Virus record (IMG/VR): IMGVR_UViG_3300046167_000883
Coordinates: 49,712 to 113,711 of that record
Length of the DNA: 64,000 nt
Origin: a virus
Reading direction: 5' to 3' (one strand)
A program made the translations under genes and the position numbers. Positions 1 through 64,000 of the stretch are shown here, piece by piece (position 1 is the stretch's first letter; each line of letters begins with the position of its first letter). The notes under the pieces are model-generated. The model was not told where the DNA came from. It did not search any database and saw only the letters and a program-made list of their open reading frames with translations.

Positions 1-340
1 CTTCTAGTTTTATTAATTTTTTATGGTTTTCTCTTTGAGAGGGTAAAGTAATTTTAGTTAAGGAAGACTTTAAATTCTCTATAAACTTTTTCTTTTCTTG
101 TATCTCTCTTTCTTTTTTGTCGTCCCACATTCCCTCTTTAAATAATTCATCTAAAGACTCCTGCTCTGTGGGCAAGCCCCTCTGTTTTGCCTCTACTATA
201 TAGATTTTTTTATTTAATTCTATTCTTCTCGCGTCATCCTGAAAAAAATGCTTAACATAAATGGGGCCAAAGCTTGACTCCAAGACAGTGACCCCATCAA
301 ATATCTCTATGACTATATCGGCTAAATTATCTTCATTCAT
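1..340 (-). CDS. hypothetical protein, truncated by window edge (not in ORF track)
   Basis: ATG at 340 overlaps the end of the upstream ORF; open frame MNEDNLADIVIEIFDGVTVLESSFGPIYVKHF... runs to position 1. Confidence 0.75.
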   Translation of the reverse strand, partial: MNEDNLADIVIEIFDGVTVLESSFGPIYVKHFFQDDARRIELNKKIYIVEAKQRGLPTEQESLDELFKEGMWDDKKEREIQEKKKFIENLKSSLTKITLPSQRENHKKLIKLE

Positions 341-1058
341 TCTTCTCTAAGAATGCTTTAATATCTTTTTCACTTACTGTGTTGTTGTAGAACCAGTAAG
401 ATACTACGGCTAAAAATGTCTTGAGTGCTTCTTTTTCAATTTCGTCACCCCCTTCATCCTTCTCGTAAAGATCTTCTAGTTGATCTTCGTATAAAATACC
501 ATCAAAGAAGTTTTCCTCTTCTCCATCTTTTAGTTTTTTGGCTAATTGAATAGTGTACCACAAAAGCATCGATCTTTCCGCTCTTGCATCTGCGGTATGC
601 TCATAAACACCTTGCATAGCAACTTCAAGTTCTGCAAGCTCCTGGCGCAAAGATACAAGTTCTGCTTCTAACTCTTCTACTTTTTTTTCTTCTCCCTTTG
701 TGGCGGTGAGAAGTTGAATTTCATTGGATAGTTCGTTACTTCTTTGTAGCTTGCGAACCATATCCTTCATTTCGTCTTCTGTTAGTGGGCCGCCAGTATC
801 GGCATACTTCTTAATCATCATTGACTTGGTGACGATTCCACGCTTTACGTTTTTACTTAGCTCGATTGCGTATTGAGCTTCACCCTCATCAATAATTCTT
901 CGCGTAGGCTTTTTAACAAGAAACTCAATCGGAGTTTTAACCGTTTTATTTTGTAAAACAGTTTCCATTTCTCCAGTTTCTTTATTTTTTCGTTCTACTT
1001 CTACCTTTTTCTTTTCTTGTGTATTAAGAGTAAACTTATAAATATTTCCTTGTGCCAT
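333..1058 (-). CDS. hypothetical coiled-coil protein, possibly tail assembly chaperone
   Basis: 241-aa ORF with central coiled coil; lies beside tail genes; function from context only. Confidence 0.5.
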   Translation of the reverse strand: MAQGNIYKFTLNTQEKKKVEVERKNKETGEMETVLQNKTVKTPIEFLVKKPTRRIIDEGEAQYAIELSKNVKRGIVTKSMMIKKYADTGGPLTEDEMKDMVRKLQRSNELSNEIQLLTATKGEEKKVEELEAELVSLRQELAELEVAMQGVYEHTADARAERSMLLWYTIQLAKKLKDGEEENFFDGILYEDQLEDLYEKDEGGDEIEKEALKTFLAVVSYWFYNNTVSEKDIKAFLEKNE

Positions 1059-1060
1059 AA

Positions 1061-1348
1061 TTATTTAAATTTAAATTCTACAGTGAGATTCTCCACCTCA
1101 CTATGATAATCCCTTAAAACAGAATTTCCAAGATCTAATACTTTTTTTCTATAATTTATAAAATAATCCTCATCAAAGTAATCAGCCATATTGATTAAAT
1201 CATGATACTCTTCTGGTAGACTATCATAAAGTTTCGCGAAATTAACTTCGTGATTAGATTGCAAATCTTCAAGTATATTCAAAAACGATTTGAATAAAAA
1301 ACGGATATAGTAATCCGAACGATCATTTAAAAAATCCTGCGCCTTCAT
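1061..1348 (-). CDS. hypothetical protein
   Basis: 95-aa ORF, GTGTAA motif upstream, tightly packed with next gene. Confidence 0.7.
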   Translation of the reverse strand: MKAQDFLNDRSDYYIRFLFKSFLNILEDLQSNHEVNFAKLYDSLPEEYHDLINMADYFDEDYFINYRKKVLDLGNSVLRDYHSEVENLTVEFKFK

Positions 1349-1366
1349 CCTTGTGCCTGAATTTAT

Positions 1367-1385
1367 TTACACAAAATTTGTGTAA
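1367..1385. promoter_or_regulatory. back-to-back pair of putative phage late promoters (GTGTAA)
   Basis: TTACACA-AAATT-TGTGTAA palindrome between divergent genes; the same hexamer precedes many late genes. Confidence 0.6.
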
Positions 1386-1393
1386 TATAGAAT

Positions 1394-1852
1394 ATGCCAA
1401 CCTCATATATATCAGACGCCCTAAAAACACAACTCCAAGGAACTATAGATAATCTACACGAAACCTTCGCCAGAACAATCACTGTTTATGAAGAAGGAGA
1501 AAAAGTTTTAATCGCAGCGAGTTCTACATATAATGGTGTTTATGGCAAAACAAACACAGGAAACACCTCAGTTTCTAGAACAGTTGTTTCACATAGCATT
1601 AAAGCTAGAATTAAATATATAAACGCTAAAGACGAGACTTTATCCGACAGCGAAATAAACTCTCAACCAGATATTGATTTAATTAACGGATCTGTAAGAA
1701 TTACAGTTGATCCAAGTGGATTTGAAATTCTCAAAGAGGCAAAAAGGTGTGAATTTGAAGGGCGCAAATATGAAATTTCAAGCAAGGGAAGTGCAACTGG
1801 AATGCTTGGCCCACAATATTATCACTTTTTCCTAAAGCCTCTAGATGAGTAA
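1394..1852 (+). CDS. putative head-closure/stopper (neck) protein
   Basis: 152 aa, beta-rich C-terminus (AKRCEFEGRKYEISS...YYHFFLKP) like gp16-type stoppers; first gene of the neck-tube run. Confidence 0.5.
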   Translation: MPTSYISDALKTQLQGTIDNLHETFARTITVYEEGEKVLIAASSTYNGVYGKTNTGNTSVSRTVVSHSIKARIKYINAKDETLSDSEINSQPDIDLINGSVRITVDPSGFEILKEAKRCEFEGRKYEISSKGSATGMLGPQYYHFFLKPLDE

Positions 1853-2438
1853 TTACGAATACTACACAGAAATTCGAACAATTTTAGAAAATCAAATACC
1901 TGGACTTGCAAGAAATCAGGTACAAAAACTTTTTCGTACAGCTTTTCAGAAAAAGAAAAACCAAATGATTTCTGAGTTTTTAAACCACCCCGTGACAAAA
2001 GAGATTGAGATGGGAATAAACGCAAAAAATATTAGCGGCACACTTGGCGGCGGCAGTGGCAATCTTTTTTCTTTTATTGGTTTTGAAGAAGGATACGATC
2101 CAATTGGCCCAATTGAAGAGGTTTTACTTAGAACCGACTTTAAACTTACAAAAGTAACAAAAAGAGAAATTGAATTTTCTGTAATCCTCCCAGAGCCAAG
2201 AGATGTTTTTTCCGTCACCCCCATGCCTTGGGCAAGTGGCAGAAGCTGGGCAAAGGGCATCGAAACAGGAATATCTGGACTTGGATACTATTTATTAAAA
2301 TCAACTAAAAACAGTAGATCTGGTTTGGGTATCCAATCCCCTCGCAAAGTTAGAAAAAAGTCAAGATTTAAGAATACTCAATACATCACAGCTTTCATAA
2401 GGAAGTACGAAAAAGAATTTTCCAACTTAGAACTATAA
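1845..2438 (+). CDS. putative neck/tail-completion protein
   Basis: 197-aa basic protein between stopper-like and tube genes. Confidence 0.45.
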   Translation: MSNYEYYTEIRTILENQIPGLARNQVQKLFRTAFQKKKNQMISEFLNHPVTKEIEMGINAKNISGTLGGGSGNLFSFIGFEEGYDPIGPIEEVLLRTDFKLTKVTKREIEFSVILPEPRDVFSVTPMPWASGRSWAKGIETGISGLGYYLLKSTKNSRSGLGIQSPRKVRKKSRFKNTQYITAFIRKYEKEFSNLEL

Positions 2439-2454
2439 GTGTAAATATATTTTA

Positions 2455-3306
2455 ATGAAGCCGCAATACCAGCATAAAGTAATTACAAGTTTCCTTTTGT
2501 GGTTTGATAACCATCTTCTAAAAAAAGGAGAGGCTTATTCAAATAAAACTGGCACACTACACTACCTTGACGACTCAAGATTACCAGATTCTTACAAAAC
2601 TTATTCAAGCCCCTACAAGCAGTGGGTTACAGATAGCTCTATAGTTGGTTCTGAAAATCCGATTATCCCCACACAATTCATGGGTAGCGGAAGAAATGAT
2701 GGTATCATTTTTGATTTTGAAAATGGTAGAATTATTGAAACGGGCGGCAGTTTTGACACGCAAGAAACAATTACTGGGACTTTTGCGGTAAAAGATTTCA
2801 ATATCTATCTCACAAACGAAACAGAAGAAGATTTAATTTTAGAAAACAAATTTGTACAAAACAGTAGATATGGCGATTCTGAAAACGGAATTAAACCATA
2901 CGATCAAGTTGTGCCAGCTATTTTTATTAATAGCGAAACTATTCAAAATGTCCCATTTGCTTTTGGCGGAGAAGATGAAACAAGAATGACGATTAAAGCT
3001 GTTGTTTTGGCAGAAGATTCTTACAGCTTAGATGGTGTGCTTTCCATCTTTGCCGACTCAAGACACGAAAATGTTAATATAATTCCATTCAGCGGTCACC
3101 CCGCCACAGAATACGGAGACATCAAAAACGGCTCCTATAACTATACAGACCTCATCAATACCCACAAGGGTTCGGAAGTTCCTTTATATATTGAAGATGT
3201 GGTCGTATCAAAACTTTCAGATAAAGCACAAAAACAATCCATAGGGGATTTAAAGGTTGGTTTCATTGATTTTGATGTATATCAGCATAGGTTCCCTAGA
3301 TTATAA
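2455..3306 (+). CDS. putative tail terminator/completion protein
   Basis: 283 aa directly upstream of tail tube; PAIFIN...PFAFGG...I..VV.A.D pattern. Confidence 0.45.
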   Translation: MKPQYQHKVITSFLLWFDNHLLKKGEAYSNKTGTLHYLDDSRLPDSYKTYSSPYKQWVTDSSIVGSENPIIPTQFMGSGRNDGIIFDFENGRIIETGGSFDTQETITGTFAVKDFNIYLTNETEEDLILENKFVQNSRYGDSENGIKPYDQVVPAIFINSETIQNVPFAFGGEDETRMTIKAVVLAEDSYSLDGVLSIFADSRHENVNIIPFSGHPATEYGDIKNGSYNYTDLINTHKGSEVPLYIEDVVVSKLSDKAQKQSIGDLKVGFIDFDVYQHRFPRL

Positions 3307-3349
3307 ATTTCACATTTAACTTAAAAAACTGTAAACAATATAAAATATC

Positions 3350-4456
3350 ATGGCTAGAAATCGAGTAATTTATCAATCCGAAGCTTTGTACGTCAGTGAA
3401 GATGCTTCTTCAACTGCGAAAACAAAGCACGAGCAACTCCAAAGAGTTCAATCCGCGAACTATTCCTTTAATATTTCGCGTCAAGACATCAATCAGTATG
3501 GTCAACTTGGTCGCATTGATTCTGTTGTTTTAGAAGCACCAACGGTATCTTTTGATACGAGCTACTATCTTGGCGATGGTTTCAATGAGGAAGCTCTTGG
3601 GTTTGGCGAAGATAGTGCCTTTGGGGTTGGTTTTGCCTCTGGTCACATGACAGCAACATCTGGCAAAAATCTTTACATTTTGACATCTCCAGAAGGTGTT
3701 GATACAATCCAAAATGATTCAGGTAGTTCTGTAATTGGAATTGGCAACGCTTATTTAACCGATTATACACTTGACGCTTCTGTTGGATCTATCCCAACGG
3801 TTTCTGTATCCTTTGAGGGCGCTAACATCGCAGCAGATAATGCTATTAGTGGTAGCGCTGCTGGTTATAGTGGATTTAGCACCTGCGCAATTAAAACAGA
3901 TGACGGAACTAAATTAACTAATGCAGTTACATTGCCAGCAGCTACAACTGGTGTAGGTTCAGTTACAGCGCTTCGTCCTGGCGACATTTCAATTGATTTT
4001 GGAGACGCTTCTTCACAGGCTGAAGACGGCCCGATTGTTAACATTGATTCAGATGAAGACGGCGCCCACATTCAAAGCGCGTCTCTCTCAATTGGGATGT
4101 CTCGTTCACCACTTGAAAGACTTGGAACTAAGTTCCCGTTTGCAAGAACTGTTGATTTCCCAGTAACCGCCTCCCTTAGTGTTTCTGCTATCGTCAATGA
4201 AGTTACGGCTGCAAACCTTGCCGATATTATTAGCGGTCAAGATGCAACTACTATTCAAGTGACCTTTAAAGACACTAACGGAACTGCTGCCGCTTCCTAC
4301 AAGCTCGTTGGCGCAAAACTTGATTCAGAATCCTTTAGTTCTGCAATTGGTTCCAACAAAACTGCTGATCTAACATTCTCAGTTCAAATTGGTGGTCCAA
4401 ACGATACAACTAATAATATTCTGTTCTCTGGAGCAAACTCAACTACTCCATTTTAA
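3350..4456 (+). CDS. major tail tube protein
   Basis: 368 aa, S/G/A/T-rich and acidic; internally duplicated tube-type motifs (RVQSANYSFNISRQDINQYG / HIQSASLSIGMSRSPLERLG); followed by a strong terminator. Confidence 0.75.
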   Translation: MARNRVIYQSEALYVSEDASSTAKTKHEQLQRVQSANYSFNISRQDINQYGQLGRIDSVVLEAPTVSFDTSYYLGDGFNEEALGFGEDSAFGVGFASGHMTATSGKNLYILTSPEGVDTIQNDSGSSVIGIGNAYLTDYTLDASVGSIPTVSVSFEGANIAADNAISGSAAGYSGFSTCAIKTDDGTKLTNAVTLPAATTGVGSVTALRPGDISIDFGDASSQAEDGPIVNIDSDEDGAHIQSASLSIGMSRSPLERLGTKFPFARTVDFPVTASLSVSAIVNEVTAANLADIISGQDATTIQVTFKDTNGTAAASYKLVGAKLDSESFSSAIGSNKTADLTFSVQIGGPNDTTNNILFSGANSTTPF

Positions 4457-4481
4457 TAATATATACTAAATAAACTTACTA

Positions 4482-4507
4482 GCCGCCCTTCGGGGCGGTT
4501 TTTTTTT
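4482..4507 (+). terminator. rho-independent terminator
   Basis: GCCGCCC-TTCG-GGGCGGT followed by T8. Confidence 0.9.
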
Positions 4508-4522
4508 GTGTAAATAAACTAT

Positions 4523-7500
4523 ATGGCAAGAAATAGGACAATCTACCAATCAGAGGCTATTTATGTTAGCGATAATATTAATTCAATTACTAAATCAGAA
4601 CATAAAAACATAAGTAGGGTACAATCTGCAAATTATGGATTTTCTATTAATAGAGAAAGGGTTAACCAATACGGCCAACTTGGTGAAATAGATTCTATTG
4701 TAGTTGAGGCGCCAAATGTTGACTTTGAAATGTCCTATTATCTCACCAATGGGGATAATGAATACTTTTTAAATTTGGATACTGGTTATGGCGGCTTTTT
4801 AAAAAATCAAATAATAAGTTCTGGCCAAAATATCTACATCGCTAACACAAAAGAAGGTTCTGATATAAACGACACAAGCGCCAATGACTTTAATGTCATT
4901 AGTATCGGCAATGCGTTTGTAACAGATTATACAGTAGATTTTGGCGTCGGCTCCCTGCCCAAAGTAAATGTCGGATTCTCTGCTTTAAATATTTCCTCTC
5001 AAACAAATCTAACAAAAACATCTGGTCATTTTGTTGGTATTGAAAACGCGGGTGTTAATCCACTGAACGGAGTTAAAAGCACACAACAAATAGAAGTTCT
5101 AGCTGAAATTAATCAATCTGGACAAAGCGCAATTCGTCCATCCGATACATCCATAACAATCACCCCAACAAAAACGCTTGGGGATAACGATTCAATATCA
5201 ATCCTCTCAACACTTGATAGTGGCGCACATATTCAGACAGCTTCGCTTAATGTAAATCTAGATAGAACAAGTTTGCAAAGATTGGGTAGTAATCTCGCTT
5301 ATGCTAAAGTTGTAGAACCTCCTACAAATGCCACCGTTTCAATTAGCGCTATAGTTAACGAAGTTAAATCTTCATCTCTTTCTGATATTTTAGATCACTC
5401 AAACGAATATACAATCGAGATAGAATCAGTAGATCCAGACGGATATCAGTTATGTAAGTATTCTTTAGTTGGTGCAAAATTAGACTCAGAATCTTTTGGC
5501 TCTGCCATTGGATCAAATAAAGTTGTTGATTTGACTTTTACAACTCAGTTGGGCGGAATTGGTCAAACTAACTATAATATGTTTTTTGAGAAATATGGGT
5601 TCTTGGATTTCTTCCCTTCAGCAGCCGCCGCATATTCTCTTAGAAATTTAACCGCAGACTTTGATCAAAAAATTGTTAGAGTTCGTAGAGAATCTGACAA
5701 CTCTGAAAGAGATTTTACCGAATACGATATTAAAAACGGCACAATGGTTGATTGGGTTAATAAGCAAGTTATTCGCCCATTAGATATTCGAAAATTGGAT
5801 GACGCAAATGGCAACCGTCCAGATACAAACGATTTTATTGATACTCCCGCCGCCGCTTATTCTCTTCGTAGTTTAGGGGAGAACCAAGCAAATATAACAA
5901 TTGACGATTCTAGCGATGAGAGAGACGGGGAAACTGGAAAGTTCGTAGTACAGACGCGCCGCAACGTGGACGGAGCCACCAAGAGCTTTACCGCTGACGA
6001 GGTTACTGACGGTACGCTGGAGAATTTTGTAAGTACTGGTGAGGTTGTTTATTCCAGCGACTTCAGCGTGAACGCAAACAACGTAATCCACAATGTTGGT
6101 GCAACCAAATTAAGTGTAACTGGAAACAATGATGGAATAAGTGACGGCTCCGTCACTAAGGACAATGTACTGAAGGTTGAAAACATTGGTGATGTTCCTG
6201 CTGCCCCGCAGCTTAGAATTAACACCGATGAGTACGAGGACTCAACAAAGGGTTCGGTTACCTTTACTTATTACGTACCAACTGGTCATCCTATTGTTGG
6301 CAACTACTGGCACATAGGTGCTTCCTTGGCTGTTGATGGAACTGAGACATCTTACTCTCCTGCTGGTGTTCAGATTGTAGGAGGTGTTTGGACTACAGCT
6401 ACAGTTGCTTACGAGAACAAGCCAAGTACAAAACGATTTTTAACAATCATTGACGAGGAAGTAGCTGACGGTACTGCACCTGCATTTATTCCAGAGGGTG
6501 ATGTTGGTGACTTCTATTACATCAGTGAAATCAAAGTGTACCGCAACGAGGAGCTAGGGCTTCCTCTTGACCAAGCTACAGGAGCAGCAGCGGCTTACTC
6601 CCTGCGTAACCTTAGCTCAAGCTACACTGGTGATGTTGTAGAGGTACGCCGTAACGTGGACGGGGAGACTGAGGGCTTTACCGCTGCCGAGGTTACTGAC
6701 GGTACGATGGAGAAGTGGGTCGAAGGTTGGGAACTTTATACACCCAGTACCAAGACGCTTATAAATGAGCCATACTGGGATTTGATTCCTACTGATAATC
6801 AAAACTTTCAGATAATAAGTAACAATGCTGACTCCGAAAGTGCAAGCTGGCGGCAAGTTAGCTTGGTTAATTCGCAAGACCTTAGAGTTGGAAAAACCCT
6901 AGTTACATTCGATGTAACGGTTAATAGTGGTACACTTAGTACTGGCAACACGGACACTTCACTTTCTTTATACGGAAGGGATGGTTCTTTAGATGGCAAT
7001 ATTTCTGATATTAAGCAGCTTAGTGAAGGGTTTAATTCGCATATACTGGAAACCGTTGACAACGCATTTGGTCACGTTCCAGATATTTTCTTTTCCAGCG
7101 GACCAAATAGTAAGTTTGACGTAACAATCTCCAACCTCAAGGTCTACAAAAGCGTCGTCAACGAGCTTCCTCTTGACCAAACAAACTCTTATTCCTCCGT
7201 AACCTTTACTGGGACTTGGGCTGAAGCCAAGGCTCACGCTGAGGCTAACGGGGGGAGACTTGCTGTTTTAGATACGCAACAAAAAATTGATGCAGCCAAT
7301 AAATATTTACTGTCCTTGGGAAGCTGGGGGACTCATTGGATTGGGTTAAGCGACATTGATACCGAGGGTTCATTTACTTGGATAACTGGCAAGGGACTTA
7401 CCGCGAACCAATGGAAAGACGGCGAACCTAATAATGCTGGAGATGAGGATGTTGTTGAAATTGTAAACGGTGACACTTCAACTGGTGTGCGCGGTTGGAA

Positions 7501-10500
7501 TGACAGTAAAGTAACAACTATAAGAAACTTTTATTTGTTTGAAACGCAGGAATCCAAAGCAGCTTACTCCCTGCGTAACCTTAGCTCAAGCTTCACTGGC
7601 AATGTGGTTGAGGTACGCCGTTCAAGCGATGATGCATACACGGAGCTTTACGGCATCCGAGGTTGCTGATGGTACGCTGGACGGATTGGGTGAATGCGGA
7701 GATTGTTCACTATGAATCCGATTTCAGTGAAAATACTAATGGGTGGAATGTAACTGATGGGTCACTGTCGGTGTCAGATGGGGCTATGGTTCTTGCGCCT
7801 AATACGAGTTCAACTACTCATTTTGCGAACAGATCCTCTAGTCTTCCCGTAGGTAAAAAACTTAGGGTCACCTTTGATGTAAAGATTCCAAGCGGTCAAT
7901 CTATTGTTACTGGATTTAGAGCCACTGAAGTTAGCGGCGCTTTAATCAAATATGTTACCAGTCAAACTCAGGGTGAGTTTGTTAGCTACTCAGAAGAAAT
8001 AACTCCAACCAACACTGGGTTAATAAGATTTTTTGCCGCCACAAACACGGGCGGAGGCGTAACATTCAGCGGTAATGACTCAGAAAAGCTAATCATTAAA
8101 AACATTGTCGTAACAGTCATTGATGATGACGGACACGTCAGTACTTGGTACGACCAATCAGGCAGCGACAATCACGCAGTGCAGACGGATACTGCAAAGC
8201 AGCCTAAGATTGTTGAGGGTGGTACGCTACTAAAGGATTCCAATAATAATCCAGAGGTTGTGTTTACTAGAGGTGATGCTCAATTCCTGACAGCTTCATC
8301 ACCCATAGCATTTAATGACGTATTCTTTAAGTTTAGACGTACCGATGCGACTAACGCGACCAACGGTATACTTACTGAAGCATCCAGTGGAGTATACCCC
8401 TACACTTATATCCATCACTCCAGTCAAACATTTTCGTTTGATGGGAATGCAAGTGACACGGTAAACTTATCCTTTAATGGTCAGTACGAGGAAAACCAAA
8501 GTACTGACAAGGGTGGGCTTGTTACTATTGATGACCACTTAGTTTATCTAAACTACACAAGCAATCCAGATGCCATCAGCGATATTGGTAAGTTGTATAA
8601 TGGCTCCCCTATTTATGGTAGCTTTGGCGCAGGTGAGTTTATTTTCTACGACTCCGACCAGTCAACAAAGCGCAGAGCTATTGAGGAGAACATCGCTAAT
8701 CACTACGACATTTCCCTAGCAGCCTTCTCGCGGGATGGTACAGTCAAAACTTGGTACGACCAGAGTGAAACCAATGGTGTACCTAATGCCAATCACGCAG
8801 TGCAGACTGACCCTACGAAGCAGCCTAAGATTGTTGTGAATGGGAATCTGTTGGAGGATGGTGTCACATTTGACGAAGCCAATGAAACAGAACTCAAAGT
8901 TACTGGTGACCCAGTTATTACTGCGGACTATACTGGTACTTATAGTGCATTCAGTATTCAAAAGATTAGCAATAGTGAGTCTGGTTATTTGTACGGGAAT
9001 GCATCTCCATCGGATGGCTCTTCAATTTATAATAATGGTTCTAATTACGCGGCGACCAACAAAAACAATGCGGCACTTGATGAAATAAGTAAAACCAGTT
9101 CCAAAAATTTACTGTCAGCTGTGTATAATAATGGTGACGCTGGGCTATTAGTAAACGGTGATGGGACAATGGTCGACCAGGGTACTTATGACTTTAATGC
9201 TGGGACATCTGATTTTATTATCGGAAATAGAAACGGAGGGTCAGAGGCATCTCACTATTTAGATGGAACCATTGCTGAAATCATCATCTACAACTCCGAC
9301 CAGTCAACAAAGCGCAGAGCGATTGAGGAAAACATCGCTAATCACTACAACATTTCTCTAGCAGCCTTCTCGCGGGATGGTACAGTCAGTACTTGGTACG
9401 ACCAATCAGGCAGCGACAATCACGCAACTCAGACTGACCCTACGAAGCAGCCTAAGATTGTTGATGGTGGTAGTCTATTAAAGTTAAATGGTAAACCATC
9501 TATTGATTTCTCTACAGTTGATGGCTACCTTGAACTTAGCCAAGAAGTGGATACTAGCAATAAACCCTGTTCAATTATTGCGGCTACTGAACCAACAAAT
9601 AAAGCTTTAATTGGTCAAACTTCAAATCGTCGTCTAGTTTTCAACTCTTCTGATGCTAGATTTGGATTAAGCGTTTCAGCGATAACTGAGGACTACCCTT
9701 CGGTAAGCGGAGGTGCTGTGTTTACGGCTATTCACAACGGAACAACAACTGCTCCTAATGTTGTAATTTACGCAAACGGAAGTGCCTCAACAACAAATGA
9801 TTCAAATCAAGGTTCACCTATGACCGTTGGTGTAATTGATTTCATAGGGGTTAACCTTGGTTCTGCTGTTATTTCTTATTTTGATAAAAAATTACCAGAA
9901 GTAATCATCTACAACTCCGACCAAACAGCCAACCGTACAGCTATTGAGGCTAACATAGGTGAGACCTACGGCATTACTGCAATCCCTGCTGCTAACGATA
10001 CAGTCAACGGCTTCGTGCAGACGTGGTACGACCAGAGCGGTAGTGGCAATGACGCGGAGCAGACGACTGCCTCGAAGCAGCCTAAGATTGTTGTGAATGG
10101 CACTTATCTAGGAGAGATAAAGTTTGAGAATGGATTGTACGTACAAAAGACAGGTCTTAGTCTAAGTGGACCATTTTCTACATTTTCTTTATCCAACGCT
10201 AACTCTCAACATAATGGAGCGTTATTAAATTTTGGTACTAGTTTTTCACAGCAATACCGAAGTAACCTAAGCCTCCTATTGCAATATGGTGACACGAACT
10301 TCTCAAGTGCAGGCGCGTATACCGTAGGGGAGCAAAACGTAATGAGCTTCATCTTCGACACAACTGGCTTAGGATACTACAATGGTACAGAAGTAATTAA
10401 TGATGCGACTACTGGTGCTACCGCAACTCAATTTAGAGTCGGAAATAGTCCGTTTGGTCTAGATGGGGATGTTAAGGAAATCATCATATACAATTCAAAC

Positions 10501-10566
10501 CAATCAGCCAATCGTCCTGCTATTGAAGCTAACATCGCCAACCAGTACGGCATTACCCTATCTTAA
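4523..10566 (+). CDS. tail-tube paralog fused to ~1,650 aa of nested GH54/LamG-like domains, CBM-like inserts and a C-type lectin (one gene split by two +1 insertions near 7637 and 7680)
   Basis: First ~355 aa align with 3350..4456 (MARNR.IYQSEA.YVS ... LVGAKLDSESF.SAIGSNK..DLTF). Removing the two extra bases restores DDATRSFTASEVADGTLTDWVN, matching the sister repeat DGETEGFTAAEVTDGTMEKWVE, and joins ORFs 4523..7669 and 7663..10566. Confidence 0.8.
7180..7552 (+). other. C-type lectin domain within the decorated tube protein
   Basis: TWAEAKAHAEANGGRLA...WIGLSDIDTEGSFTW...WKDGEPNNAGDEDVV...WND: canonical WIGL, EPN and WND motifs. Confidence 0.9.
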
Positions 10567-10568
10567 TT

Positions 10569-10802
10569 ATGTACCTAATCTACGAAACCGAACAAGGAGC
10601 TATTGACCGCGCTGACGAGGAGGGCAAGTACCTGAACTTCTCTTACTGGACTGAAGGCAAAGGCACACGCTGGCTGACCGCTCCAGTGCCTACGGCTAAC
10701 GGCAAGTGGGCATTAGACGTATCTTCCTATAATCTATCTGAACTAGAATTCTTTTCTACAGAAGATGCATTTACTCCCCTTGAAGAGAGCGAAGGAGATT
10801 AA
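10569..10802 (+). CDS. small acidic protein following the adhesin-like gene (possible chaperone/partner)
   Basis: 77-aa ORF starting 2 nt after the stop of the large gene. Confidence 0.6.
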   Translation: MYLIYETEQGAIDRADEEGKYLNFSYWTEGKGTRWLTAPVPTANGKWALDVSSYNLSELEFFSTEDAFTPLEESEGD

Positions 10803-11248
10803 TCCGCGTCGACCGTCTTAATTTCTCCAACCTGTCTTGGGCTTGATTGGTAATTATTGTATTTGCCAATCATGTCCTGTAAGTTGTTGTAAGCGTCCTG
10901 AGCGAGTCCTTTATACACTTTGGATACTTCGTTCCTATTAACAAAAGAAACGACCTGTTCGCCATCCTGAACGCTTAAAACACCATTTGTGTTGTCAGTT
11001 ATGCCGCGCAAAGTGTTTCGGGCTTGTTTTGTATAGTAATGATACAAATACATCTCCTTGTAGATGTTCTGCTCTTCTAATTGCAAACCCTCTACGTTTC
11101 CATTAACGCCAGAAAAACTTGTATAAAGTACATTATTAAGCTGACCAATATTGTTATCCAGCCATCCAGAAATAGACTCAACCGTTACTCCAGTGGAGTC
11201 AAATTCGTTTTCGTAAATAGATGTGGCTAGGTTTCCAATGTCGCTCAT
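10799..11248 (-). CDS. putative head-tail adaptor
   Basis: 149 aa, helical with a beta-hairpin (VLSVQDGEQVVSF), downstream of the capsid gene. Confidence 0.5.
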   Translation of the reverse strand: MSDIGNLATSIYENEFDSTGVTVESISGWLDNNIGQLNNVLYTSFSGVNGNVEGLQLEEQNIYKEMYLYHYYTKQARNTLRGITDNTNGVLSVQDGEQVVSFVNRNEVSKVYKGLAQDAYNNLQDMIGKYNNYQSSPRQVGEIKTVDAD

Positions 11249-11856
11249 GATTGTCTTTGATATTCTTGGCTAATGACTTTAATTAGTCTTTCTCTATCAA
11301 AGCTTGGATTAAACCCCAGACGTGCGGCAGTTTCTTGAAGCTCTGATAAAGTTTTTGATTTTAATGTTTTGTTTAAATCATTTACACTTTTAGAACCTTC
11401 AAATGCATCAGACAGCGCTCCTTTTTCTGCTTTTTTACTGGCGGTTGTTTGAACAAACCCATTAGTGGAGGCCCAAGAATGGAAAGCTTGCAACAATTCA
11501 GCCTTTTGATCCCCCTCCGAAGAATAATGTCTAGCCGCAACCCTCTCTGCTATTGTCGCCATTTCATCTCTGGACATTGTATCAAGTCGTCGTCTGAATA
11601 CGCGCACATCAGCGGTTTTAAACGGGCTGATCTTGTCTGTGCCAAAAAGTTTTTCTTTTTCTTCAATGAGGTCTACTTCGTCCCTCTCTTTACCGTCGGT
11701 GTATTCTAAATTTTCTAAAGCATCACCTTTTTGCATTTCTTCATTATTGATCTCATCACCTTCTACTGCTGTAGCGATTTCTAAATCTTCTTCTACAACA
11801 GGCTGTTTGACAAATTTTTGCCCTTCTTCGTTAATCTGTTTAGATAATTCATCCAT
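11245..11856 (-). CDS. hypothetical protein with C-terminal HeH/Rho-N-like motif
   Basis: LKSKTLSELQETAARLGFNPSFDRERLIKVI; immediately downstream of capsid gene. Confidence 0.5.
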   Translation of the reverse strand: MDELSKQINEEGQKFVKQPVVEEDLEIATAVEGDEINNEEMQKGDALENLEYTDGKERDEVDLIEEKEKLFGTDKISPFKTADVRVFRRRLDTMSRDEMATIAERVAARHYSSEGDQKAELLQAFHSWASTNGFVQTTASKKAEKGALSDAFEGSKSVNDLNKTLKSKTLSELQETAARLGFNPSFDRERLIKVISQEYQRQS

Positions 11857-11888
11857 AATAGTATTATAAAAACAAAATAAAAAAATTC

Positions 11889-11919
11889 AAAAAAAAAGGG
11901 CCGCCCCGAAGGACGACCC
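11889..11919 (-). terminator. rho-independent terminator after major capsid gene
   Basis: minus strand GGGTCGTCC-TTCG-GGGCGGCCC followed by T9. Confidence 0.9.
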
Positions 11920-11940
11920 TTAAAGTTTAACACAAGAGCT

Positions 11941-13093
11941 TTATGCTCCCATGATTGCTGTACCAACAAGGGCGCGATTGTCAATAACAACTCGACCTTC
12001 TTCGATAGAACCGAAGTAACCGATCTTGTTTTGACGAATGCTGTATTGGTCATCAGCGATAAGGTTGAATTCACCACCGTTTTCGCTATCAACAGCAACT
12101 GGGCGAACAAGAGACTCGCGAGTGCGATCGATACCGAGAACAAGTTCATCAGTACCAGCAAAAGCTTGGTCACCAGCGCCACCGCCAGCAAGAGGAATGT
12201 TTCCACTTTGATAGCCAGTGAAGATGTCGTTGAACTTTCTCGACGAACCGCCAAGTCCACTACCACCCATTTCGTTAAGCTCGATGACATTGATACCATA
12301 GAACTCAGGAGCGCCAGCAGCTTGGAAAGCTTGTTCAGCGATCACATCAGCAGTACGAACATTGCTGTTCGCAGATGCTTGAGGAGCAGCCTTAGTGTTG
12401 ATTGGGTTGTAAGCAATCGCACGAAGCTCTTCAACGATTTCAGGAGAGCAGATGATGTCTGTGATGCCGCGACCTTGGCGAGCATCAGGAGTACCACCAA
12501 CAAAAGAAGTAACGATTCTCTTCGAACGAGTAATCATGCGATTAAGGTCAGCGAGAACGAATCTGTTGTTAGCAGCACCTTCTTCAAGGTGAGCAGAGTT
12601 GCTAGTGAAAGCATCTGCAAGAGCCTTAAGGACAACATTTGCAGAAATGGTGTTTTGCTTAAGAAGGATTTCTTGTGCAACACGAGTCATTGTCTTAGCG
12701 ACAACGTCCATGCGGCTCTTAGCAGCGTAACGACGGTCAAAGCTTACTGCGGAATCAAGGCTGTAAGTAGCTAACTTGAGTTCCGAAGATGTTGGAAGAA
12801 CTTCCGAAGTAGGAAGACCACCAGCACGGCTTTGGCTGTAAACTTGTACATAGTCCTTCGTCAGCAACGTCATAGTACAAATCCAACGGAATCGAAGGAT
12901 TGTCGTCAGCGTTGTACTGAAGAGTCGTGAAGAGGTTAGACAATGCAGGAGCATTGTTGATAACTTCTGCGAGAACAGGTCCGATAAACTCAGCAAGAGC
13001 AGTTTGAGCTTCGTAAGCAACGTCACGGTTGCGGGAAGCCATTGCCTTTACAAGCTCGACTTGTTCTGGAGTATTTTTCAAAGTAATTTTCAT
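11941..13093 (-). CDS. major capsid protein (one +1 insertion near 12856 splits the ORF)
   Basis: Joining MKITLKNTPEQ...LYYDVADE to DYVQVYSQSRAGGLP... gives ~383 aa; biased codon use, SD-like AAAGGA, follows protease and decoration genes, precedes strong terminator. Confidence 0.85.
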
Positions 13094-13114
13094 AATTTTA
13101 AATTTCCTTTCTTA

Positions 13115-13738
13115 TTAACCAAGTTTGACGATAACATAGTCGCCACCAAACTGATCGGTGAGGCCGCCATTAGTAGTGGCGCGTGAACCAGTTCCAAGAA
13201 CCATACCGATAGAAGCAGCGGAACCTACAGTAGCAGGACCTACAGTACCAGTGCCAGCAACTTCAAAACCGTCACCGATAGTGAACACAGAAGCTGCACC
13301 ACCTTCGATGGCATTTGCACTCAAGGTAAAGATACCCTTAGTTGCAACAGGAACAGTTTGGCCAGGAAGAACAGCTTGAAGCTCTTCTTTCTTGGTCGTA
13401 TTATAAAGAAGTTTCTCACCATTCTCATCAGTTTTAGCTGTTTGATTCAAGGTCAATCCAAGAGGAATTTCGCCCGAAGCAGCAGCAGCAACTTCTAGAG
13501 GATTAGTAGGATACATGTCGCCACCAACAAATGGGTAATCCCTCTTTCCAAGATAGTCGTTAGAACCGTAAGTAATAACGTCCTGGTCGAAGTTACCGTC
13601 AGTGACCTTAACGAAAACGCCGTTAGAACCCTCGCCGTCACCAGTGGTGGACTCAAGAACGTCGGCATTTTGAAGAGCAAAAACGTTAACAACGTCTTGC
13701 TCGTCATATTGTCTGAATGGAAGTAATCTAAGTGCCAT
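13115..13738 (-). CDS. putative capsid decoration/cement protein
   Basis: 207 aa, G/A/T-rich, between scaffold and capsid; QAVLPGQTVPVATKGIFTL motif. Confidence 0.6.
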   Translation of the reverse strand: MALRLLPFRQYDEQDVVNVFALQNADVLESTTGDGEGSNGVFVKVTDGNFDQDVITYGSNDYLGKRDYPFVGGDMYPTNPLEVAAAASGEIPLGLTLNQTAKTDENGEKLLYNTTKKEELQAVLPGQTVPVATKGIFTLSANAIEGGAASVFTIGDGFEVAGTGTVGPATVGSAASIGMVLGTGSRATTNGGLTDQFGGDYVIVKLG

Positions 13739-13767
13739 AATTTTTTTAAGTTTAAATTTTGTTTTGT

Positions 13768-15312
13768 TTATCCAAGGATATTTTCGCGGCTAAATGCAGC
13801 AGCGAACTTCTCCTTCAAAGTTGTTTTTGAAGCTTGAGCTTCGTTGTTATTAGGAAGAGCTTCTTCTGTAGCTTCTGCATTTTCAAGAGCTTCTTCAACG
13901 TCTACTTCTTCAGCAACTGCTTCTTCTTTAGCTTCAGTAGCTTCTGATGCTTCTGCTGTGTTGAGGCGCTTTTCGATTTCAGCTTCGACGCGAGCGGCGA
14001 TAGCTTCTTCTTGTTTTGCTTTAGCTTCCTTGTTTTTCGATGCCCAGAAAACAGCAAGCTCATCCTTAAATGATGCAAAAGACTCTTCGGTGTCATCAAG
14101 ACCCTTAATCTTTTCTGCAATAAATGAGCTATCGCTTTCTTCAAGATCGTAAATGGAATCAATTTCTTCCATACGAGCATTGAAGCGAGCAACTGCTTCT
14201 TCAGCCTTCTTTTCCGCCTCGAAAGATTCGATGCGCTCTTGAGCAGCTTTAAGTTCCTCCTTGATAGCCTCTACGGAAGCTTGAAGCTCTTCTCTCGCAG
14301 AAGCGATTTCAGCCTTCTCTTGTTCCGCAGCTTCAAGAGAAGCTTTGTACTCATCATCTTTTTGTTTAATGGCATCAGCAAAAGTTGCAGTCATGCCAGC
14401 GATAGCCTCTTCAGAGAATTTCTTCTCAGTAAGCGAGGCTTTGATTTCTGATAGTAGAGTTTCTAAGTCCATGATTTTAGTATTGTTTACAGTATTTTTT
14501 AAATTTTGTGAAATTTTGTCAGATATTTTTTCTAAACGAGCAGCTTGTGCTTTATCAGAATCTTCCTTAAGGTTTTCTTCTTTTTTATATTCGTTACTTA
14601 TTACGCCCTTAACATTCGCGGCAGGTTTCATAGTAAACCCAATGCCAAGAGGATATACCTTGCCAGTAATCAAGCGATAAATTGGCTTACCATCTTCAGT
14701 AACACCCTTGCCACCAAAACCTCTTAACATACCCTTCATTTCATCAACCTTTTTTGGGTCGGAAATAATTTCGGCGTCTTTTAAATTTTTACTACCAACC
14801 GCGATTTGATATTCACTGAATCCAATCTCCCAACTTGCAGAGATTGTGTTGTGCATTTTGTTTTCTGGGTCTGTGCTTTTTTCAAGCAAATCAAAAAACT
14901 CTTTATCTACTGTTTTATAAACTACAGCACCCAAAGCGATATTGAATGGGTTGGTTTCGTTTTCATCAACGTTTACTAAAAGAGTACTATCTGAATAATC
15001 GCTAAAACCAGCATTTACAATGTGTCCAACAACCTTCTTTTTATTGTGTTCAATGTTGGTTGGCTTATGAATAAATTGTTGTACAGAATCAATAGCAGTT
15101 TTTGTATCAATTCCGTCGCCGTTTTTATTAAACTCGTTAACAACCGCAGCATTAAAAGCTACACCCATTAAATCAATATTCTTTTCTAAGTCTACAGAGT
15201 TTGGAATTAAGCTTCTTAGGTTTTCTATATTCGCTTTGCTCACATTAATCCCTGCAATCTCTTGACAGGCGTTAATCTCAAACTCAAAGGTTGTAGTATA
15301 TTTATGACTCAT
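13768..15312 (-). CDS. prohead protease-scaffold fusion
   Basis: N-terminal NKNGDG...KPTNIEH...SASWE...G.G....PA protease-type motifs; long acidic E/A/K coiled-coil C-terminus. Confidence 0.75.
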   Translation of the reverse strand: MSHKYTTTFEFEINACQEIAGINVSKANIENLRSLIPNSVDLEKNIDLMGVAFNAAVVNEFNKNGDGIDTKTAIDSVQQFIHKPTNIEHNKKKVVGHIVNAGFSDYSDSTLLVNVDENETNPFNIALGAVVYKTVDKEFFDLLEKSTDPENKMHNTISASWEIGFSEYQIAVGSKNLKDAEIISDPKKVDEMKGMLRGFGGKGVTEDGKPIYRLITGKVYPLGIGFTMKPAANVKGVISNEYKKEENLKEDSDKAQAARLEKISDKISQNLKNTVNNTKIMDLETLLSEIKASLTEKKFSEEAIAGMTATFADAIKQKDDEYKASLEAAEQEKAEIASAREELQASVEAIKEELKAAQERIESFEAEKKAEEAVARFNARMEEIDSIYDLEESDSSFIAEKIKGLDDTEESFASFKDELAVFWASKNKEAKAKQEEAIAARVEAEIEKRLNTAEASEATEAKEEAVAEEVDVEEALENAEATEEALPNNNEAQASKTTLKEKFAAAFSRENILG

Positions 15313-17254
15313 TCGAATGATATAAAATTGCTGACGGGTAAATTTCTAACTTGTGAGCTTCTGATAAGGTTAAAACTTTTTCTAAAGTTCCAAGCTTCTC
15401 AATAGCGTTAAAGTCGTTTACACAAGAAATCACCGTTTCGGTCCAATTTTCTTTTTCAGATGCACAAACAACCGATTCACATAACTTACTAATCATCTTT
15501 TCTTGATCATCGTTTAGTGATTCGGCGCCAAGCTTCTCTAACATTTTTTCTGTAGCAATAGAATTTAAAGCTTCAACCTCATAAATGGTTGCTTGAATAT
15601 TCTCTCTGGAGAATTGATCCTTAGAACCTTCTGGTCTTCCAGGCATTCCGTTTGTTGGTTTTTCTTTAGGCTCCTCTTCTTCACCCTCTGGTTCAATCAT
15701 TGGCACACCACCAACAACTGGATTGAAGTAACCTTTTTCTCTTTGCTCTACAAATTTTTCTTGTGCTAATTCCAATTCTTCGGCTTGTGGGAATCGTCCA
15801 GTATGGAACAGTGTCATACCTTGTTCGGCAGATAGGATTCCAAGCTCCATAAGTCTTGTAGCGACACGCATAAGTTGAGTTTCGTCACGAAGATCAATAT
15901 CTTTAAACTTAACAGTAGGGCAAGATCTAAAACCTAAATCTTTTGCAATTCTGCGAATTTCTGGTTGCAAGAAATCGTGGATAAATGCTTCTCTTGCTTC
16001 TTTTAATCTGTCCAAAAATACACGAGCTTTAATTTGTGCGCCATTGTATTTGTCGTCATTTAAAATGATATTTTGAAGACCCTCTTTGATGTCTTGGTTG
16101 ATTACATCGTATTTAGCGGGGCCAACAACTTTGTTAATGTCGGGGATCACAAAGTCTGCTTTTGTGGTATAATCAGAAACCAAAACACGACCAACCGATT
16201 CGTTTTGAAAAAGCTTTTGCATAGCCTTCACATTGTTTGGATTGATGCCACCTTTTTCTGGTTCCGCACCCATAGTAATCATAAGAATAACATTCTCGAC
16301 AGTTCTCATGATTGCTTGATCCATTTTCTTCATTTCCATCTTGGCATTAATATCCTCAAGAACAGGATAACCAAATGGAATAGCGAATGGTTCGTAGTCT
16401 TGCTTTTTATAAAAGCTGTATGAAATTTTATCGTTTTTAAGATTAATCTTTAGACCATCTTTAAAGTAAGCGCCGTCCTTGATTTGTTTTTGTACCTCTG
16501 GCTCCAAAGCGTCGAAAACAGCCTGATCGTAATCATTCTTTGGATTTGAAAGTCTTTCCATGTCAAACTCAGAAAGAATCTTCGCGTAAGCTCCATCTCT
16601 TGTATTGAATACGGTACTACGTTTTGCCACAATCTCGAAAGGATTCAAAACAACATACTTCAATGGGAACTTATTCAAAGACGGGCCTTCAGAAACGTTC
16701 TGCGAAAACTTTTTGTAATCATCTAAGGTGAACTTGCCGTCAATACGATATAGGAAAATGTTGCCACTTCTGTAGTACTCTCTAAAGTATTGATCTTTTA
16801 AATCCCAAATTTTGATTCTGTCAAAAAGCTTCTCAAAGAAGTTTCTAGAAGTTGCGTTGCCACCCTCTAAATACAATTCTGCGTTTGCAAATTCTGACAT
16901 CATATCAATAGTATTCCTAAAGATAGGTACATTCGCATATGCTTTTTGGCACAGTTCGATAGCTTCTCTTACATTGATTCCGTCTGATGAAATTTCATAA
17001 GGAAGAAGTCCTCCCCTAATTTGGCTATACTTGTTAAGGGGGGCCGTAACAGACGATCTATTGATTCTTGTGCTTGTATTAGATGATGAGAGATTGCTCA
17101 CGGAACCAGATCGACTGTACGACCCCTGGGAAACATGATAAGCTTCGCCCATAGTAGCGGGTTCGACAGACTCTTGAGCTTGCACGATTTGCGGCGCAAC
17201 TCTTTTAAATTTATTCCAGTAGTCAGATTTTTTGGTGTATTTTCTTTTAGCCAT
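15302..17254 (-). CDS. portal protein
   Basis: 650 aa between terminase and protease; AYANVPIFRNTIDMM, YFREYYRSGNIFLY, KKQDYEPFAIPF segments. Confidence 0.8.
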   Translation of the reverse strand: MAKRKYTKKSDYWNKFKRVAPQIVQAQESVEPATMGEAYHVSQGSYSRSGSVSNLSSSNTSTRINRSSVTAPLNKYSQIRGGLLPYEISSDGINVREAIELCQKAYANVPIFRNTIDMMSEFANAELYLEGGNATSRNFFEKLFDRIKIWDLKDQYFREYYRSGNIFLYRIDGKFTLDDYKKFSQNVSEGPSLNKFPLKYVVLNPFEIVAKRSTVFNTRDGAYAKILSEFDMERLSNPKNDYDQAVFDALEPEVQKQIKDGAYFKDGLKINLKNDKISYSFYKKQDYEPFAIPFGYPVLEDINAKMEMKKMDQAIMRTVENVILMITMGAEPEKGGINPNNVKAMQKLFQNESVGRVLVSDYTTKADFVIPDINKVVGPAKYDVINQDIKEGLQNIILNDDKYNGAQIKARVFLDRLKEAREAFIHDFLQPEIRRIAKDLGFRSCPTVKFKDIDLRDETQLMRVATRLMELGILSAEQGMTLFHTGRFPQAEELELAQEKFVEQREKGYFNPVVGGVPMIEPEGEEEEPKEKPTNGMPGRPEGSKDQFSRENIQATIYEVEALNSIATEKMLEKLGAESLNDDQEKMISKLCESVVCASEKENWTETVISCVNDFNAIEKLGTLEKVLTLSEAHKLEIYPSAILYHSNES

Positions 17255-17396
17255 CTTTTTTATCCTTAAAGGAGGTCATACATACTGCAATTCTTTGCTT
17301 AATGTCCTTATATTCCTTCTTCATGGTTTTGTCGCCCAAGCACCTAGCCATAAATTTCTTTTGTTCCTCTTCTTTTCCTGGTTTTGGTATAGGCAT
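17247..17396 (-). CDS. small phage protein (49 aa, not in ORF track)
   Basis: MPIPKPGKEEEQKKFMARCLGDKTMKKEYKDIKQRIAVCMTSFKDKKDG; stop overlaps portal start; GTGTAA upstream. Confidence 0.7.
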   Translation of the reverse strand: MPIPKPGKEEEQKKFMARCLGDKTMKKEYKDIKQRIAVCMTSFKDKKDG

Positions 17397-17447
17397 AACT
17401 GATTATAAAGTTAATTACACTTTTTAAAAGTCACTTTTTTAACTTTT

Positions 17448-19299
17448 TTAAATAAACATTGGGGTGAATCCATAATTCGCCTCCTCTGGGACATTCATCA
17501 TATCATAATAAATACTCATACCCCAGTTACCTAACACCAAAGCTGAATACGAGTCCTTTCTTGGTCTATCCACACCTTTTTGTCTTTTTAGATTACTTGG
17601 CAAATCAAAACTTTGAGTACCGCCAGCGGATGTAGATACCTGTATTAAAGCACATTCAGCCTTTGTTAGATCAATCATATCTTTCTGGTGTTCAATAAAA
17701 TCAATCATCTTGGCGCCAACATTTTTTTCATCTTCGTACTTTGAAAATTTTAAATCTTTGATTGGGATTTTTTTAGCTTTTTGTATTGAATAGTTATCAT
17801 CCATAGCTGTAGCAGCAAAGTATAGCTTCTTTCTATCAAAAGCGGTTTGTAACATTTCATTAGCATTTCTAATCCAAACTGATACTGGCTTCCTCAAGTG
17901 ACATATCTTTTTATTAGAAAGGTTGTAGTTTCTTCTCGCTTCTTTTAAATCTTTTACATATTCGTGCGGATTATCCAATCCCGCTTCAAAAACACCAATT
18001 TCTAGTTTCTCTTTCTTGAAGATATCACTTTCGTTACAAGAGTTGATAAATTGAACCCCACCATTGTAGTCTCCCACAATCATAATAATATTGAAGTGGT
18101 CTAAAAGATATTTAAAGTAAATTATATGCTTCTTTAGGTTTGTCCCAGGAAGTGCGTAACTATGAACTACAACACCCTTCTTTTCTTCTGGTAAAAGTTT
18201 TATAACCTGAATAGCAAAGTCGTCAGAAGTTTCTGATTCAGACCAAGATGGGTCAAACGCCAAAACATATTCTGCACCCTCTTCTCCAGCTACCTCAACT
18301 GCTGGAGATTCGCCGTCCTCAATAGTACATTCGGCCATTTTGCTGATTTTAAAGTAACCTGCGCTGTCATCGGTAAACTGAGCGTTAAACTCTCGATCAA
18401 TCTGAGATTGGCTCATTGTACCCCTTGCTTGAGAAATCAAATTCTCATCATACAAAGCTTTTGGAGCGCAATCATAACTAAATTGCATAATACATCTTCT
18501 ACCTTGATTCTTTCGCACCAGGGTTGAAAATCATATTCTCATAGGCTTGGTACATTTTATAGAGATACTCAAATTTGTAGCATGCGGATGATAGACCAAT
18601 CATTTTATTCGACGGCCACTCCGTTCTTTCCTCTTCTGTCATTTTGCCAGCCTCAATCATGGCGTCTTCTGCGTCTTTGATTTTTTGCCTTTCCGTTGGG
18701 TTCTCTACAACCGCTAGGAACGGCATAATAACTTCATTCAATACCTTTTCTGGCATAAGCAAAAGCTCATCAATAATAATACGCTGAAAACGAAAGCCAC
18801 GAAGCTTTTCGCCGTCACCAAGTGGCAAAGCAGTAATACGACTCTTGCCAATTTGCATCGACCATTCATCGTTTGATTTGCTTACTTTACCAATACATTG
18901 TTGAAACAATTCCGCTTTCTTGTCTTGTGCTATATCTTCAATCTTACGAAAGATCATCTTAGACTGACGGAACGATTTTGAAATGATTCCAATATGTACA
19001 CCCTGATTTAACATCGCGTCCAGTAAAGCAAAAATGCCAGTAGAAAAAGACTTAGACATACCACGAGACCAGATTCCCAAAAAGTAATCATTCTCCATCA
19101 TAGCTTTAACAGCCATATGCTGGAATGGGAAAAGCTCAATACCAGTCAACAATTCGGTGGTGAAGGTTACGTTTTCTTTTAAAAATTTATATAACCAAAT
19201 TTTAGCTTTTATGTCTTCTAAATACCCTTCAAGTTCTAGAACCTGCTGGTTAACAGGCTCTCTTTTTAGTGGCTTTTGATTTCCAATGTCCCAAGTCAT
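17448..19299 (-). CDS. terminase large subunit (one +1 insertion near 18510)
   Basis: PFQ motif, Walker A-like SRGMSKS, KLRGFR..IIIDE Walker B, LSSA motif III; nuclease half YVLAFDPS...DDF...RKDSYSA. Confidence 0.9.
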
Positions 19300-20213
19300 T
19301 CTCTCTCCTTATCTAAAAAATATTGCACATCCACATCCCATAGCTTCTTACCCAAAAGCAAAAGTTTTGGAATGATTTCTTCACTGTGTTTTCTGTTATC
19401 TGTAAAGACAAATTGACAGTTTCCTGCAAATTCGTGTTGAATCGAAATTAAGTTTGAGAATACCCAGCCCAACTTAGGCGCCCTTCTGCCTCTAGTAAAT
19501 ATAGCTTCTTTTTCTATAGTTTTAATTGGCTTCTCGACAACGATATACATATAACTGTCAAGCTCCACACATCTTTTCATTTCTCTTCTAAATCTATCTA
19601 CTTGGCCGCCAAATGTTGATAAGAAGTCACCAGCGCTTTTTCTATCTACAAAAGTATTTGAAAAATTATTTCCACCCAACGTATAATCTCCAAAATCTAA
19701 TTTTAAAATTTGTGATTTAGGAAATTTCAATGGTTGCTGCTCTCTAGTATCTATCAAAACCTCCACATCGACGTTTTCGCTGAATTCTTTGGGCATACCC
19801 TTGTTAAAGATGGGCTTGGCGCCCATAGCTTCGCAAGCTTTTGTGTATGTCCCAAAGTGTTTCTTGTATACATCCAAATCGGGTAGTTGGCGTTTTAATA
19901 ACTCTAGATAAAATGGCGCGTGAGTATATTTCTTTTGTTTGATTCTCCTTTGGGCGAGTTCGATAATATAATCCTTAACCTCTGAATCTGGTGCTGACTC
20001 GCACCACTTCACAAGTTGTGAACGGTTAATGAAATCGTTTTCGAAATATTCTTCCTTCTTCTTGAATGGCAGTGGATTGCCGTTGAGTTTATTAAAACGC
20101 GGGTAATGTTTTACATAGTAATCCGCCACATACATCTTATGTGCTTTAAGATGACTGTGCAGTGATTTTTCAGAGTCAAACTCTGCCCCACATTCTTTGC
20201 ATTTATAAGACAT
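19296..20213 (-). CDS. C2H2 zinc finger + ERCC4/XPF-type nuclease domain protein
   Basis: YKCKECGAEFDSEKSLHSHLKAH; LIDTREQ...LDFGDY...VDRKS..DF. Confidence 0.75.
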   Translation of the reverse strand: MSYKCKECGAEFDSEKSLHSHLKAHKMYVADYYVKHYPRFNKLNGNPLPFKKKEEYFENDFINRSQLVKWCESAPDSEVKDYIIELAQRRIKQKKYTHAPFYLELLKRQLPDLDVYKKHFGTYTKACEAMGAKPIFNKGMPKEFSENVDVEVLIDTREQQPLKFPKSQILKLDFGDYTLGGNNFSNTFVDRKSAGDFLSTFGGQVDRFRREMKRCVELDSYMYIVVEKPIKTIEKEAIFTRGRRAPKLGWVFSNLISIQHEFAGNCQFVFTDNRKHSEEIIPKLLLLGKKLWDVDVQYFLDKERE

Positions 20214-21249
20214 CGTCAATTCCAATACCTAGAACGCGAGCTTTCCAAGCTGCCATACCTTCGAGTCTTTGGGCTTCTTCTTTGATTATTTCTTTTTGCA
20301 TTTCTGCAATGCGTACCATGTTTTTTCGCTCTTCTTCCTCCTGGAAGAGTTGTACGATAGAAAGAAAGGATGCGGTTTCCTTTTGCTTGTTCGCTAGACG
20401 CGCTCCACGATCGCCCTGAAGCTTCTTTGTGAGATTTTCAATACGAGACTCACATTGATGATATTCGGAGCTTTTAGCCTTAATAATTTCAGCCAGACGC
20501 ACTGTCATTTCGTCTTGGTCATCCGCGCTTTCAAACATATCGTTGAGTTTTTGCAAATGACCCGTAATTAACTCAAGGTTGATAATTTCCTTGGCAACAT
20601 TCATATACAAGTTAAGTTCATCAGCAGTAAGGTCTGGCTTGTCCCAAGTCAGTCTGATAAACTCCTGCTCAAACAATTCCTTGTCTCTGGCATTTGTATA
20701 ATTGTTTACGATAGCAACAAATCGTGAATTACTAAGATTGATACGCAGTTTGTTACAACAAGCTTTCTGATTGCGTGACATTTTATCTTCCTCTAATCCA
20801 TAACCCGTAGAATCGTTGATTTTTTTAATAATCCTAGAAATAGCTTGAGGGGGAACGTAGTTGCCAGCGGCGTCTTGACCTCTCTCCTTTTCCTCTTCTC
20901 TTTCTTGGTTTACAATGTCGTTAATGACTCTCCAAGGCTTTGAAAGTCTTGTGGTCTTTCCGCCGAAAATAATATCTGCAATTTCAGAAGTATTTAAACC
21001 ATCGCCTTTAAGTTCTTCAATTTTATCTAATTGTTCTTCACTTAGTTCTATTTCTTCTGCTTTTTTGCGTTTTGTGGTTTTTGTTTTGAAGCCGTTTTCT
21101 GCAAGATACTTTGTGACTGCTCTGCCTTCCTTTGATCTGCCGTCAATTTTATCATCGTTAAACACAATACGGGTTATGTTTAAGATGTTGGGGTCTTTCT
21201 GAAAACTTTCTAGGATTAAATCTTTTTGCTCTTGTGATAATTTAATCAT
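20203..21249 (-). CDS. hypothetical helical protein (possible small terminase)
   Basis: 348 aa, HTH-like segment GLNTSEIADIIFG and C-terminal coiled coil; near TerL. Confidence 0.45.
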   Translation of the reverse strand: MIKLSQEQKDLILESFQKDPNILNITRIVFNDDKIDGRSKEGRAVTKYLAENGFKTKTTKRKKAEEIELSEEQLDKIEELKGDGLNTSEIADIIFGGKTTRLSKPWRVINDIVNQEREEEKERGQDAAGNYVPPQAISRIIKKINDSTGYGLEEDKMSRNQKACCNKLRINLSNSRFVAIVNNYTNARDKELFEQEFIRLTWDKPDLTADELNLYMNVAKEIINLELITGHLQKLNDMFESADDQDEMTVRLAEIIKAKSSEYHQCESRIENLTKKLQGDRGARLANKQKETASFLSIVQLFQEEEERKNMVRIAEMQKEIIKEEAQRLEGMAAWKARVLGIGIDDVL

Positions 21250-21918
21250 AGTATATCTTTCTCCTTGATTATCTGTTTTGCTTTTTCTTGGAAAATCTTT
21301 TTTAAGTTTTTGATTTGCTTGTAGCCAGCAGAACGCTTCTTTTCGTTTGTTTTAAACCCTAAATATCTTGCAACTTCTTCTTCTGATTTGTTTTGGACAA
21401 ACAGCATTTTAAATGCGTTGAAATGTCTGGGGCTTAAATGTGGCTTCATTTCCATAGCAAGTTTATAAGTGGCGTTTTCCAAATCTAAAAAATTGTCTGG
21501 CTTTTCATAGATTTCGTAAATATGGTTTCTCCATAGTTACTGCTAACTTTATGTCGTATGCTGCTTTTTTCTTTTGTTCCCACTCTCTATATTCGGCACA
21601 AGAACCATCCTGAACTTCGCTTAGTGTTCTGGAGCATCCGTCTCCACCCATATTAAACTGGCAACGTAAACATGGTCTAGCATAGTTGCCGTAGTGGTTT
21701 CTTAGCAGGTTTTTAAATTGATTCGAAACGACCCTACTTAACCAAGGTTCAATTGGCTTGGACTGATCCCACAAGTGCCACTTCTTGTAGATATGAGTCA
21801 TGATGACTTGCTTTATGTCATCATAATCTACATAAGCTACTGCATCCAGATCCCACTTTGCTCTTTTTCTTTCTAGCGCCGCTTCGATCTGCTTTAGCTT
21901 ATCCTCAAAAGAATACAT
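21246..21918 (-). CDS. phage sigma70/ECF-like sigma factor with Cys-rich insert (one +1 insertion near 21527)
   Basis: region 2-like DDIKQ...KWHLWDQSKPIEPWLSRVVSNQFKNLLR; region 4-like LSPRHFNAFKMLFVQNKSEEEVARYLG. Confidence 0.7.
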
Positions 21919-30594: not shown

Positions 30595-30825
30595 ATGAAA
30601 ATTACACTAGACCTAACCAAAGAAGAGTGCCAAATCATCCGCGACGCTTTAACTAAGCGGATCTTAATCGAAGACAATTATCAACGCGATTTACTTAGAG
30701 CGACGCAAACATCTTCCGTTTCTAACCTTATGCAATTAAGCGATCGGCAGCGCAATAAAATGTCGAACCTTCAAGATCAATTTTCTTCACTTTTTCTGTT
30801 GACCAAGTGGAATCAATCAGCATAA
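30595..30825 (+). CDS. hypothetical early protein
   Basis: 76-aa ORF, TTGACA 35 nt upstream. Confidence 0.65.
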   Translation: MKITLDLTKEECQIIRDALTKRILIEDNYQRDLLRATQTSSVSNLMQLSDRQRNKMSNLQDQFSSLFLLTKWNQSA

Positions 30826-30853
30826 TAATAAACACAATCAACCAACACCAAAC

Positions 30854-31025
30854 TATGAGAACAGACATCACAATCACACTAGACGAAGCAAAAGACATTC
30901 TTGAAGAATACTTCGCAAAGCAACAAAACCTTGAACCAATGGAGACTTATGTCAGAATCACACTAGAGGGTTACATTGTTGACACTTTGCTTGAAGATGA
31001 GCCTGTCTACACAGCAAATGTATAA
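30854..31025 (+). CDS. hypothetical early protein (start approximate; MRTDITITLDEAK...)
   Basis: 3' part of ORF 30807..31025, downstream of its own TTGACC...CATAAT promoter. Confidence 0.6.
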
Positions 31026-31096
31026 AAAAACCCTTGACAAATTAAAACAATCTGTCATAATAGCAGCTTAATCAAAAATCCAAAAGGAGAAAAGAT

Positions 31097-31339
31097 ATGA
31101 AACTAAACGCAATACAAAAAACACGCCTCGCAATCCGCCGCGCTTTCGCTAAAAACAACATGGCAGAGATTACCTACAACAAAAAGAGCGACGATACTAA
31201 AAGCTCTTACATCATCGACATGAACTTCATCGAAGACTTCGGTGATATGTTCAACACTTACTCTTATGCTACTGGCTTTAAGAATGGCGGCGTTCGTTCG
31301 TTCTATAAGAACAGGATCGAAAAAATAAAACTCGTCTAA
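31097..31339 (+). CDS. small WYL/SH3-like protein
   Basis: EITYNKKSDD...GGVRSFYKNRIEKI; SD AAGGAG; own promoter and downstream hairpin. Confidence 0.55.
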   Translation: MKLNAIQKTRLAIRRAFAKNNMAEITYNKKSDDTKSSYIIDMNFIEDFGDMFNTYSYATGFKNGGVRSFYKNRIEKIKLV

Positions 31340-31369
31340 CTTTCTCGTTGGTTAAACGTGTGTGTGGTT

Positions 31370-31404
31370 GCCGCCTCGTCTTGTGGTTAGGGCGGGGCGG
31401 CTTT
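31370..31404 (+). terminator. terminator-like hairpin
   Basis: GCCGCCTCGTCTTG / TAGGGCGGGGCGGC stem followed by TTT. Confidence 0.65.
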
Positions 31405-31421
31405 AACAAACAAAAAAAAAT

Positions 31422-31787
31422 ATGACAAACAATACAGTCAGAGTCTACCGCAACTTAAACAAAAAATGTCTTTCGGTTCAGTCTTGGGTCGAAGGTAAAG
31501 GTTGGCGCGTCACGGATCACGTTCAAAAGATCTTTCTAGACAACGCGTCTTTCAAAGTCTCGCAAGCGGGGCGCCGTAGAGTCTTAGCAGAACAAAAGAA
31601 AAATGTTCATGCGTTTATCGTTGGCAAAAGAGTTGAGCAGCCAAAGAAAACTCCCGTTGAGTTGGTGAAATACAATCCTTACCATTGCCCCAACTTCTAC
31701 TATGTGGCAAACCCTAACCGTTATCCCGTTAGTGTTAGCTCTGTTGAGATCACGCCCAAAATGATAAAGGCTAGTCTCGTAGGTTAA
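31422..31787 (+). CDS. hypothetical phage protein
   Basis: VYRNLNKKCLSV...FKVSQAGRRRVLAEQKKNVHAFIVG...YNPY. Confidence 0.75.
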   Translation: MTNNTVRVYRNLNKKCLSVQSWVEGKGWRVTDHVQKIFLDNASFKVSQAGRRRVLAEQKKNVHAFIVGKRVEQPKKTPVELVKYNPYHCPNFYYVANPNRYPVSVSSVEITPKMIKASLVG

Positions 31788-31795
31788 TAGGTTCC

Positions 31796-31872
31796 GTAAG
31801 TCTTTGATAACCAAGGACTTGCGTTACCTCGGCCCCCCGCGCCGCGCAAGTCGTTGATATTCAACAACTTAC
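31796..31872. repeat. double-palindrome element, copy 3
   Basis: GTAAGTCTTTGATAACCAAGGACTTGC - spacer - GCAAGTCGTTGATATTCAACAACTTAC. Confidence 0.9.
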
Positions 31873-31987
31873 GAAACTCTTTACGCGGCCTCGGCTCGGC
31901 TTGTCAATACTTTTCTTAAAAAAGTTTTAGAAAAATTTTTCTGAAAATCGCTTGACTTACTGACTCGCTGAATCAATACTCCTTCTT

Positions 31988-32695
31988 ATGGCTAAACTAC
32001 TAAACAACGGAAATGCGAAAACTAGCAAAGGCGAAAAACTCGGTTGGATCACTTACGGTCTACACCTTGCGCCTTTTAACCTAAGCGGAAAAAATGTTTG
32101 CTCTCATGCTTCAAAAGGCTGCGCTGCTGCTTGCCTTAACACGGCAGGACGCGGCGCAATGTCAAACGTTCAAAACGCGCGAATCGCTAAAACTCAAAAA
32201 TTCTTTGCGGATAAAGAAGCCTTTACTTGGCAACTTGCAAAAGAGATTGGCAATGCTGTAAAGCTCGCAACCAGGAAAGGAATGAAGCCTTGCTTTCGTC
32301 TCAACCTTACAAGCGACTTGCCTTGGGAAAACATAAAGGTAGAATCGCACGGGAAAAAGCTTTCGCTTATGGAAATGTTTCCAAATGTTCAATTCTACGA
32401 CTACACGAAAAACTTTAAGCGGATGCTTTCTTTTCTCAAAGGTGAAATGCCGAAAAACTATCACCTTACTTTTTCGCGTAGTGAATGCAACGACGACAAA
32501 GTTTCAATCGTAAAAGAACTTGGCGGCAATATCGCTGCTGTCTTTCGTAACGAGTTGCCAAAGGCTTGGAAAAATGTTCAAGTGATCGACGGAGACGAAA
32601 CTGACTTACGCTTCTTGGATGGGGCAAATAAAATTATTGGATTGGTTGAAAAAGGTCTTGCCAAAAAGGACAAATCGGGGTTTGTTATAGGCTGA
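31988..32695 (+). CDS. GP88-like Cys-rich phage protein
   Basis: NAKTSK...LAP....G.NVC..AS.GC.AACL..AGRG...RLN.TSD..W...QFYDYTK...NYHLTFSRSE...IDGDETDLRFLD. Confidence 0.7.
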   Translation: MAKLLNNGNAKTSKGEKLGWITYGLHLAPFNLSGKNVCSHASKGCAAACLNTAGRGAMSNVQNARIAKTQKFFADKEAFTWQLAKEIGNAVKLATRKGMKPCFRLNLTSDLPWENIKVESHGKKLSLMEMFPNVQFYDYTKNFKRMLSFLKGEMPKNYHLTFSRSECNDDKVSIVKELGGNIAAVFRNELPKAWKNVQVIDGDETDLRFLDGANKIIGLVEKGLAKKDKSGFVIG

Positions 32696-32741
32696 TGCTA
32701 CTGTTCTTTCTTCTTATCTTTCTCACTGTAATAATAACGCG

Positions 32742-32951
32742 ATGACAAAAAATCAAAGATACTATGAAATCAAAAAAATCTGCGAATCTAAAAATCTCAA
32801 AAACGACATTAGGCAACTGCCCTCAACCGAAGCCGACTTGCTCGACGAGTTTTCTCGATTCGATACAACGCTTGAACCAACTGACAATCTACAGGACTCG
32901 GACAAATGGCAAAACAAATTCCTTCAAAACTTAATCTTTGGAACGTCTTAA
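32742..32951 (+). CDS. hypothetical protein
   Basis: 69-aa ORF ending 10 nt before repeat copy 4. Confidence 0.55.
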   Translation: MTKNQRYYEIKKICESKNLKNDIRQLPSTEADLLDEFSRFDTTLEPTDNLQDSDKWQNKFLQNLIFGTS

Positions 32952-32961
32952 AGACGATTCC

Positions 32962-33038
32962 GTAAGTGCTTGATTATCAGGCACTTACGCGATCGCGGCC
33001 CCCCCGCGCCCGTAAGTCCTTGGTAAACAACGACTTAC
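32962..33038. repeat. double-palindrome element, copy 4
   Basis: GTAAGTGCTTGATTATCAGGCACTTAC - spacer - GTAAGTCCTTGGTAAACAACGACTTAC. Confidence 0.9.
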
Positions 33039-33060
33039 AGAACTCTGAATCGCGGCATAC

Positions 33061-33076
33061 GCAAACCCCGTGCCAA
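33061..33076 (-). promoter_or_regulatory. sigma54 consensus -24/-12 site
   Basis: TTGGCACG-GGGT-TTGC on minus strand, exact TGGCACG-N4-TTGC. Confidence 0.55.
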
Positions 33077-33173
33077 TTTGTATCGAAAAAAAATTCACTT
33101 TTTTCGTTTTATAGGGTTGACGAAAGCAAAAATTTTTCCCATACTGTGATCTTAACCTAAAATAATAAATACT

Positions 33174-33971
33174 ATGAATATCAATACCGAACACTCCGCC
33201 AATCAAGAACTTCTTAACCTTCGCGTGTGCGCTGCCGATGAGGTAGACTTCGCAAAGGTTCAAGGCGTTACTACTCCAGAAGCCTCCGATCGTTGGACTC
33301 CCATTGCTCACGATGCGCTCGTAAATCAATTCCGCGCGACAATCGACAACACTGAGCTTGAGATCGTTAACGAGCATCACTCGCTCCACCGCTACGGTCA
33401 ACGCTACTTTGGCTTGTTTCAAGTCAAGGGCGTGGGTCGCAAGCACGGCTCCGATGTTGGCACGGTGATGTGCCTCCGCAACTCACACGACAAGGCTTTC
33501 CGCGCTGGCATCTCTGCTGGTGATGCGCCTTTCGTTTGCTCCAACTTGATCTTCTCAAATGAGATCGTGTTGGGTCGCCGTCACACAACCCACATCATGC
33601 GCGACTTGCCGCAAATAATTTCCCGTGCGATTGGGCAGTTGATGGACTCGTGGACAACTACTGACAACCGCATTGACTCTTACAAGTCAACTGATATCGA
33701 TGACCGCGTGGCTCACGATCTGATCTTGCGCGGCTATCAAGCTGGCGCGTGTGGCAAGACGCAAATCGCCGACATTCTCACGCAGTGGCACAAGCCAGAG
33801 CATGAAAACTTTGAGGGTCGCGATCTGTGGTCGCTTCAAAACGCTTTCACCAACGTGTGGCGTGGTAACACTCTCAACACCGCGAATCGCTCAAGCTCGC
33901 TGTACTCCGTGCTTGACACGTTCGCCTCGTGTGCGAATCCCGTGAAGGCTGAGGTGATTAACGCCTCGTAA
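33174..33971 (+). CDS. DUF932/DUF945-family protein
   Basis: WTPIAH...YFGLF...LRNSHDK......G...FVCSNL...RHT...LWSLQNAFT. Confidence 0.75.
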   Translation: MNINTEHSANQELLNLRVCAADEVDFAKVQGVTTPEASDRWTPIAHDALVNQFRATIDNTELEIVNEHHSLHRYGQRYFGLFQVKGVGRKHGSDVGTVMCLRNSHDKAFRAGISAGDAPFVCSNLIFSNEIVLGRRHTTHIMRDLPQIISRAIGQLMDSWTTTDNRIDSYKSTDIDDRVAHDLILRGYQAGACGKTQIADILTQWHKPEHENFEGRDLWSLQNAFTNVWRGNTLNTANRSSSLYSVLDTFASCANPVKAEVINAS

Positions 33972-33982
33972 ACTACCGCCGT

Positions 33983-34020
33983 GCCTCGCCTCAATCTTGG
34001 GGCGGGGCTTTTTCTTTTTT
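33983..34020 (+). terminator. rho-independent terminator
   Basis: GCCTCGCCTCAA-TC-TTGGGGCGGGGC followed by a T-rich tail. Confidence 0.8.
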
Positions 34021-34031
34021 GCTTGACATTC

Positions 34032-34108
34032 GTAAGTGCTTGGTAATCAACGACTTACGCGGCTGCGGCCCCCCGCGACCTGTAACTCCTTGATATTCAA
34101 CAACTTAC
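34032..34108. repeat. double-palindrome element, copy 5
   Basis: GTAAGTGCTTGGTAATCAACGACTTAC - spacer - GTAACTCCTTGATATTCAACAACTTAC. Confidence 0.9.
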
Positions 34109-34142
34109 ACAACTAGGAGTTCTAAAACTATCTTAAAATTTT

Positions 34143-34233
34143 TTTGGTTTAGTTTACATTTGATTGCTTATTTGGTTTTGTTTACATTTGTCGAGTTATT
34201 TGGTTAGGTATAAATTGTCAAGCTTATTTGGTC
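34143..34233. repeat. 28-bp degenerate tandem repeat, ~3.2 units
   Basis: TTTGGT starts at 34143, 34171, 34199 and 34227; each full unit ends in TTA. Confidence 0.75.
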
Positions 34234-34293
34234 GAAATAAAAAAGGGGAGCGGTTTTTACGCCACCCCCCCTTCGAATGAATGAAACGAAGAA

Positions 34294-35223
34294 TTATTTC
34301 TTTTCGATGACGTTTAGACCTTTGCCTGTGATCTCGCGAGTGCCGTTGATCTTCATAAGACCACGCTTGAGCAGGTAGATCTCTGCATCGCGCTGGATGG
34401 CGGTGCGGCTCATGCCTGTGACAGCGGAGATCATTTGAAGCGAGCAGTTGCCACGTTCCTTGAGGATGTTGAGAATCTCAATCTCTAGGTTGGACAAACC
34501 AAGTGCTTTAATATCTAATACCTTGCACATCTTGCCCCAGTCATCTTTACTGAAGTCCTTGGAATTGTTAGTCTCGCAGTACAGCATGATTTCTTTGCAT
34601 CGTTTAACTGCGGAGCGAGCATTGCCGCGAGTGGTATCTGCAACCTCAAGACGCAGCCCATCTTCAAACTCGATCTCACCACAAACCAAATCAATAATAT
34701 CAGCCATCTCTTGTTGGGTGTATGGCTTGAAGTCCACAACAGTCAGACGATCCTTGAATGGAGCAAACAACTTATCCATCTCAGTAGTGGCAAAGATGAA
34801 ATTCTGCTTGGCGAAATCGAACGCAAAAATTTGTTCGGCATGGTGGTATTCTTTGTAGCTACCTTTTTCGGTATTGAATACTGTAAGGAAGGCATTGACC
34901 AAATCTTTTGGCAGCATGTGTGCTTCATCCATAAGAATGGTGATTTCGTTGTGCATTACGATAGGCAGGAAAATCTGCTCGAAAAACGCGTTGGCGTTCT
35001 TGATGGTAGAACAGTTGATCTCAAGGAATGGGCGTTTGCTTCCGTCCTTATTCTTGAGGTTGGAGGCATACTCCTTGGCAAACTCAGTCTTACCCAATCC
35101 CTTCGCGCCACTCATCATAAGAAAAGGTGCGACACCTGTCTTGTTTTGAGCTTGAGCAAAAAATTCAAGTTGAGACTTAACTTGGTCTTGTCCAATAAGG
35201 TTTTTAAACATGGTAGTATTCAT
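34294..35223 (-). CDS. ruvB: RuvB-like AAA+ ATPase
   Basis: FKNLIGQDQVK, GAKGLGKT, ILMDEAH, FIFATT...L.APFKDRL, RGNAR, C-terminal winged helix with EIYLLKRGLM....TREIT.KG. Confidence 0.75.
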   Translation of the reverse strand: MNTTMFKNLIGQDQVKSQLEFFAQAQNKTGVAPFLMMSGAKGLGKTEFAKEYASNLKNKDGSKRPFLEINCSTIKNANAFFEQIFLPIVMHNEITILMDEAHMLPKDLVNAFLTVFNTEKGSYKEYHHAEQIFAFDFAKQNFIFATTEMDKLFAPFKDRLTVVDFKPYTQQEMADIIDLVCGEIEFEDGLRLEVADTTRGNARSAVKRCKEIMLYCETNNSKDFSKDDWGKMCKVLDIKALGLSNLEIEILNILKERGNCSLQMISAVTGMSRTAIQRDAEIYLLKRGLMKINGTREITGKGLNVIEKK

Positions 35224-35256
35224 AGGTGGGTTATAGTGACAGATTGGTGGTGGATG

Positions 35257-35446
35257 TCAAGAAAAATTTCGATTTAAAATCGTAGTTACATTATCGTATA
35301 CCTCATTAAATAATTCTTGCGCTTCGTCTGTAAAGACCTCAACATCATCAACCACCTCGATTGCCAGCCATTCGCCAATTCTGCGCTCGACTTCATTCTC
35401 TGCGATTTCTGATGCGGCTTCCATTATTTTTTCTGCTGTATTCATT
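35257..35446 (-). CDS. hypothetical acidic protein (MNTAEKIMEAA...)
   Basis: 3' part of ORF 35257..35556; ATG abuts the upstream stop. Confidence 0.6.
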
Positions 35447-35702
35447 ATTGGTGCAAAGTGAATGAGATTTTTTGTTCTTCTTCTGGCTCTGGTTGAGTAG
35501 GAGTAGTTGGCGTAGGTGCTGTACCTTGAATCGCCGCGCCCATCTGTTCCAACCACTTGCGTGATACAGGAATCTGCATAGCCTCACCGCAAAACATTTT
35601 GAGGTCGGCTAGTGTTACATTGGTGAAGGATGTCGAACCCTTCTTACGACCACTACCTGTTTTACGAGGTGTGCCATCTTTGTTTAGTGTTACTTTACTC
35701 AT
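35445..35702 (-). CDS. small basic protein, possibly DNA binding
   Basis: KDGTPRKTGSGRKKGSTSF; own TTGACT-N16-CATTAT promoter. Confidence 0.7.
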   Translation of the reverse strand: MSKVTLNKDGTPRKTGSGRKKGSTSFTNVTLADLKMFCGEAMQIPVSRKWLEQMGAAIQGTAPTPTTPTQPEPEEEQKISFTLHQ

Positions 35703-35765
35703 GATGCCTACATAATGTCATACCATTTTAAAAAGTCAAGCGCGATTTTAATAAATTTAAAAAAA

Positions 35766-35930
35766 TTACTTCTGCTGGAGGAATGGTACAATAGCCTTAT
35801 ATTCTTCCATCAAAGCCGCACCAAATTTTTCGTGTGATTCGGGGTCTTGTTCATCGAACTCTTGGATCGCCCCCATTAATCGAAAGGTTTTTTCTGTTAG
35901 GTTGTCGAGTGGGTTTGTTTCTTGTTCCAT
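35766..35930 (-). CDS. hypothetical micro-protein (54 aa)
   Basis: MEQETNPLDNLTEKTFRLMGAIQEFDEQDPESHEKFGAALMEEYKAIVPFLQQK. Confidence 0.6.
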   Translation of the reverse strand: MEQETNPLDNLTEKTFRLMGAIQEFDEQDPESHEKFGAALMEEYKAIVPFLQQK

Positions 35931-36235
35931 AAGATTTTTTGTTTGGTTGGCGGTGAAGCATATTTGACACTTGGTAAGTTGTCAAGCAATATTTGGCGAT
36001 TTTTTAATTTGGCGACGAATTTAAGTGTAATATAATGTGAAGGTGGTCGCCCACAATAATCAGCTTTTAATAAATTTTTTTAAATTTGTGCTTTAAGGAA
36101 AACCTAGTAGTAGCCTCTGGAGTAATAAAAAATTATTCTGTCAGCTTAACAAGCAGCATATTTGAAACCAAGACAGTTCAACAGCATATTTGCACTAAAC
36201 CGAAATTGGCGACGATTTGGGGTTTTTTTGTTTGT

Positions 36236-36463
36236 TTAGTTTTGATTTAGTTTTTCTCTGCTTAATTCAATTTGTCTGTCCCAAAACTTACCTTGGTAGT
36301 CCTGTACGATTCGCGGCACAAGTAAGAATGTATCCACCAGTATCCCACCGATACACGCTGCAAGCCGCACTATAGCTATAAACAGCCCAAAGAATGGGGT
36401 AATAACAGCCCCCACTATATAACATAAGGTAAGACCAAGGTAGTATCTGTGTATTGTTTTCAT
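36236..36463 (-). CDS. small membrane protein
   Basis: 75 aa with a ~40-residue hydrophobic stretch. Confidence 0.6.
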   Translation of the reverse strand: MKTIHRYYLGLTLCYIVGAVITPFFGLFIAIVRLAACIGGILVDTFLLVPRIVQDYQGKFWDRQIELSREKLNQN

Positions 36464-36515
36464 AAGTTAATCGTATTAAAAATTTCGTTATTTTAGAGAG
36501 CGAAAAGGGGCAATT

Positions 36516-36550
36516 CCCATCCCACTCCATATTCACCCATTTTGTCCCAC
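36516..36550 (-). promoter_or_regulatory. MraZ-operator-like 10-bp periodic direct repeats
   Basis: GTGGG-N5-ATGGG-N5-ATGGA-N5-ATGGG downstream of TTGCCA-N16-TATAGT. Confidence 0.5.
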
Positions 36551-36815
36551 ATTTGTTTTTTATTCTTATACTGTTATGTATATACTCTCTATATATGTTT
36601 ATGTGTGATACTATAGGGGTTTAGCGGGGGATGGCAAGAAAAATCTGAAAGAATTTTTCACCACTAAAACAAGTTGTGTGTAATAGATTTCGACAGGTAA
36701 TTCGCGCCATCAGAGCGTGTTTTTTAAATAAATTTTTTTATAATCTCAAATTCGTTGTTGTTATTGCTTTCTATAGTTCGTAATACATTTGTTACCTGTT
36801 TGGCTTCATTTGTAA

Positions 36816-37403
36816 TTACATATCGTAATTGAACCGTTTGAAGTCCTCTTTCCAGAATGCCTTTACCTTTTCTTTAAGCGTTGGAGTGTAGTATTCCGTA
36901 TAATGCTTGTGTGGCGTTTTGTTTTGGACGGGTAATATAGGGTTAATCAAGATACGATTCTTCCTTAAAAACAAAGAAAAATCCTTCTGTAAATTCTCAA
37001 ACCTCAACACGTCTATCTTTGTATCGACATCCAAGTAATACGATTGACTATGGGAAGCGATTGTTTCCTCCTCCACGCAAAAGTCTATAAATTCCCCAAA
37101 ATCTTTAAAGTCTACAGGAATAAATTCTGCCTTCTGTGAGAACTTATACTGAGACAACATTCTATCATAGGGATTTCTGCATACGGCAAAACAAAATTTT
37201 TTTAAAATTTCATCAGTGAGTACTTTTACTGCATCTGAAAGTTTACAGTGTGATGGCGCAAATATACCCATGTGATCCTTGGAATGCTTCAATGATTGCA
37301 TATACTCGTCTTTGATCGTATTGATCGGAGCGACGTGATTGTATATACTAGTCGAAGCATTTTTGGGAATGCGTATAAATGTGACCAGTCTACCTTCAAA
37401 CAT
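36816..37403 (-). CDS. sulfotransferase (Sulfotransfer_2 type)
   Basis: 5'-PSB FIRIPKNASTSI, 3'-PB RNPYDRMLSQY, RFENLQKDF, EDFKRFNY. Confidence 0.85.
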   Translation of the reverse strand: MFEGRLVTFIRIPKNASTSIYNHVAPINTIKDEYMQSLKHSKDHMGIFAPSHCKLSDAVKVLTDEILKKFCFAVCRNPYDRMLSQYKFSQKAEFIPVDFKDFGEFIDFCVEEETIASHSQSYYLDVDTKIDVLRFENLQKDFSLFLRKNRILINPILPVQNKTPHKHYTEYYTPTLKEKVKAFWKEDFKRFNYDM

Positions 37404-38223
37404 TTTTTGCTAGGATTTCCTCTAAGTCTATCTCAAAGTTGTTGTAGGCGTGTGAAGGGCTAAATTGCTTCATATCGTCGTCGAATATCTCCATAAGGTC
37501 TTGGGCTTCTTCAAAGCTTAATCTGCGCTTCTCCATAGCTTTATGTACCATACGGACGGCTTTAGTCTTATAATAGTCCTCCATTACCCTCCGTTTCTTG
37601 TAACAAAATCCCAAATTTCTTCTGGTACTTCGTCTTTAAATTCATTGATAGCTTCTTTATCAATGCTATATAATTTTGCCAGCACAAATACAAGTGTCTG
37701 CTCGGTGAATGATAATCCAGTTAGTTTCATAATTTTTTAAATTTTTTTTCTGATGGTTTGGTTTGAAAAAAATGTAGCATCTGGCACTTGTCGCATTTGT
37801 ATGAGTATATATAGCCTCCCATATACTGCCCATCGTTTTGATGGTCGAAAATTAACTTACCTCCACATTCACAGTTCATTTTTTTTAAATTTTTTTAAAT
37901 CTTTTGCAAGTAGTTTTTTATCTTCTGCGCTTAATGATTCCACCCATTCATCTGATACATCTTCCAAGGATATCCCTTTACCAAACAAAATTTTCTTTTC
38001 TTTTGTGTGGGGATAGAGCATATTCGTCATACCGAAATATGTATACGCTTTGGATTTAAGTGAAAAGTAACTCATTCGTTTTCAAAATACTCTCTGTTTT
38101 TCTTTGCTATGCGTCTTTTGATTTCGCTTTGGTTATGATCGAACCAAGCGCAAAAGATTCCACAGGAAAGCACGAAGCCTAACACAATAAGCGATGCTAA
38201 TATAATTCCATATTCGTAACTCA
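37396..38223 (-). other. run of about five small hypothetical ORFs
   Basis: tightly packed minus-strand ORFs, e.g. 37396..37584, 37584..37730, 37869..38075. Confidence 0.55.
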
Positions 38224-38227
38224 TAAT

Positions 38228-38737
38228 TTAATATACCCAGATTGGTTTGTTCTTCTTCCAAGTAGCGAAGGGTTTGTCGTACTTGTAGTAAAGGCGGTAC
38301 TTGCCAACTTCGTCAGCAGAATCAAAATTTTCGTGCTGTCTACAGTTCATGTGTTCACTAATTGCAATAGCAAAAGGTGTTTGGCTGCCAGCAGGATTGG
38401 ATGACTTGCCGATATTCTCATAAGCCCAATGTAAAAACTCAGCAGAGAAGTGTGGATTGAAGCCGCGATCCAGACGCTCGACCTCCATGGCAAGCGAATG
38501 AGTCAGAAGCCACTTGAGATTGTCGATCGTAGCCCTAGCCCATATTGAACATGGGTGCTTCTCATAAGAATACTTGCGAGGCGTACCCTTCTTAGTCTTT
38601 GGTGCTTCTGCTAGTACCTCATGGGAAAAACAGTTAGCTACCATTTGCGCTGATTCAAGCACCATCTTGTTTACATGCTGATCGCACAGCCACTTTGCGG
38701 ATTGAATCGGATCTTTATCTATGCAGAATATATTCAT
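38228..38737 (-). CDS. pyrimidine-dimer DNA glycosylase/endonuclease V-like protein
   Basis: MNIF..D.DP...A...CDQHV.KM.LESAQM...HPCSIWAR...YR.YY...K; start set by promoter geometry. Confidence 0.75.
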   Translation of the reverse strand: MNIFCIDKDPIQSAKWLCDQHVNKMVLESAQMVANCFSHEVLAEAPKTKKGTPRKYSYEKHPCSIWARATIDNLKWLLTHSLAMEVERLDRGFNPHFSAEFLHWAYENIGKSSNPAGSQTPFAIAISEHMNCRQHENFDSADEVGKYRLYYKYDKPFATWKKNKPIWVY

Positions 38738-38757
38738 TCTTACTATAATGGTTAATT

Positions 38758-39183
38758 TTAGGGTTGAGTCAAGGCTAATTCTACTTTTAACCAATAGGCT
38801 TCAAGTCTTAGTTGCTTAATATCGTTGCGAGGGATTTCTACCCTACGCCAAGCAGACCCACCACCGTTCCAAATAAAAGCAAGATGTTTTGCGTTCGGCT
38901 TATCTATGCCTTTCATGTAGTGGCTGAAGATTGTATACGCTATAATATAAGCAGTCGAACGATTGTAAACAACTTCATGTGGCAAATCTTCACCAGTGAT
39001 TCTGTTATAGTCCTTGACCATAATTGGTCTGATCTGCAAGCAACCTAACGCATTTTCTTTTTCGTTTATAGCGTACTTGTCTTGATTGGATTCAACCTTT
39101 TCGATCGCGGTAATAACATCGACGATTGATACACCAGCGTTTAAGGATGAGCAAATTAAAATAAAAATTAAAAAAATCTTCAT
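38758..39183 (-). CDS. lysozyme-like/transglycosylase-fold protein with signal peptide
   Basis: hydrophobic N-terminus; AIEKVES...ALGCLQI...D.NR...WNGG. Confidence 0.7.
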   Translation of the reverse strand: MKIFLIFILICSSLNAGVSIVDVITAIEKVESNQDKYAINEKENALGCLQIRPIMVKDYNRITGEDLPHEVVYNRSTAYIIAYTIFSHYMKGIDKPNAKHLAFIWNGGGSAWRRVEIPRNDIKQLRLEAYWLKVELALTQP

Positions 39184-39291
39184 AACGTGTTTTTTAAAAG
39201 TTAAGTTGGGCTTTTATGCGCTTACCCAACAGGTGATGAAAAATAACCATAGATCACACAAAACTACGACGCAATACCTTAGAGAAAAGTT

Positions 39292-40256
39292 TTAAGCGGT
39301 GTGCCGTTTAGCGAAAGAAATAAAATCGTGAGCTAAATTTTCAATATGTTCCCATACATATTCTGGATCCCAACCCTCAAAATGTTGCCATTGATTTTCG
39401 TCAATGAATTTTAACAGTTCTTCTTCTGTCATATCTTGCCAATCAACAGGATATTCATCAGCGAGGAAGTGAGCGGATGCTCGGATAAACGCTTCGTTTT
39501 CAATAGTCATAATTTTATAGGTCTTGGTTGAGGCGATCTAAGTCGCCAATTTTATTGTTTTCGGTTGGTGAATAATCGGTTGATTTGATAACGCCGCAAA
39601 TTGAGGCGGTATAAATTTCATCTAAATCTAGAAGAGCTTCGTATTCTTTTTGAGCTTCCTCAAGTGTTTCAAAGGTTGTCCAGTTTGAATCTTCAAAGAA
39701 ACTACCATCTGGACGGTATTGTCTTACTGAATAAACTACGATATACATTTTTTTGTTTAGTCTAGTGATGTCTGATCCAAGCTATTTTTATATTCTTTTA
39801 AGCTAAGTGTTTCGGTTTCGGTTTGAACGACAACTTCATATTCTTTGCCTGTCATAGCTTTCATTTGACGCTTACAATCCTTAGCGTAAACCAACGCTTG
39901 TGGAAGTGATACGTCATAGAAGTTTTGTTCTTCACGAGTTTCTTTTTCTACTACTTTGTAGATTGCCATTTTTTTTAATTTTTTAATAATTTATGTTTTA
40001 GTTGTTTTTTTTGTAGGGAGCGGGTAGATGTCTTCGCTACCCGCCCCCACGCTTTTGTTTGTTAGTTTAACTCGACTGCATCTACGAAATCCAACGAGTT
40101 TGCTTCTGGTGGAATTTCATGAACCATGGAGAAGTAATCTTCAAAGCAAGCAAGAGCATCTTCCAGTTGTTCTGTAGGGTTGCCTTGGATACCATGCGTT
40201 GCATCATATTCCATGTGTCCGTGCGAGTTTGTTAGTGTAATTCTAAGATGTTTCAT
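39292..40256 (-). other. four small hypothetical ORFs (39292..39510, 39515..39748, 39757..39969, 40062..40256)
   Basis: co-oriented, closely spaced acidic ORFs. Confidence 0.65.
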
Positions 40257-40316
40257 TGTCGTAACTAAATAGCCAAATTAAATAAATACAAAAGAAAGTC
40301 AATGTATAAATAACCA

Positions 40317-41162
40317 CTACTCTTCATCAGACCCTCCCATATCATCATCATAATCTTCTTCGGTGTTACCATCGGTGTAAACACCATAGAAGGGTTTGTC
40401 GAGTTCTGAATCGTTGGCGATTTCAATTTCCTCAAGAATCTCATACTTGGAGACACGGAGCTTTTGGCAAGAACAATCTTCTGGAACGCTCACAGCATCA
40501 GCAGGATTGAAGCGAACCATCAGAAGTTTACCATCACCAGATGCCCAACTTTGAGCGTAGTCAAACGAACCAACGTGCAGACCGTGTGAACAGTTGTTGC
40601 GACGATCGTCGTCAACACAACGGCGTTGGACTTCGATTGTATCGCCAACACGATTGAGAATTTGACCACGCTCATTGACCTCACCTTGCAACACGGTTGT
40701 TTGAGTGTTGCCAGACTTTGACCAGCCATCGGAAGCTACACCCTTGTAGCCAATCACCCAACCATCTTCATCAATCGGTAGAGACTTATAAGACAAGAAA
40801 TCATACAATTCATCTACGCTGGACTTGCTTGGGTTGTCCAACAAATTTTTAATAAATTTAATAAAAGGTGCGGAATGAGACATTCCTGCTTGGAGAAGTT
40901 CCAAGAGCTTGTCAACTACTGCGCCATGCAGACGCTCGCTGTAATAATATACAGCACCATTATCAACACGCAATTCGCCATCGCTCCAATTTGTGATTGT
41001 GGTCTTGATGTCGAGATAACTGATAGCGGTTTCAAAGTCGCCCTGCACCAACGCTTTTTTGAATGGCGTAAAGTTTGGCTGACTGCTCGACAAAGTGTAT
41101 GGCTTACCTTCGTAGATAAGAGTCGCACTTTGGTCGGATACGATATATGGATAATTTTCCAT
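40317..41162 (-). CDS. rIIB: T4 rIIB-like protein
   Basis: L..NPS..SV.ELY.FL....LPI..DG..IGYK.V...VDDD....CS.GLHVGS..YA...NP.D.VSVP.D....KLRVSKY. Confidence 0.85.
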   Translation of the reverse strand: MENYPYIVSDQSATLIYEGKPYTLSSSQPNFTPFKKALVQGDFETAISYLDIKTTITNWSDGELRVDNGAVYYYSERLHGAVVDKLLELLQAGMSHSAPFIKFIKNLLDNPSKSSVDELYDFLSYKSLPIDEDGWVIGYKGVASDGWSKSGNTQTTVLQGEVNERGQILNRVGDTIEVQRRCVDDDRRNNCSHGLHVGSFDYAQSWASGDGKLLMVRFNPADAVSVPEDCSCQKLRVSKYEILEEIEIANDSELDKPFYGVYTDGNTEEDYDDDMGGSDEE

Positions 41163-41307
41163 TTGATTTTTCCTTTTGTCTTGGTTCTAGTTTTAGTTAA
41201 AGTTTATGCTAAGAATAATAGCTTTAAAGTGAAGTTTGTCAATACCTTTTTTGAGAAAATTTGCCTCGCCACAAGCTACCACCCTTGCGACGAGGACTTA
41301 TCTATGA

Positions 41308-43317
41308 CTACCAGTTAGTGAGGTAATTCACTAAATCGTTTCTTGTTTCTCCGTCAAAAATGGAGCGACCAACGTGTTTCACCATGGGATAAGCGGATAA
41401 GAAATCTTCTTTTACTTTAGTTTCTTTGGAGATGTCAACAGGGACATCGCTAAGTGTGATCTTTGGACGCTTGGTTGTAGATTTTAGCTCTTCATACTCT
41501 TTCAAAAGTTTTTTAAAATTTAAAATAATTTTTTTGGATGGTGCTTTTTCTAAAACCTTAATGATTTCGCCACTTTCCCAACCAAGAAGTAAATCTGTCA
41601 GAGCATCTTTTCTTTTTTGCGCTTTATGAATAGGAGATTTACTAATCCAATCTTTTCTGACTTCATCTATACGAACCCAATTAGACTTCTTCTCAATCTT
41701 GTTGAGAGCTTTTTTGCGAACGCCATACACTTTTTCGAGCTTTGGATTGATTTCTTGCAACGCTCTTAATTCTGTAGAGATGTGATGTGGATGAATCAAA
41801 TCACCAGACAGAGACTCAATTTTGTTAGAGTTGTAAACATAATAGTAATGTGTTTTATCGTCTGATAATTCTTCTTTTACTTCCTGCCAAAAATCAGACA
41901 TCCGCATCCAATACTTACCTTCGGACGTAAACTCAAGAATATCACCCTTTTTAACTTCATTTGAACGAGCCTTTTGACCCTTACGAGAAACTACTTTACG
42001 CTCACATTCCGAAAGAAATTTTACGTTAGGGCTTTGCATAGCCTTAGCTCGCTTTAAATCTTCGTCATTTAAATTAGAGATAAGATAAGCCTCTTGATCT
42101 TGCTCTAAGAAGGATAGGCGATTGAAAGGCGCACGAGGGCTTGGGTTGTCATCAATAATAAAAAAGCGATTTTTCTTCGGTGAACCTCTATAGTTCCAAA
42201 TAGATTGAACTTTTCTTTTTCCAAGGTTGCCGCTTCGATTTTTGACAATTTGCTCGTAGGTTGAATTGCGATCATAAGTAATAACCTCTGAACCCACTTT
42301 GAAACCCTTCCACTTTACGTCATTGATTTTAAGCCCCAACATTTGTGAAACATTTGCAAGTTTTTTGCTATAAAACTCTGTCGCTTCGTAAAGTGTTTTG
42401 GATTTACTCAATTCTCGATCAGACTCTTGCTCAAAAGAATTTTTGATTTTATCTGATGCTTCAACAAGAGCCTCAACAGTTTTGTCATTGTATTCCAAAG
42501 CCTCACGACTATGGTGCAACTTAAACTCACCAATTTTTGCTTTGTATACAACGCCACTTTTGAGGTGAGGGTATTTTTCACTAGTGGTGACAGGATAAAG
42601 AATACCGCCCATTAAAACGTGACAGAATTTTTTTATCCTTGTGGTTTCATATTGATGATAACCATCAGCAGTATATATATCGAACACATCGGTCGAAAAG
42701 GTAGGTGGCGTTTTATCAAACTCATCGTTTAGGAGTTTAATTTTTTCTGAGAGATACTGCGAGAAATTTTTAAATTTTGAATTAAAATCTTCAACGTCTT
42801 TGTTTTGAACAGGTACTTGTACATAGATACCATTGTCTTCTTGCGTAGACTCAGAAAACATTTTCGATACAACTGTATCATCGTTCTCATCGACGCGAAT
42901 TGTGTAAGCAGTCTTTTGACCATCACATACAGACATAACAATAAAAGAATCTGTATATGATAAAGGTGCGAAACGACCAATACCAAAGCCACCAATAACG
43001 TTGTTGGAATCGCGCTTGGTTGACTTACCATACTTGGTATAAAGACCCATCATATCTTCTTCGCTCAAACCGCAGCCATAATCTCTTACGATAAAGGTTG
43101 GCTCAAGTTTTGTAGGAAGTTGAACCTCAACCTTGCGTCCGTTGCTTACGTCAATACCGTTCGCAATAATCTCACGGATGGTTGCGAGGATTGTATCAGA
43201 ATAGTTGTTACGCAATAGGCTTGCGATGTAACGCATATCTTCTGCATCAATAGAGCAGGATGCGGATTGAATGTTGCCAGAAGTTTGGACTTTTTGTTTG
43301 GTAGTTTCGATAATCAT
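41308..43317 (-). CDS. rIIA: T4 rIIA-like protein (GHKL/Hsp90-like ATPase N-terminus)
   Basis: YSD.....IREIIANG.D, VRDYGCGL, YGKSTKRDSN..IGGFGIG; upstream of rIIB; start set by promoter geometry. Confidence 0.85.
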   Translation of the reverse strand: MIIETTKQKVQTSGNIQSASCSIDAEDMRYIASLLRNNYSDTILATIREIIANGIDVSNGRKVEVQLPTKLEPTFIVRDYGCGLSEEDMMGLYTKYGKSTKRDSNNVIGGFGIGRFAPLSYTDSFIVMSVCDGQKTAYTIRVDENDDTVVSKMFSESTQEDNGIYVQVPVQNKDVEDFNSKFKNFSQYLSEKIKLLNDEFDKTPPTFSTDVFDIYTADGYHQYETTRIKKFCHVLMGGILYPVTTSEKYPHLKSGVVYKAKIGEFKLHHSREALEYNDKTVEALVEASDKIKNSFEQESDRELSKSKTLYEATEFYSKKLANVSQMLGLKINDVKWKGFKVGSEVITYDRNSTYEQIVKNRSGNLGKRKVQSIWNYRGSPKKNRFFIIDDNPSPRAPFNRLSFLEQDQEAYLISNLNDEDLKRAKAMQSPNVKFLSECERKVVSRKGQKARSNEVKKGDILEFTSEGKYWMRMSDFWQEVKEELSDDKTHYYYVYNSNKIESLSGDLIHPHHISTELRALQEINPKLEKVYGVRKKALNKIEKKSNWVRIDEVRKDWISKSPIHKAQKRKDALTDLLLGWESGEIIKVLEKAPSKKIILNFKKLLKEYEELKSTTKRPKITLSDVPVDISKETKVKEDFLSAYPMVKHVGRSIFDGETRNDLVNYLTNW

Positions 43318-43393
43318 GCCCCACATAATGACTACACCTTTGAAAAAGTCAAGCTCTTTACGCAAAAAAAGAGGTCACAATTTGTGACCCCTT

Positions 43394-43420
43394 CGTAAGT
43401 CGTTGAAAAACAACAACCTA
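43394..43420. repeat. solitary copy of the palindrome unit
   Basis: CGTAAGTCGTTGAAAAACAACAACCTA just upstream of the rIIA promoter. Confidence 0.6.
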
Positions 43421-43579
43421 TGAAACAAAAAAAATTTTGTTTACTTGCCTACAATCTTCTTTGCGAAGGAAATAACAGACTCTACAACGCGAGTGTTGTT
43501 TCTACCGACAAGAATACCTGCGACAAAACCAATCAATAAAGTAACGATAGTTTCCATTTTTTTTAAAAAATTAAATAAA

Positions 43580-43897
43580 TTAAGAGCCGCTCTTTTTTGG
43601 AGCGCGTTTACGGGTTGCCGTCTTTTTCTTGGCAGCCTTCTTCTTGGGTGCTTTACCACCTTCCCACGCCTCGTTTTGAGGTGTGCTTGGATCGTCTCCT
43701 ACGAACTTACCCTTCTTCCTAGCTCTCTTCGGCTTGGAGGGTGATGATGTCTTATTTGCCTTGGTAGGCTTCGGCGACGATTTTTGCATCTTCTTCTGCA
43801 TAAAAACAAGAAGAACAGCGATGCCCACAATATATGTGAGCGGATGAGTTAGCAAACCTTCTAGAAAGGATGCTTCAGTAATAATTACTTGTTCCAT
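43580..43897 (-). CDS. membrane-anchored Lys-rich protein
   Basis: one TM segment, RARKKGKFVGDDPSTPQNEAW motif, histone-like KKKAAKKK tail. Confidence 0.7.
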   Translation of the reverse strand: MEQVIITEASFLEGLLTHPLTYIVGIAVLLVFMQKKMQKSSPKPTKANKTSSPSKPKRARKKGKFVGDDPSTPQNEAWEGGKAPKKKAAKKKTATRKRAPKKSGS

Positions 43898-43937
43898 AGT
43901 ATATACTTATTTGCTTTTTTATTTATTTGCGAGCGAT

Positions 43938-44213
43938 TTATTCGGATTCAGAATCCCTATGTCTGTCTGTGATATGACGCTCTTGTATTAGAATCTTCAA
44001 CTTCATGTTAAGTCTAATCATATCTTTGTCTAGTGTTTGTATTTGCTTCTTCAGCTTTCCCAATGAAGCACCTACATCACCCAATGCAGGATTAACTTTT
44101 GTTGTAACCCACTTCCAGATGTGCCACACAAAAAATCCTAAGCCGACCAATGCGATCAGCGAAAAACCGAATTTGGTAACTACATCCTGCCCAATGTTGA
44201 AATTCATGTCCAC
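43938..44213 (-). CDS. single-TM coiled-coil protein
   Basis: FGFSLIALVGLGFFVWHIWKW...IQTLDKDMIRLN; paralog of next gene. Confidence 0.7.
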   Translation of the reverse strand: MDMNFNIGQDVVTKFGFSLIALVGLGFFVWHIWKWVTTKVNPALGDVGASLGKLKKQIQTLDKDMIRLNMKLKILIQERHITDRHRDSESE

Positions 44214-44261
44214 TCATAATGTTTTATTTGCCTTATTATAAATTGTAAAGTGATTTTTCAA

Positions 44262-44546
44262 CTAATCGTCTCTACAATCTTCTTTTCCTTCACTAGCTGC
44301 GATTCTATTGATATTTGGCTCACAGCCAAAAGCGCACGAAAATTGTGCGTCGATCTTAACAATGTCATTGTTCATAACATCTATTTGATTCTCTAGGGAA
44401 AGCAATGCTCCAGCAATTCCAGAAATCCTATCTGTGACTTGGGCTAACAAAAATTTTAAAATAATAAACAAAAACCAACCAACAGTTAATGCTGCCGTGA
44501 TTGGAATGCCGACTTGCTCTACGAAATTTAATATATCTCCTACCAT
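44262..44546 (-). CDS. single-TM coiled-coil protein
   Basis: VGIPITAALTVGWFLFIILKF...IDVMNNDIVKID; GTGTAA 10 nt upstream. Confidence 0.7.
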   Translation of the reverse strand: MVGDILNFVEQVGIPITAALTVGWFLFIILKFLLAQVTDRISGIAGALLSLENQIDVMNNDIVKIDAQFSCAFGCEPNINRIAASEGKEDCRDD

Positions 44547-44566
44547 GATATATTATTTACACTTAT

Positions 44567-45052
44567 TTAACCTTTTCTGCCCCCAGGAGTGAAGTAGAAG
44601 CCGATGATCGCCCCCAAAGTGGTGATTGCGACCAAAGAGATGTGTCCTGTGGTAATACTTGTTGTAATGTCTGCCCCACTTGGGAATTTGATGAGTCCCC
44701 AGAATAAATTGACTGCTTCTTTGTTTTCTGGAGGGGTAAAGGTGACAAGGGTTGTGTTTGGATACAGGGTGCAGAGGACTGAGATGACGAAAAAGTTGAG
44801 CATCCCCATAAAAGCAATAAGACGACGAGTAGCCCTAGTGAACATGCCAGTATCTTTATCGGTTTCGCCGACCAGCATCTTCTGAAAATCCGTGTCCATT
44901 TCACGGATCTGCATATCCCTAATAAGCTCTCTGCGTTCTTTCGCAGCTTTAGCCTCTGAAACGCCTTGAAAAACACCACCAACGATCTTAAGCATACTGC
45001 CCATGCCAGTCGCCCCCAATGTCGATAGTAGCATCGTGATAAGTCCAAACAT
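44567..45052 (-). CDS. membrane protein, holin candidate
   Basis: amphipathic N-terminus, TRRLIA + TM, C-terminal TM ending IIGFYF; GTGTAA 8 nt upstream. Confidence 0.55.
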   Translation of the reverse strand: MFGLITMLLSTLGATGMGSMLKIVGGVFQGVSEAKAAKERRELIRDMQIREMDTDFQKMLVGETDKDTGMFTRATRRLIAFMGMLNFFVISVLCTLYPNTTLVTFTPPENKEAVNLFWGLIKFPSGADITTSITTGHISLVAITTLGAIIGFYFTPGGRKG

Positions 45053-45060
45053 ATCATATA

Positions 45061-45318
45061 TTACACTTTATTTGGCTCGATTGGAGTGAATTTCAAGCCC
45101 ATCCTACCTACATTGCTTTCTTCATCCGCGCACCAACCCTCATATTCAATGTGATTTTCTGCGTGAATTGTCCTATATATTTGGTAAAAAAGTTTTTCTT
45201 CACCCAACATAAGACAATGATGATCCTTGTCTACCGACAACAGAGAACCTTCTCCTTCAAAGTCTTTAAACTTATCTAGAGTTTGGTTAGTTCCTAGTAC
45301 TTTTATTTGTCCTTTCAT
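45061..45318 (-). CDS. hypothetical protein
   Basis: 85 aa, GTGTAA 9 nt upstream. Confidence 0.65.
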   Translation of the reverse strand: MKGQIKVLGTNQTLDKFKDFEGEGSLLSVDKDHHCLMLGEEKLFYQIYRTIHAENHIEYEGWCADEESNVGRMGLKFTPIEPNKV

Positions 45319-45349
45319 GTTTCGATTTTACACTTTTCTAGCTATATTC

Positions 45350-45949
45350 TTAATCTTTATAAGAATATAACCTTTCTTTTGCTAGGCTAGATAAATCTAG
45401 ACCAATTATTTTTTTTATATCTTCTATTGTTTTTCGCCAATTATCAAAATCTCCTACATAGTCGAAATGTCCATTAGCTACAATATTTTCTCTTATATTA
45501 TAAATTTCATCATTAATAATTTTATTTATTTTTTTATTTTTTACATGCGATTCAAATTCATCATATCTAAAATTAGACAATGGGCGAATTAATTCATGTA
45601 ATTTGAGATTATATGTATCGTGTTTGCTTAAAAAACCAAATTTTCGAGATCCGTAGTGTTTTGTGGCGCAAAAAAATTCTTGCAAAACTCTTTTTTCTGG
45701 CAATTTAATTGTGAACCAAAAATCGTCATTTTGTTTTTTTATTTTAGCTTCATTAAAAATACCGTATAAAAAATCACATCTTTTAAATTCGTGATTATTT
45801 GGTGTCAGACGTAATGGATTTTCATTTAAATTGATTGTTTTTTTAAATTCAAAAACTTCATGTATAAATTTAGATTCTGGAAATTGGTCTGAAACCAATT
45901 CGATGATTTTGGGATAAATTCTACACGGAGTTAATTGAAATACAATCAT
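45350..45949 (-). CDS. hypothetical protein (weak resemblance to sulfotransferase C-terminus)
   Basis: 199 aa, very AT-rich; FDYVGDFDNW...I..IIG. Confidence 0.5.
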   Translation of the reverse strand: MIVFQLTPCRIYPKIIELVSDQFPESKFIHEVFEFKKTINLNENPLRLTPNNHEFKRCDFLYGIFNEAKIKKQNDDFWFTIKLPEKRVLQEFFCATKHYGSRKFGFLSKHDTYNLKLHELIRPLSNFRYDEFESHVKNKKINKIINDEIYNIRENIVANGHFDYVGDFDNWRKTIEDIKKIIGLDLSSLAKERLYSYKD

Positions 45950-46435
45950 TTATTTTTTCCATATTTGGTGCGGCATCTCTAGGATGTCCGACATCTTGAC
46001 AATCGAAATTAAATCCTTTCGACCTTCACGTTGGTATCCTTTGTATAACGCATCTTTACTATTTGCTACTTTGTTCTTCAAATCGCATTTGACTTGACAC
46101 ATACCTAACAAATAATTTCGTTTGATTAAAACAAAATCTTTATCGCGCTCAAATGCAATGATGTCGGTTTGACCACGAAGCCAGCCTTCACGACCTTGGA
46201 CATTGAGAAACTCAACCCACACTAATTCATCTTGTTCATTTTGATCTGAACGATTGATACGCTTTTTAGCTTTTACATCAATGGTTCCAAAATTACTAAA
46301 GTAATCAATATGGCGGAATTGTTCCTCTCTATTTGCCTTGCGGTAGTTCGGATCTCGTTGACGGAGAAGTGGAGCGAACGCTTTTTCAATACGTTGTCCA
46401 CGATTCCAACTATTACTATTTTTCCATTTACTCAT
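45950..46435 (-). CDS. PD-(D/E)XK-type endonuclease
   Basis: G...E..F...HIDYF.....IDVKAKK...WVEF.NV.G..GW. Confidence 0.65.
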   Translation of the reverse strand: MSKWKNSNSWNRGQRIEKAFAPLLRQRDPNYRKANREEQFRHIDYFSNFGTIDVKAKKRINRSDQNEQDELVWVEFLNVQGREGWLRGQTDIIAFERDKDFVLIKRNYLLGMCQVKCDLKNKVANSKDALYKGYQREGRKDLISIVKMSDILEMPHQIWKK

Positions 46436-46718
46436 CTACAATAACTTCTTCACCTTCCTCTACAGCAGAATACATGATACCTGCCTCGTACATATTTTCA
46501 ATGATCTCCTCATAGAGTTGTTCAGCAAGATCACCTTCCACCTCTTCTCCCGCAAAATATCGCCTATCTTTATCATAGTAATATAGTGTTACATCATCAC
46601 CATTATCATCTTGATTCATAATAATGACATATTTGCTTCCATCATATTCAACGGGTACATTCCAAATAACTTTGGTGTATGTTATAATTGCGTCTCTGAG
46701 TACTTTGATTTTTTTCAT
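46428..46718 (-). CDS. hypothetical acidic protein
   Basis: 96-aa ORF in a packed operon. Confidence 0.65.
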   Translation of the reverse strand: MKKIKVLRDAIITYTKVIWNVPVEYDGSKYVIIMNQDDNGDDVTLYYYDKDRRYFAGEEVEGDLAEQLYEEIIENMYEAGIMYSAVEEGEEVIVDE

Positions 46719-46719
46719 A

Positions 46720-47067
46720 TTATTTGTCCTTTACGAATAAACCATTCACCATCTTGCCTGTCCGACCCTTGATGACATTATATGCAGAGTCAAGACACTT
46801 ATTTGAATCAAGTCCAACCATTTTTGAAAGAATAATAATAGTGACGAGCATATCACCAATACCATCTTCCACCTCCGCTAAAGCTTGAGACCTTGCAATC
46901 TGTTTATCTGGATTACCCTCTGCGGCTTTTAGCGCAATCAGAGCCTCGCGTGTTTCATCGAGTTCTTCTTGCGTCTTTATAAGTTGTGTTAGTGGTGTAG
47001 CTTTATCGAGAATACCTTTCTCTTTTGCCCACTCAATTACTTTTTGTTCTAGCTCTTCGTATTTCAT
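46720..47067 (-). CDS. MazG-like nucleotide pyrophosphohydrolase
   Basis: WA..KGI......Q..K..EE..E...DGIGDMLVTII...CL..AY..IK.RTGKMVNG.FVK. Confidence 0.85.
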   Translation of the reverse strand: MKYEELEQKVIEWAKEKGILDKATPLTQLIKTQEELDETREALIALKAAEGNPDKQIARSQALAEVEDGIGDMLVTIIILSKMVGLDSNKCLDSAYNVIKGRTGKMVNGLFVKDK

Positions 47068-47068
47068 A

Positions 47069-47674
47069 TTATAAATTTTCTAAATGATCCTTCCAACATT
47101 CTTCGATTAATTCTTTGTCTTCAAATTTTTCGCTTGTTTCGTGCCACTCTAGGTTAATCCATCCAACCTTGGCACAATAACCCTTACCCCTTGTATCTAC
47201 ACAACTATCGTCAGCTTCTAGCTTTTTACCATCATAGTATAAATCTTGAATAAATTCACCCACATCTGTTTCTACAACAGTGATCGCGAGAAGTTTGGGG
47301 TCAAAATTTTCTGTTTCTAATTCCCAGTTGCAAAAAATACCCTTTTCTGCGCTATGAAAAAGTAATACTGGCACATATCCTTCGTGACCACATTCCATCA
47401 TATAAGCCTCACGACCCATAATGCAGCTTGCTTGTATATCACCTTCAATCTCTTCTTCGTCTCCATCTTTAATTTCATAAACAGTAAGAGCAGAATCAGA
47501 ATACATTGCAAAGCCGTGTTCTAAATCAGCGTCATCGTAAAAGGTATCTTGCACTTCTTCAATCAAATCATGCTCATCCGCGTCTTGCCACTCTTCTACA
47601 AAATCCGCACTTTTTGTGCAGATCGCATATTCGCCGCCGTATCCAGCAGCAACAATTTTGAATTTTCTTTTCAT
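47069..47674 (-). CDS. hypothetical acidic protein
   Basis: 201 aa, GYGGE and SAEKG motifs. Confidence 0.7.
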   Translation of the reverse strand: MKRKFKIVAAGYGGEYAICTKSADFVEEWQDADEHDLIEEVQDTFYDDADLEHGFAMYSDSALTVYEIKDGDEEEIEGDIQASCIMGREAYMMECGHEGYVPVLLFHSAEKGIFCNWELETENFDPKLLAITVVETDVGEFIQDLYYDGKKLEADDSCVDTRGKGYCAKVGWINLEWHETSEKFEDKELIEECWKDHLENL

Positions 47675-47827
47675 ATTATTTTATATTTAAAAACTGTTTA
47701 ACATGTTTATCTTTTATTTGAGATTTGTCAACCCCAAAATAAACTTCTAGGTAATATTTTGGAATTAATTTCCGCCCACCATCAGATAGTTGCACCATGA
47801 TGTTTTCTTTTCCGTAAAATATTTTCA

Positions 47828-49003
47828 TTAAAGTTCTTCTGTGATTGATTCAAGTTTCTCTCGTATAGCGGTCATCTCCGATAACTCTTCCATCATACAA
47901 TCAACGATAACATCAGTCTTCTCGTGTACGTGAAGTTGAACGCCTTCAACTATAGGTTGATAGTCAAGGGTGAAATATTCCCCTTCTAATACGAATGATT
48001 CGTCTCCAAGTTCAATCAACTTAAAACCAAATAATTCCGAATTTGCCGCCTGTAATGCTTTTTTATATATTGTTTCCATAATTTATTATTCCCATTCTGC
48101 TCCGATATATTCACTAAAGGTTTTCTGAAAACCGAGACAATCCTTTTCATTACCATTAAAGATATAATCAAAGAGCCAATCCTTTGCGCTATCTTCTTCT
48201 ATACCTTTGATCCACTCGTTCTCTTTACACTCTTGCCAAAGAGCTTCAAACTTCTGATCTTGAACTTCAGATAATTGTTGAATAAAGCTTCCAACATCAA
48301 ATGCTTTATCATCCAAATCTGCTTTAACCGTGATTCCTTCATTTACCTTCATAAGTTTATATCCTTCCTTTGTTGAAATTAGTTAGTTTTATTATCTTTT
48401 TCCATTCTATAAATTCTGTTCTCAGCATAAGCAATCATACCATCAATATAACCATAATGCTGCTTTACTACTTCCTCTGGTATACCTTCTTGCTCATACT
48501 CCAAACGATAATAAAACCGTAGTTTATTAAACTTCGACTTCACTTGTTCTGCTACTACTTGTGGGAATTTAATTGGCCCTCCAAATCCTAGTGTATTCAT
48601 TGTGTAGGCGAAATTGGTCATAGCATCGCACAGTTCGTCAATGATTGGAAGCCACCTTTGAGGTACTTCAAGGCCCCAACACATACAAGTTTCAGTCATT
48701 GGTTTATCTTTATCTCCAAAGATTTTTGGATATTTTTCAAATATTTCTTTTTGTGATATCATATTGTTAGTTTGTAAGCTCCTTCTTTTGATTCACAATC
48801 TCCTTGTTATCAGAGAGAAATTGCTTTGCCTCTACCCATTCGTCAAATTGAGCCGTCCTGCCATTGCTTGTGGTTGCGTGGAAAAGTTTTGCAGTCCAGC
48901 AGTCCCCTACGTGGCACTCTCCCATCGCATACACGACATTCGGAGGTATCTCTACAAGCTCCACTTCGATCTTGGAGCCGTCTTTGTATTCGTAAGTCTT
49001 CAT
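47828..49003 (-). other. four hypothetical ORFs (47828..48079, 48086..48352, 48379..48762, 48767..49003)
   Basis: co-oriented, closely spaced ORFs. Confidence 0.65.
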
Positions 49004-49015
49004 AGTTGTTTAACA

Positions 49016-49399
49016 TCAGAGTTCCGTTAGCTTGTATTTTTTACCGTCTACCTCAATGACTTTACCGTCGCAGGATTAGCTACGTGGTGTTCCTTCTTTG
49101 TTACCCTTACTGTCCTCGAAGTAAGTCTCGTTACCATTGTCATCGTATTCATACCTAAACCAGTCGCCATCGCTGTCCTCGAAGTAAGTTTCTTTACCGT
49201 TGTCATCGCATTCACGCTTATACCAGTAGTCATCGCTATCCTCAAAGTAAGTCTCATCACCATTGGCATCGTATTCTGATTTACTCCAGTAGCCATCGCT
49301 GTCCTCGTAGTAAGTCCGATTACCTTTGGCATCGTTAATCTCAATAGGAAAAGTGAAATCGATCCCTAGTTCTTTATATGTGTCACTTAGTTTTTTCAT
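49016..49399 (-). CDS. 22-aa repeat protein (ETYFEDSDGxWxxxEYDxNGN) with an in-frame TAA at 49076-49078
   Basis: about four 66-nt repeats; the frame continues past TAA as SCDGKVIEVDGKKYKLTEL. Confidence 0.65.
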
Positions 49400-49842
49400 T
49401 ATTCTTTTCTCCACGTTCATTCCATTCCCAATCTTTACGATACTTAGCGACTACTTCAACTAAATTGTCCCATTCATCCCAGTCTAAAGCAAGACTACGA
49501 CCATCATTCGTTTCGTCGTCGCCAACAATTTTCAAATACGATCCTGCGGCCTCATCATCGGGTCCTACTTTAATTGTATTGTAAATCGGATGCCAATCGG
49601 CACGATCTGATTTGATACTTACTTGTGTTATCACTTCTTTATTCATATTGAGTTTCGTTTGGTTTGTCTTCATATTCATATTCTTCTGCTTTTTCATATA
49701 TTGCTCGTTTTACTGAGTCATATTGATAACCAGCACACAGCATTAGTTGACGTATATAATCGAGGAATTCGATAGCAGAAAGATCATCGCCTTCTGTTTC
49801 AATAGAGATTTTATCTCTGTGTTGTTCTAATGTTATTTTCAT
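49383..49842 (-). other. two small hypothetical ORFs (49383..49697, 49639..49842)
   Basis: ORF track; co-oriented with neighbours. Confidence 0.55.
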
Positions 49843-50057
49843 TTTGATATTAGTTCAATTAAAGCAACTATTGATATAGCTACCAACAAAAAACTTCCGA
49901 CTATTTCTAATTCAATCATACTCCAAATATATCACAGTTCTGTTATTTTGTAAAGAAGAAACGCCCCAGCGGAGGCCATCCCGCTGCTCCCTGTTGTTTC
50001 AGGTGAGTAACCGTCACTGCTCGTATGCAGGAGAGGATATAGGACAAGATGTTCATA

Positions 50058-50426
50058 TTATTTTCTTTTTTGTGACAAACGACCTTCGTATGGTTCGTAA
50101 AGCATTGCGCGTCCGACATCTTTTAATAAATCTTTACCATCTCGAAAACACTTTGTCGATTGCTTTTCGAAGAATTTTAGAATACGCTTTTGCGGAATAA
50201 TTGCCACAATAAAATCATCATAGTGATAATTCATCCATTCGTTAACGGCATCTTCCCAAGACATTTCGCGACCTTTTTCTACCTCCACCCATTTGTGGGA
50301 TCGGATTTCATCTTTCACCAAACGAGCGATGTTAAAATGAAACTTATTATGCTTACTTGGTTCGAAGGGTACGTAGTCTTCTGATTCAAGTAAGATTTCA
50401 ATGATGGGGATGTCTTTTTCGTCCAT
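50058..50426 (-). CDS. hypothetical protein (DUF4032-like motif)
   Basis: EIRSHKWVEVEK-GREMSWEDAVNEW. Confidence 0.6.
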   Translation of the reverse strand: MDEKDIPIIEILLESEDYVPFEPSKHNKFHFNIARLVKDEIRSHKWVEVEKGREMSWEDAVNEWMNYHYDDFIVAIIPQKRILKFFEKQSTKCFRDGKDLLKDVGRAMLYEPYEGRLSQKRK

Positions 50427-50427
50427 T

Positions 50428-50592
50428 TTATTTTTGCTTTTTTTCTAAATTCTTTTTAATGGCGGCGTCCATCTTTGGTGTGACCTTACAGCCAACATGT
50501 TCGTTGTATACCAACTCTCCGCGAGAACGTCCGTAAAGTTTACCGACGTTACCTTTGAATTGCGTTCTTCCGTTTAATAATCTTTTAGACAT
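50428..50592 (-). CDS. basic micro-protein (54 aa)
   Basis: MSKRLLNGRTQFKGNVGKLYGRSRGELVYNEHVGCKVTPKMDAAIKKNLEKKQK; TTGACT-N16-CATTAT-N7-ATG. Confidence 0.65.
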   Translation of the reverse strand: MSKRLLNGRTQFKGNVGKLYGRSRGELVYNEHVGCKVTPKMDAAIKKNLEKKQK

Positions 50593-50745
50593 GACACTTA
50601 TAATGTGCGAAACCTAGTAGAAGTCAAGACCTTTTTTGAGAAAAAGTTAAATTATTTTTAAAAAATTTAAAAAAACTTGAATTTAGACTGTTTCCTTTTA
50701 TATAAAATATTTTTTGATTTTTCTAGCCGAGGTGTAAAGTATATT

Positions 50746-51533
50746 ATGCCACGCAAATTAACCACAAAACAGGCAGAAGAAATTGTATCAAGGCTCTGCA
50801 AACCTCCATACGATCCAGATGAGGGCAAATTACGAGAAGCCGCTTGGAAGCTGCTTGGCATAGAGCCAGAGTACGAGTTTGGGGATGATGATGAAAACGG
50901 CGTAGAAGTACCGTCAAGCGCCTTAAAAGAGGAAATTGTCAAAGAATCCTTTATGGATCAGGTAAAATCTCAAGTTTCTTCAGTTGGCGCGGCTGGTGTT
51001 ATGGCTTTTTCATCTGCTGCCTACTTCCAAGTTGATACCATTATTGAGGAATCTGCCGAAGTTAATAAAGCCGCCATTGAAGTTGGTATGTGGGAAAATA
51101 GTCCATTTGAGTATTTCAGTTTAATTTCTGATCTCGCTATTGATACAATCTCATCCAACCCAACGGTAGAAAACAACGTAGCAGCGGAACAGACGGCAAC
51201 CACAGCAGAAGAAACGCAAGAAAATACAGCAACAGAAGAAACATCAGAAGAGGTAGCCTGAGGAAGAAACAACTAATGAAGAAAACACCCCAGAAGGAAA
51301 CGAAGGAAGAAAGCTGTAGAGGAAGAGGCGAAAGAAGAAACTACCGAAGAAAAAGCCAGCCGAAACAGAACAAAAGACAGAACCCAAAGCTGAGGAAGCT
51401 GCCCAACCTGCACCAAAACCAACGATAGAAGCAGGAAGTTATGTCTGGCGGCATTGGTGGTTTAAGCCCCCATTTTGATTTTCCAGTAATCGAACCTAAC
51501 GCTCCAGTAGCATCACCAGCACAACCATTATGA
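50746..51533 (+). CDS. acidic low-complexity protein with central hydrophobic segment (several indels after 51258)
   Basis: GTGTAA 8 nt before ATG 50746; the E/T/A/P-rich tail continues in shifted frames to ...PVASPAQPL. Confidence 0.6.
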
Positions 51534-51703
51534 TTCAAGAATTTTTATCCCAATGTAAGCAAAACTTGATTGAAATCGCCATCGCGACAATCGGAGTTTT
51601 ATCAATGTTAAAATTAATGATCCCAGAAGATAGTTTCTTGGGTAAGTGTTTGGGTATCTTTGGTCAAATATTTGGCTTTATCGGAAAATTATTTAAAAAA
51701 TGA
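51530..51703 (+). CDS. small membrane protein (57 aa)
   Basis: MIQEFLSQCKQNLIEIAIATIGVLSMLKLMIPEDSFLGKCLGIFGQIFGFIGKLFKK; ATGA overlaps at both ends. Confidence 0.65.
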   Translation: MIQEFLSQCKQNLIEIAIATIGVLSMLKLMIPEDSFLGKCLGIFGQIFGFIGKLFKK

Positions 51704-52440
51704 AAAAATTACTATTATTCTTGCTTATTATTTCGCATGTGTTTGCAGAATCACCAGCGGTGAACCCAACACCTCCTGCTGCAACCATCCCATCCGCCTC
51801 GATAATTAATGGCGGCTTTGAAACTGGAGACCTTACGGGTTGGACATTTACAGGCGAAACAGAAAATTCTTTTAGTTCAAGAGTTGAAGGTGGGAGTTTT
51901 AGCGGAGCCACTACCCATGCAAATAACTTTGGATTCTTTACACCTGCTCCAATGGAAGGTAATTATTCTTTCTTTAGTGGATTTGACGGGCCTGTTCAAG
52001 AAATAACCTTATCGCAAGACATCGGAATCATTGATGAATATACAACCGCAGTTTCGTTTGATGTACGAGCAGGTTGGGATTTGCAAACGTATGCAAATCA
52101 AAGTGGGTACGAAGTGATTGAGGATCGTACGATCAAGGTAGTTATCACGGACAACAACACTCAAGAAGTACTATTGAGTCAAGATCTATTCAATGCTGTT
52201 GGAAACACAAAGGTTCTTGATAGTGGTTTTCAAAATGTTGGAATCAACTTCCAGAACATCGTTGGTTCTGATGTTACAATGTCCTTTGTTCAGAATATCC
52301 CACAGAACTATACTGGCCCAGCATTGATTCAGTTAGACAATATTAAGTTACAACAGACTTATGTACCAGAGCCTAGTTTAATAGCTTTAATTTTTGGTTG
52401 GGTAGCTATGTTGTTTGTGGTTTTTAATCGTCGCGGTTAA
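51700..52440 (+). CDS. secreted PEP-CTERM protein with CBM-like beta-sandwich
   Basis: signal peptide MKKLLLFLLIISHVFA; INGGFETGDLTGWT...LDNIKL; VPEPS + TM + RR at C-terminus. Confidence 0.88.
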   Translation: MKKLLLFLLIISHVFAESPAVNPTPPAATIPSASIINGGFETGDLTGWTFTGETENSFSSRVEGGSFSGATTHANNFGFFTPAPMEGNYSFFSGFDGPVQEITLSQDIGIIDEYTTAVSFDVRAGWDLQTYANQSGYEVIEDRTIKVVITDNNTQEVLLSQDLFNAVGNTKVLDSGFQNVGINFQNIVGSDVTMSFVQNIPQNYTGPALIQLDNIKLQQTYVPEPSLIALIFGWVAMLFVVFNRRG

Positions 52441-52612
52441 AAGTTTCGTAGATAATAAACTCTGGTTGGTTGTCTTTTTCCTTATACTGATTAGGAAAGA
52501 CGGTGACTGGCATCTTCTCACCGTTGATGACTACATAGCCAGCAAGGTATTTGCCGTTTTTACCATCCCTCTTCCAGAAAGCTCCTCGTTGTTTTTCTGC
52601 CCATTTGCTCAT
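52424..52612 (-). CDS. DUF736-like small protein
   Basis: GAFWKR.GKNGKYLAG.......VFPN..K..DNQPEF.IY. Confidence 0.65.
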   Translation of the reverse strand: MSKWAEKQRGAFWKRDGKNGKYLAGYVVINGEKMPVTVFPNQYKEKDNQPEFIIYETFNRDD

Positions 52613-52732
52613 TTGCGACCAATAATAGGTAAAAATCTACGACTGTCAAGAAAAATATCGACCAAACGATAATTACCTAAGACCATTGAAAAACTAACAA
52701 ATATTAGTATCATATAGTGTAAATATATACTT

Positions 52733-53873
52733 ATGGAGCAGGAAATTAATAAAATTTTAAAAATAGATGAATTCTTACAGGATCGGGTTTTAGTTGACAA
52801 GGTTGACAAAAATATTTCTAGCAATGAATCAAAATTCATTATATCCGTTCTAGAGGAAATAAGTTATTTTAAAACTACTTTAAATAAAACTGAAATTTTA
52901 AACACGCTAAAGCTTATAGATTCTAACTTAGAATACGACTCTTACCATTTCAAAAACAGTGATATAGATTTTGTGTTAAAGTTGACCGAAGATGATGAAG
53001 ACAGCATACTTAAAAAAGAATTTGATAACCTTTCTTTGATCCAAGATTTAAACGTTTCTGCTAAACCGTTACATTTTGAAACCTTAGATTTTGACAGAAA
53101 AATAGATGTATTGATTGTTACTTTTGAACACGCTTTATGTTTTAAAGATTTATCAAAATCAGATTTAAATTTCAATATTAAAACAGTAGCTAACACTCTT
53201 TCATTTATCCACTGAAAACACGGTGACTGAAGAATTAGCTGAGACGAAAAGTTTTAAGGAAGAATTTTTTGCTTTAACTGATTATAAAAATAATTTACCT
53301 AAAGATAGATATAAAGGATTGATGAATAGTGAAGATTTTATGAATCACTTGCCAGTTTTAGAGACGTTAAAAAACGCAGTAAATGAAGAATTAACAGCTT
53401 TACCCAAAACACAAACCTGTTTAAATCACACAAATTTACATAAATCTAGAATTATGTATAGGGATAAATTTGTAAAGTTTTTAAACTTCCAATATGCGAA
53501 GAAAATAGATTGCTTATGGGATGTTTCTTTGTGTATATTTTACCTGGGGATAAGCAACTACCCAAAAATAGAAAAAGATTTTGTAACACAGTATTTAAAA
53601 AGTCACGACAAATTAAATATTTCGGGACCAGAATTTTTAGAAAAATTAAAAACTTACAAAAACACCGCATATAAACTTATTTTAATTAAGTTGTTATGCA
53701 ATTATTTTTATGAAGTTATTATTTTTGGCACAGATAGACCTTCTAAATTTGTTGATACGATTACTATTTATGAAGGAATAAGGGATGACCTTGCTTTAGA
53801 CCAAAACCGAGAAATAAAAAATGGATTATTGTTAAAGAAGGTTGATAAAATCTTCAATGTTTACTTTAAGTAG
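52733..53873 (+). CDS. APH/choline-kinase-fold protein with degenerate catalytic motifs (one +1 insertion near 53213)
   Basis: FVLKL......LKKEFDNL...AKPL; CLNHTNL...I...KFLNFQYA......DV; GTGTAA 10 nt upstream. Confidence 0.6.
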
Positions 53874-56800
53874 TTTTATCTACTTCGAAAAAGAAGTTTT
53901 GTAGAGTTGCCCCAGAGGATTCATCATCTAAGGAAAATTCCTTAAATCCGCTCTGATTGCTTACAAACTCCATAAACGCAATCGTTTTTTGTGATTGATT
54001 AATCTGGCCACTTGTGTTGAATATTTTATCCTGACCCACATAAAAATCAGTATTATAGGAACCGCTACCAACATAATTAAAACTTCCTTTGATAATATAA
54101 CTATTTTCGCTTTGCCAGAATATGCCACGTTGATTATTTAAATCTTGAGTAATTAGTTCGCCAGTTCCCTTGCAGATATAAACAGTATCAAACGATTGAA
54201 TACTTTGCTGTGATTCTAAAGAAGCTGATTCTTGTTCTGGTTGTTCATATACTATACCACCTAAAGCGATTCCACTACCGTAATGATCAAAGGGTATTAG
54301 AGTCAACACATCTGTATCGGAGGCTTCTGGCAAATTAATATATCTTTGGCCTTCGGCAAGAAATTCTGTTTTTATAAATTCAAGATTCCCAGAGGTATTT
54401 AAGTTGTAAATATTAATTTTTTCTAAATCATATTTGGAGCTAATTGAAACATCAAAATTAACTTTAGGGGGATTGAACACCGCATTTGAAATAATTGGAG
54501 CTGTATTCATAATATCCAACTGTGCAGTATGGTGGAGTTTTTGGTTTTTATCCTTTAATTCGAATTTTATATTTAAATTCCTTTTGACATTGCCAAATAG
54601 GTTCAGGTTATCCTCGTGGCTGAATCTAAATGTTGTAGATTTGTAGTTTTGTTTATACAATTCATCGTTGATATAAATATCTAAACTAGGGTCTGCATTG
54701 GGATTATGTGCCATATCCCCACCCCTCATGTCTTCTAATTTTAATTTAAAAATATAATCTTTTGTTTGGGGAACAATGGAACCTTGTCCAGTTAAACCTT
54801 CGGGAGAATAAGTGTTGGAATACTCGTTTTGTATATTTACTGATTTGATCAAGAAATGCTCTCTAATCTTAGCTGGTAAATCAATTCTAAAATTACTTTC
54901 TACACTTTTGCTTGATTCTGGGTTTCTTAGGGACGTAACATTAACTGTGTAATCGCCAGCCATAGAAAGATTTAAAATTTCATAATCTGTTTTTGGAGGA
55001 GAGGTTGTAACATCCTTTAAAAATTCGTGTGTGGTGTATTTGCCGTTTGGATAAATTAAACTGACTCTATATTTTAATTCGTTTCCTCCTAATTCCCCAG
55101 TGATAGTGCCTGTAAGATTATGACTGCCATATTCATTTTGTATTAGGAAATCTGTAAAACCTAATGGTTCTGGTGGCCTGTTGATTGTATTTGTTGGAAC
55201 GCCTATGTTGTATTGGGTTTCAACCAAATCAAAATCTTCTTGTTCTATGTAGGTGAATTTGTCGATCTGATATTCTAGCGCATTGACGTTATATTTATTA
55301 GCTTCTTCTTCGGTTATTTTGACAACTTTAAAAAAGTTTGTGTCCCTATTTTCTAACTCTATGTTGAAAAAGGACCCTTTGATTACGCCAGTAAAATCAT
55401 CATAACTTTGATCATTTTGGTCTATGTAAACCCTATGGGAGTTATCTTGTTCTTCAATACCTGTTATGATAAATTTGGTGATTTGCTCTTCATCTATTGA
55501 ACCAACCTTATCTAGTGGCACTACGCCGCTATAAATATTTTCGTCTACTCCGACTTCGGTAGCTCGATCGAATTTTATTAAATTATATAAAGCCTTAACG
55601 TCGGTTTGTTGTTTGTTGTTGTAGGTATACAAGCCGCCGTTTTCCCCTGTCACAATAGAGCCTGTTTTGAAAGAGTTTTCTAAATCAAGGTATCCCTGGC
55701 TCGTGTTTACGTCTAAGATTTTTCCATAATTAATTTCAAAGTTTTTAATTTCGTCTTCTATTTGTATTATGTCTCCTGGGGCTAGTAAGACTGCTTCTGG
55801 GCCAGTAGAAAAAGATACGGCTTCTGTTTCAAACTGATTACTAAACAGAATATATTTCGCCATTCGCCTTGCTTGAGATTTAGACGTAAGACCAAAACCT
55901 GTTTGCTTATTGACGCGTTTGCCATATTTACGCATTTTTTCTTCGTCTTCTACATACTCTACTTTTACTTTATAGTTGTCGTCTTTATCTAAATAAGGAA
56001 CTTCAACTCTTGTAAATCTAGCAGAAGAAACTATGTCAGCATAATTAAATACGCCGTCAAAAACATTTCCGTTATTGAATATTGCTTGGACATTCTTGGG
56101 GTTATCTATTGAAAAATTAAAAAAGCCACCATTCCAGTATGTCATCGCTCTAAACAATGATGCGATTTCGCCAATCACCTCAAAGGCATTTTTCTGTTCT
56201 TGGAGTATAAAGTTAGCGGAAAATCTTGGCTCTAAACCCTGTGTGGCATCTGGTACTCCATCAAAATAACCATCATCATCAACAGAGTCACAATATCTGC
56301 CCATTTCATATAGATGGAATATGTCTATGTCTTCCATGTCATCTAAATAATCTCCCAAACCGTTTGAGTGGTTTGTCATAAGATCGTATAAGATCCATGC
56401 TGGGTTATCTGTCCAAGCTAATTTAAATGAGCCATCCCACTCTCCGATGTAAACCTGCTCTTTGTTTGGCCCAAATTCAAAGTTTGTATCTTCTACGGCG
56501 TTGGAGGTCCCTTCAATTATGGCATGATTACCTCCAAAACGGTCTCTCATAGCTTGTCCACGAGGCGTATCAACCACTGTCCCATCCCAATGGTGCAAGA
56601 GTTGATTGTTTTTCTTGATTTTTAAATCCGCGATTTTCGAGCCATTAGGTATTCTATGAGCGCTGTTTTTATCGCCACCTATACAAAATTCTTCAGCGTC
56701 AAAAACTAAATATTTTCTGGGATTGGTGGTGCTGTTGTCTTCTGTTGATGTTCCAACCAATTCCCCGTTTACCCAAACTGTTAATGTTTGTTTAGTGCCT

Positions 56801-59697
56801 ATTAATTTAAGACTTATTTCAAAAACATTATCAGCATTATATTTACTACCGCCAGGCACATAATCTGCTATACTTATTTCTACATAATTAGGAGAGCCAT
56901 CACCATCTAAAATTTTACTTTGAATGCCGTGAGTGGTATTTTGATTCTGATACCATAGGGCTATATACTCTGTTGCGTGGCCATTTACATATCCATCAAA
57001 TATCCTTCCCCAGTTAACAAAACTTCCAAATTTAACTTTAACCAAAAACTCACAATTTTGTGTACCTAAATCAATTTTATTTGAAGCGGCTGCGTGGGTA
57101 GACCCATTAAAAGTTTGTATATTCCTCAAACCATACTTAGATGAATCAGAAACAAATCTCTTATCAGTGCCATTAGCAAAAAGTGGCTGATAATTTGAAG
57201 GCACGGCACACTTTTTTAGCCTCATCTCAAAGGTTCTATCTGGCGCTTGATTAAAAGATCTGGCGTCAATTACAGAACCAACAAGAGCAGAAAAAGGATA
57301 GGTGAAGTTTTGGGGAATCTCTTCTGTTATGTATGCAATAGATGCGTCTCTAGAAATTAAAACAGATTCTGTTTCGTAGGTTTTTTTGTAAATTTTTATA
57401 TATCTGTTTATGTTTTTCCAGGAATCATTTGGGAACAAATCTTCATTAAAGTCTAAGCTATATTCAGTAGCTAAAGCTTCTGTCATGCCCTCAATGTCAG
57501 AAACTTTTTTACCATTTAAATCTTTGTTTTGTGGCAAATCAACCACATCTAATTCTGTCATGTAGGGGGAAGTTATAACACCCTCAAACCTATATTCTTG
57601 TTTTCTTGTGTATTCGGCTAAATAAATTTCTTTTGGTGGAATACCTTCTGTAAGTGAAATTTCTAATCTACCCTCTTCTGTCTTTTCTGAATTTGGTATG
57701 TCTGTATGTATAGAAAATTCATTTGATAAAAAATATTCACCTTCTACTTCATACACACCTCTATATAAACCACCATCGAAATTTGCAGCCGTTCCTGAAA
57801 TAATTCCATTGGTTCCAATAGTTAAAGCAGCATTAAAATCAGCCAATTGATTTGCTGGAGTATATAAAACCTCTGGCGCTAAATCTGTACTTATTCCTGT
57901 GTAATTTAAACCACTACCAATAATTAAAATATTAACAATATTGAAAAACAAAGCGCCATTATCGCCGCTATTAATTCCAAAATTAGTTAACACGCTATTT
58001 TTATTTATATTTTGAAGATTTCCGTCTTGGTCATCAACATAAATACCGTTGTAGTTCGATAATGTGCCATTAGTTGGGCCAGTATTGTTGAGAACACGGG
58101 CTATAGAATTTGGACTAGATAGCTGCTGGCTTTGTATTGGGATAAAATGCTTAATAATTGGTTGGTTAGACGCATTAAGGCCGACTTCGAAAGCCGCAAT
58201 TTCTGCGGCAAGGAATGATTTATTTTCTGTATTAACAAAAAATCGATCATCAAAGGGAATCTCATCTCCTTCGAATCCTTGTATAACCTCAAATTCAATA
58301 AACTCTCTTAATGTTTTGCCTACATCTTCTCCATTGTCTTCCGTATCACTAAGGGAAGAGATCATAACAGTTGGTGTTGCTTTGGTTATTTGTTGGTTTT
58401 GTATTGTATGGGTATATCCATAAGCATCACTCTCTGTTGGGAGGTTTACTTGCCAACTAGCATATCTTCTACCCCCTCTTGTATCTTCGTTGCCATCGCC
58501 AACTTGAGCATCACCAGCATATTTTCTAAATCTGCCAAAAAGCTGTTGGTTAATATTAGTTTGAATGAAGCCTTTGCTGTAGTTACTTAATTTTGGTTGA
58601 AATTCACTTCCAAGATTATAATCAACATTAGCGTTTATATAGTTAAATTGAGAATCTTCGTCGGTTTTTAAAGAAGTATTTAATTTTTCACCTATAATAC
58701 TACCCTTTGCTGGAGAACTTTGATTTGCGACATGGGCAAAAGATATGTCATTCCCACTATAAACAAAAACATCATAACCGTTATCTATACCGCTTTGTAT
58801 TTTCTCACTAATGTTAGTATCGTTGTAAGCAACCAAGAATTTACCTGTTAAAAACTCGCCAGCAGAACCTGTTGAGACGTTATCTCCGATATAAAAATGT
58901 ATAAAACCTCCTCCGTGAAATCCAGAAGTGGGATAGTAATCTCCAACTTTATATGCAGGTGCGCTAGAAATATATTGGCCATTGCCAGTCATGAAAGATG
59001 GGGTAGCTAAATACAAATCTTCTGGAGCTTTAAATATTAACCCTTCTTCTGATTTTAAATATCTCTCAAATCCTTTTGAATCTTCGCCAAGGGAAATGTT
59101 TAGAGAAAATTCAGATTTTTCTCTTAGATAGACGGACCCGCTCTCAAAAATATTTTTAGTATCAAATTGTATAAATCCAAATTGACTAAAAAAAGATTTA
59201 TTCTGATTTATAGCCACAAGAAAATCTTCTCTAGAATTTTCTATACCATTAATTAATTCGTTATAATTTCCAAATTGTCCCTGAGTGCCTTGTATGGAGT
59301 TTAAATTGCCAGTAATGTTGTCTAAAGATTCACTTATAGATTGAGTATTTATTCTATCGACGTTTTGAATGTCTGTGTATCTAATAGATCTATTTAATTT
59401 TTGTGAAACTGAATGCGATTTTATTGGCGTATCGTTGTAATATACAGCTTCCAGAACATCTAATCCAAGCGCTTTTTCGCCATTTTTTTTTACCAAACCT
59501 TCAACTGGACCCTCGCAAATCAAGTCCAAATTACTTAAATAAGATATGCTTTGAAAAAGATCAGAGGCTTGGGGCGGTTTTAAATAAGCTTCGCCACCAG
59601 CAGTTCCCTTTCCTTTGCCGCCGCCAGCACCAGCGACAGAATCCAAACCAAGTTGATTTCTTATATTTCTGGCTATCCTTTTCCGTATGTTATTCAT
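53866..59697 (-). CDS. tail tip/host-specificity protein, lambda gpJ-like, with LamG insert
   Basis: DLICEGPVEGL, YPFSAL....DARSF...P.R, WDGSFKLAWTDNPAWILYDL, EPRFS.N, Fn3-like C-terminus. Confidence 0.9.
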   Translation of the reverse strand: MNNIRKRIARNIRNQLGLDSVAGAGGGKGKGTAGGEAYLKPPQASDLFQSISYLSNLDLICEGPVEGLVKKNGEKALGLDVLEAVYYNDTPIKSHSVSQKLNRSIRYTDIQNVDRINTQSISESLDNITGNLNSIQGTQGQFGNYNELINGIENSREDFLVAINQNKSFFSQFGFIQFDTKNIFESGSVYLREKSEFSLNISLGEDSKGFERYLKSEEGLIFKAPEDLYLATPSFMTGNGQYISSAPAYKVGDYYPTSGFHGGGFIHFYIGDNVSTGSAGEFLTGKFLVAYNDTNISEKIQSGIDNGYDVFVYSGNDISFAHVANQSSPAKGSIIGEKLNTSLKTDEDSQFNYINANVDYNLGSEFQPKLSNYSKGFIQTNINQQLFGRFRKYAGDAQVGDGNEDTRGGRRYASWQVNLPTESDAYGYTHTIQNQQITKATPTVMISSLSDTEDNGEDVGKTLREFIEFEVIQGFEGDEIPFDDRFFVNTENKSFLAAEIAAFEVGLNASNQPIIKHFIPIQSQQLSSPNSIARVLNNTGPTNGTLSNYNGIYVDDQDGNLQNINKNSVLTNFGINSGDNGALFFNIVNILIIGSGLNYTGISTDLAPEVLYTPANQLADFNAALTIGTNGIISGTAANFDGGLYRGVYEVEGEYFLSNEFSIHTDIPNSEKTEEGRLEISLTEGIPPKEIYLAEYTRKQEYRFEGVITSPYMTELDVVDLPQNKDLNGKKVSDIEGMTEALATEYSLDFNEDLFPNDSWKNINRYIKIYKKTYETESVLISRDASIAYITEEIPQNFTYPFSALVGSVIDARSFNQAPDRTFEMRLKKCAVPSNYQPLFANGTDKRFVSDSSKYGLRNIQTFNGSTHAAASNKIDLGTQNCEFLVKVKFGSFVNWGRIFDGYVNGHATEYIALWYQNQNTTHGIQSKILDGDGSPNYVEISIADYVPGGSKYNADNVFEISLKLIGTKQTLTVWVNGELVGTSTEDNSTTNPRKYLVFDAEEFCIGGDKNSAHRIPNGSKIADLKIKKNNQLLHHWDGTVVDTPRGQAMRDRFGGNHAIIEGTSNAVEDTNFEFGPNKEQVYIGEWDGSFKLAWTDNPAWILYDLMTNHSNGLGDYLDDMEDIDIFHLYEMGRYCDSVDDDGYFDGVPDATQGLEPRFSANFILQEQKNAFEVIGEIASLFRAMTYWNGGFFNFSIDNPKNVQAIFNNGNVFDGVFNYADIVSSARFTRVEVPYLDKDDNYKVKVEYVEDEEKMRKYGKRVNKQTGFGLTSKSQARRMAKYILFSNQFETEAVSFSTGPEAVLLAPGDIIQIEDEIKNFEINYGKILDVNTSQGYLDLENSFKTGSIVTGENGGLYTYNNKQQTDVKALYNLIKFDRATEVGVDENIYSGVVPLDKVGSIDEEQITKFIITGIEEQDNSHRVYIDQNDQSYDDFTGVIKGSFFNIELENRDTNFFKVVKITEEEANKYNVNALEYQIDKFTYIEQEDFDLVETQYNIGVPTNTINRPPEPLGFTDFLIQNEYGSHNLTGTITGELGGNELKYRVSLIYPNGKYTTHEFLKDVTTSPPKTDYEILNLSMAGDYTVNVTSLRNPESSKSVESNFRIDLPAKIREHFLIKSVNIQNEYSNTYSPEGLTGQGSIVPQTKDYIFKLKLEDMRGGDMAHNPNADPSLDIYINDELYKQNYKSTTFRFSHEDNLNLFGNVKRNLNIKFELKDKNQKLHHTAQLDIMNTAPIISNAVFNPPKVNFDVSISSKYDLEKINIYNLNTSGNLEFIKTEFLAEGQRYINLPEASDTDVLTLIPFDHYGSGIALGGIVYEQPEQESASLESQQSIQSFDTVYICKGTGELITQDLNNQRGIFWQSENSYIIKGSFNYVGSGSYNTDFYVGQDKIFNTSGQINQSQKTIAFMEFVSNQSGFKEFSLDDESSGATLQNFFFEVDKTT

Positions 59698-59720
59698 GCC
59701 TAGATAATATTTTACACTTA

Positions 59721-62700
59721 TTACGCTTTAATTTCTAAGTCTAAATTAGACAAATCGCCGCTAACTAGTTTACCAGATACAGAATTATCATCTACGAGGT
59801 CAGATGAAAATTTTAATAAATTTTCTGTATTCTTGGCGAAAGGATTAGAACAAAAATAAATATTATTAGAATAACTATTATTGTTGAAAGGAATCATAAA
59901 TCTTCCAGAAAACTGCCCCAGGAATAAATCTACCACACAATCGTCTTCGTTTGGTGTCCCACCAATCTTTAAAACAAGATCTTTTTGGGGAACATTGAAA
60001 ATTTGGGAAAACACGAATTCACCACTTATGTTTTGGGAATTATTTAAAAACAAAGTATTGTATATTATTTCTGAGTAACTATCGGAAACTTCTGGCTCTG
60101 GAAAGTTTATTTGTCCAGAGAACCCAGTATATAAAACACCAGATCCAAAACAATCATAAGGGATTAATTTATAGCAAACTTTACCAGTTGTTTGGTGTCC
60201 GAATTCAACTTCATTATTTAATTGAGGATGAAATGGTTTTGTAACCAAAAAGCTTTCTGGGCTAATTTCAAAATCTTGATTAGCTCCGCTGTATATGGAA
60301 ATTTTCTCTAAATTTTTAAAATTCTCTGTTTCAATATTTAATCTAAAGTTATAATTGTTATTGAGTATTTGAACCGAATTTATTTTTGGCGCAGAATGAT
60401 TGATTATTATCTCTGGAGACGGATAAATATTGCCATTAGAATCTTCTAAATAGCTTTGAATCGTAAAAGTTCTTTCGGCTGATCCAAATATTTGATCTCT
60501 TTCATCTTTTGTTATAGAAACGGGTAATTCTGGTATATCAAAACTGTGACCAGTAGAACCTTGTAACAAGTTCATTTTGATATGATTTTTGTTTTCATAA
60601 GGAAGTCCGTAATTGTTTACATAATTTAAGTCGATAAGTATATCTTTACCAAAATTTTCAATCGAAGAAATATTCGATACTTCGTTATAATTTTCGCCAT
60701 TTATCTTAACGGAATTCAAAAATGGATTTTCGTAGACAAGTTGTCTTGGGGGTTTTTCAAATGTTTTTTCTAGCGTTTTACTTGATTCAGGATTAAGCAT
60801 TGAAGTAACTTCAATTTTATATTCTCCAGCGCCAATTAAATTTTTAAATTCAAAATAGGTTTCGGGCGGAGATAACGTAGAATCTTTTTCAAACTCTTGG
60901 AAGAAGTACATACCATTTGGTTTGGTGACCGATACTCTATATTTTTCCTCTATGCCGCCTACTTCACCAGTTATAGTACCGCTTAAATTAATACTATACA
61001 TGTTGTTTTCTCCAGTAGAAAACGAAAAACCTTGCGGCTCTGGCGGTCTATTTATAATATTTGCGGGAAGACCTATATGGGGTAGATTGTAATATTCATT
61101 ATTTTCAAGACCCTCTCCCTCTTCTATGATTTTATATTTTACTGGATTGTATTCTTTTGCCACAATCTCGTAGAGATTATTTTCGTTTGGAATAATCGAC
61201 ATAACCCTGTACAAATTCTCTGGTGCGCCAGTTATGCGCACGTTACACATTTGCCCTAGTTTGGCTTGACCTAATCTATAAATATCTTCATGATTTTCGT
61301 TAAGTAGTAGTTCGATATGATTTGTGCCTTGGTTTATTCCAGTAATATCTACATTTATAATTTGCGGCGCTTCATAACCAGATAAAACTGAATCTGTGAT
61401 AGAAAGGTCGTGAAAATTTATTCCAGTATATAAATCATTTAAAGATGTTTGGCCTGTTGGTGTCGATATATAAACACCCTCTCCAGTGGCAATTGCCCCT
61501 GTGTTAATAGTATTTTCTATTTTAATTGAATTGTTTAATGTATCCACCTCTAGAAGTCGAGCCGAATCTCTTTGGAAGCTTTTTAATTCGTCATTGATTT
61601 GAATTATGTCCCCAGGTTCGACTATTATACTTTGTTGCGATGCTTGGAACTGGACACCCTCAGTCTCTAATTTGTTACTGTATAAAATATGTTTTGCGTA
61701 ACGTCTAGCTTGCGATCTTGACGTAATTCCTCTAGCCCCTTCTTTGTATTTTATGATACCTTTTTTTCTAATATCTTCTTCGTCTTCTACATATTCAACC
61801 TTAGTCTTAAAATCATCGGTTTTATCTTTATATTCAATTTCGACAAAATTAAATCTATTATTTTTGTTCATATCGGAATATGAGAAAACTCCATCAAAAA
61901 CATTAGAATTGTCAAAGGTTGCTGAGACATCTTCTGGTTTATCTGCAAAGAAATTTATTGATCCATTTTTCCAATAAGCTACTCCGTGAAACATATTGGA
62001 AATAGCATTAACAAAATCAAAACCATTAAAAGATTCTTCAAATAACATATTGCAAGAATATCTTGGCTCTAAGCCACCAGCATTAGTTGATAATCCAGAA
62101 AAATAACCACTTGAATCTACAGCATCACAATACCTACCAATTTGGTAAAGTTTAAAAATATCTATATCCTCTATATCATCTTGATAATCTCCAAGGCCGT
62201 AAGAGTTATTCGTTAAAATGTCATACAAAACCCAAGCTGGGTTATCGGTCCAATCCTCTTTGAATGAACCGTCCCAGTCTCCGCTGTAAATTAATTCTTT
62301 TGTGTCTGATTCTTTTTGCAAGAATCTTTTATCAAGCCCATTAGAATGAATAGGGTAATAGTTTGATGGTATTTTGCATTTTTTTAAACGAAGATCATAT
62401 GTTCGTTTTGGTGGGTCTGTAAAACTTTTGGAATCAAAGTAAACTGCGGCAAGCGCTGAATTAGGATATGTAAAATTAGAATCTATAATTTCATTGAACG
62501 CTCTCGTCCTTGCTTGTCTAGAGATTAGAATAGATTCTGTTTCATATGTTGTTTTTCTTACTAAGACGTATCTTTTGTGGTTTCTTTTTAAATAGGATAA
62601 ACTTTTATCGGGATAATTTGCTTTAATTTCAGAATATTTTGGCAAATCTACAGTAAGTAAATTAGTTATGAAAGGTGAACTTGGATCAACCATGCCGTCA

Positions 62701-64000
62701 ATTCTTCTTGGATAGGTGTTGGTTTTCTCTAGGCCATCAAATCCAACCTCAATTTCGAAATTAATAAAACTAGGCAAAATAGAATTACTATTGTGGTCAA
62801 CATCTTGGAGTGCAGCTATTTCAATAATACACTCGACTTTGACTACCTCATCTCTATCTACAATATACTTATAATTAATTTCATCTTCATCTACTGGAAG
62901 TTCATTCGTCCAATCTGAATAATTTACAGTTTCAGTTCCTATTACTTTTATTGGGAAATAAGGGTTTGAACTGTAACCGTAAATGTCATAAGTTCTAATA
63001 TCGGTACTTCCATTTCCCTCTTGAGCATCGCCACCAGATTTAAAAGGTCCAAACAAATCAGAAACAACTTTGTTTTCTGTTTTGCTTTCAGAGAAAGATT
63101 GTATTTTTGTTTGAACTTCTTCCCCGTTTCTAAATTCAGCATAAACATCATTATAATTATACGAAGTTTGGGACAATTCATATAAATCTCTGGTCGCCAT
63201 TTCGCCAGCTATAGAACAATCTACAATACCATCTATTTTTTGTTCAAACATGTCGTGGACGTATGTGTGTTCATATACACTTCTTAAACCAAAATTAAAA
63301 TTATCAGAATTCCTTAATTCGTTTCTTGATACAATATCAAAAATTTCTGAATCTATAGCGCCACTTACTAGATTTCTTAATTCACTTATGTCCATGCCAT
63401 AATAATCCTGCGCCCAATAATTATATATTGTATTCCAAATCGTCTCGGTGTCTCTTTCCGCAAAGCTTTTTGTGGGTAGGCAAACATCTCCATTAGAATT
63501 TGTGCAAAATTGTCCATTCTTAATAATTTTTGGACATACAGTTGATGAAAGAAGACGCTCTCTCTTATTACGAAGATTTGTAAAATTAGCCTGTCTGATT
63601 GTTTGTTGTGATCGATATGATGGTGTAGCTTGTTGGACTTCCAAGTGTTGTTGCCAAACATTTATATCCTGAAATTGCAGATATCGTTTTGGATTTATAT
63701 TTTGATATGCTGTTTGAAAGAAAGGAGAAAGGTTTTCATTGTGATACGAAAATTCATTGGCTTGGATTGAACTATAATTTTTTGACCCATTGTAATAAAT
63801 AGGGTTTTGATTATAAACACATTTGACTGTGGCGTCCCCAAGGATTGGCACAACCTTTCCACTCACATAGGCCTCCATTGTCAAAAAATCATTTAAATAG
63901 CCTGTTTGGAGTATACGAGGACGAATATCATTAGTATTATAGGGATACCACTTCATAATACTCCAGTGTTGAGAATCGCCATAATATGGGGTGAAAGTAG
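59721..64000 (-). CDS. second gpJ-like tail tip protein, 5' end beyond window
   Basis: YPNSAL, WDGSFKEDWTDNPAWVLYDIL, EPRYSCN, SQARR; frame is open from 63956 to the window edge. Confidence 0.88.
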   Translation of the reverse strand, partial: TFTPYYGDSQHWSIMKWYPYNTNDIRPRILQTGYLNDFLTMEAYVSGKVVPILGDATVKCVYNQNPIYYNGSKNYSSIQANEFSYHNENLSPFFQTAYQNINPKRYLQFQDINVWQQHLEVQQATPSYRSQQTIRQANFTNLRNKRERLLSSTVCPKIIKNGQFCTNSNGDVCLPTKSFAERDTETIWNTIYNYWAQDYYGMDISELRNLVSGAIDSEIFDIVSRNELRNSDNFNFGLRSVYEHTYVHDMFEQKIDGIVDCSIAGEMATRDLYELSQTSYNYNDVYAEFRNGEEVQTKIQSFSESKTENKVVSDLFGPFKSGGDAQEGNGSTDIRTYDIYGYSSNPYFPIKVIGTETVNYSDWTNELPVDEDEINYKYIVDRDEVVKVECIIEIAALQDVDHNSNSILPSFINFEIEVGFDGLEKTNTYPRRIDGMVDPSSPFITNLLTVDLPKYSEIKANYPDKSLSYLKRNHKRYVLVRKTTYETESILISRQARTRAFNEIIDSNFTYPNSALAAVYFDSKSFTDPPKRTYDLRLKKCKIPSNYYPIHSNGLDKRFLQKESDTKELIYSGDWDGSFKEDWTDNPAWVLYDILTNNSYGLGDYQDDIEDIDIFKLYQIGRYCDAVDSSGYFSGLSTNAGGLEPRYSCNMLFEESFNGFDFVNAISNMFHGVAYWKNGSINFFADKPEDVSATFDNSNVFDGVFSYSDMNKNNRFNFVEIEYKDKTDDFKTKVEYVEDEEDIRKKGIIKYKEGARGITSRSQARRYAKHILYSNKLETEGVQFQASQQSIIVEPGDIIQINDELKSFQRDSARLLEVDTLNNSIKIENTINTGAIATGEGVYISTPTGQTSLNDLYTGINFHDLSITDSVLSGYEAPQIINVDITGINQGTNHIELLLNENHEDIYRLGQAKLGQMCNVRITGAPENLYRVMSIIPNENNLYEIVAKEYNPVKYKIIEEGEGLENNEYYNLPHIGLPANIINRPPEPQGFSFSTGENNMYSINLSGTITGEVGGIEEKYRVSVTKPNGMYFFQEFEKDSTLSPPETYFEFKNLIGAGEYKIEVTSMLNPESSKTLEKTFEKPPRQLVYENPFLNSVKINGENYNEVSNISSIENFGKDILIDLNYVNNYGLPYENKNHIKMNLLQGSTGHSFDIPELPVSITKDERDQIFGSAERTFTIQSYLEDSNGNIYPSPEIIINHSAPKINSVQILNNNYNFRLNIETENFKNLEKISIYSGANQDFEISPESFLVTKPFHPQLNNEVEFGHQTTGKVCYKLIPYDCFGSGVLYTGFSGQINFPEPEVSDSYSEIIYNTLFLNNSQNISGEFVFSQIFNVPQKDLVLKIGGTPNEDDCVVDLFLGQFSGRFMIPFNNNSYSNNIYFCSNPFAKNTENLLKFSSDLVDDNSVSGKLVSGDLSNLDLEIKA

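Follow-up and report, generated by a model that had tools for sequence, protein, structure and literature searches.

In flagellin (D0-D1-D2-D3), the chain runs out and back, with outer layers built from N- and C-terminal segments, a contiguous variable tip and both termini at the base. A second relevant arrangement is that of the decorated tail-tube proteins of phages (the C-terminal Ig domain of lambda gpV, SPP1 gp17.1*), where a tube-type subunit bears an outward binding domain and plain and decorated forms both exist. Recursion of a single fold is found in SI3 of the cyanobacterial RNAP beta' subunit, where a sandwich-barrel hybrid motif (SBHM) is inserted in itself up to six levels deep, with branching hosts (PMC13114784, which cites Alvarez-Carreno et al., 2024 on this architecture).

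The window analysed here, a 64,000-nucleotide stretch from what appears to be a ~114-kb marine tailed phage, would encode a virion protein of ~2013 residues. Its first ~355 residues, paralogous to a neighbouring putative tail-tube protein, would anchor it in the tail, while the remainder would be one GH54/concanavalin-A-like beta-sandwich used four times recursively. The socket would be the short loop between the DGT...WV and G.V.TWYDQ strands, into which the next copy plugs, with or without extra cargo. The chain would then read N1-N2-(module A)-N3-(module B + C-type lectin)-N4-(CBM-like tip)-C1-C2-C3-C4, with N4/C1, N3/C2, N2/C3 and N1/C4 as folding partners. We give this whole explanation (one gene, a four-deep recursive nest on a putative tail anchor, lectin/CBM cargo) a probability of roughly 0.7. 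The features are as follows:

4523..5590, + strand: ~355-aa domain at the N-terminus, paralogous to the 368-aa protein encoded upstream; putative tail-tube-type virion anchor
5621..5761, + strand: N-half 1, outermost, followed by a conserved PLDI linker (HMM E 1e-22); predicted to dock on C unit 4
5846..6034, + strand: N-half 2, long-hairpin type with a 15-residue insertion (HMM E 9e-20)
6035..6583, + strand: inserted module A, ~183 aa, beta-rich, probably CBM-like; weak likeness to the tip
6584..6724, + strand: N-half 3 (HMM E 3e-25)
6725..7213, + strand: inserted module B, ~163 aa, putatively CBM-like; weak likeness among the modules
7214..7507, + strand: C-type lectin domain preceding N-half 4 (Pfam PF00059, E 1.1e-8)
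7553..7695, + strand: N-half 4, innermost (HMM match), with two +1 frame changes at ~7637 and 7679/7680
7696..8121, + strand: ~140-aa module at the tip, within the innermost loop, possibly CBM_4_9-like (language-model neighbours, a lead only)
8122..8721, + strand: C unit 1 (HMM E 3e-38), probable partner of N-half 4 from the contiguity in tip-less relatives
8728..9363, + strand: C unit 2 (HMM E 9e-51), putative partner of N-half 3 by the bracket rule
9371..9981, + strand: C unit 3 (HMM E 2e-49), predicted partner of N-half 2, as N2...C3 in a 4+4 relative
10003..10566, + strand: C unit 4, outermost (HMM E 6e-46), predicted partner of N-half 1 from the N1 complex model

The four N-half segments and the four C-half units that follow them are spread over ORFs 4523-7669 and 7663-10566. 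A six-frame motif scan placed AAYSLR at nt 5627, 5852, 6590 and 7559, WYDQ at 8146, 8752, 9394 and 10024, and IE.NI at 8680, 9322, 9943 and 10522, with all matches on the + strand and confined to these two adjacent ORFs. Profiles made from the family also recovered the four N-halves (E 1e-13 to 3e-25) and the four ~200-aa C units (E 3e-38 to 9e-51); scan and profiles together confirm the four N-half and then four C-half motifs described in an earlier, sequence-only reading. N-half 2 is of the long-hairpin type seen in the second N of relatives, N-halves 3 and 4 share 91% DNA identity over 64 nt, and the end of C unit 4 (10566) is the C-terminus of the protein.

That an N-half and a C-half are parts of one domain was also claimed in that reading, and is borne out by both profile and structure matches. 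The GH54 catalytic family PF09206 matches relative P0057 (residues 105-260, profile positions 13-151, 31 bits against a cut-off of 25), crossing the N/C junction without interruption, and also exceeds the cut-off in P0030 (28.6 bits, profile positions 13-151 of 315). In the window, the best PF09206 score is 23.9 bits, below the cut-off and on N-half 4 only. The contiguous inner domain of the model of P0055, an NNCC relative (pLDDT 77.9, pTM 0.79), aligns with GH54 structure 6sxt_A over 255 residues (Z 23.9, rmsd 2.7), so the resemblance to GH54 noted earlier in the motif pattern is real. Many ConA-like, CBM40 and LamG structures match the same model at Z 15-18, and PF13385 (LamG) scores 38.6 bits in relative P0020; a PDB sequence search found no entry related by sequence to the nest domains. 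Judging from these models, N + C is one GH54/ConA-like beta-sandwich with the predicted fold of the concanavalin A-like superfamily. A conserved active site with the nucleophile Glu and acid/base Asp of GH54 is unlikely, since the invariant positions of a family alignment (A1) all lie in framework strands and none in the domain core (188-330 of P0055). The control originally offered for contiguous halves, the 24828 protein, does not serve: ORF 24828-25532 holds an N-half and the first C strand only, and the rest of its C unit is split over ORFs 25472-25741 and 25725-26333 (frames 0->2->0), so this gene is itself broken. Better contiguous controls are Synechococcus siphophage S-CBS4 gp059, the 26 NC ORFs from genome and viral loci, and the PF09206 match in P0057.

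Structure models of relatives predict how the halves pair, as read from first and last aligned residues and aligned length rather than from contact maps. In P0055, the ConA-like structure 5hon_A aligns 188 residues (rmsd 2.6, Z 18.5) over 28..558, a range made of N1 and the last C surrounding the inner domain. In P0096, a 4+4 relative, GH54 aligns 235 residues over 77..936, which is N2 + C3 (rmsd 2.9, Z 18.2), and the BoNT/D Hc lectin domains match over 23..1183, which is N1 + C4 (200-204 aligned residues, Z ~13); the third layer (N3 152-210, C2 492-713) has a pLDDT under 50. The pairings foreseen from sequence, N1 with the last C and N2 with the second-last, thus appear as discontinuous single domains in these two models. 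The innermost domain is contiguous in models of intact relatives, and an independent BFVD model of a 644-aa viral relative has the same overall arrangement (TM 0.76). Nesting pairings are therefore predicted in three of the four layers, and the bracket rule alone suggests that N3 pairs with C2. By these models, the proteins are cases of recursive nested insertion, in which a split host domain surrounds a complete inserted domain at more than one level.

For the window itself, a complex prediction of N1 (ORF1 362-440) with C4 (ORF2 775-967) gave an ipSAE of 0.96 (best control 0.01), a rough mark that, with our own alignments, was reached by 58/80 solved complexes and 2/110 mismatched pairs. At least 93% of contacts were common to the runs, and the partner pLDDT was at least 76. 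The contacts join residues 368-371 to 939-942 and 787-792, and 385-388 to 784-789, placing the AAYSLR strand next to the partner C unit's TWYDQ and E.I.Y strands. As all N-halves and C units are homologous, this result does not discriminate between C4 and C1 as the partner of N1, and part of the score could stem from similarity to known GH54 structures.

To the family as a whole, a bracket rule applies. Balanced words were found in 232 of 276 related proteins and ORFs judged complete (162/196 database proteins and 70/80 complete ORFs from genome and viral loci retrieved as an independent set). The words are NC (26 ORFs in the genome and viral loci), NNCC, NNNCCC, NNNNCCCC, NNCNCC, NNNCNCCC and giants such as NNNCCNNNCNNCCCNCCC, which reach five deep. 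The 196 complete proteins include 97 NNCC, 57 NNNCCC and 2 NNNNCCCC, the last being the order of the two segment types in the window; together with the independent loci, these counts uphold the expectation that N and C are equally numerous and that every N precedes every C. None of the 276 combined matching numbers with a wrong order, and the exceptions are all count mismatches; such unequal counts, in about 15% of proteins judged complete, we tentatively attribute to shortened gene calls or missed divergent halves. Growth is not by simple nesting alone, as one loop can also hold two domains side by side (NNCNCC). The first C of NNCC proteins best matches the second C of NNNCCC proteins in 77/96 cases and N1 matches N1 in 92/96, and among the window's own halves N1 and C4 diverge most within their sets; from these sequence comparisons, new layers appear to enter in the middle of the nest. 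Framework strands are conserved and cores vary, and recombination at the conserved DNA of unit borders may add or exchange layers and cargo.

Several domains sit in the loops as cargo. At 7214..7507 (ORF1 residues 898-995), a domain scores as C-type lectin by its Pfam profile (PF00059, 36.3 bits vs a cut-off of 22.6, E 1.1e-8). Modules A, B and the tip share weak mutual similarity (E 0.007-0.017), and Pfam gives no match for them at E up to 10; the tip's language-model neighbours are named CBM_4_9 (PF02018, score 0.93-0.94), which is a lead only. In relatives, the innermost loop is either 1-3 residues or a 118-270-aa module. A SASA sugar esterase occupies precisely this loop in P0037 (205-446) and lies at the C-terminus in other cases. 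As the cargo is of lectin/CBM type, the protein is likely an adhesin for multivalent binding of host surface glycans.

The N-terminal domain is 44% identical to the upstream 3350-4456 protein (362 aa, E 4e-102). No tube family match was found for it in Pfam, PHROG or PDB sequence searches, while its nearest language-model clusters carry PF18906 Phage_tube_2 in 12-15% of members (score 0.98, a lead only). We infer a putative tail-tube-type paralog that would anchor the protein in the tail, and tail location and overall shape are likewise presumed. All four C units match S-CBS4 gp059 (tblastn, 30% identity; PHROG phrog_10356, E 5e-46), which is annotated as a virion structural protein, and in relative P0048 the nest is fused to a baseplate-wedge domain.

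The two ORFs are parted only by two single-base frame changes, both +1, both within N-half 4 and 45 nt or less apart; the two suspected indels are thus present in the window as frame switches at ~7637 and 7679/7680. The first frame loses sense past ...RRSSDDA (~nt 7636), the next encodes the conserved TRSFTASEVADGTL, and the third resumes with TDWV. Dropping one base per break restores exact colinearity with ...RRSSDDAEDSFTATEVADGTLTDWV of P0055. The N3/N4 repeat spacing is 969 and then 970 nt, indicating one extra base in N4. A seawater contig almost identical to the window (3 differences over 320 nt) is without the G at 7679, and related contigs across 7601-7681 are all net one base shorter than the window; among these seawater contigs, none identical to the window spans the first break. 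In relative P0031 (1507 aa), one ORF carries this N-terminal domain together with N-halves at matching positions. Because relatives are single-ORF and related seawater contigs are without the extra bases, the two ORFs are most likely one gene for a single ~2013-aa protein. Elsewhere in the window, the 24828-26336 gene and a split terminase look frame-broken too, which indicates assembly error.

Could the equal counts be incidental, the N-halves being small modules in their own right (linker or stalk repeats) and the C units complete LamG-type domains? Some LamG structures do match a lone C unit (PAPP-A, model 403..563, Z ~15.6) and a few family proteins have C units only. Yet N and C numbers agree repeatedly, in proteins with 1, 2, 3 and 4 units as well as in the complex words, PF09206 and GH54 structures cover N + C as one domain, N1 (pLDDT 84-94) aligns rigidly with the last C, and N1 + C4 reach an ipSAE of 0.96, which makes this already disfavoured reading scarcely tenable. 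It is decidedly unlikely that the halves instead pair between neighbouring chains of an oligomer, as a domain-swapped fibre. Tail appendages are usually oligomers, strand complementation would also give equal N and C counts, and the complex model has halves docking in trans; however, monomer models close every modelled layer in-chain (pTM 0.79), innermost domains are unbroken, their halves joined by a loop of 1-3 residues, and a swap alone does not predict the strict all-N-then-all-C order or NNCNCC.

The frame breaks allow two further readings. We consider it quite unlikely that the ORFs make two genuine polypeptides (the tube domain, N1-N3 and part of N4; the tip and C1-C4) joined by non-covalent split-domain complementation. 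The sequence is twice out of frame, N1 and C4 dock as separate chains in the model, and another family member is likewise split (NNNc and CC in locus L061), but the break sits within N-half 4 rather than at a unit border, the conserved motif survives in the short middle frame, and ORF2 would need a TTG start inside that motif. Relatives being single ORFs, the extra bases being absent in related contigs and the other frame-broken genes pointing to assembly error also argue against it. A recently inactivated pseudogene, with the nest real in the family and non-functional in this phage, is unlikely as well: two frame changes fall within 45 nt and no identical contig bridges the first, but no further decay is seen, all eight halves score strongly, the motif is kept in the shifted frame, and the near-identical contig lacks the second extra base. 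A single gene with a four-deep nest remains our preferred reading.

Beyond this phage, it seems reasonably likely that the GH54-like domain is a self-hosting scaffold, with one loop as a universal socket for copies of itself, side-by-side pairs and foreign cargo (CBM, C-type lectin, SASA esterase), following a bracket grammar of at least 5 levels and up to 4000 residues, from which phages and bacteria build adjustable multivalent glycan-binding appendages. One bracket-like rule is common to thousands of uncharacterised phage and bacterial proteins. The literature searched held no paper describing the family or the grammar. Phage anchors of the nest would be of tube, baseplate-wedge and short-helix types, and bacterial users would include Bacteroidota, Vampirovibrio and others.

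Compared with decorated tube proteins such as lambda gpV and SPP1 gp17.1*, the window similarly has a plain (3350-4456) beside a decorated (4523-10566) form, 44% identical, the tube identity being a language-model lead only; unlike in those phages, the decoration is ~1650 aa and on a separate paralog. The solved tailspike of cyanopodophage Pan3 (PDB 9vyh_p) has the same sandwich fold as the P0055 inner domain (Z 18.0, 209/269 residues aligned), but is a single domain without detectable sequence similarity to the nest. S-CBS4 gp059 belongs to the same domain family as the window nest, but consists of one uninterrupted NC domain (287 aa) without nesting or cargo. GH54 alpha-L-arabinofuranosidase B (1WD3, 6SXT; PF09206) shares the beta-sandwich and its AA.S..R ... 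YDQSG.GN start, with weak but above-threshold sequence similarity to P0057 that covers the N-half and reaches halfway through the C unit; however, identity is 13-16%, GH54 is 315 aa against ~250 aa for the family unit, and it is uninterrupted whereas the family domain is nested. Flagellin resembles the nest in chain topology, layers of N and C segments and a tip at the turn, but its layers are different folds, the inner ones helical, while those of the nest are copies of one domain. As recursive self-nesting is already known from SI3 (PMC13114784) and the out-and-back topology from flagellin, the nest is a variant and not a new principle. SI3 and the nest share one fold recursively self-inserted, but the SI3 fold is a small SBHM in a core enzyme, whereas the phage nest uses a ~250-aa lectin-type sandwich in a mobile appendage, with a depth of 1-5 across thousands of proteins and foreign cargo in the same socket.

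The nest protein lies on the + strand in two adjoining ORFs, 4523-7669 (1048 aa) and 7663-10566 (967 aa). A six-frame motif scan placed AAYSLR at nt 5627, 5852, 6590 and 7559, WYDQ at nt 8146, 8752, 9394 and 10024, and IE.NI at nt 8680, 9322, 9943 and 10522, all inside these ORFs. With profiles derived from several hundred examples of the family, the four N-halves (N1-N4) score E 1e-13 to 3e-25, and E is 3e-38 to 9e-51 for the four C units (C1-C4, ~200 aa each), bearing out the four N-halves followed by four C-halves of the sequence-only reading. The C units stand in strict tandem, and the other spacers are as follows:

N1/N2: a 30-aa linker
N2/N3: a 183-aa module (module A)
N3/N4: a 163-aa module (module B) and a C-type lectin domain (Pfam PF00059, E 1.1e-8)
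N4/C1: a module of ~140 aa (the tip)

One N-half and one C unit together form a single domain. In relatives of the NNCC type (two N-halves, then two C units), where the inner domain is uninterrupted, the profile of the GH54 catalytic domain (PF09206) matches residues 105-260 at profile positions 13-151, scoring above the gathering threshold and continuing directly over the N/C junction. GH54 crystal structures also align with 255 residues of the inner domain in an AlphaFold model of P0055, a 563-aa NNCC relative (Z 23.9, rmsd 2.7; model from 40 sequences, pLDDT 77.9, pTM 0.79), so the GH54 resemblance first noticed by eye holds in relatives at both profile and fold level. A PDB sequence search with P0055, the family alignment profile and the putative tube paralog returned nothing at E<=1. 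The ORF at 24828, which had been put forward as a control with contiguous halves, does hold an N-half, but is weaker than stated, as it contains only the first C strand. A single N+C domain with two WYD strands is spread there over three ORFs (24828-26336), through frame errors or because the copy has decayed:

24828-25532, +, N-half and first C strand
25472-25741, +, other frame, second WYD..QPLIV segment
25725-26333, +, first frame again, remainder of the C unit, ending ...INSYHKIY

To describe the family, we turned each protein into a word of the letters N and C, balanced if each N is closed by a later C, for 247 database proteins and separately for the ORFs at 78 genome and 23 viral loci. 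Balanced words were found in 162 of the 196 database proteins judged complete and in 70 of the 80 complete ORFs of the genome and viral loci. The common words are NC, NNCC (97 + 15), NNNCCC (57 + 15) and NNNNCCCC. The exceptions all have unequal numbers of N and C, as would follow from gene calls cut short or from overlooked divergent halves, and no protein among those scanned has equal counts in a forbidden order. Equal counts with all N ahead of all C, anticipated for homologs from the window alone, are thus seen in NNCC and NNNCCC; by chance, this order would be one of 6, 20 or 70 arrangements for two, three or four pairs. Nearly all proteins end where their last C unit ends. Between their last N and first C, proteins have just 1-3 residues or else a module of 118-270 residues, which makes the innermost loop a cargo site.

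Some words are branched, including NNCNCC (nine cases) and NNNCNCCC. NNCNCC is a recurrent form of ~1000-1170 aa in which two whole domains sit next to each other in the loop of one outer domain. It was met on bacterial chromosomes, of predatory or particle-associated groups, and not in obvious phages:

Vampirovibrio/Melainabacteria: loci L028, L036, L038, L043, L047, L054, L065
Ferruginibacter: loci L007, L009

Giant words also occur, such as NNNCCNNNCNNCCCNCCC (3508 aa, depth 5) and NNNNNCCCNCCC. The giants P0142 (3508 aa), P0148 (2601 aa) and P0176 (4241 aa) are balanced, reach up to five levels and mix tandem with nested units.

The window protein could be read as two genes, since it is split between two ORFs, or as one gene with frame breaks. 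The ORF boundary falls within N-half 4, whose sense passes from one frame (...RRSSDDA) to the next (TRSFTASEVADGTL) and then to the third (TDWV...). This amounts to two +1 changes, at ~7637 and 7679/7680, matching the two indels suspected earlier. The spacing of the N3/N4 DNA repeat is 969 nt ahead of the first break and 970 nt past it, showing that N4 has one extra base; dropping one base per site makes N4 residue-for-residue colinear with the matching segment of P0055. A seawater metagenome contig that extends into the tip seen here, with 3 differences over 320 nt, is without one G at 7679, and related seawater contigs across 7601-7681 are all net one base shorter than the window. Logan contigs break at the repeated N-half, and none identical to the window bridges the first frame change. 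In the relative P0031 (1507 aa), a single ORF encodes this N-terminal domain and has its N-halves at matching positions, and other window genes likewise look frame-broken. We conclude that 4523-7669 and 7663-10566 are one gene, whose breaks most probably stem from the assembly or arose very recently. Programmed frameshifting was rejected as their source: it would involve two +1 events 43 nt apart in a beta-strand motif, common to no relatives.

Elsewhere in the window, the large terminase (17448-19299, - strand) seems split into overlapping ORFs at 18499-19299 and 17448-18518; TerL profiles match only the upstream ORF, over part of the profile length, and this may be a further frame error of the assembly. 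A family member in a Flavobacteriales MAG (L061:5884-9620) is likewise in two overlapping ORFs, NNNc and CC, which would give a balanced NNNCCC if joined, so that the bracket check flags broken genes.

Nesting predicts the pairs N4-C1, N3-C2, N2-C3 and N1-C4, and we read pairings in the models from the ranges of structural alignments. The P0055 model aligns with ConA-like domains (AbnA domain 4, 5hon_A) over 188 residues (rmsd 2.6, Z 18.5) in the range 28..558, starting in N1 and ending in the last C, around an inner domain at 77-356. For P0096, a relative with four N and four C (100 sequences, pLDDT 59.7, pTM 0.60), the GH54 alignment (235 residues, rmsd 2.9, Z 18.2) covers the range 77..936, combining N2 with C3 some 580 residues apart, while BoNT/D Hc lectin domains (200-204 residues, Z ~13) cover 23..1183, combining N1 with C4. 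N4 and C1 are contiguous. The predicted N1/C4 and N2/C3 pairings thus appear in models of relatives and N4/C1 follows from contiguity, with N3/C2 outside the modelled part. The P0096 model leaves out both N3 and C2, the layer absent from the three-layer relatives in its alignment, and their joint loss is compatible with the predicted N3-C2 pairing. An independent BFVD model of a 644-aa viral relative has the same overall arrangement (TM 0.76).

From the window itself, N1 (first ORF, residues 362-440) and C4 (second ORF, 775-967) folded as two chains with ipSAE 0.96 (best control 0.01). Of 80 solved complexes, 58 reach this mark, as do 2 of 110 mismatched pairs; the figures are only rough because our own alignments were used. 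At least 93% of contacts agree between runs, with partner pLDDT of at least 76. In the model, AAYS (368-371) adjoins E.II (939-942) and TWYDQS (787-792), and VRVR (385-388) adjoins 784-789. Such modelled docking shows strand complementation and says nothing of specificity, because all halves are homologous. Co-inheritance of N2-type and C-type in NNCC proteins ((N2,C2) 47, (N2,C1) 1, (N3,C1) 11, (N3,C2) 30, with many near ties) is suggestive, and is no proof of pairing because it is confounded by shared ancestry. Mutual information or DCA would likewise pick up signal whatever the fixed pairing, given the position-specific subtypes. What is said here of pairing specificity, of oligomeric state and shape, and of ligand and place on the tail is inferred.

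Sequence comparison indicates that the nest gains its layers from within. In 77 of 96 cases the closest counterpart of the first C in NNCC is the second C in NNNCCC; last C matches last C, and N1 matches N1 in 92 of 96. Among the window's own halves, N1 and C4 stand furthest from the rest of their sets, and N2-N4 and C1-C3 are mutually closer. At the DNA level, N3 and N4 share 91% identity over 64 nt, and the C1/C2 and C2/C3 junctions 91% over 129 nt. Unit borders are thus kept as DNA where the cores share only 25-44% protein identity, an arrangement suited to unequal recombination and cassette exchange. Likely substrates for unequal recombination are the repeats at C-unit borders (88-91% identity):

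8634-8762 versus 9276-9404
8137-8235 versus 9385-9483

The 113.7-kb record is from a phage, the window encoding a gpJ-like central fibre (53866-59697), RIIA/RIIB, a clamp loader and a terminase. Related sequence occurs in seawater metagenomes, and a megablast of the 6-kb nest region against 50,697 phage records found no match. Residues 1-355 of the nest protein share 44% identity with the preceding 368-aa protein, whose nearest language-model clusters include Phage_tube_2 members (a lead only). Pfam and PHROGs gave nothing usable for these putative tube paralogs, modules A and B or most neighbouring ORFs. Plain and decorated paralogs of a putative tail-tube protein sit side by side on the + strand (3350-4456 and 4523-5590), an arrangement that hints at a tube in which the smaller share of the subunits bears the 1650-aa appendage.

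Anchors in relatives are a baseplate-wedge domain (N-terminal, residues 87-197 of P0048) or a 28-residue N-terminal helix, and S-CBS4 gp059, a relative with one domain, carries the annotation 'virion structural protein'. A SASA sugar esterase domain (sialate-O-acetylesterase-type) occupies exactly the innermost loop in P0037 (205-446), and follows the last C at the C-termini of P0025 and P0041. The window nest carries the C-type lectin and a CBM_4_9-like tip (the tip is a lead only), and no conserved core residue in the family alignment points to catalysis. The best reading is that the nest protein would be a multivalent glycan-binding appendage on the tail. The family comprises 11,734 representative clusters at E<=1e-3 (790 at 1e-30) and also occurs on chromosomes of Bacteroidota, Vampirovibrio, Bdellovibrionota and Planctomycetota.

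Provided that the topology is as predicted, a large family, almost wholly without annotation, builds long surface appendages by self-insertion of a lectin-type domain. Its variable depth and defined socket (the loop between N-half and C unit) would make the folding and evolution of nested chains testable. It would also provide marine phages with a portable receptor-binding module, hinting at how reach and valency are tuned, and the N4-tip-C1 unit with its socket loop would be a ready-made display scaffold with both chain ends at the base. At present the N-halves escape both gene callers and domain databases, which have no means of pairing them; checking the brackets would be an easy way to pick out members that are truncated or out of frame, the window protein and L061 among them.

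Literature searches on nested or matryoshka phage receptor-binding proteins, GH54-like phage fibres and the Pan3 structure turned up no account of this family. Flagellin has an out-and-back layered topology, which the window nest would share. The nest would also share recursive insertion of one fold into itself with SI3 of the cyanobacterial RNA polymerase beta' subunit, which reaches six levels (PMC13114784), and would be the second, much more widespread, natural case of such nesting. New here are the GH54-like lectin-sandwich fold in a recursive nest, a socket that stays fixed, a depth and branching that vary over a very large family, and the putative role as a phage and bacterial surface appendage.
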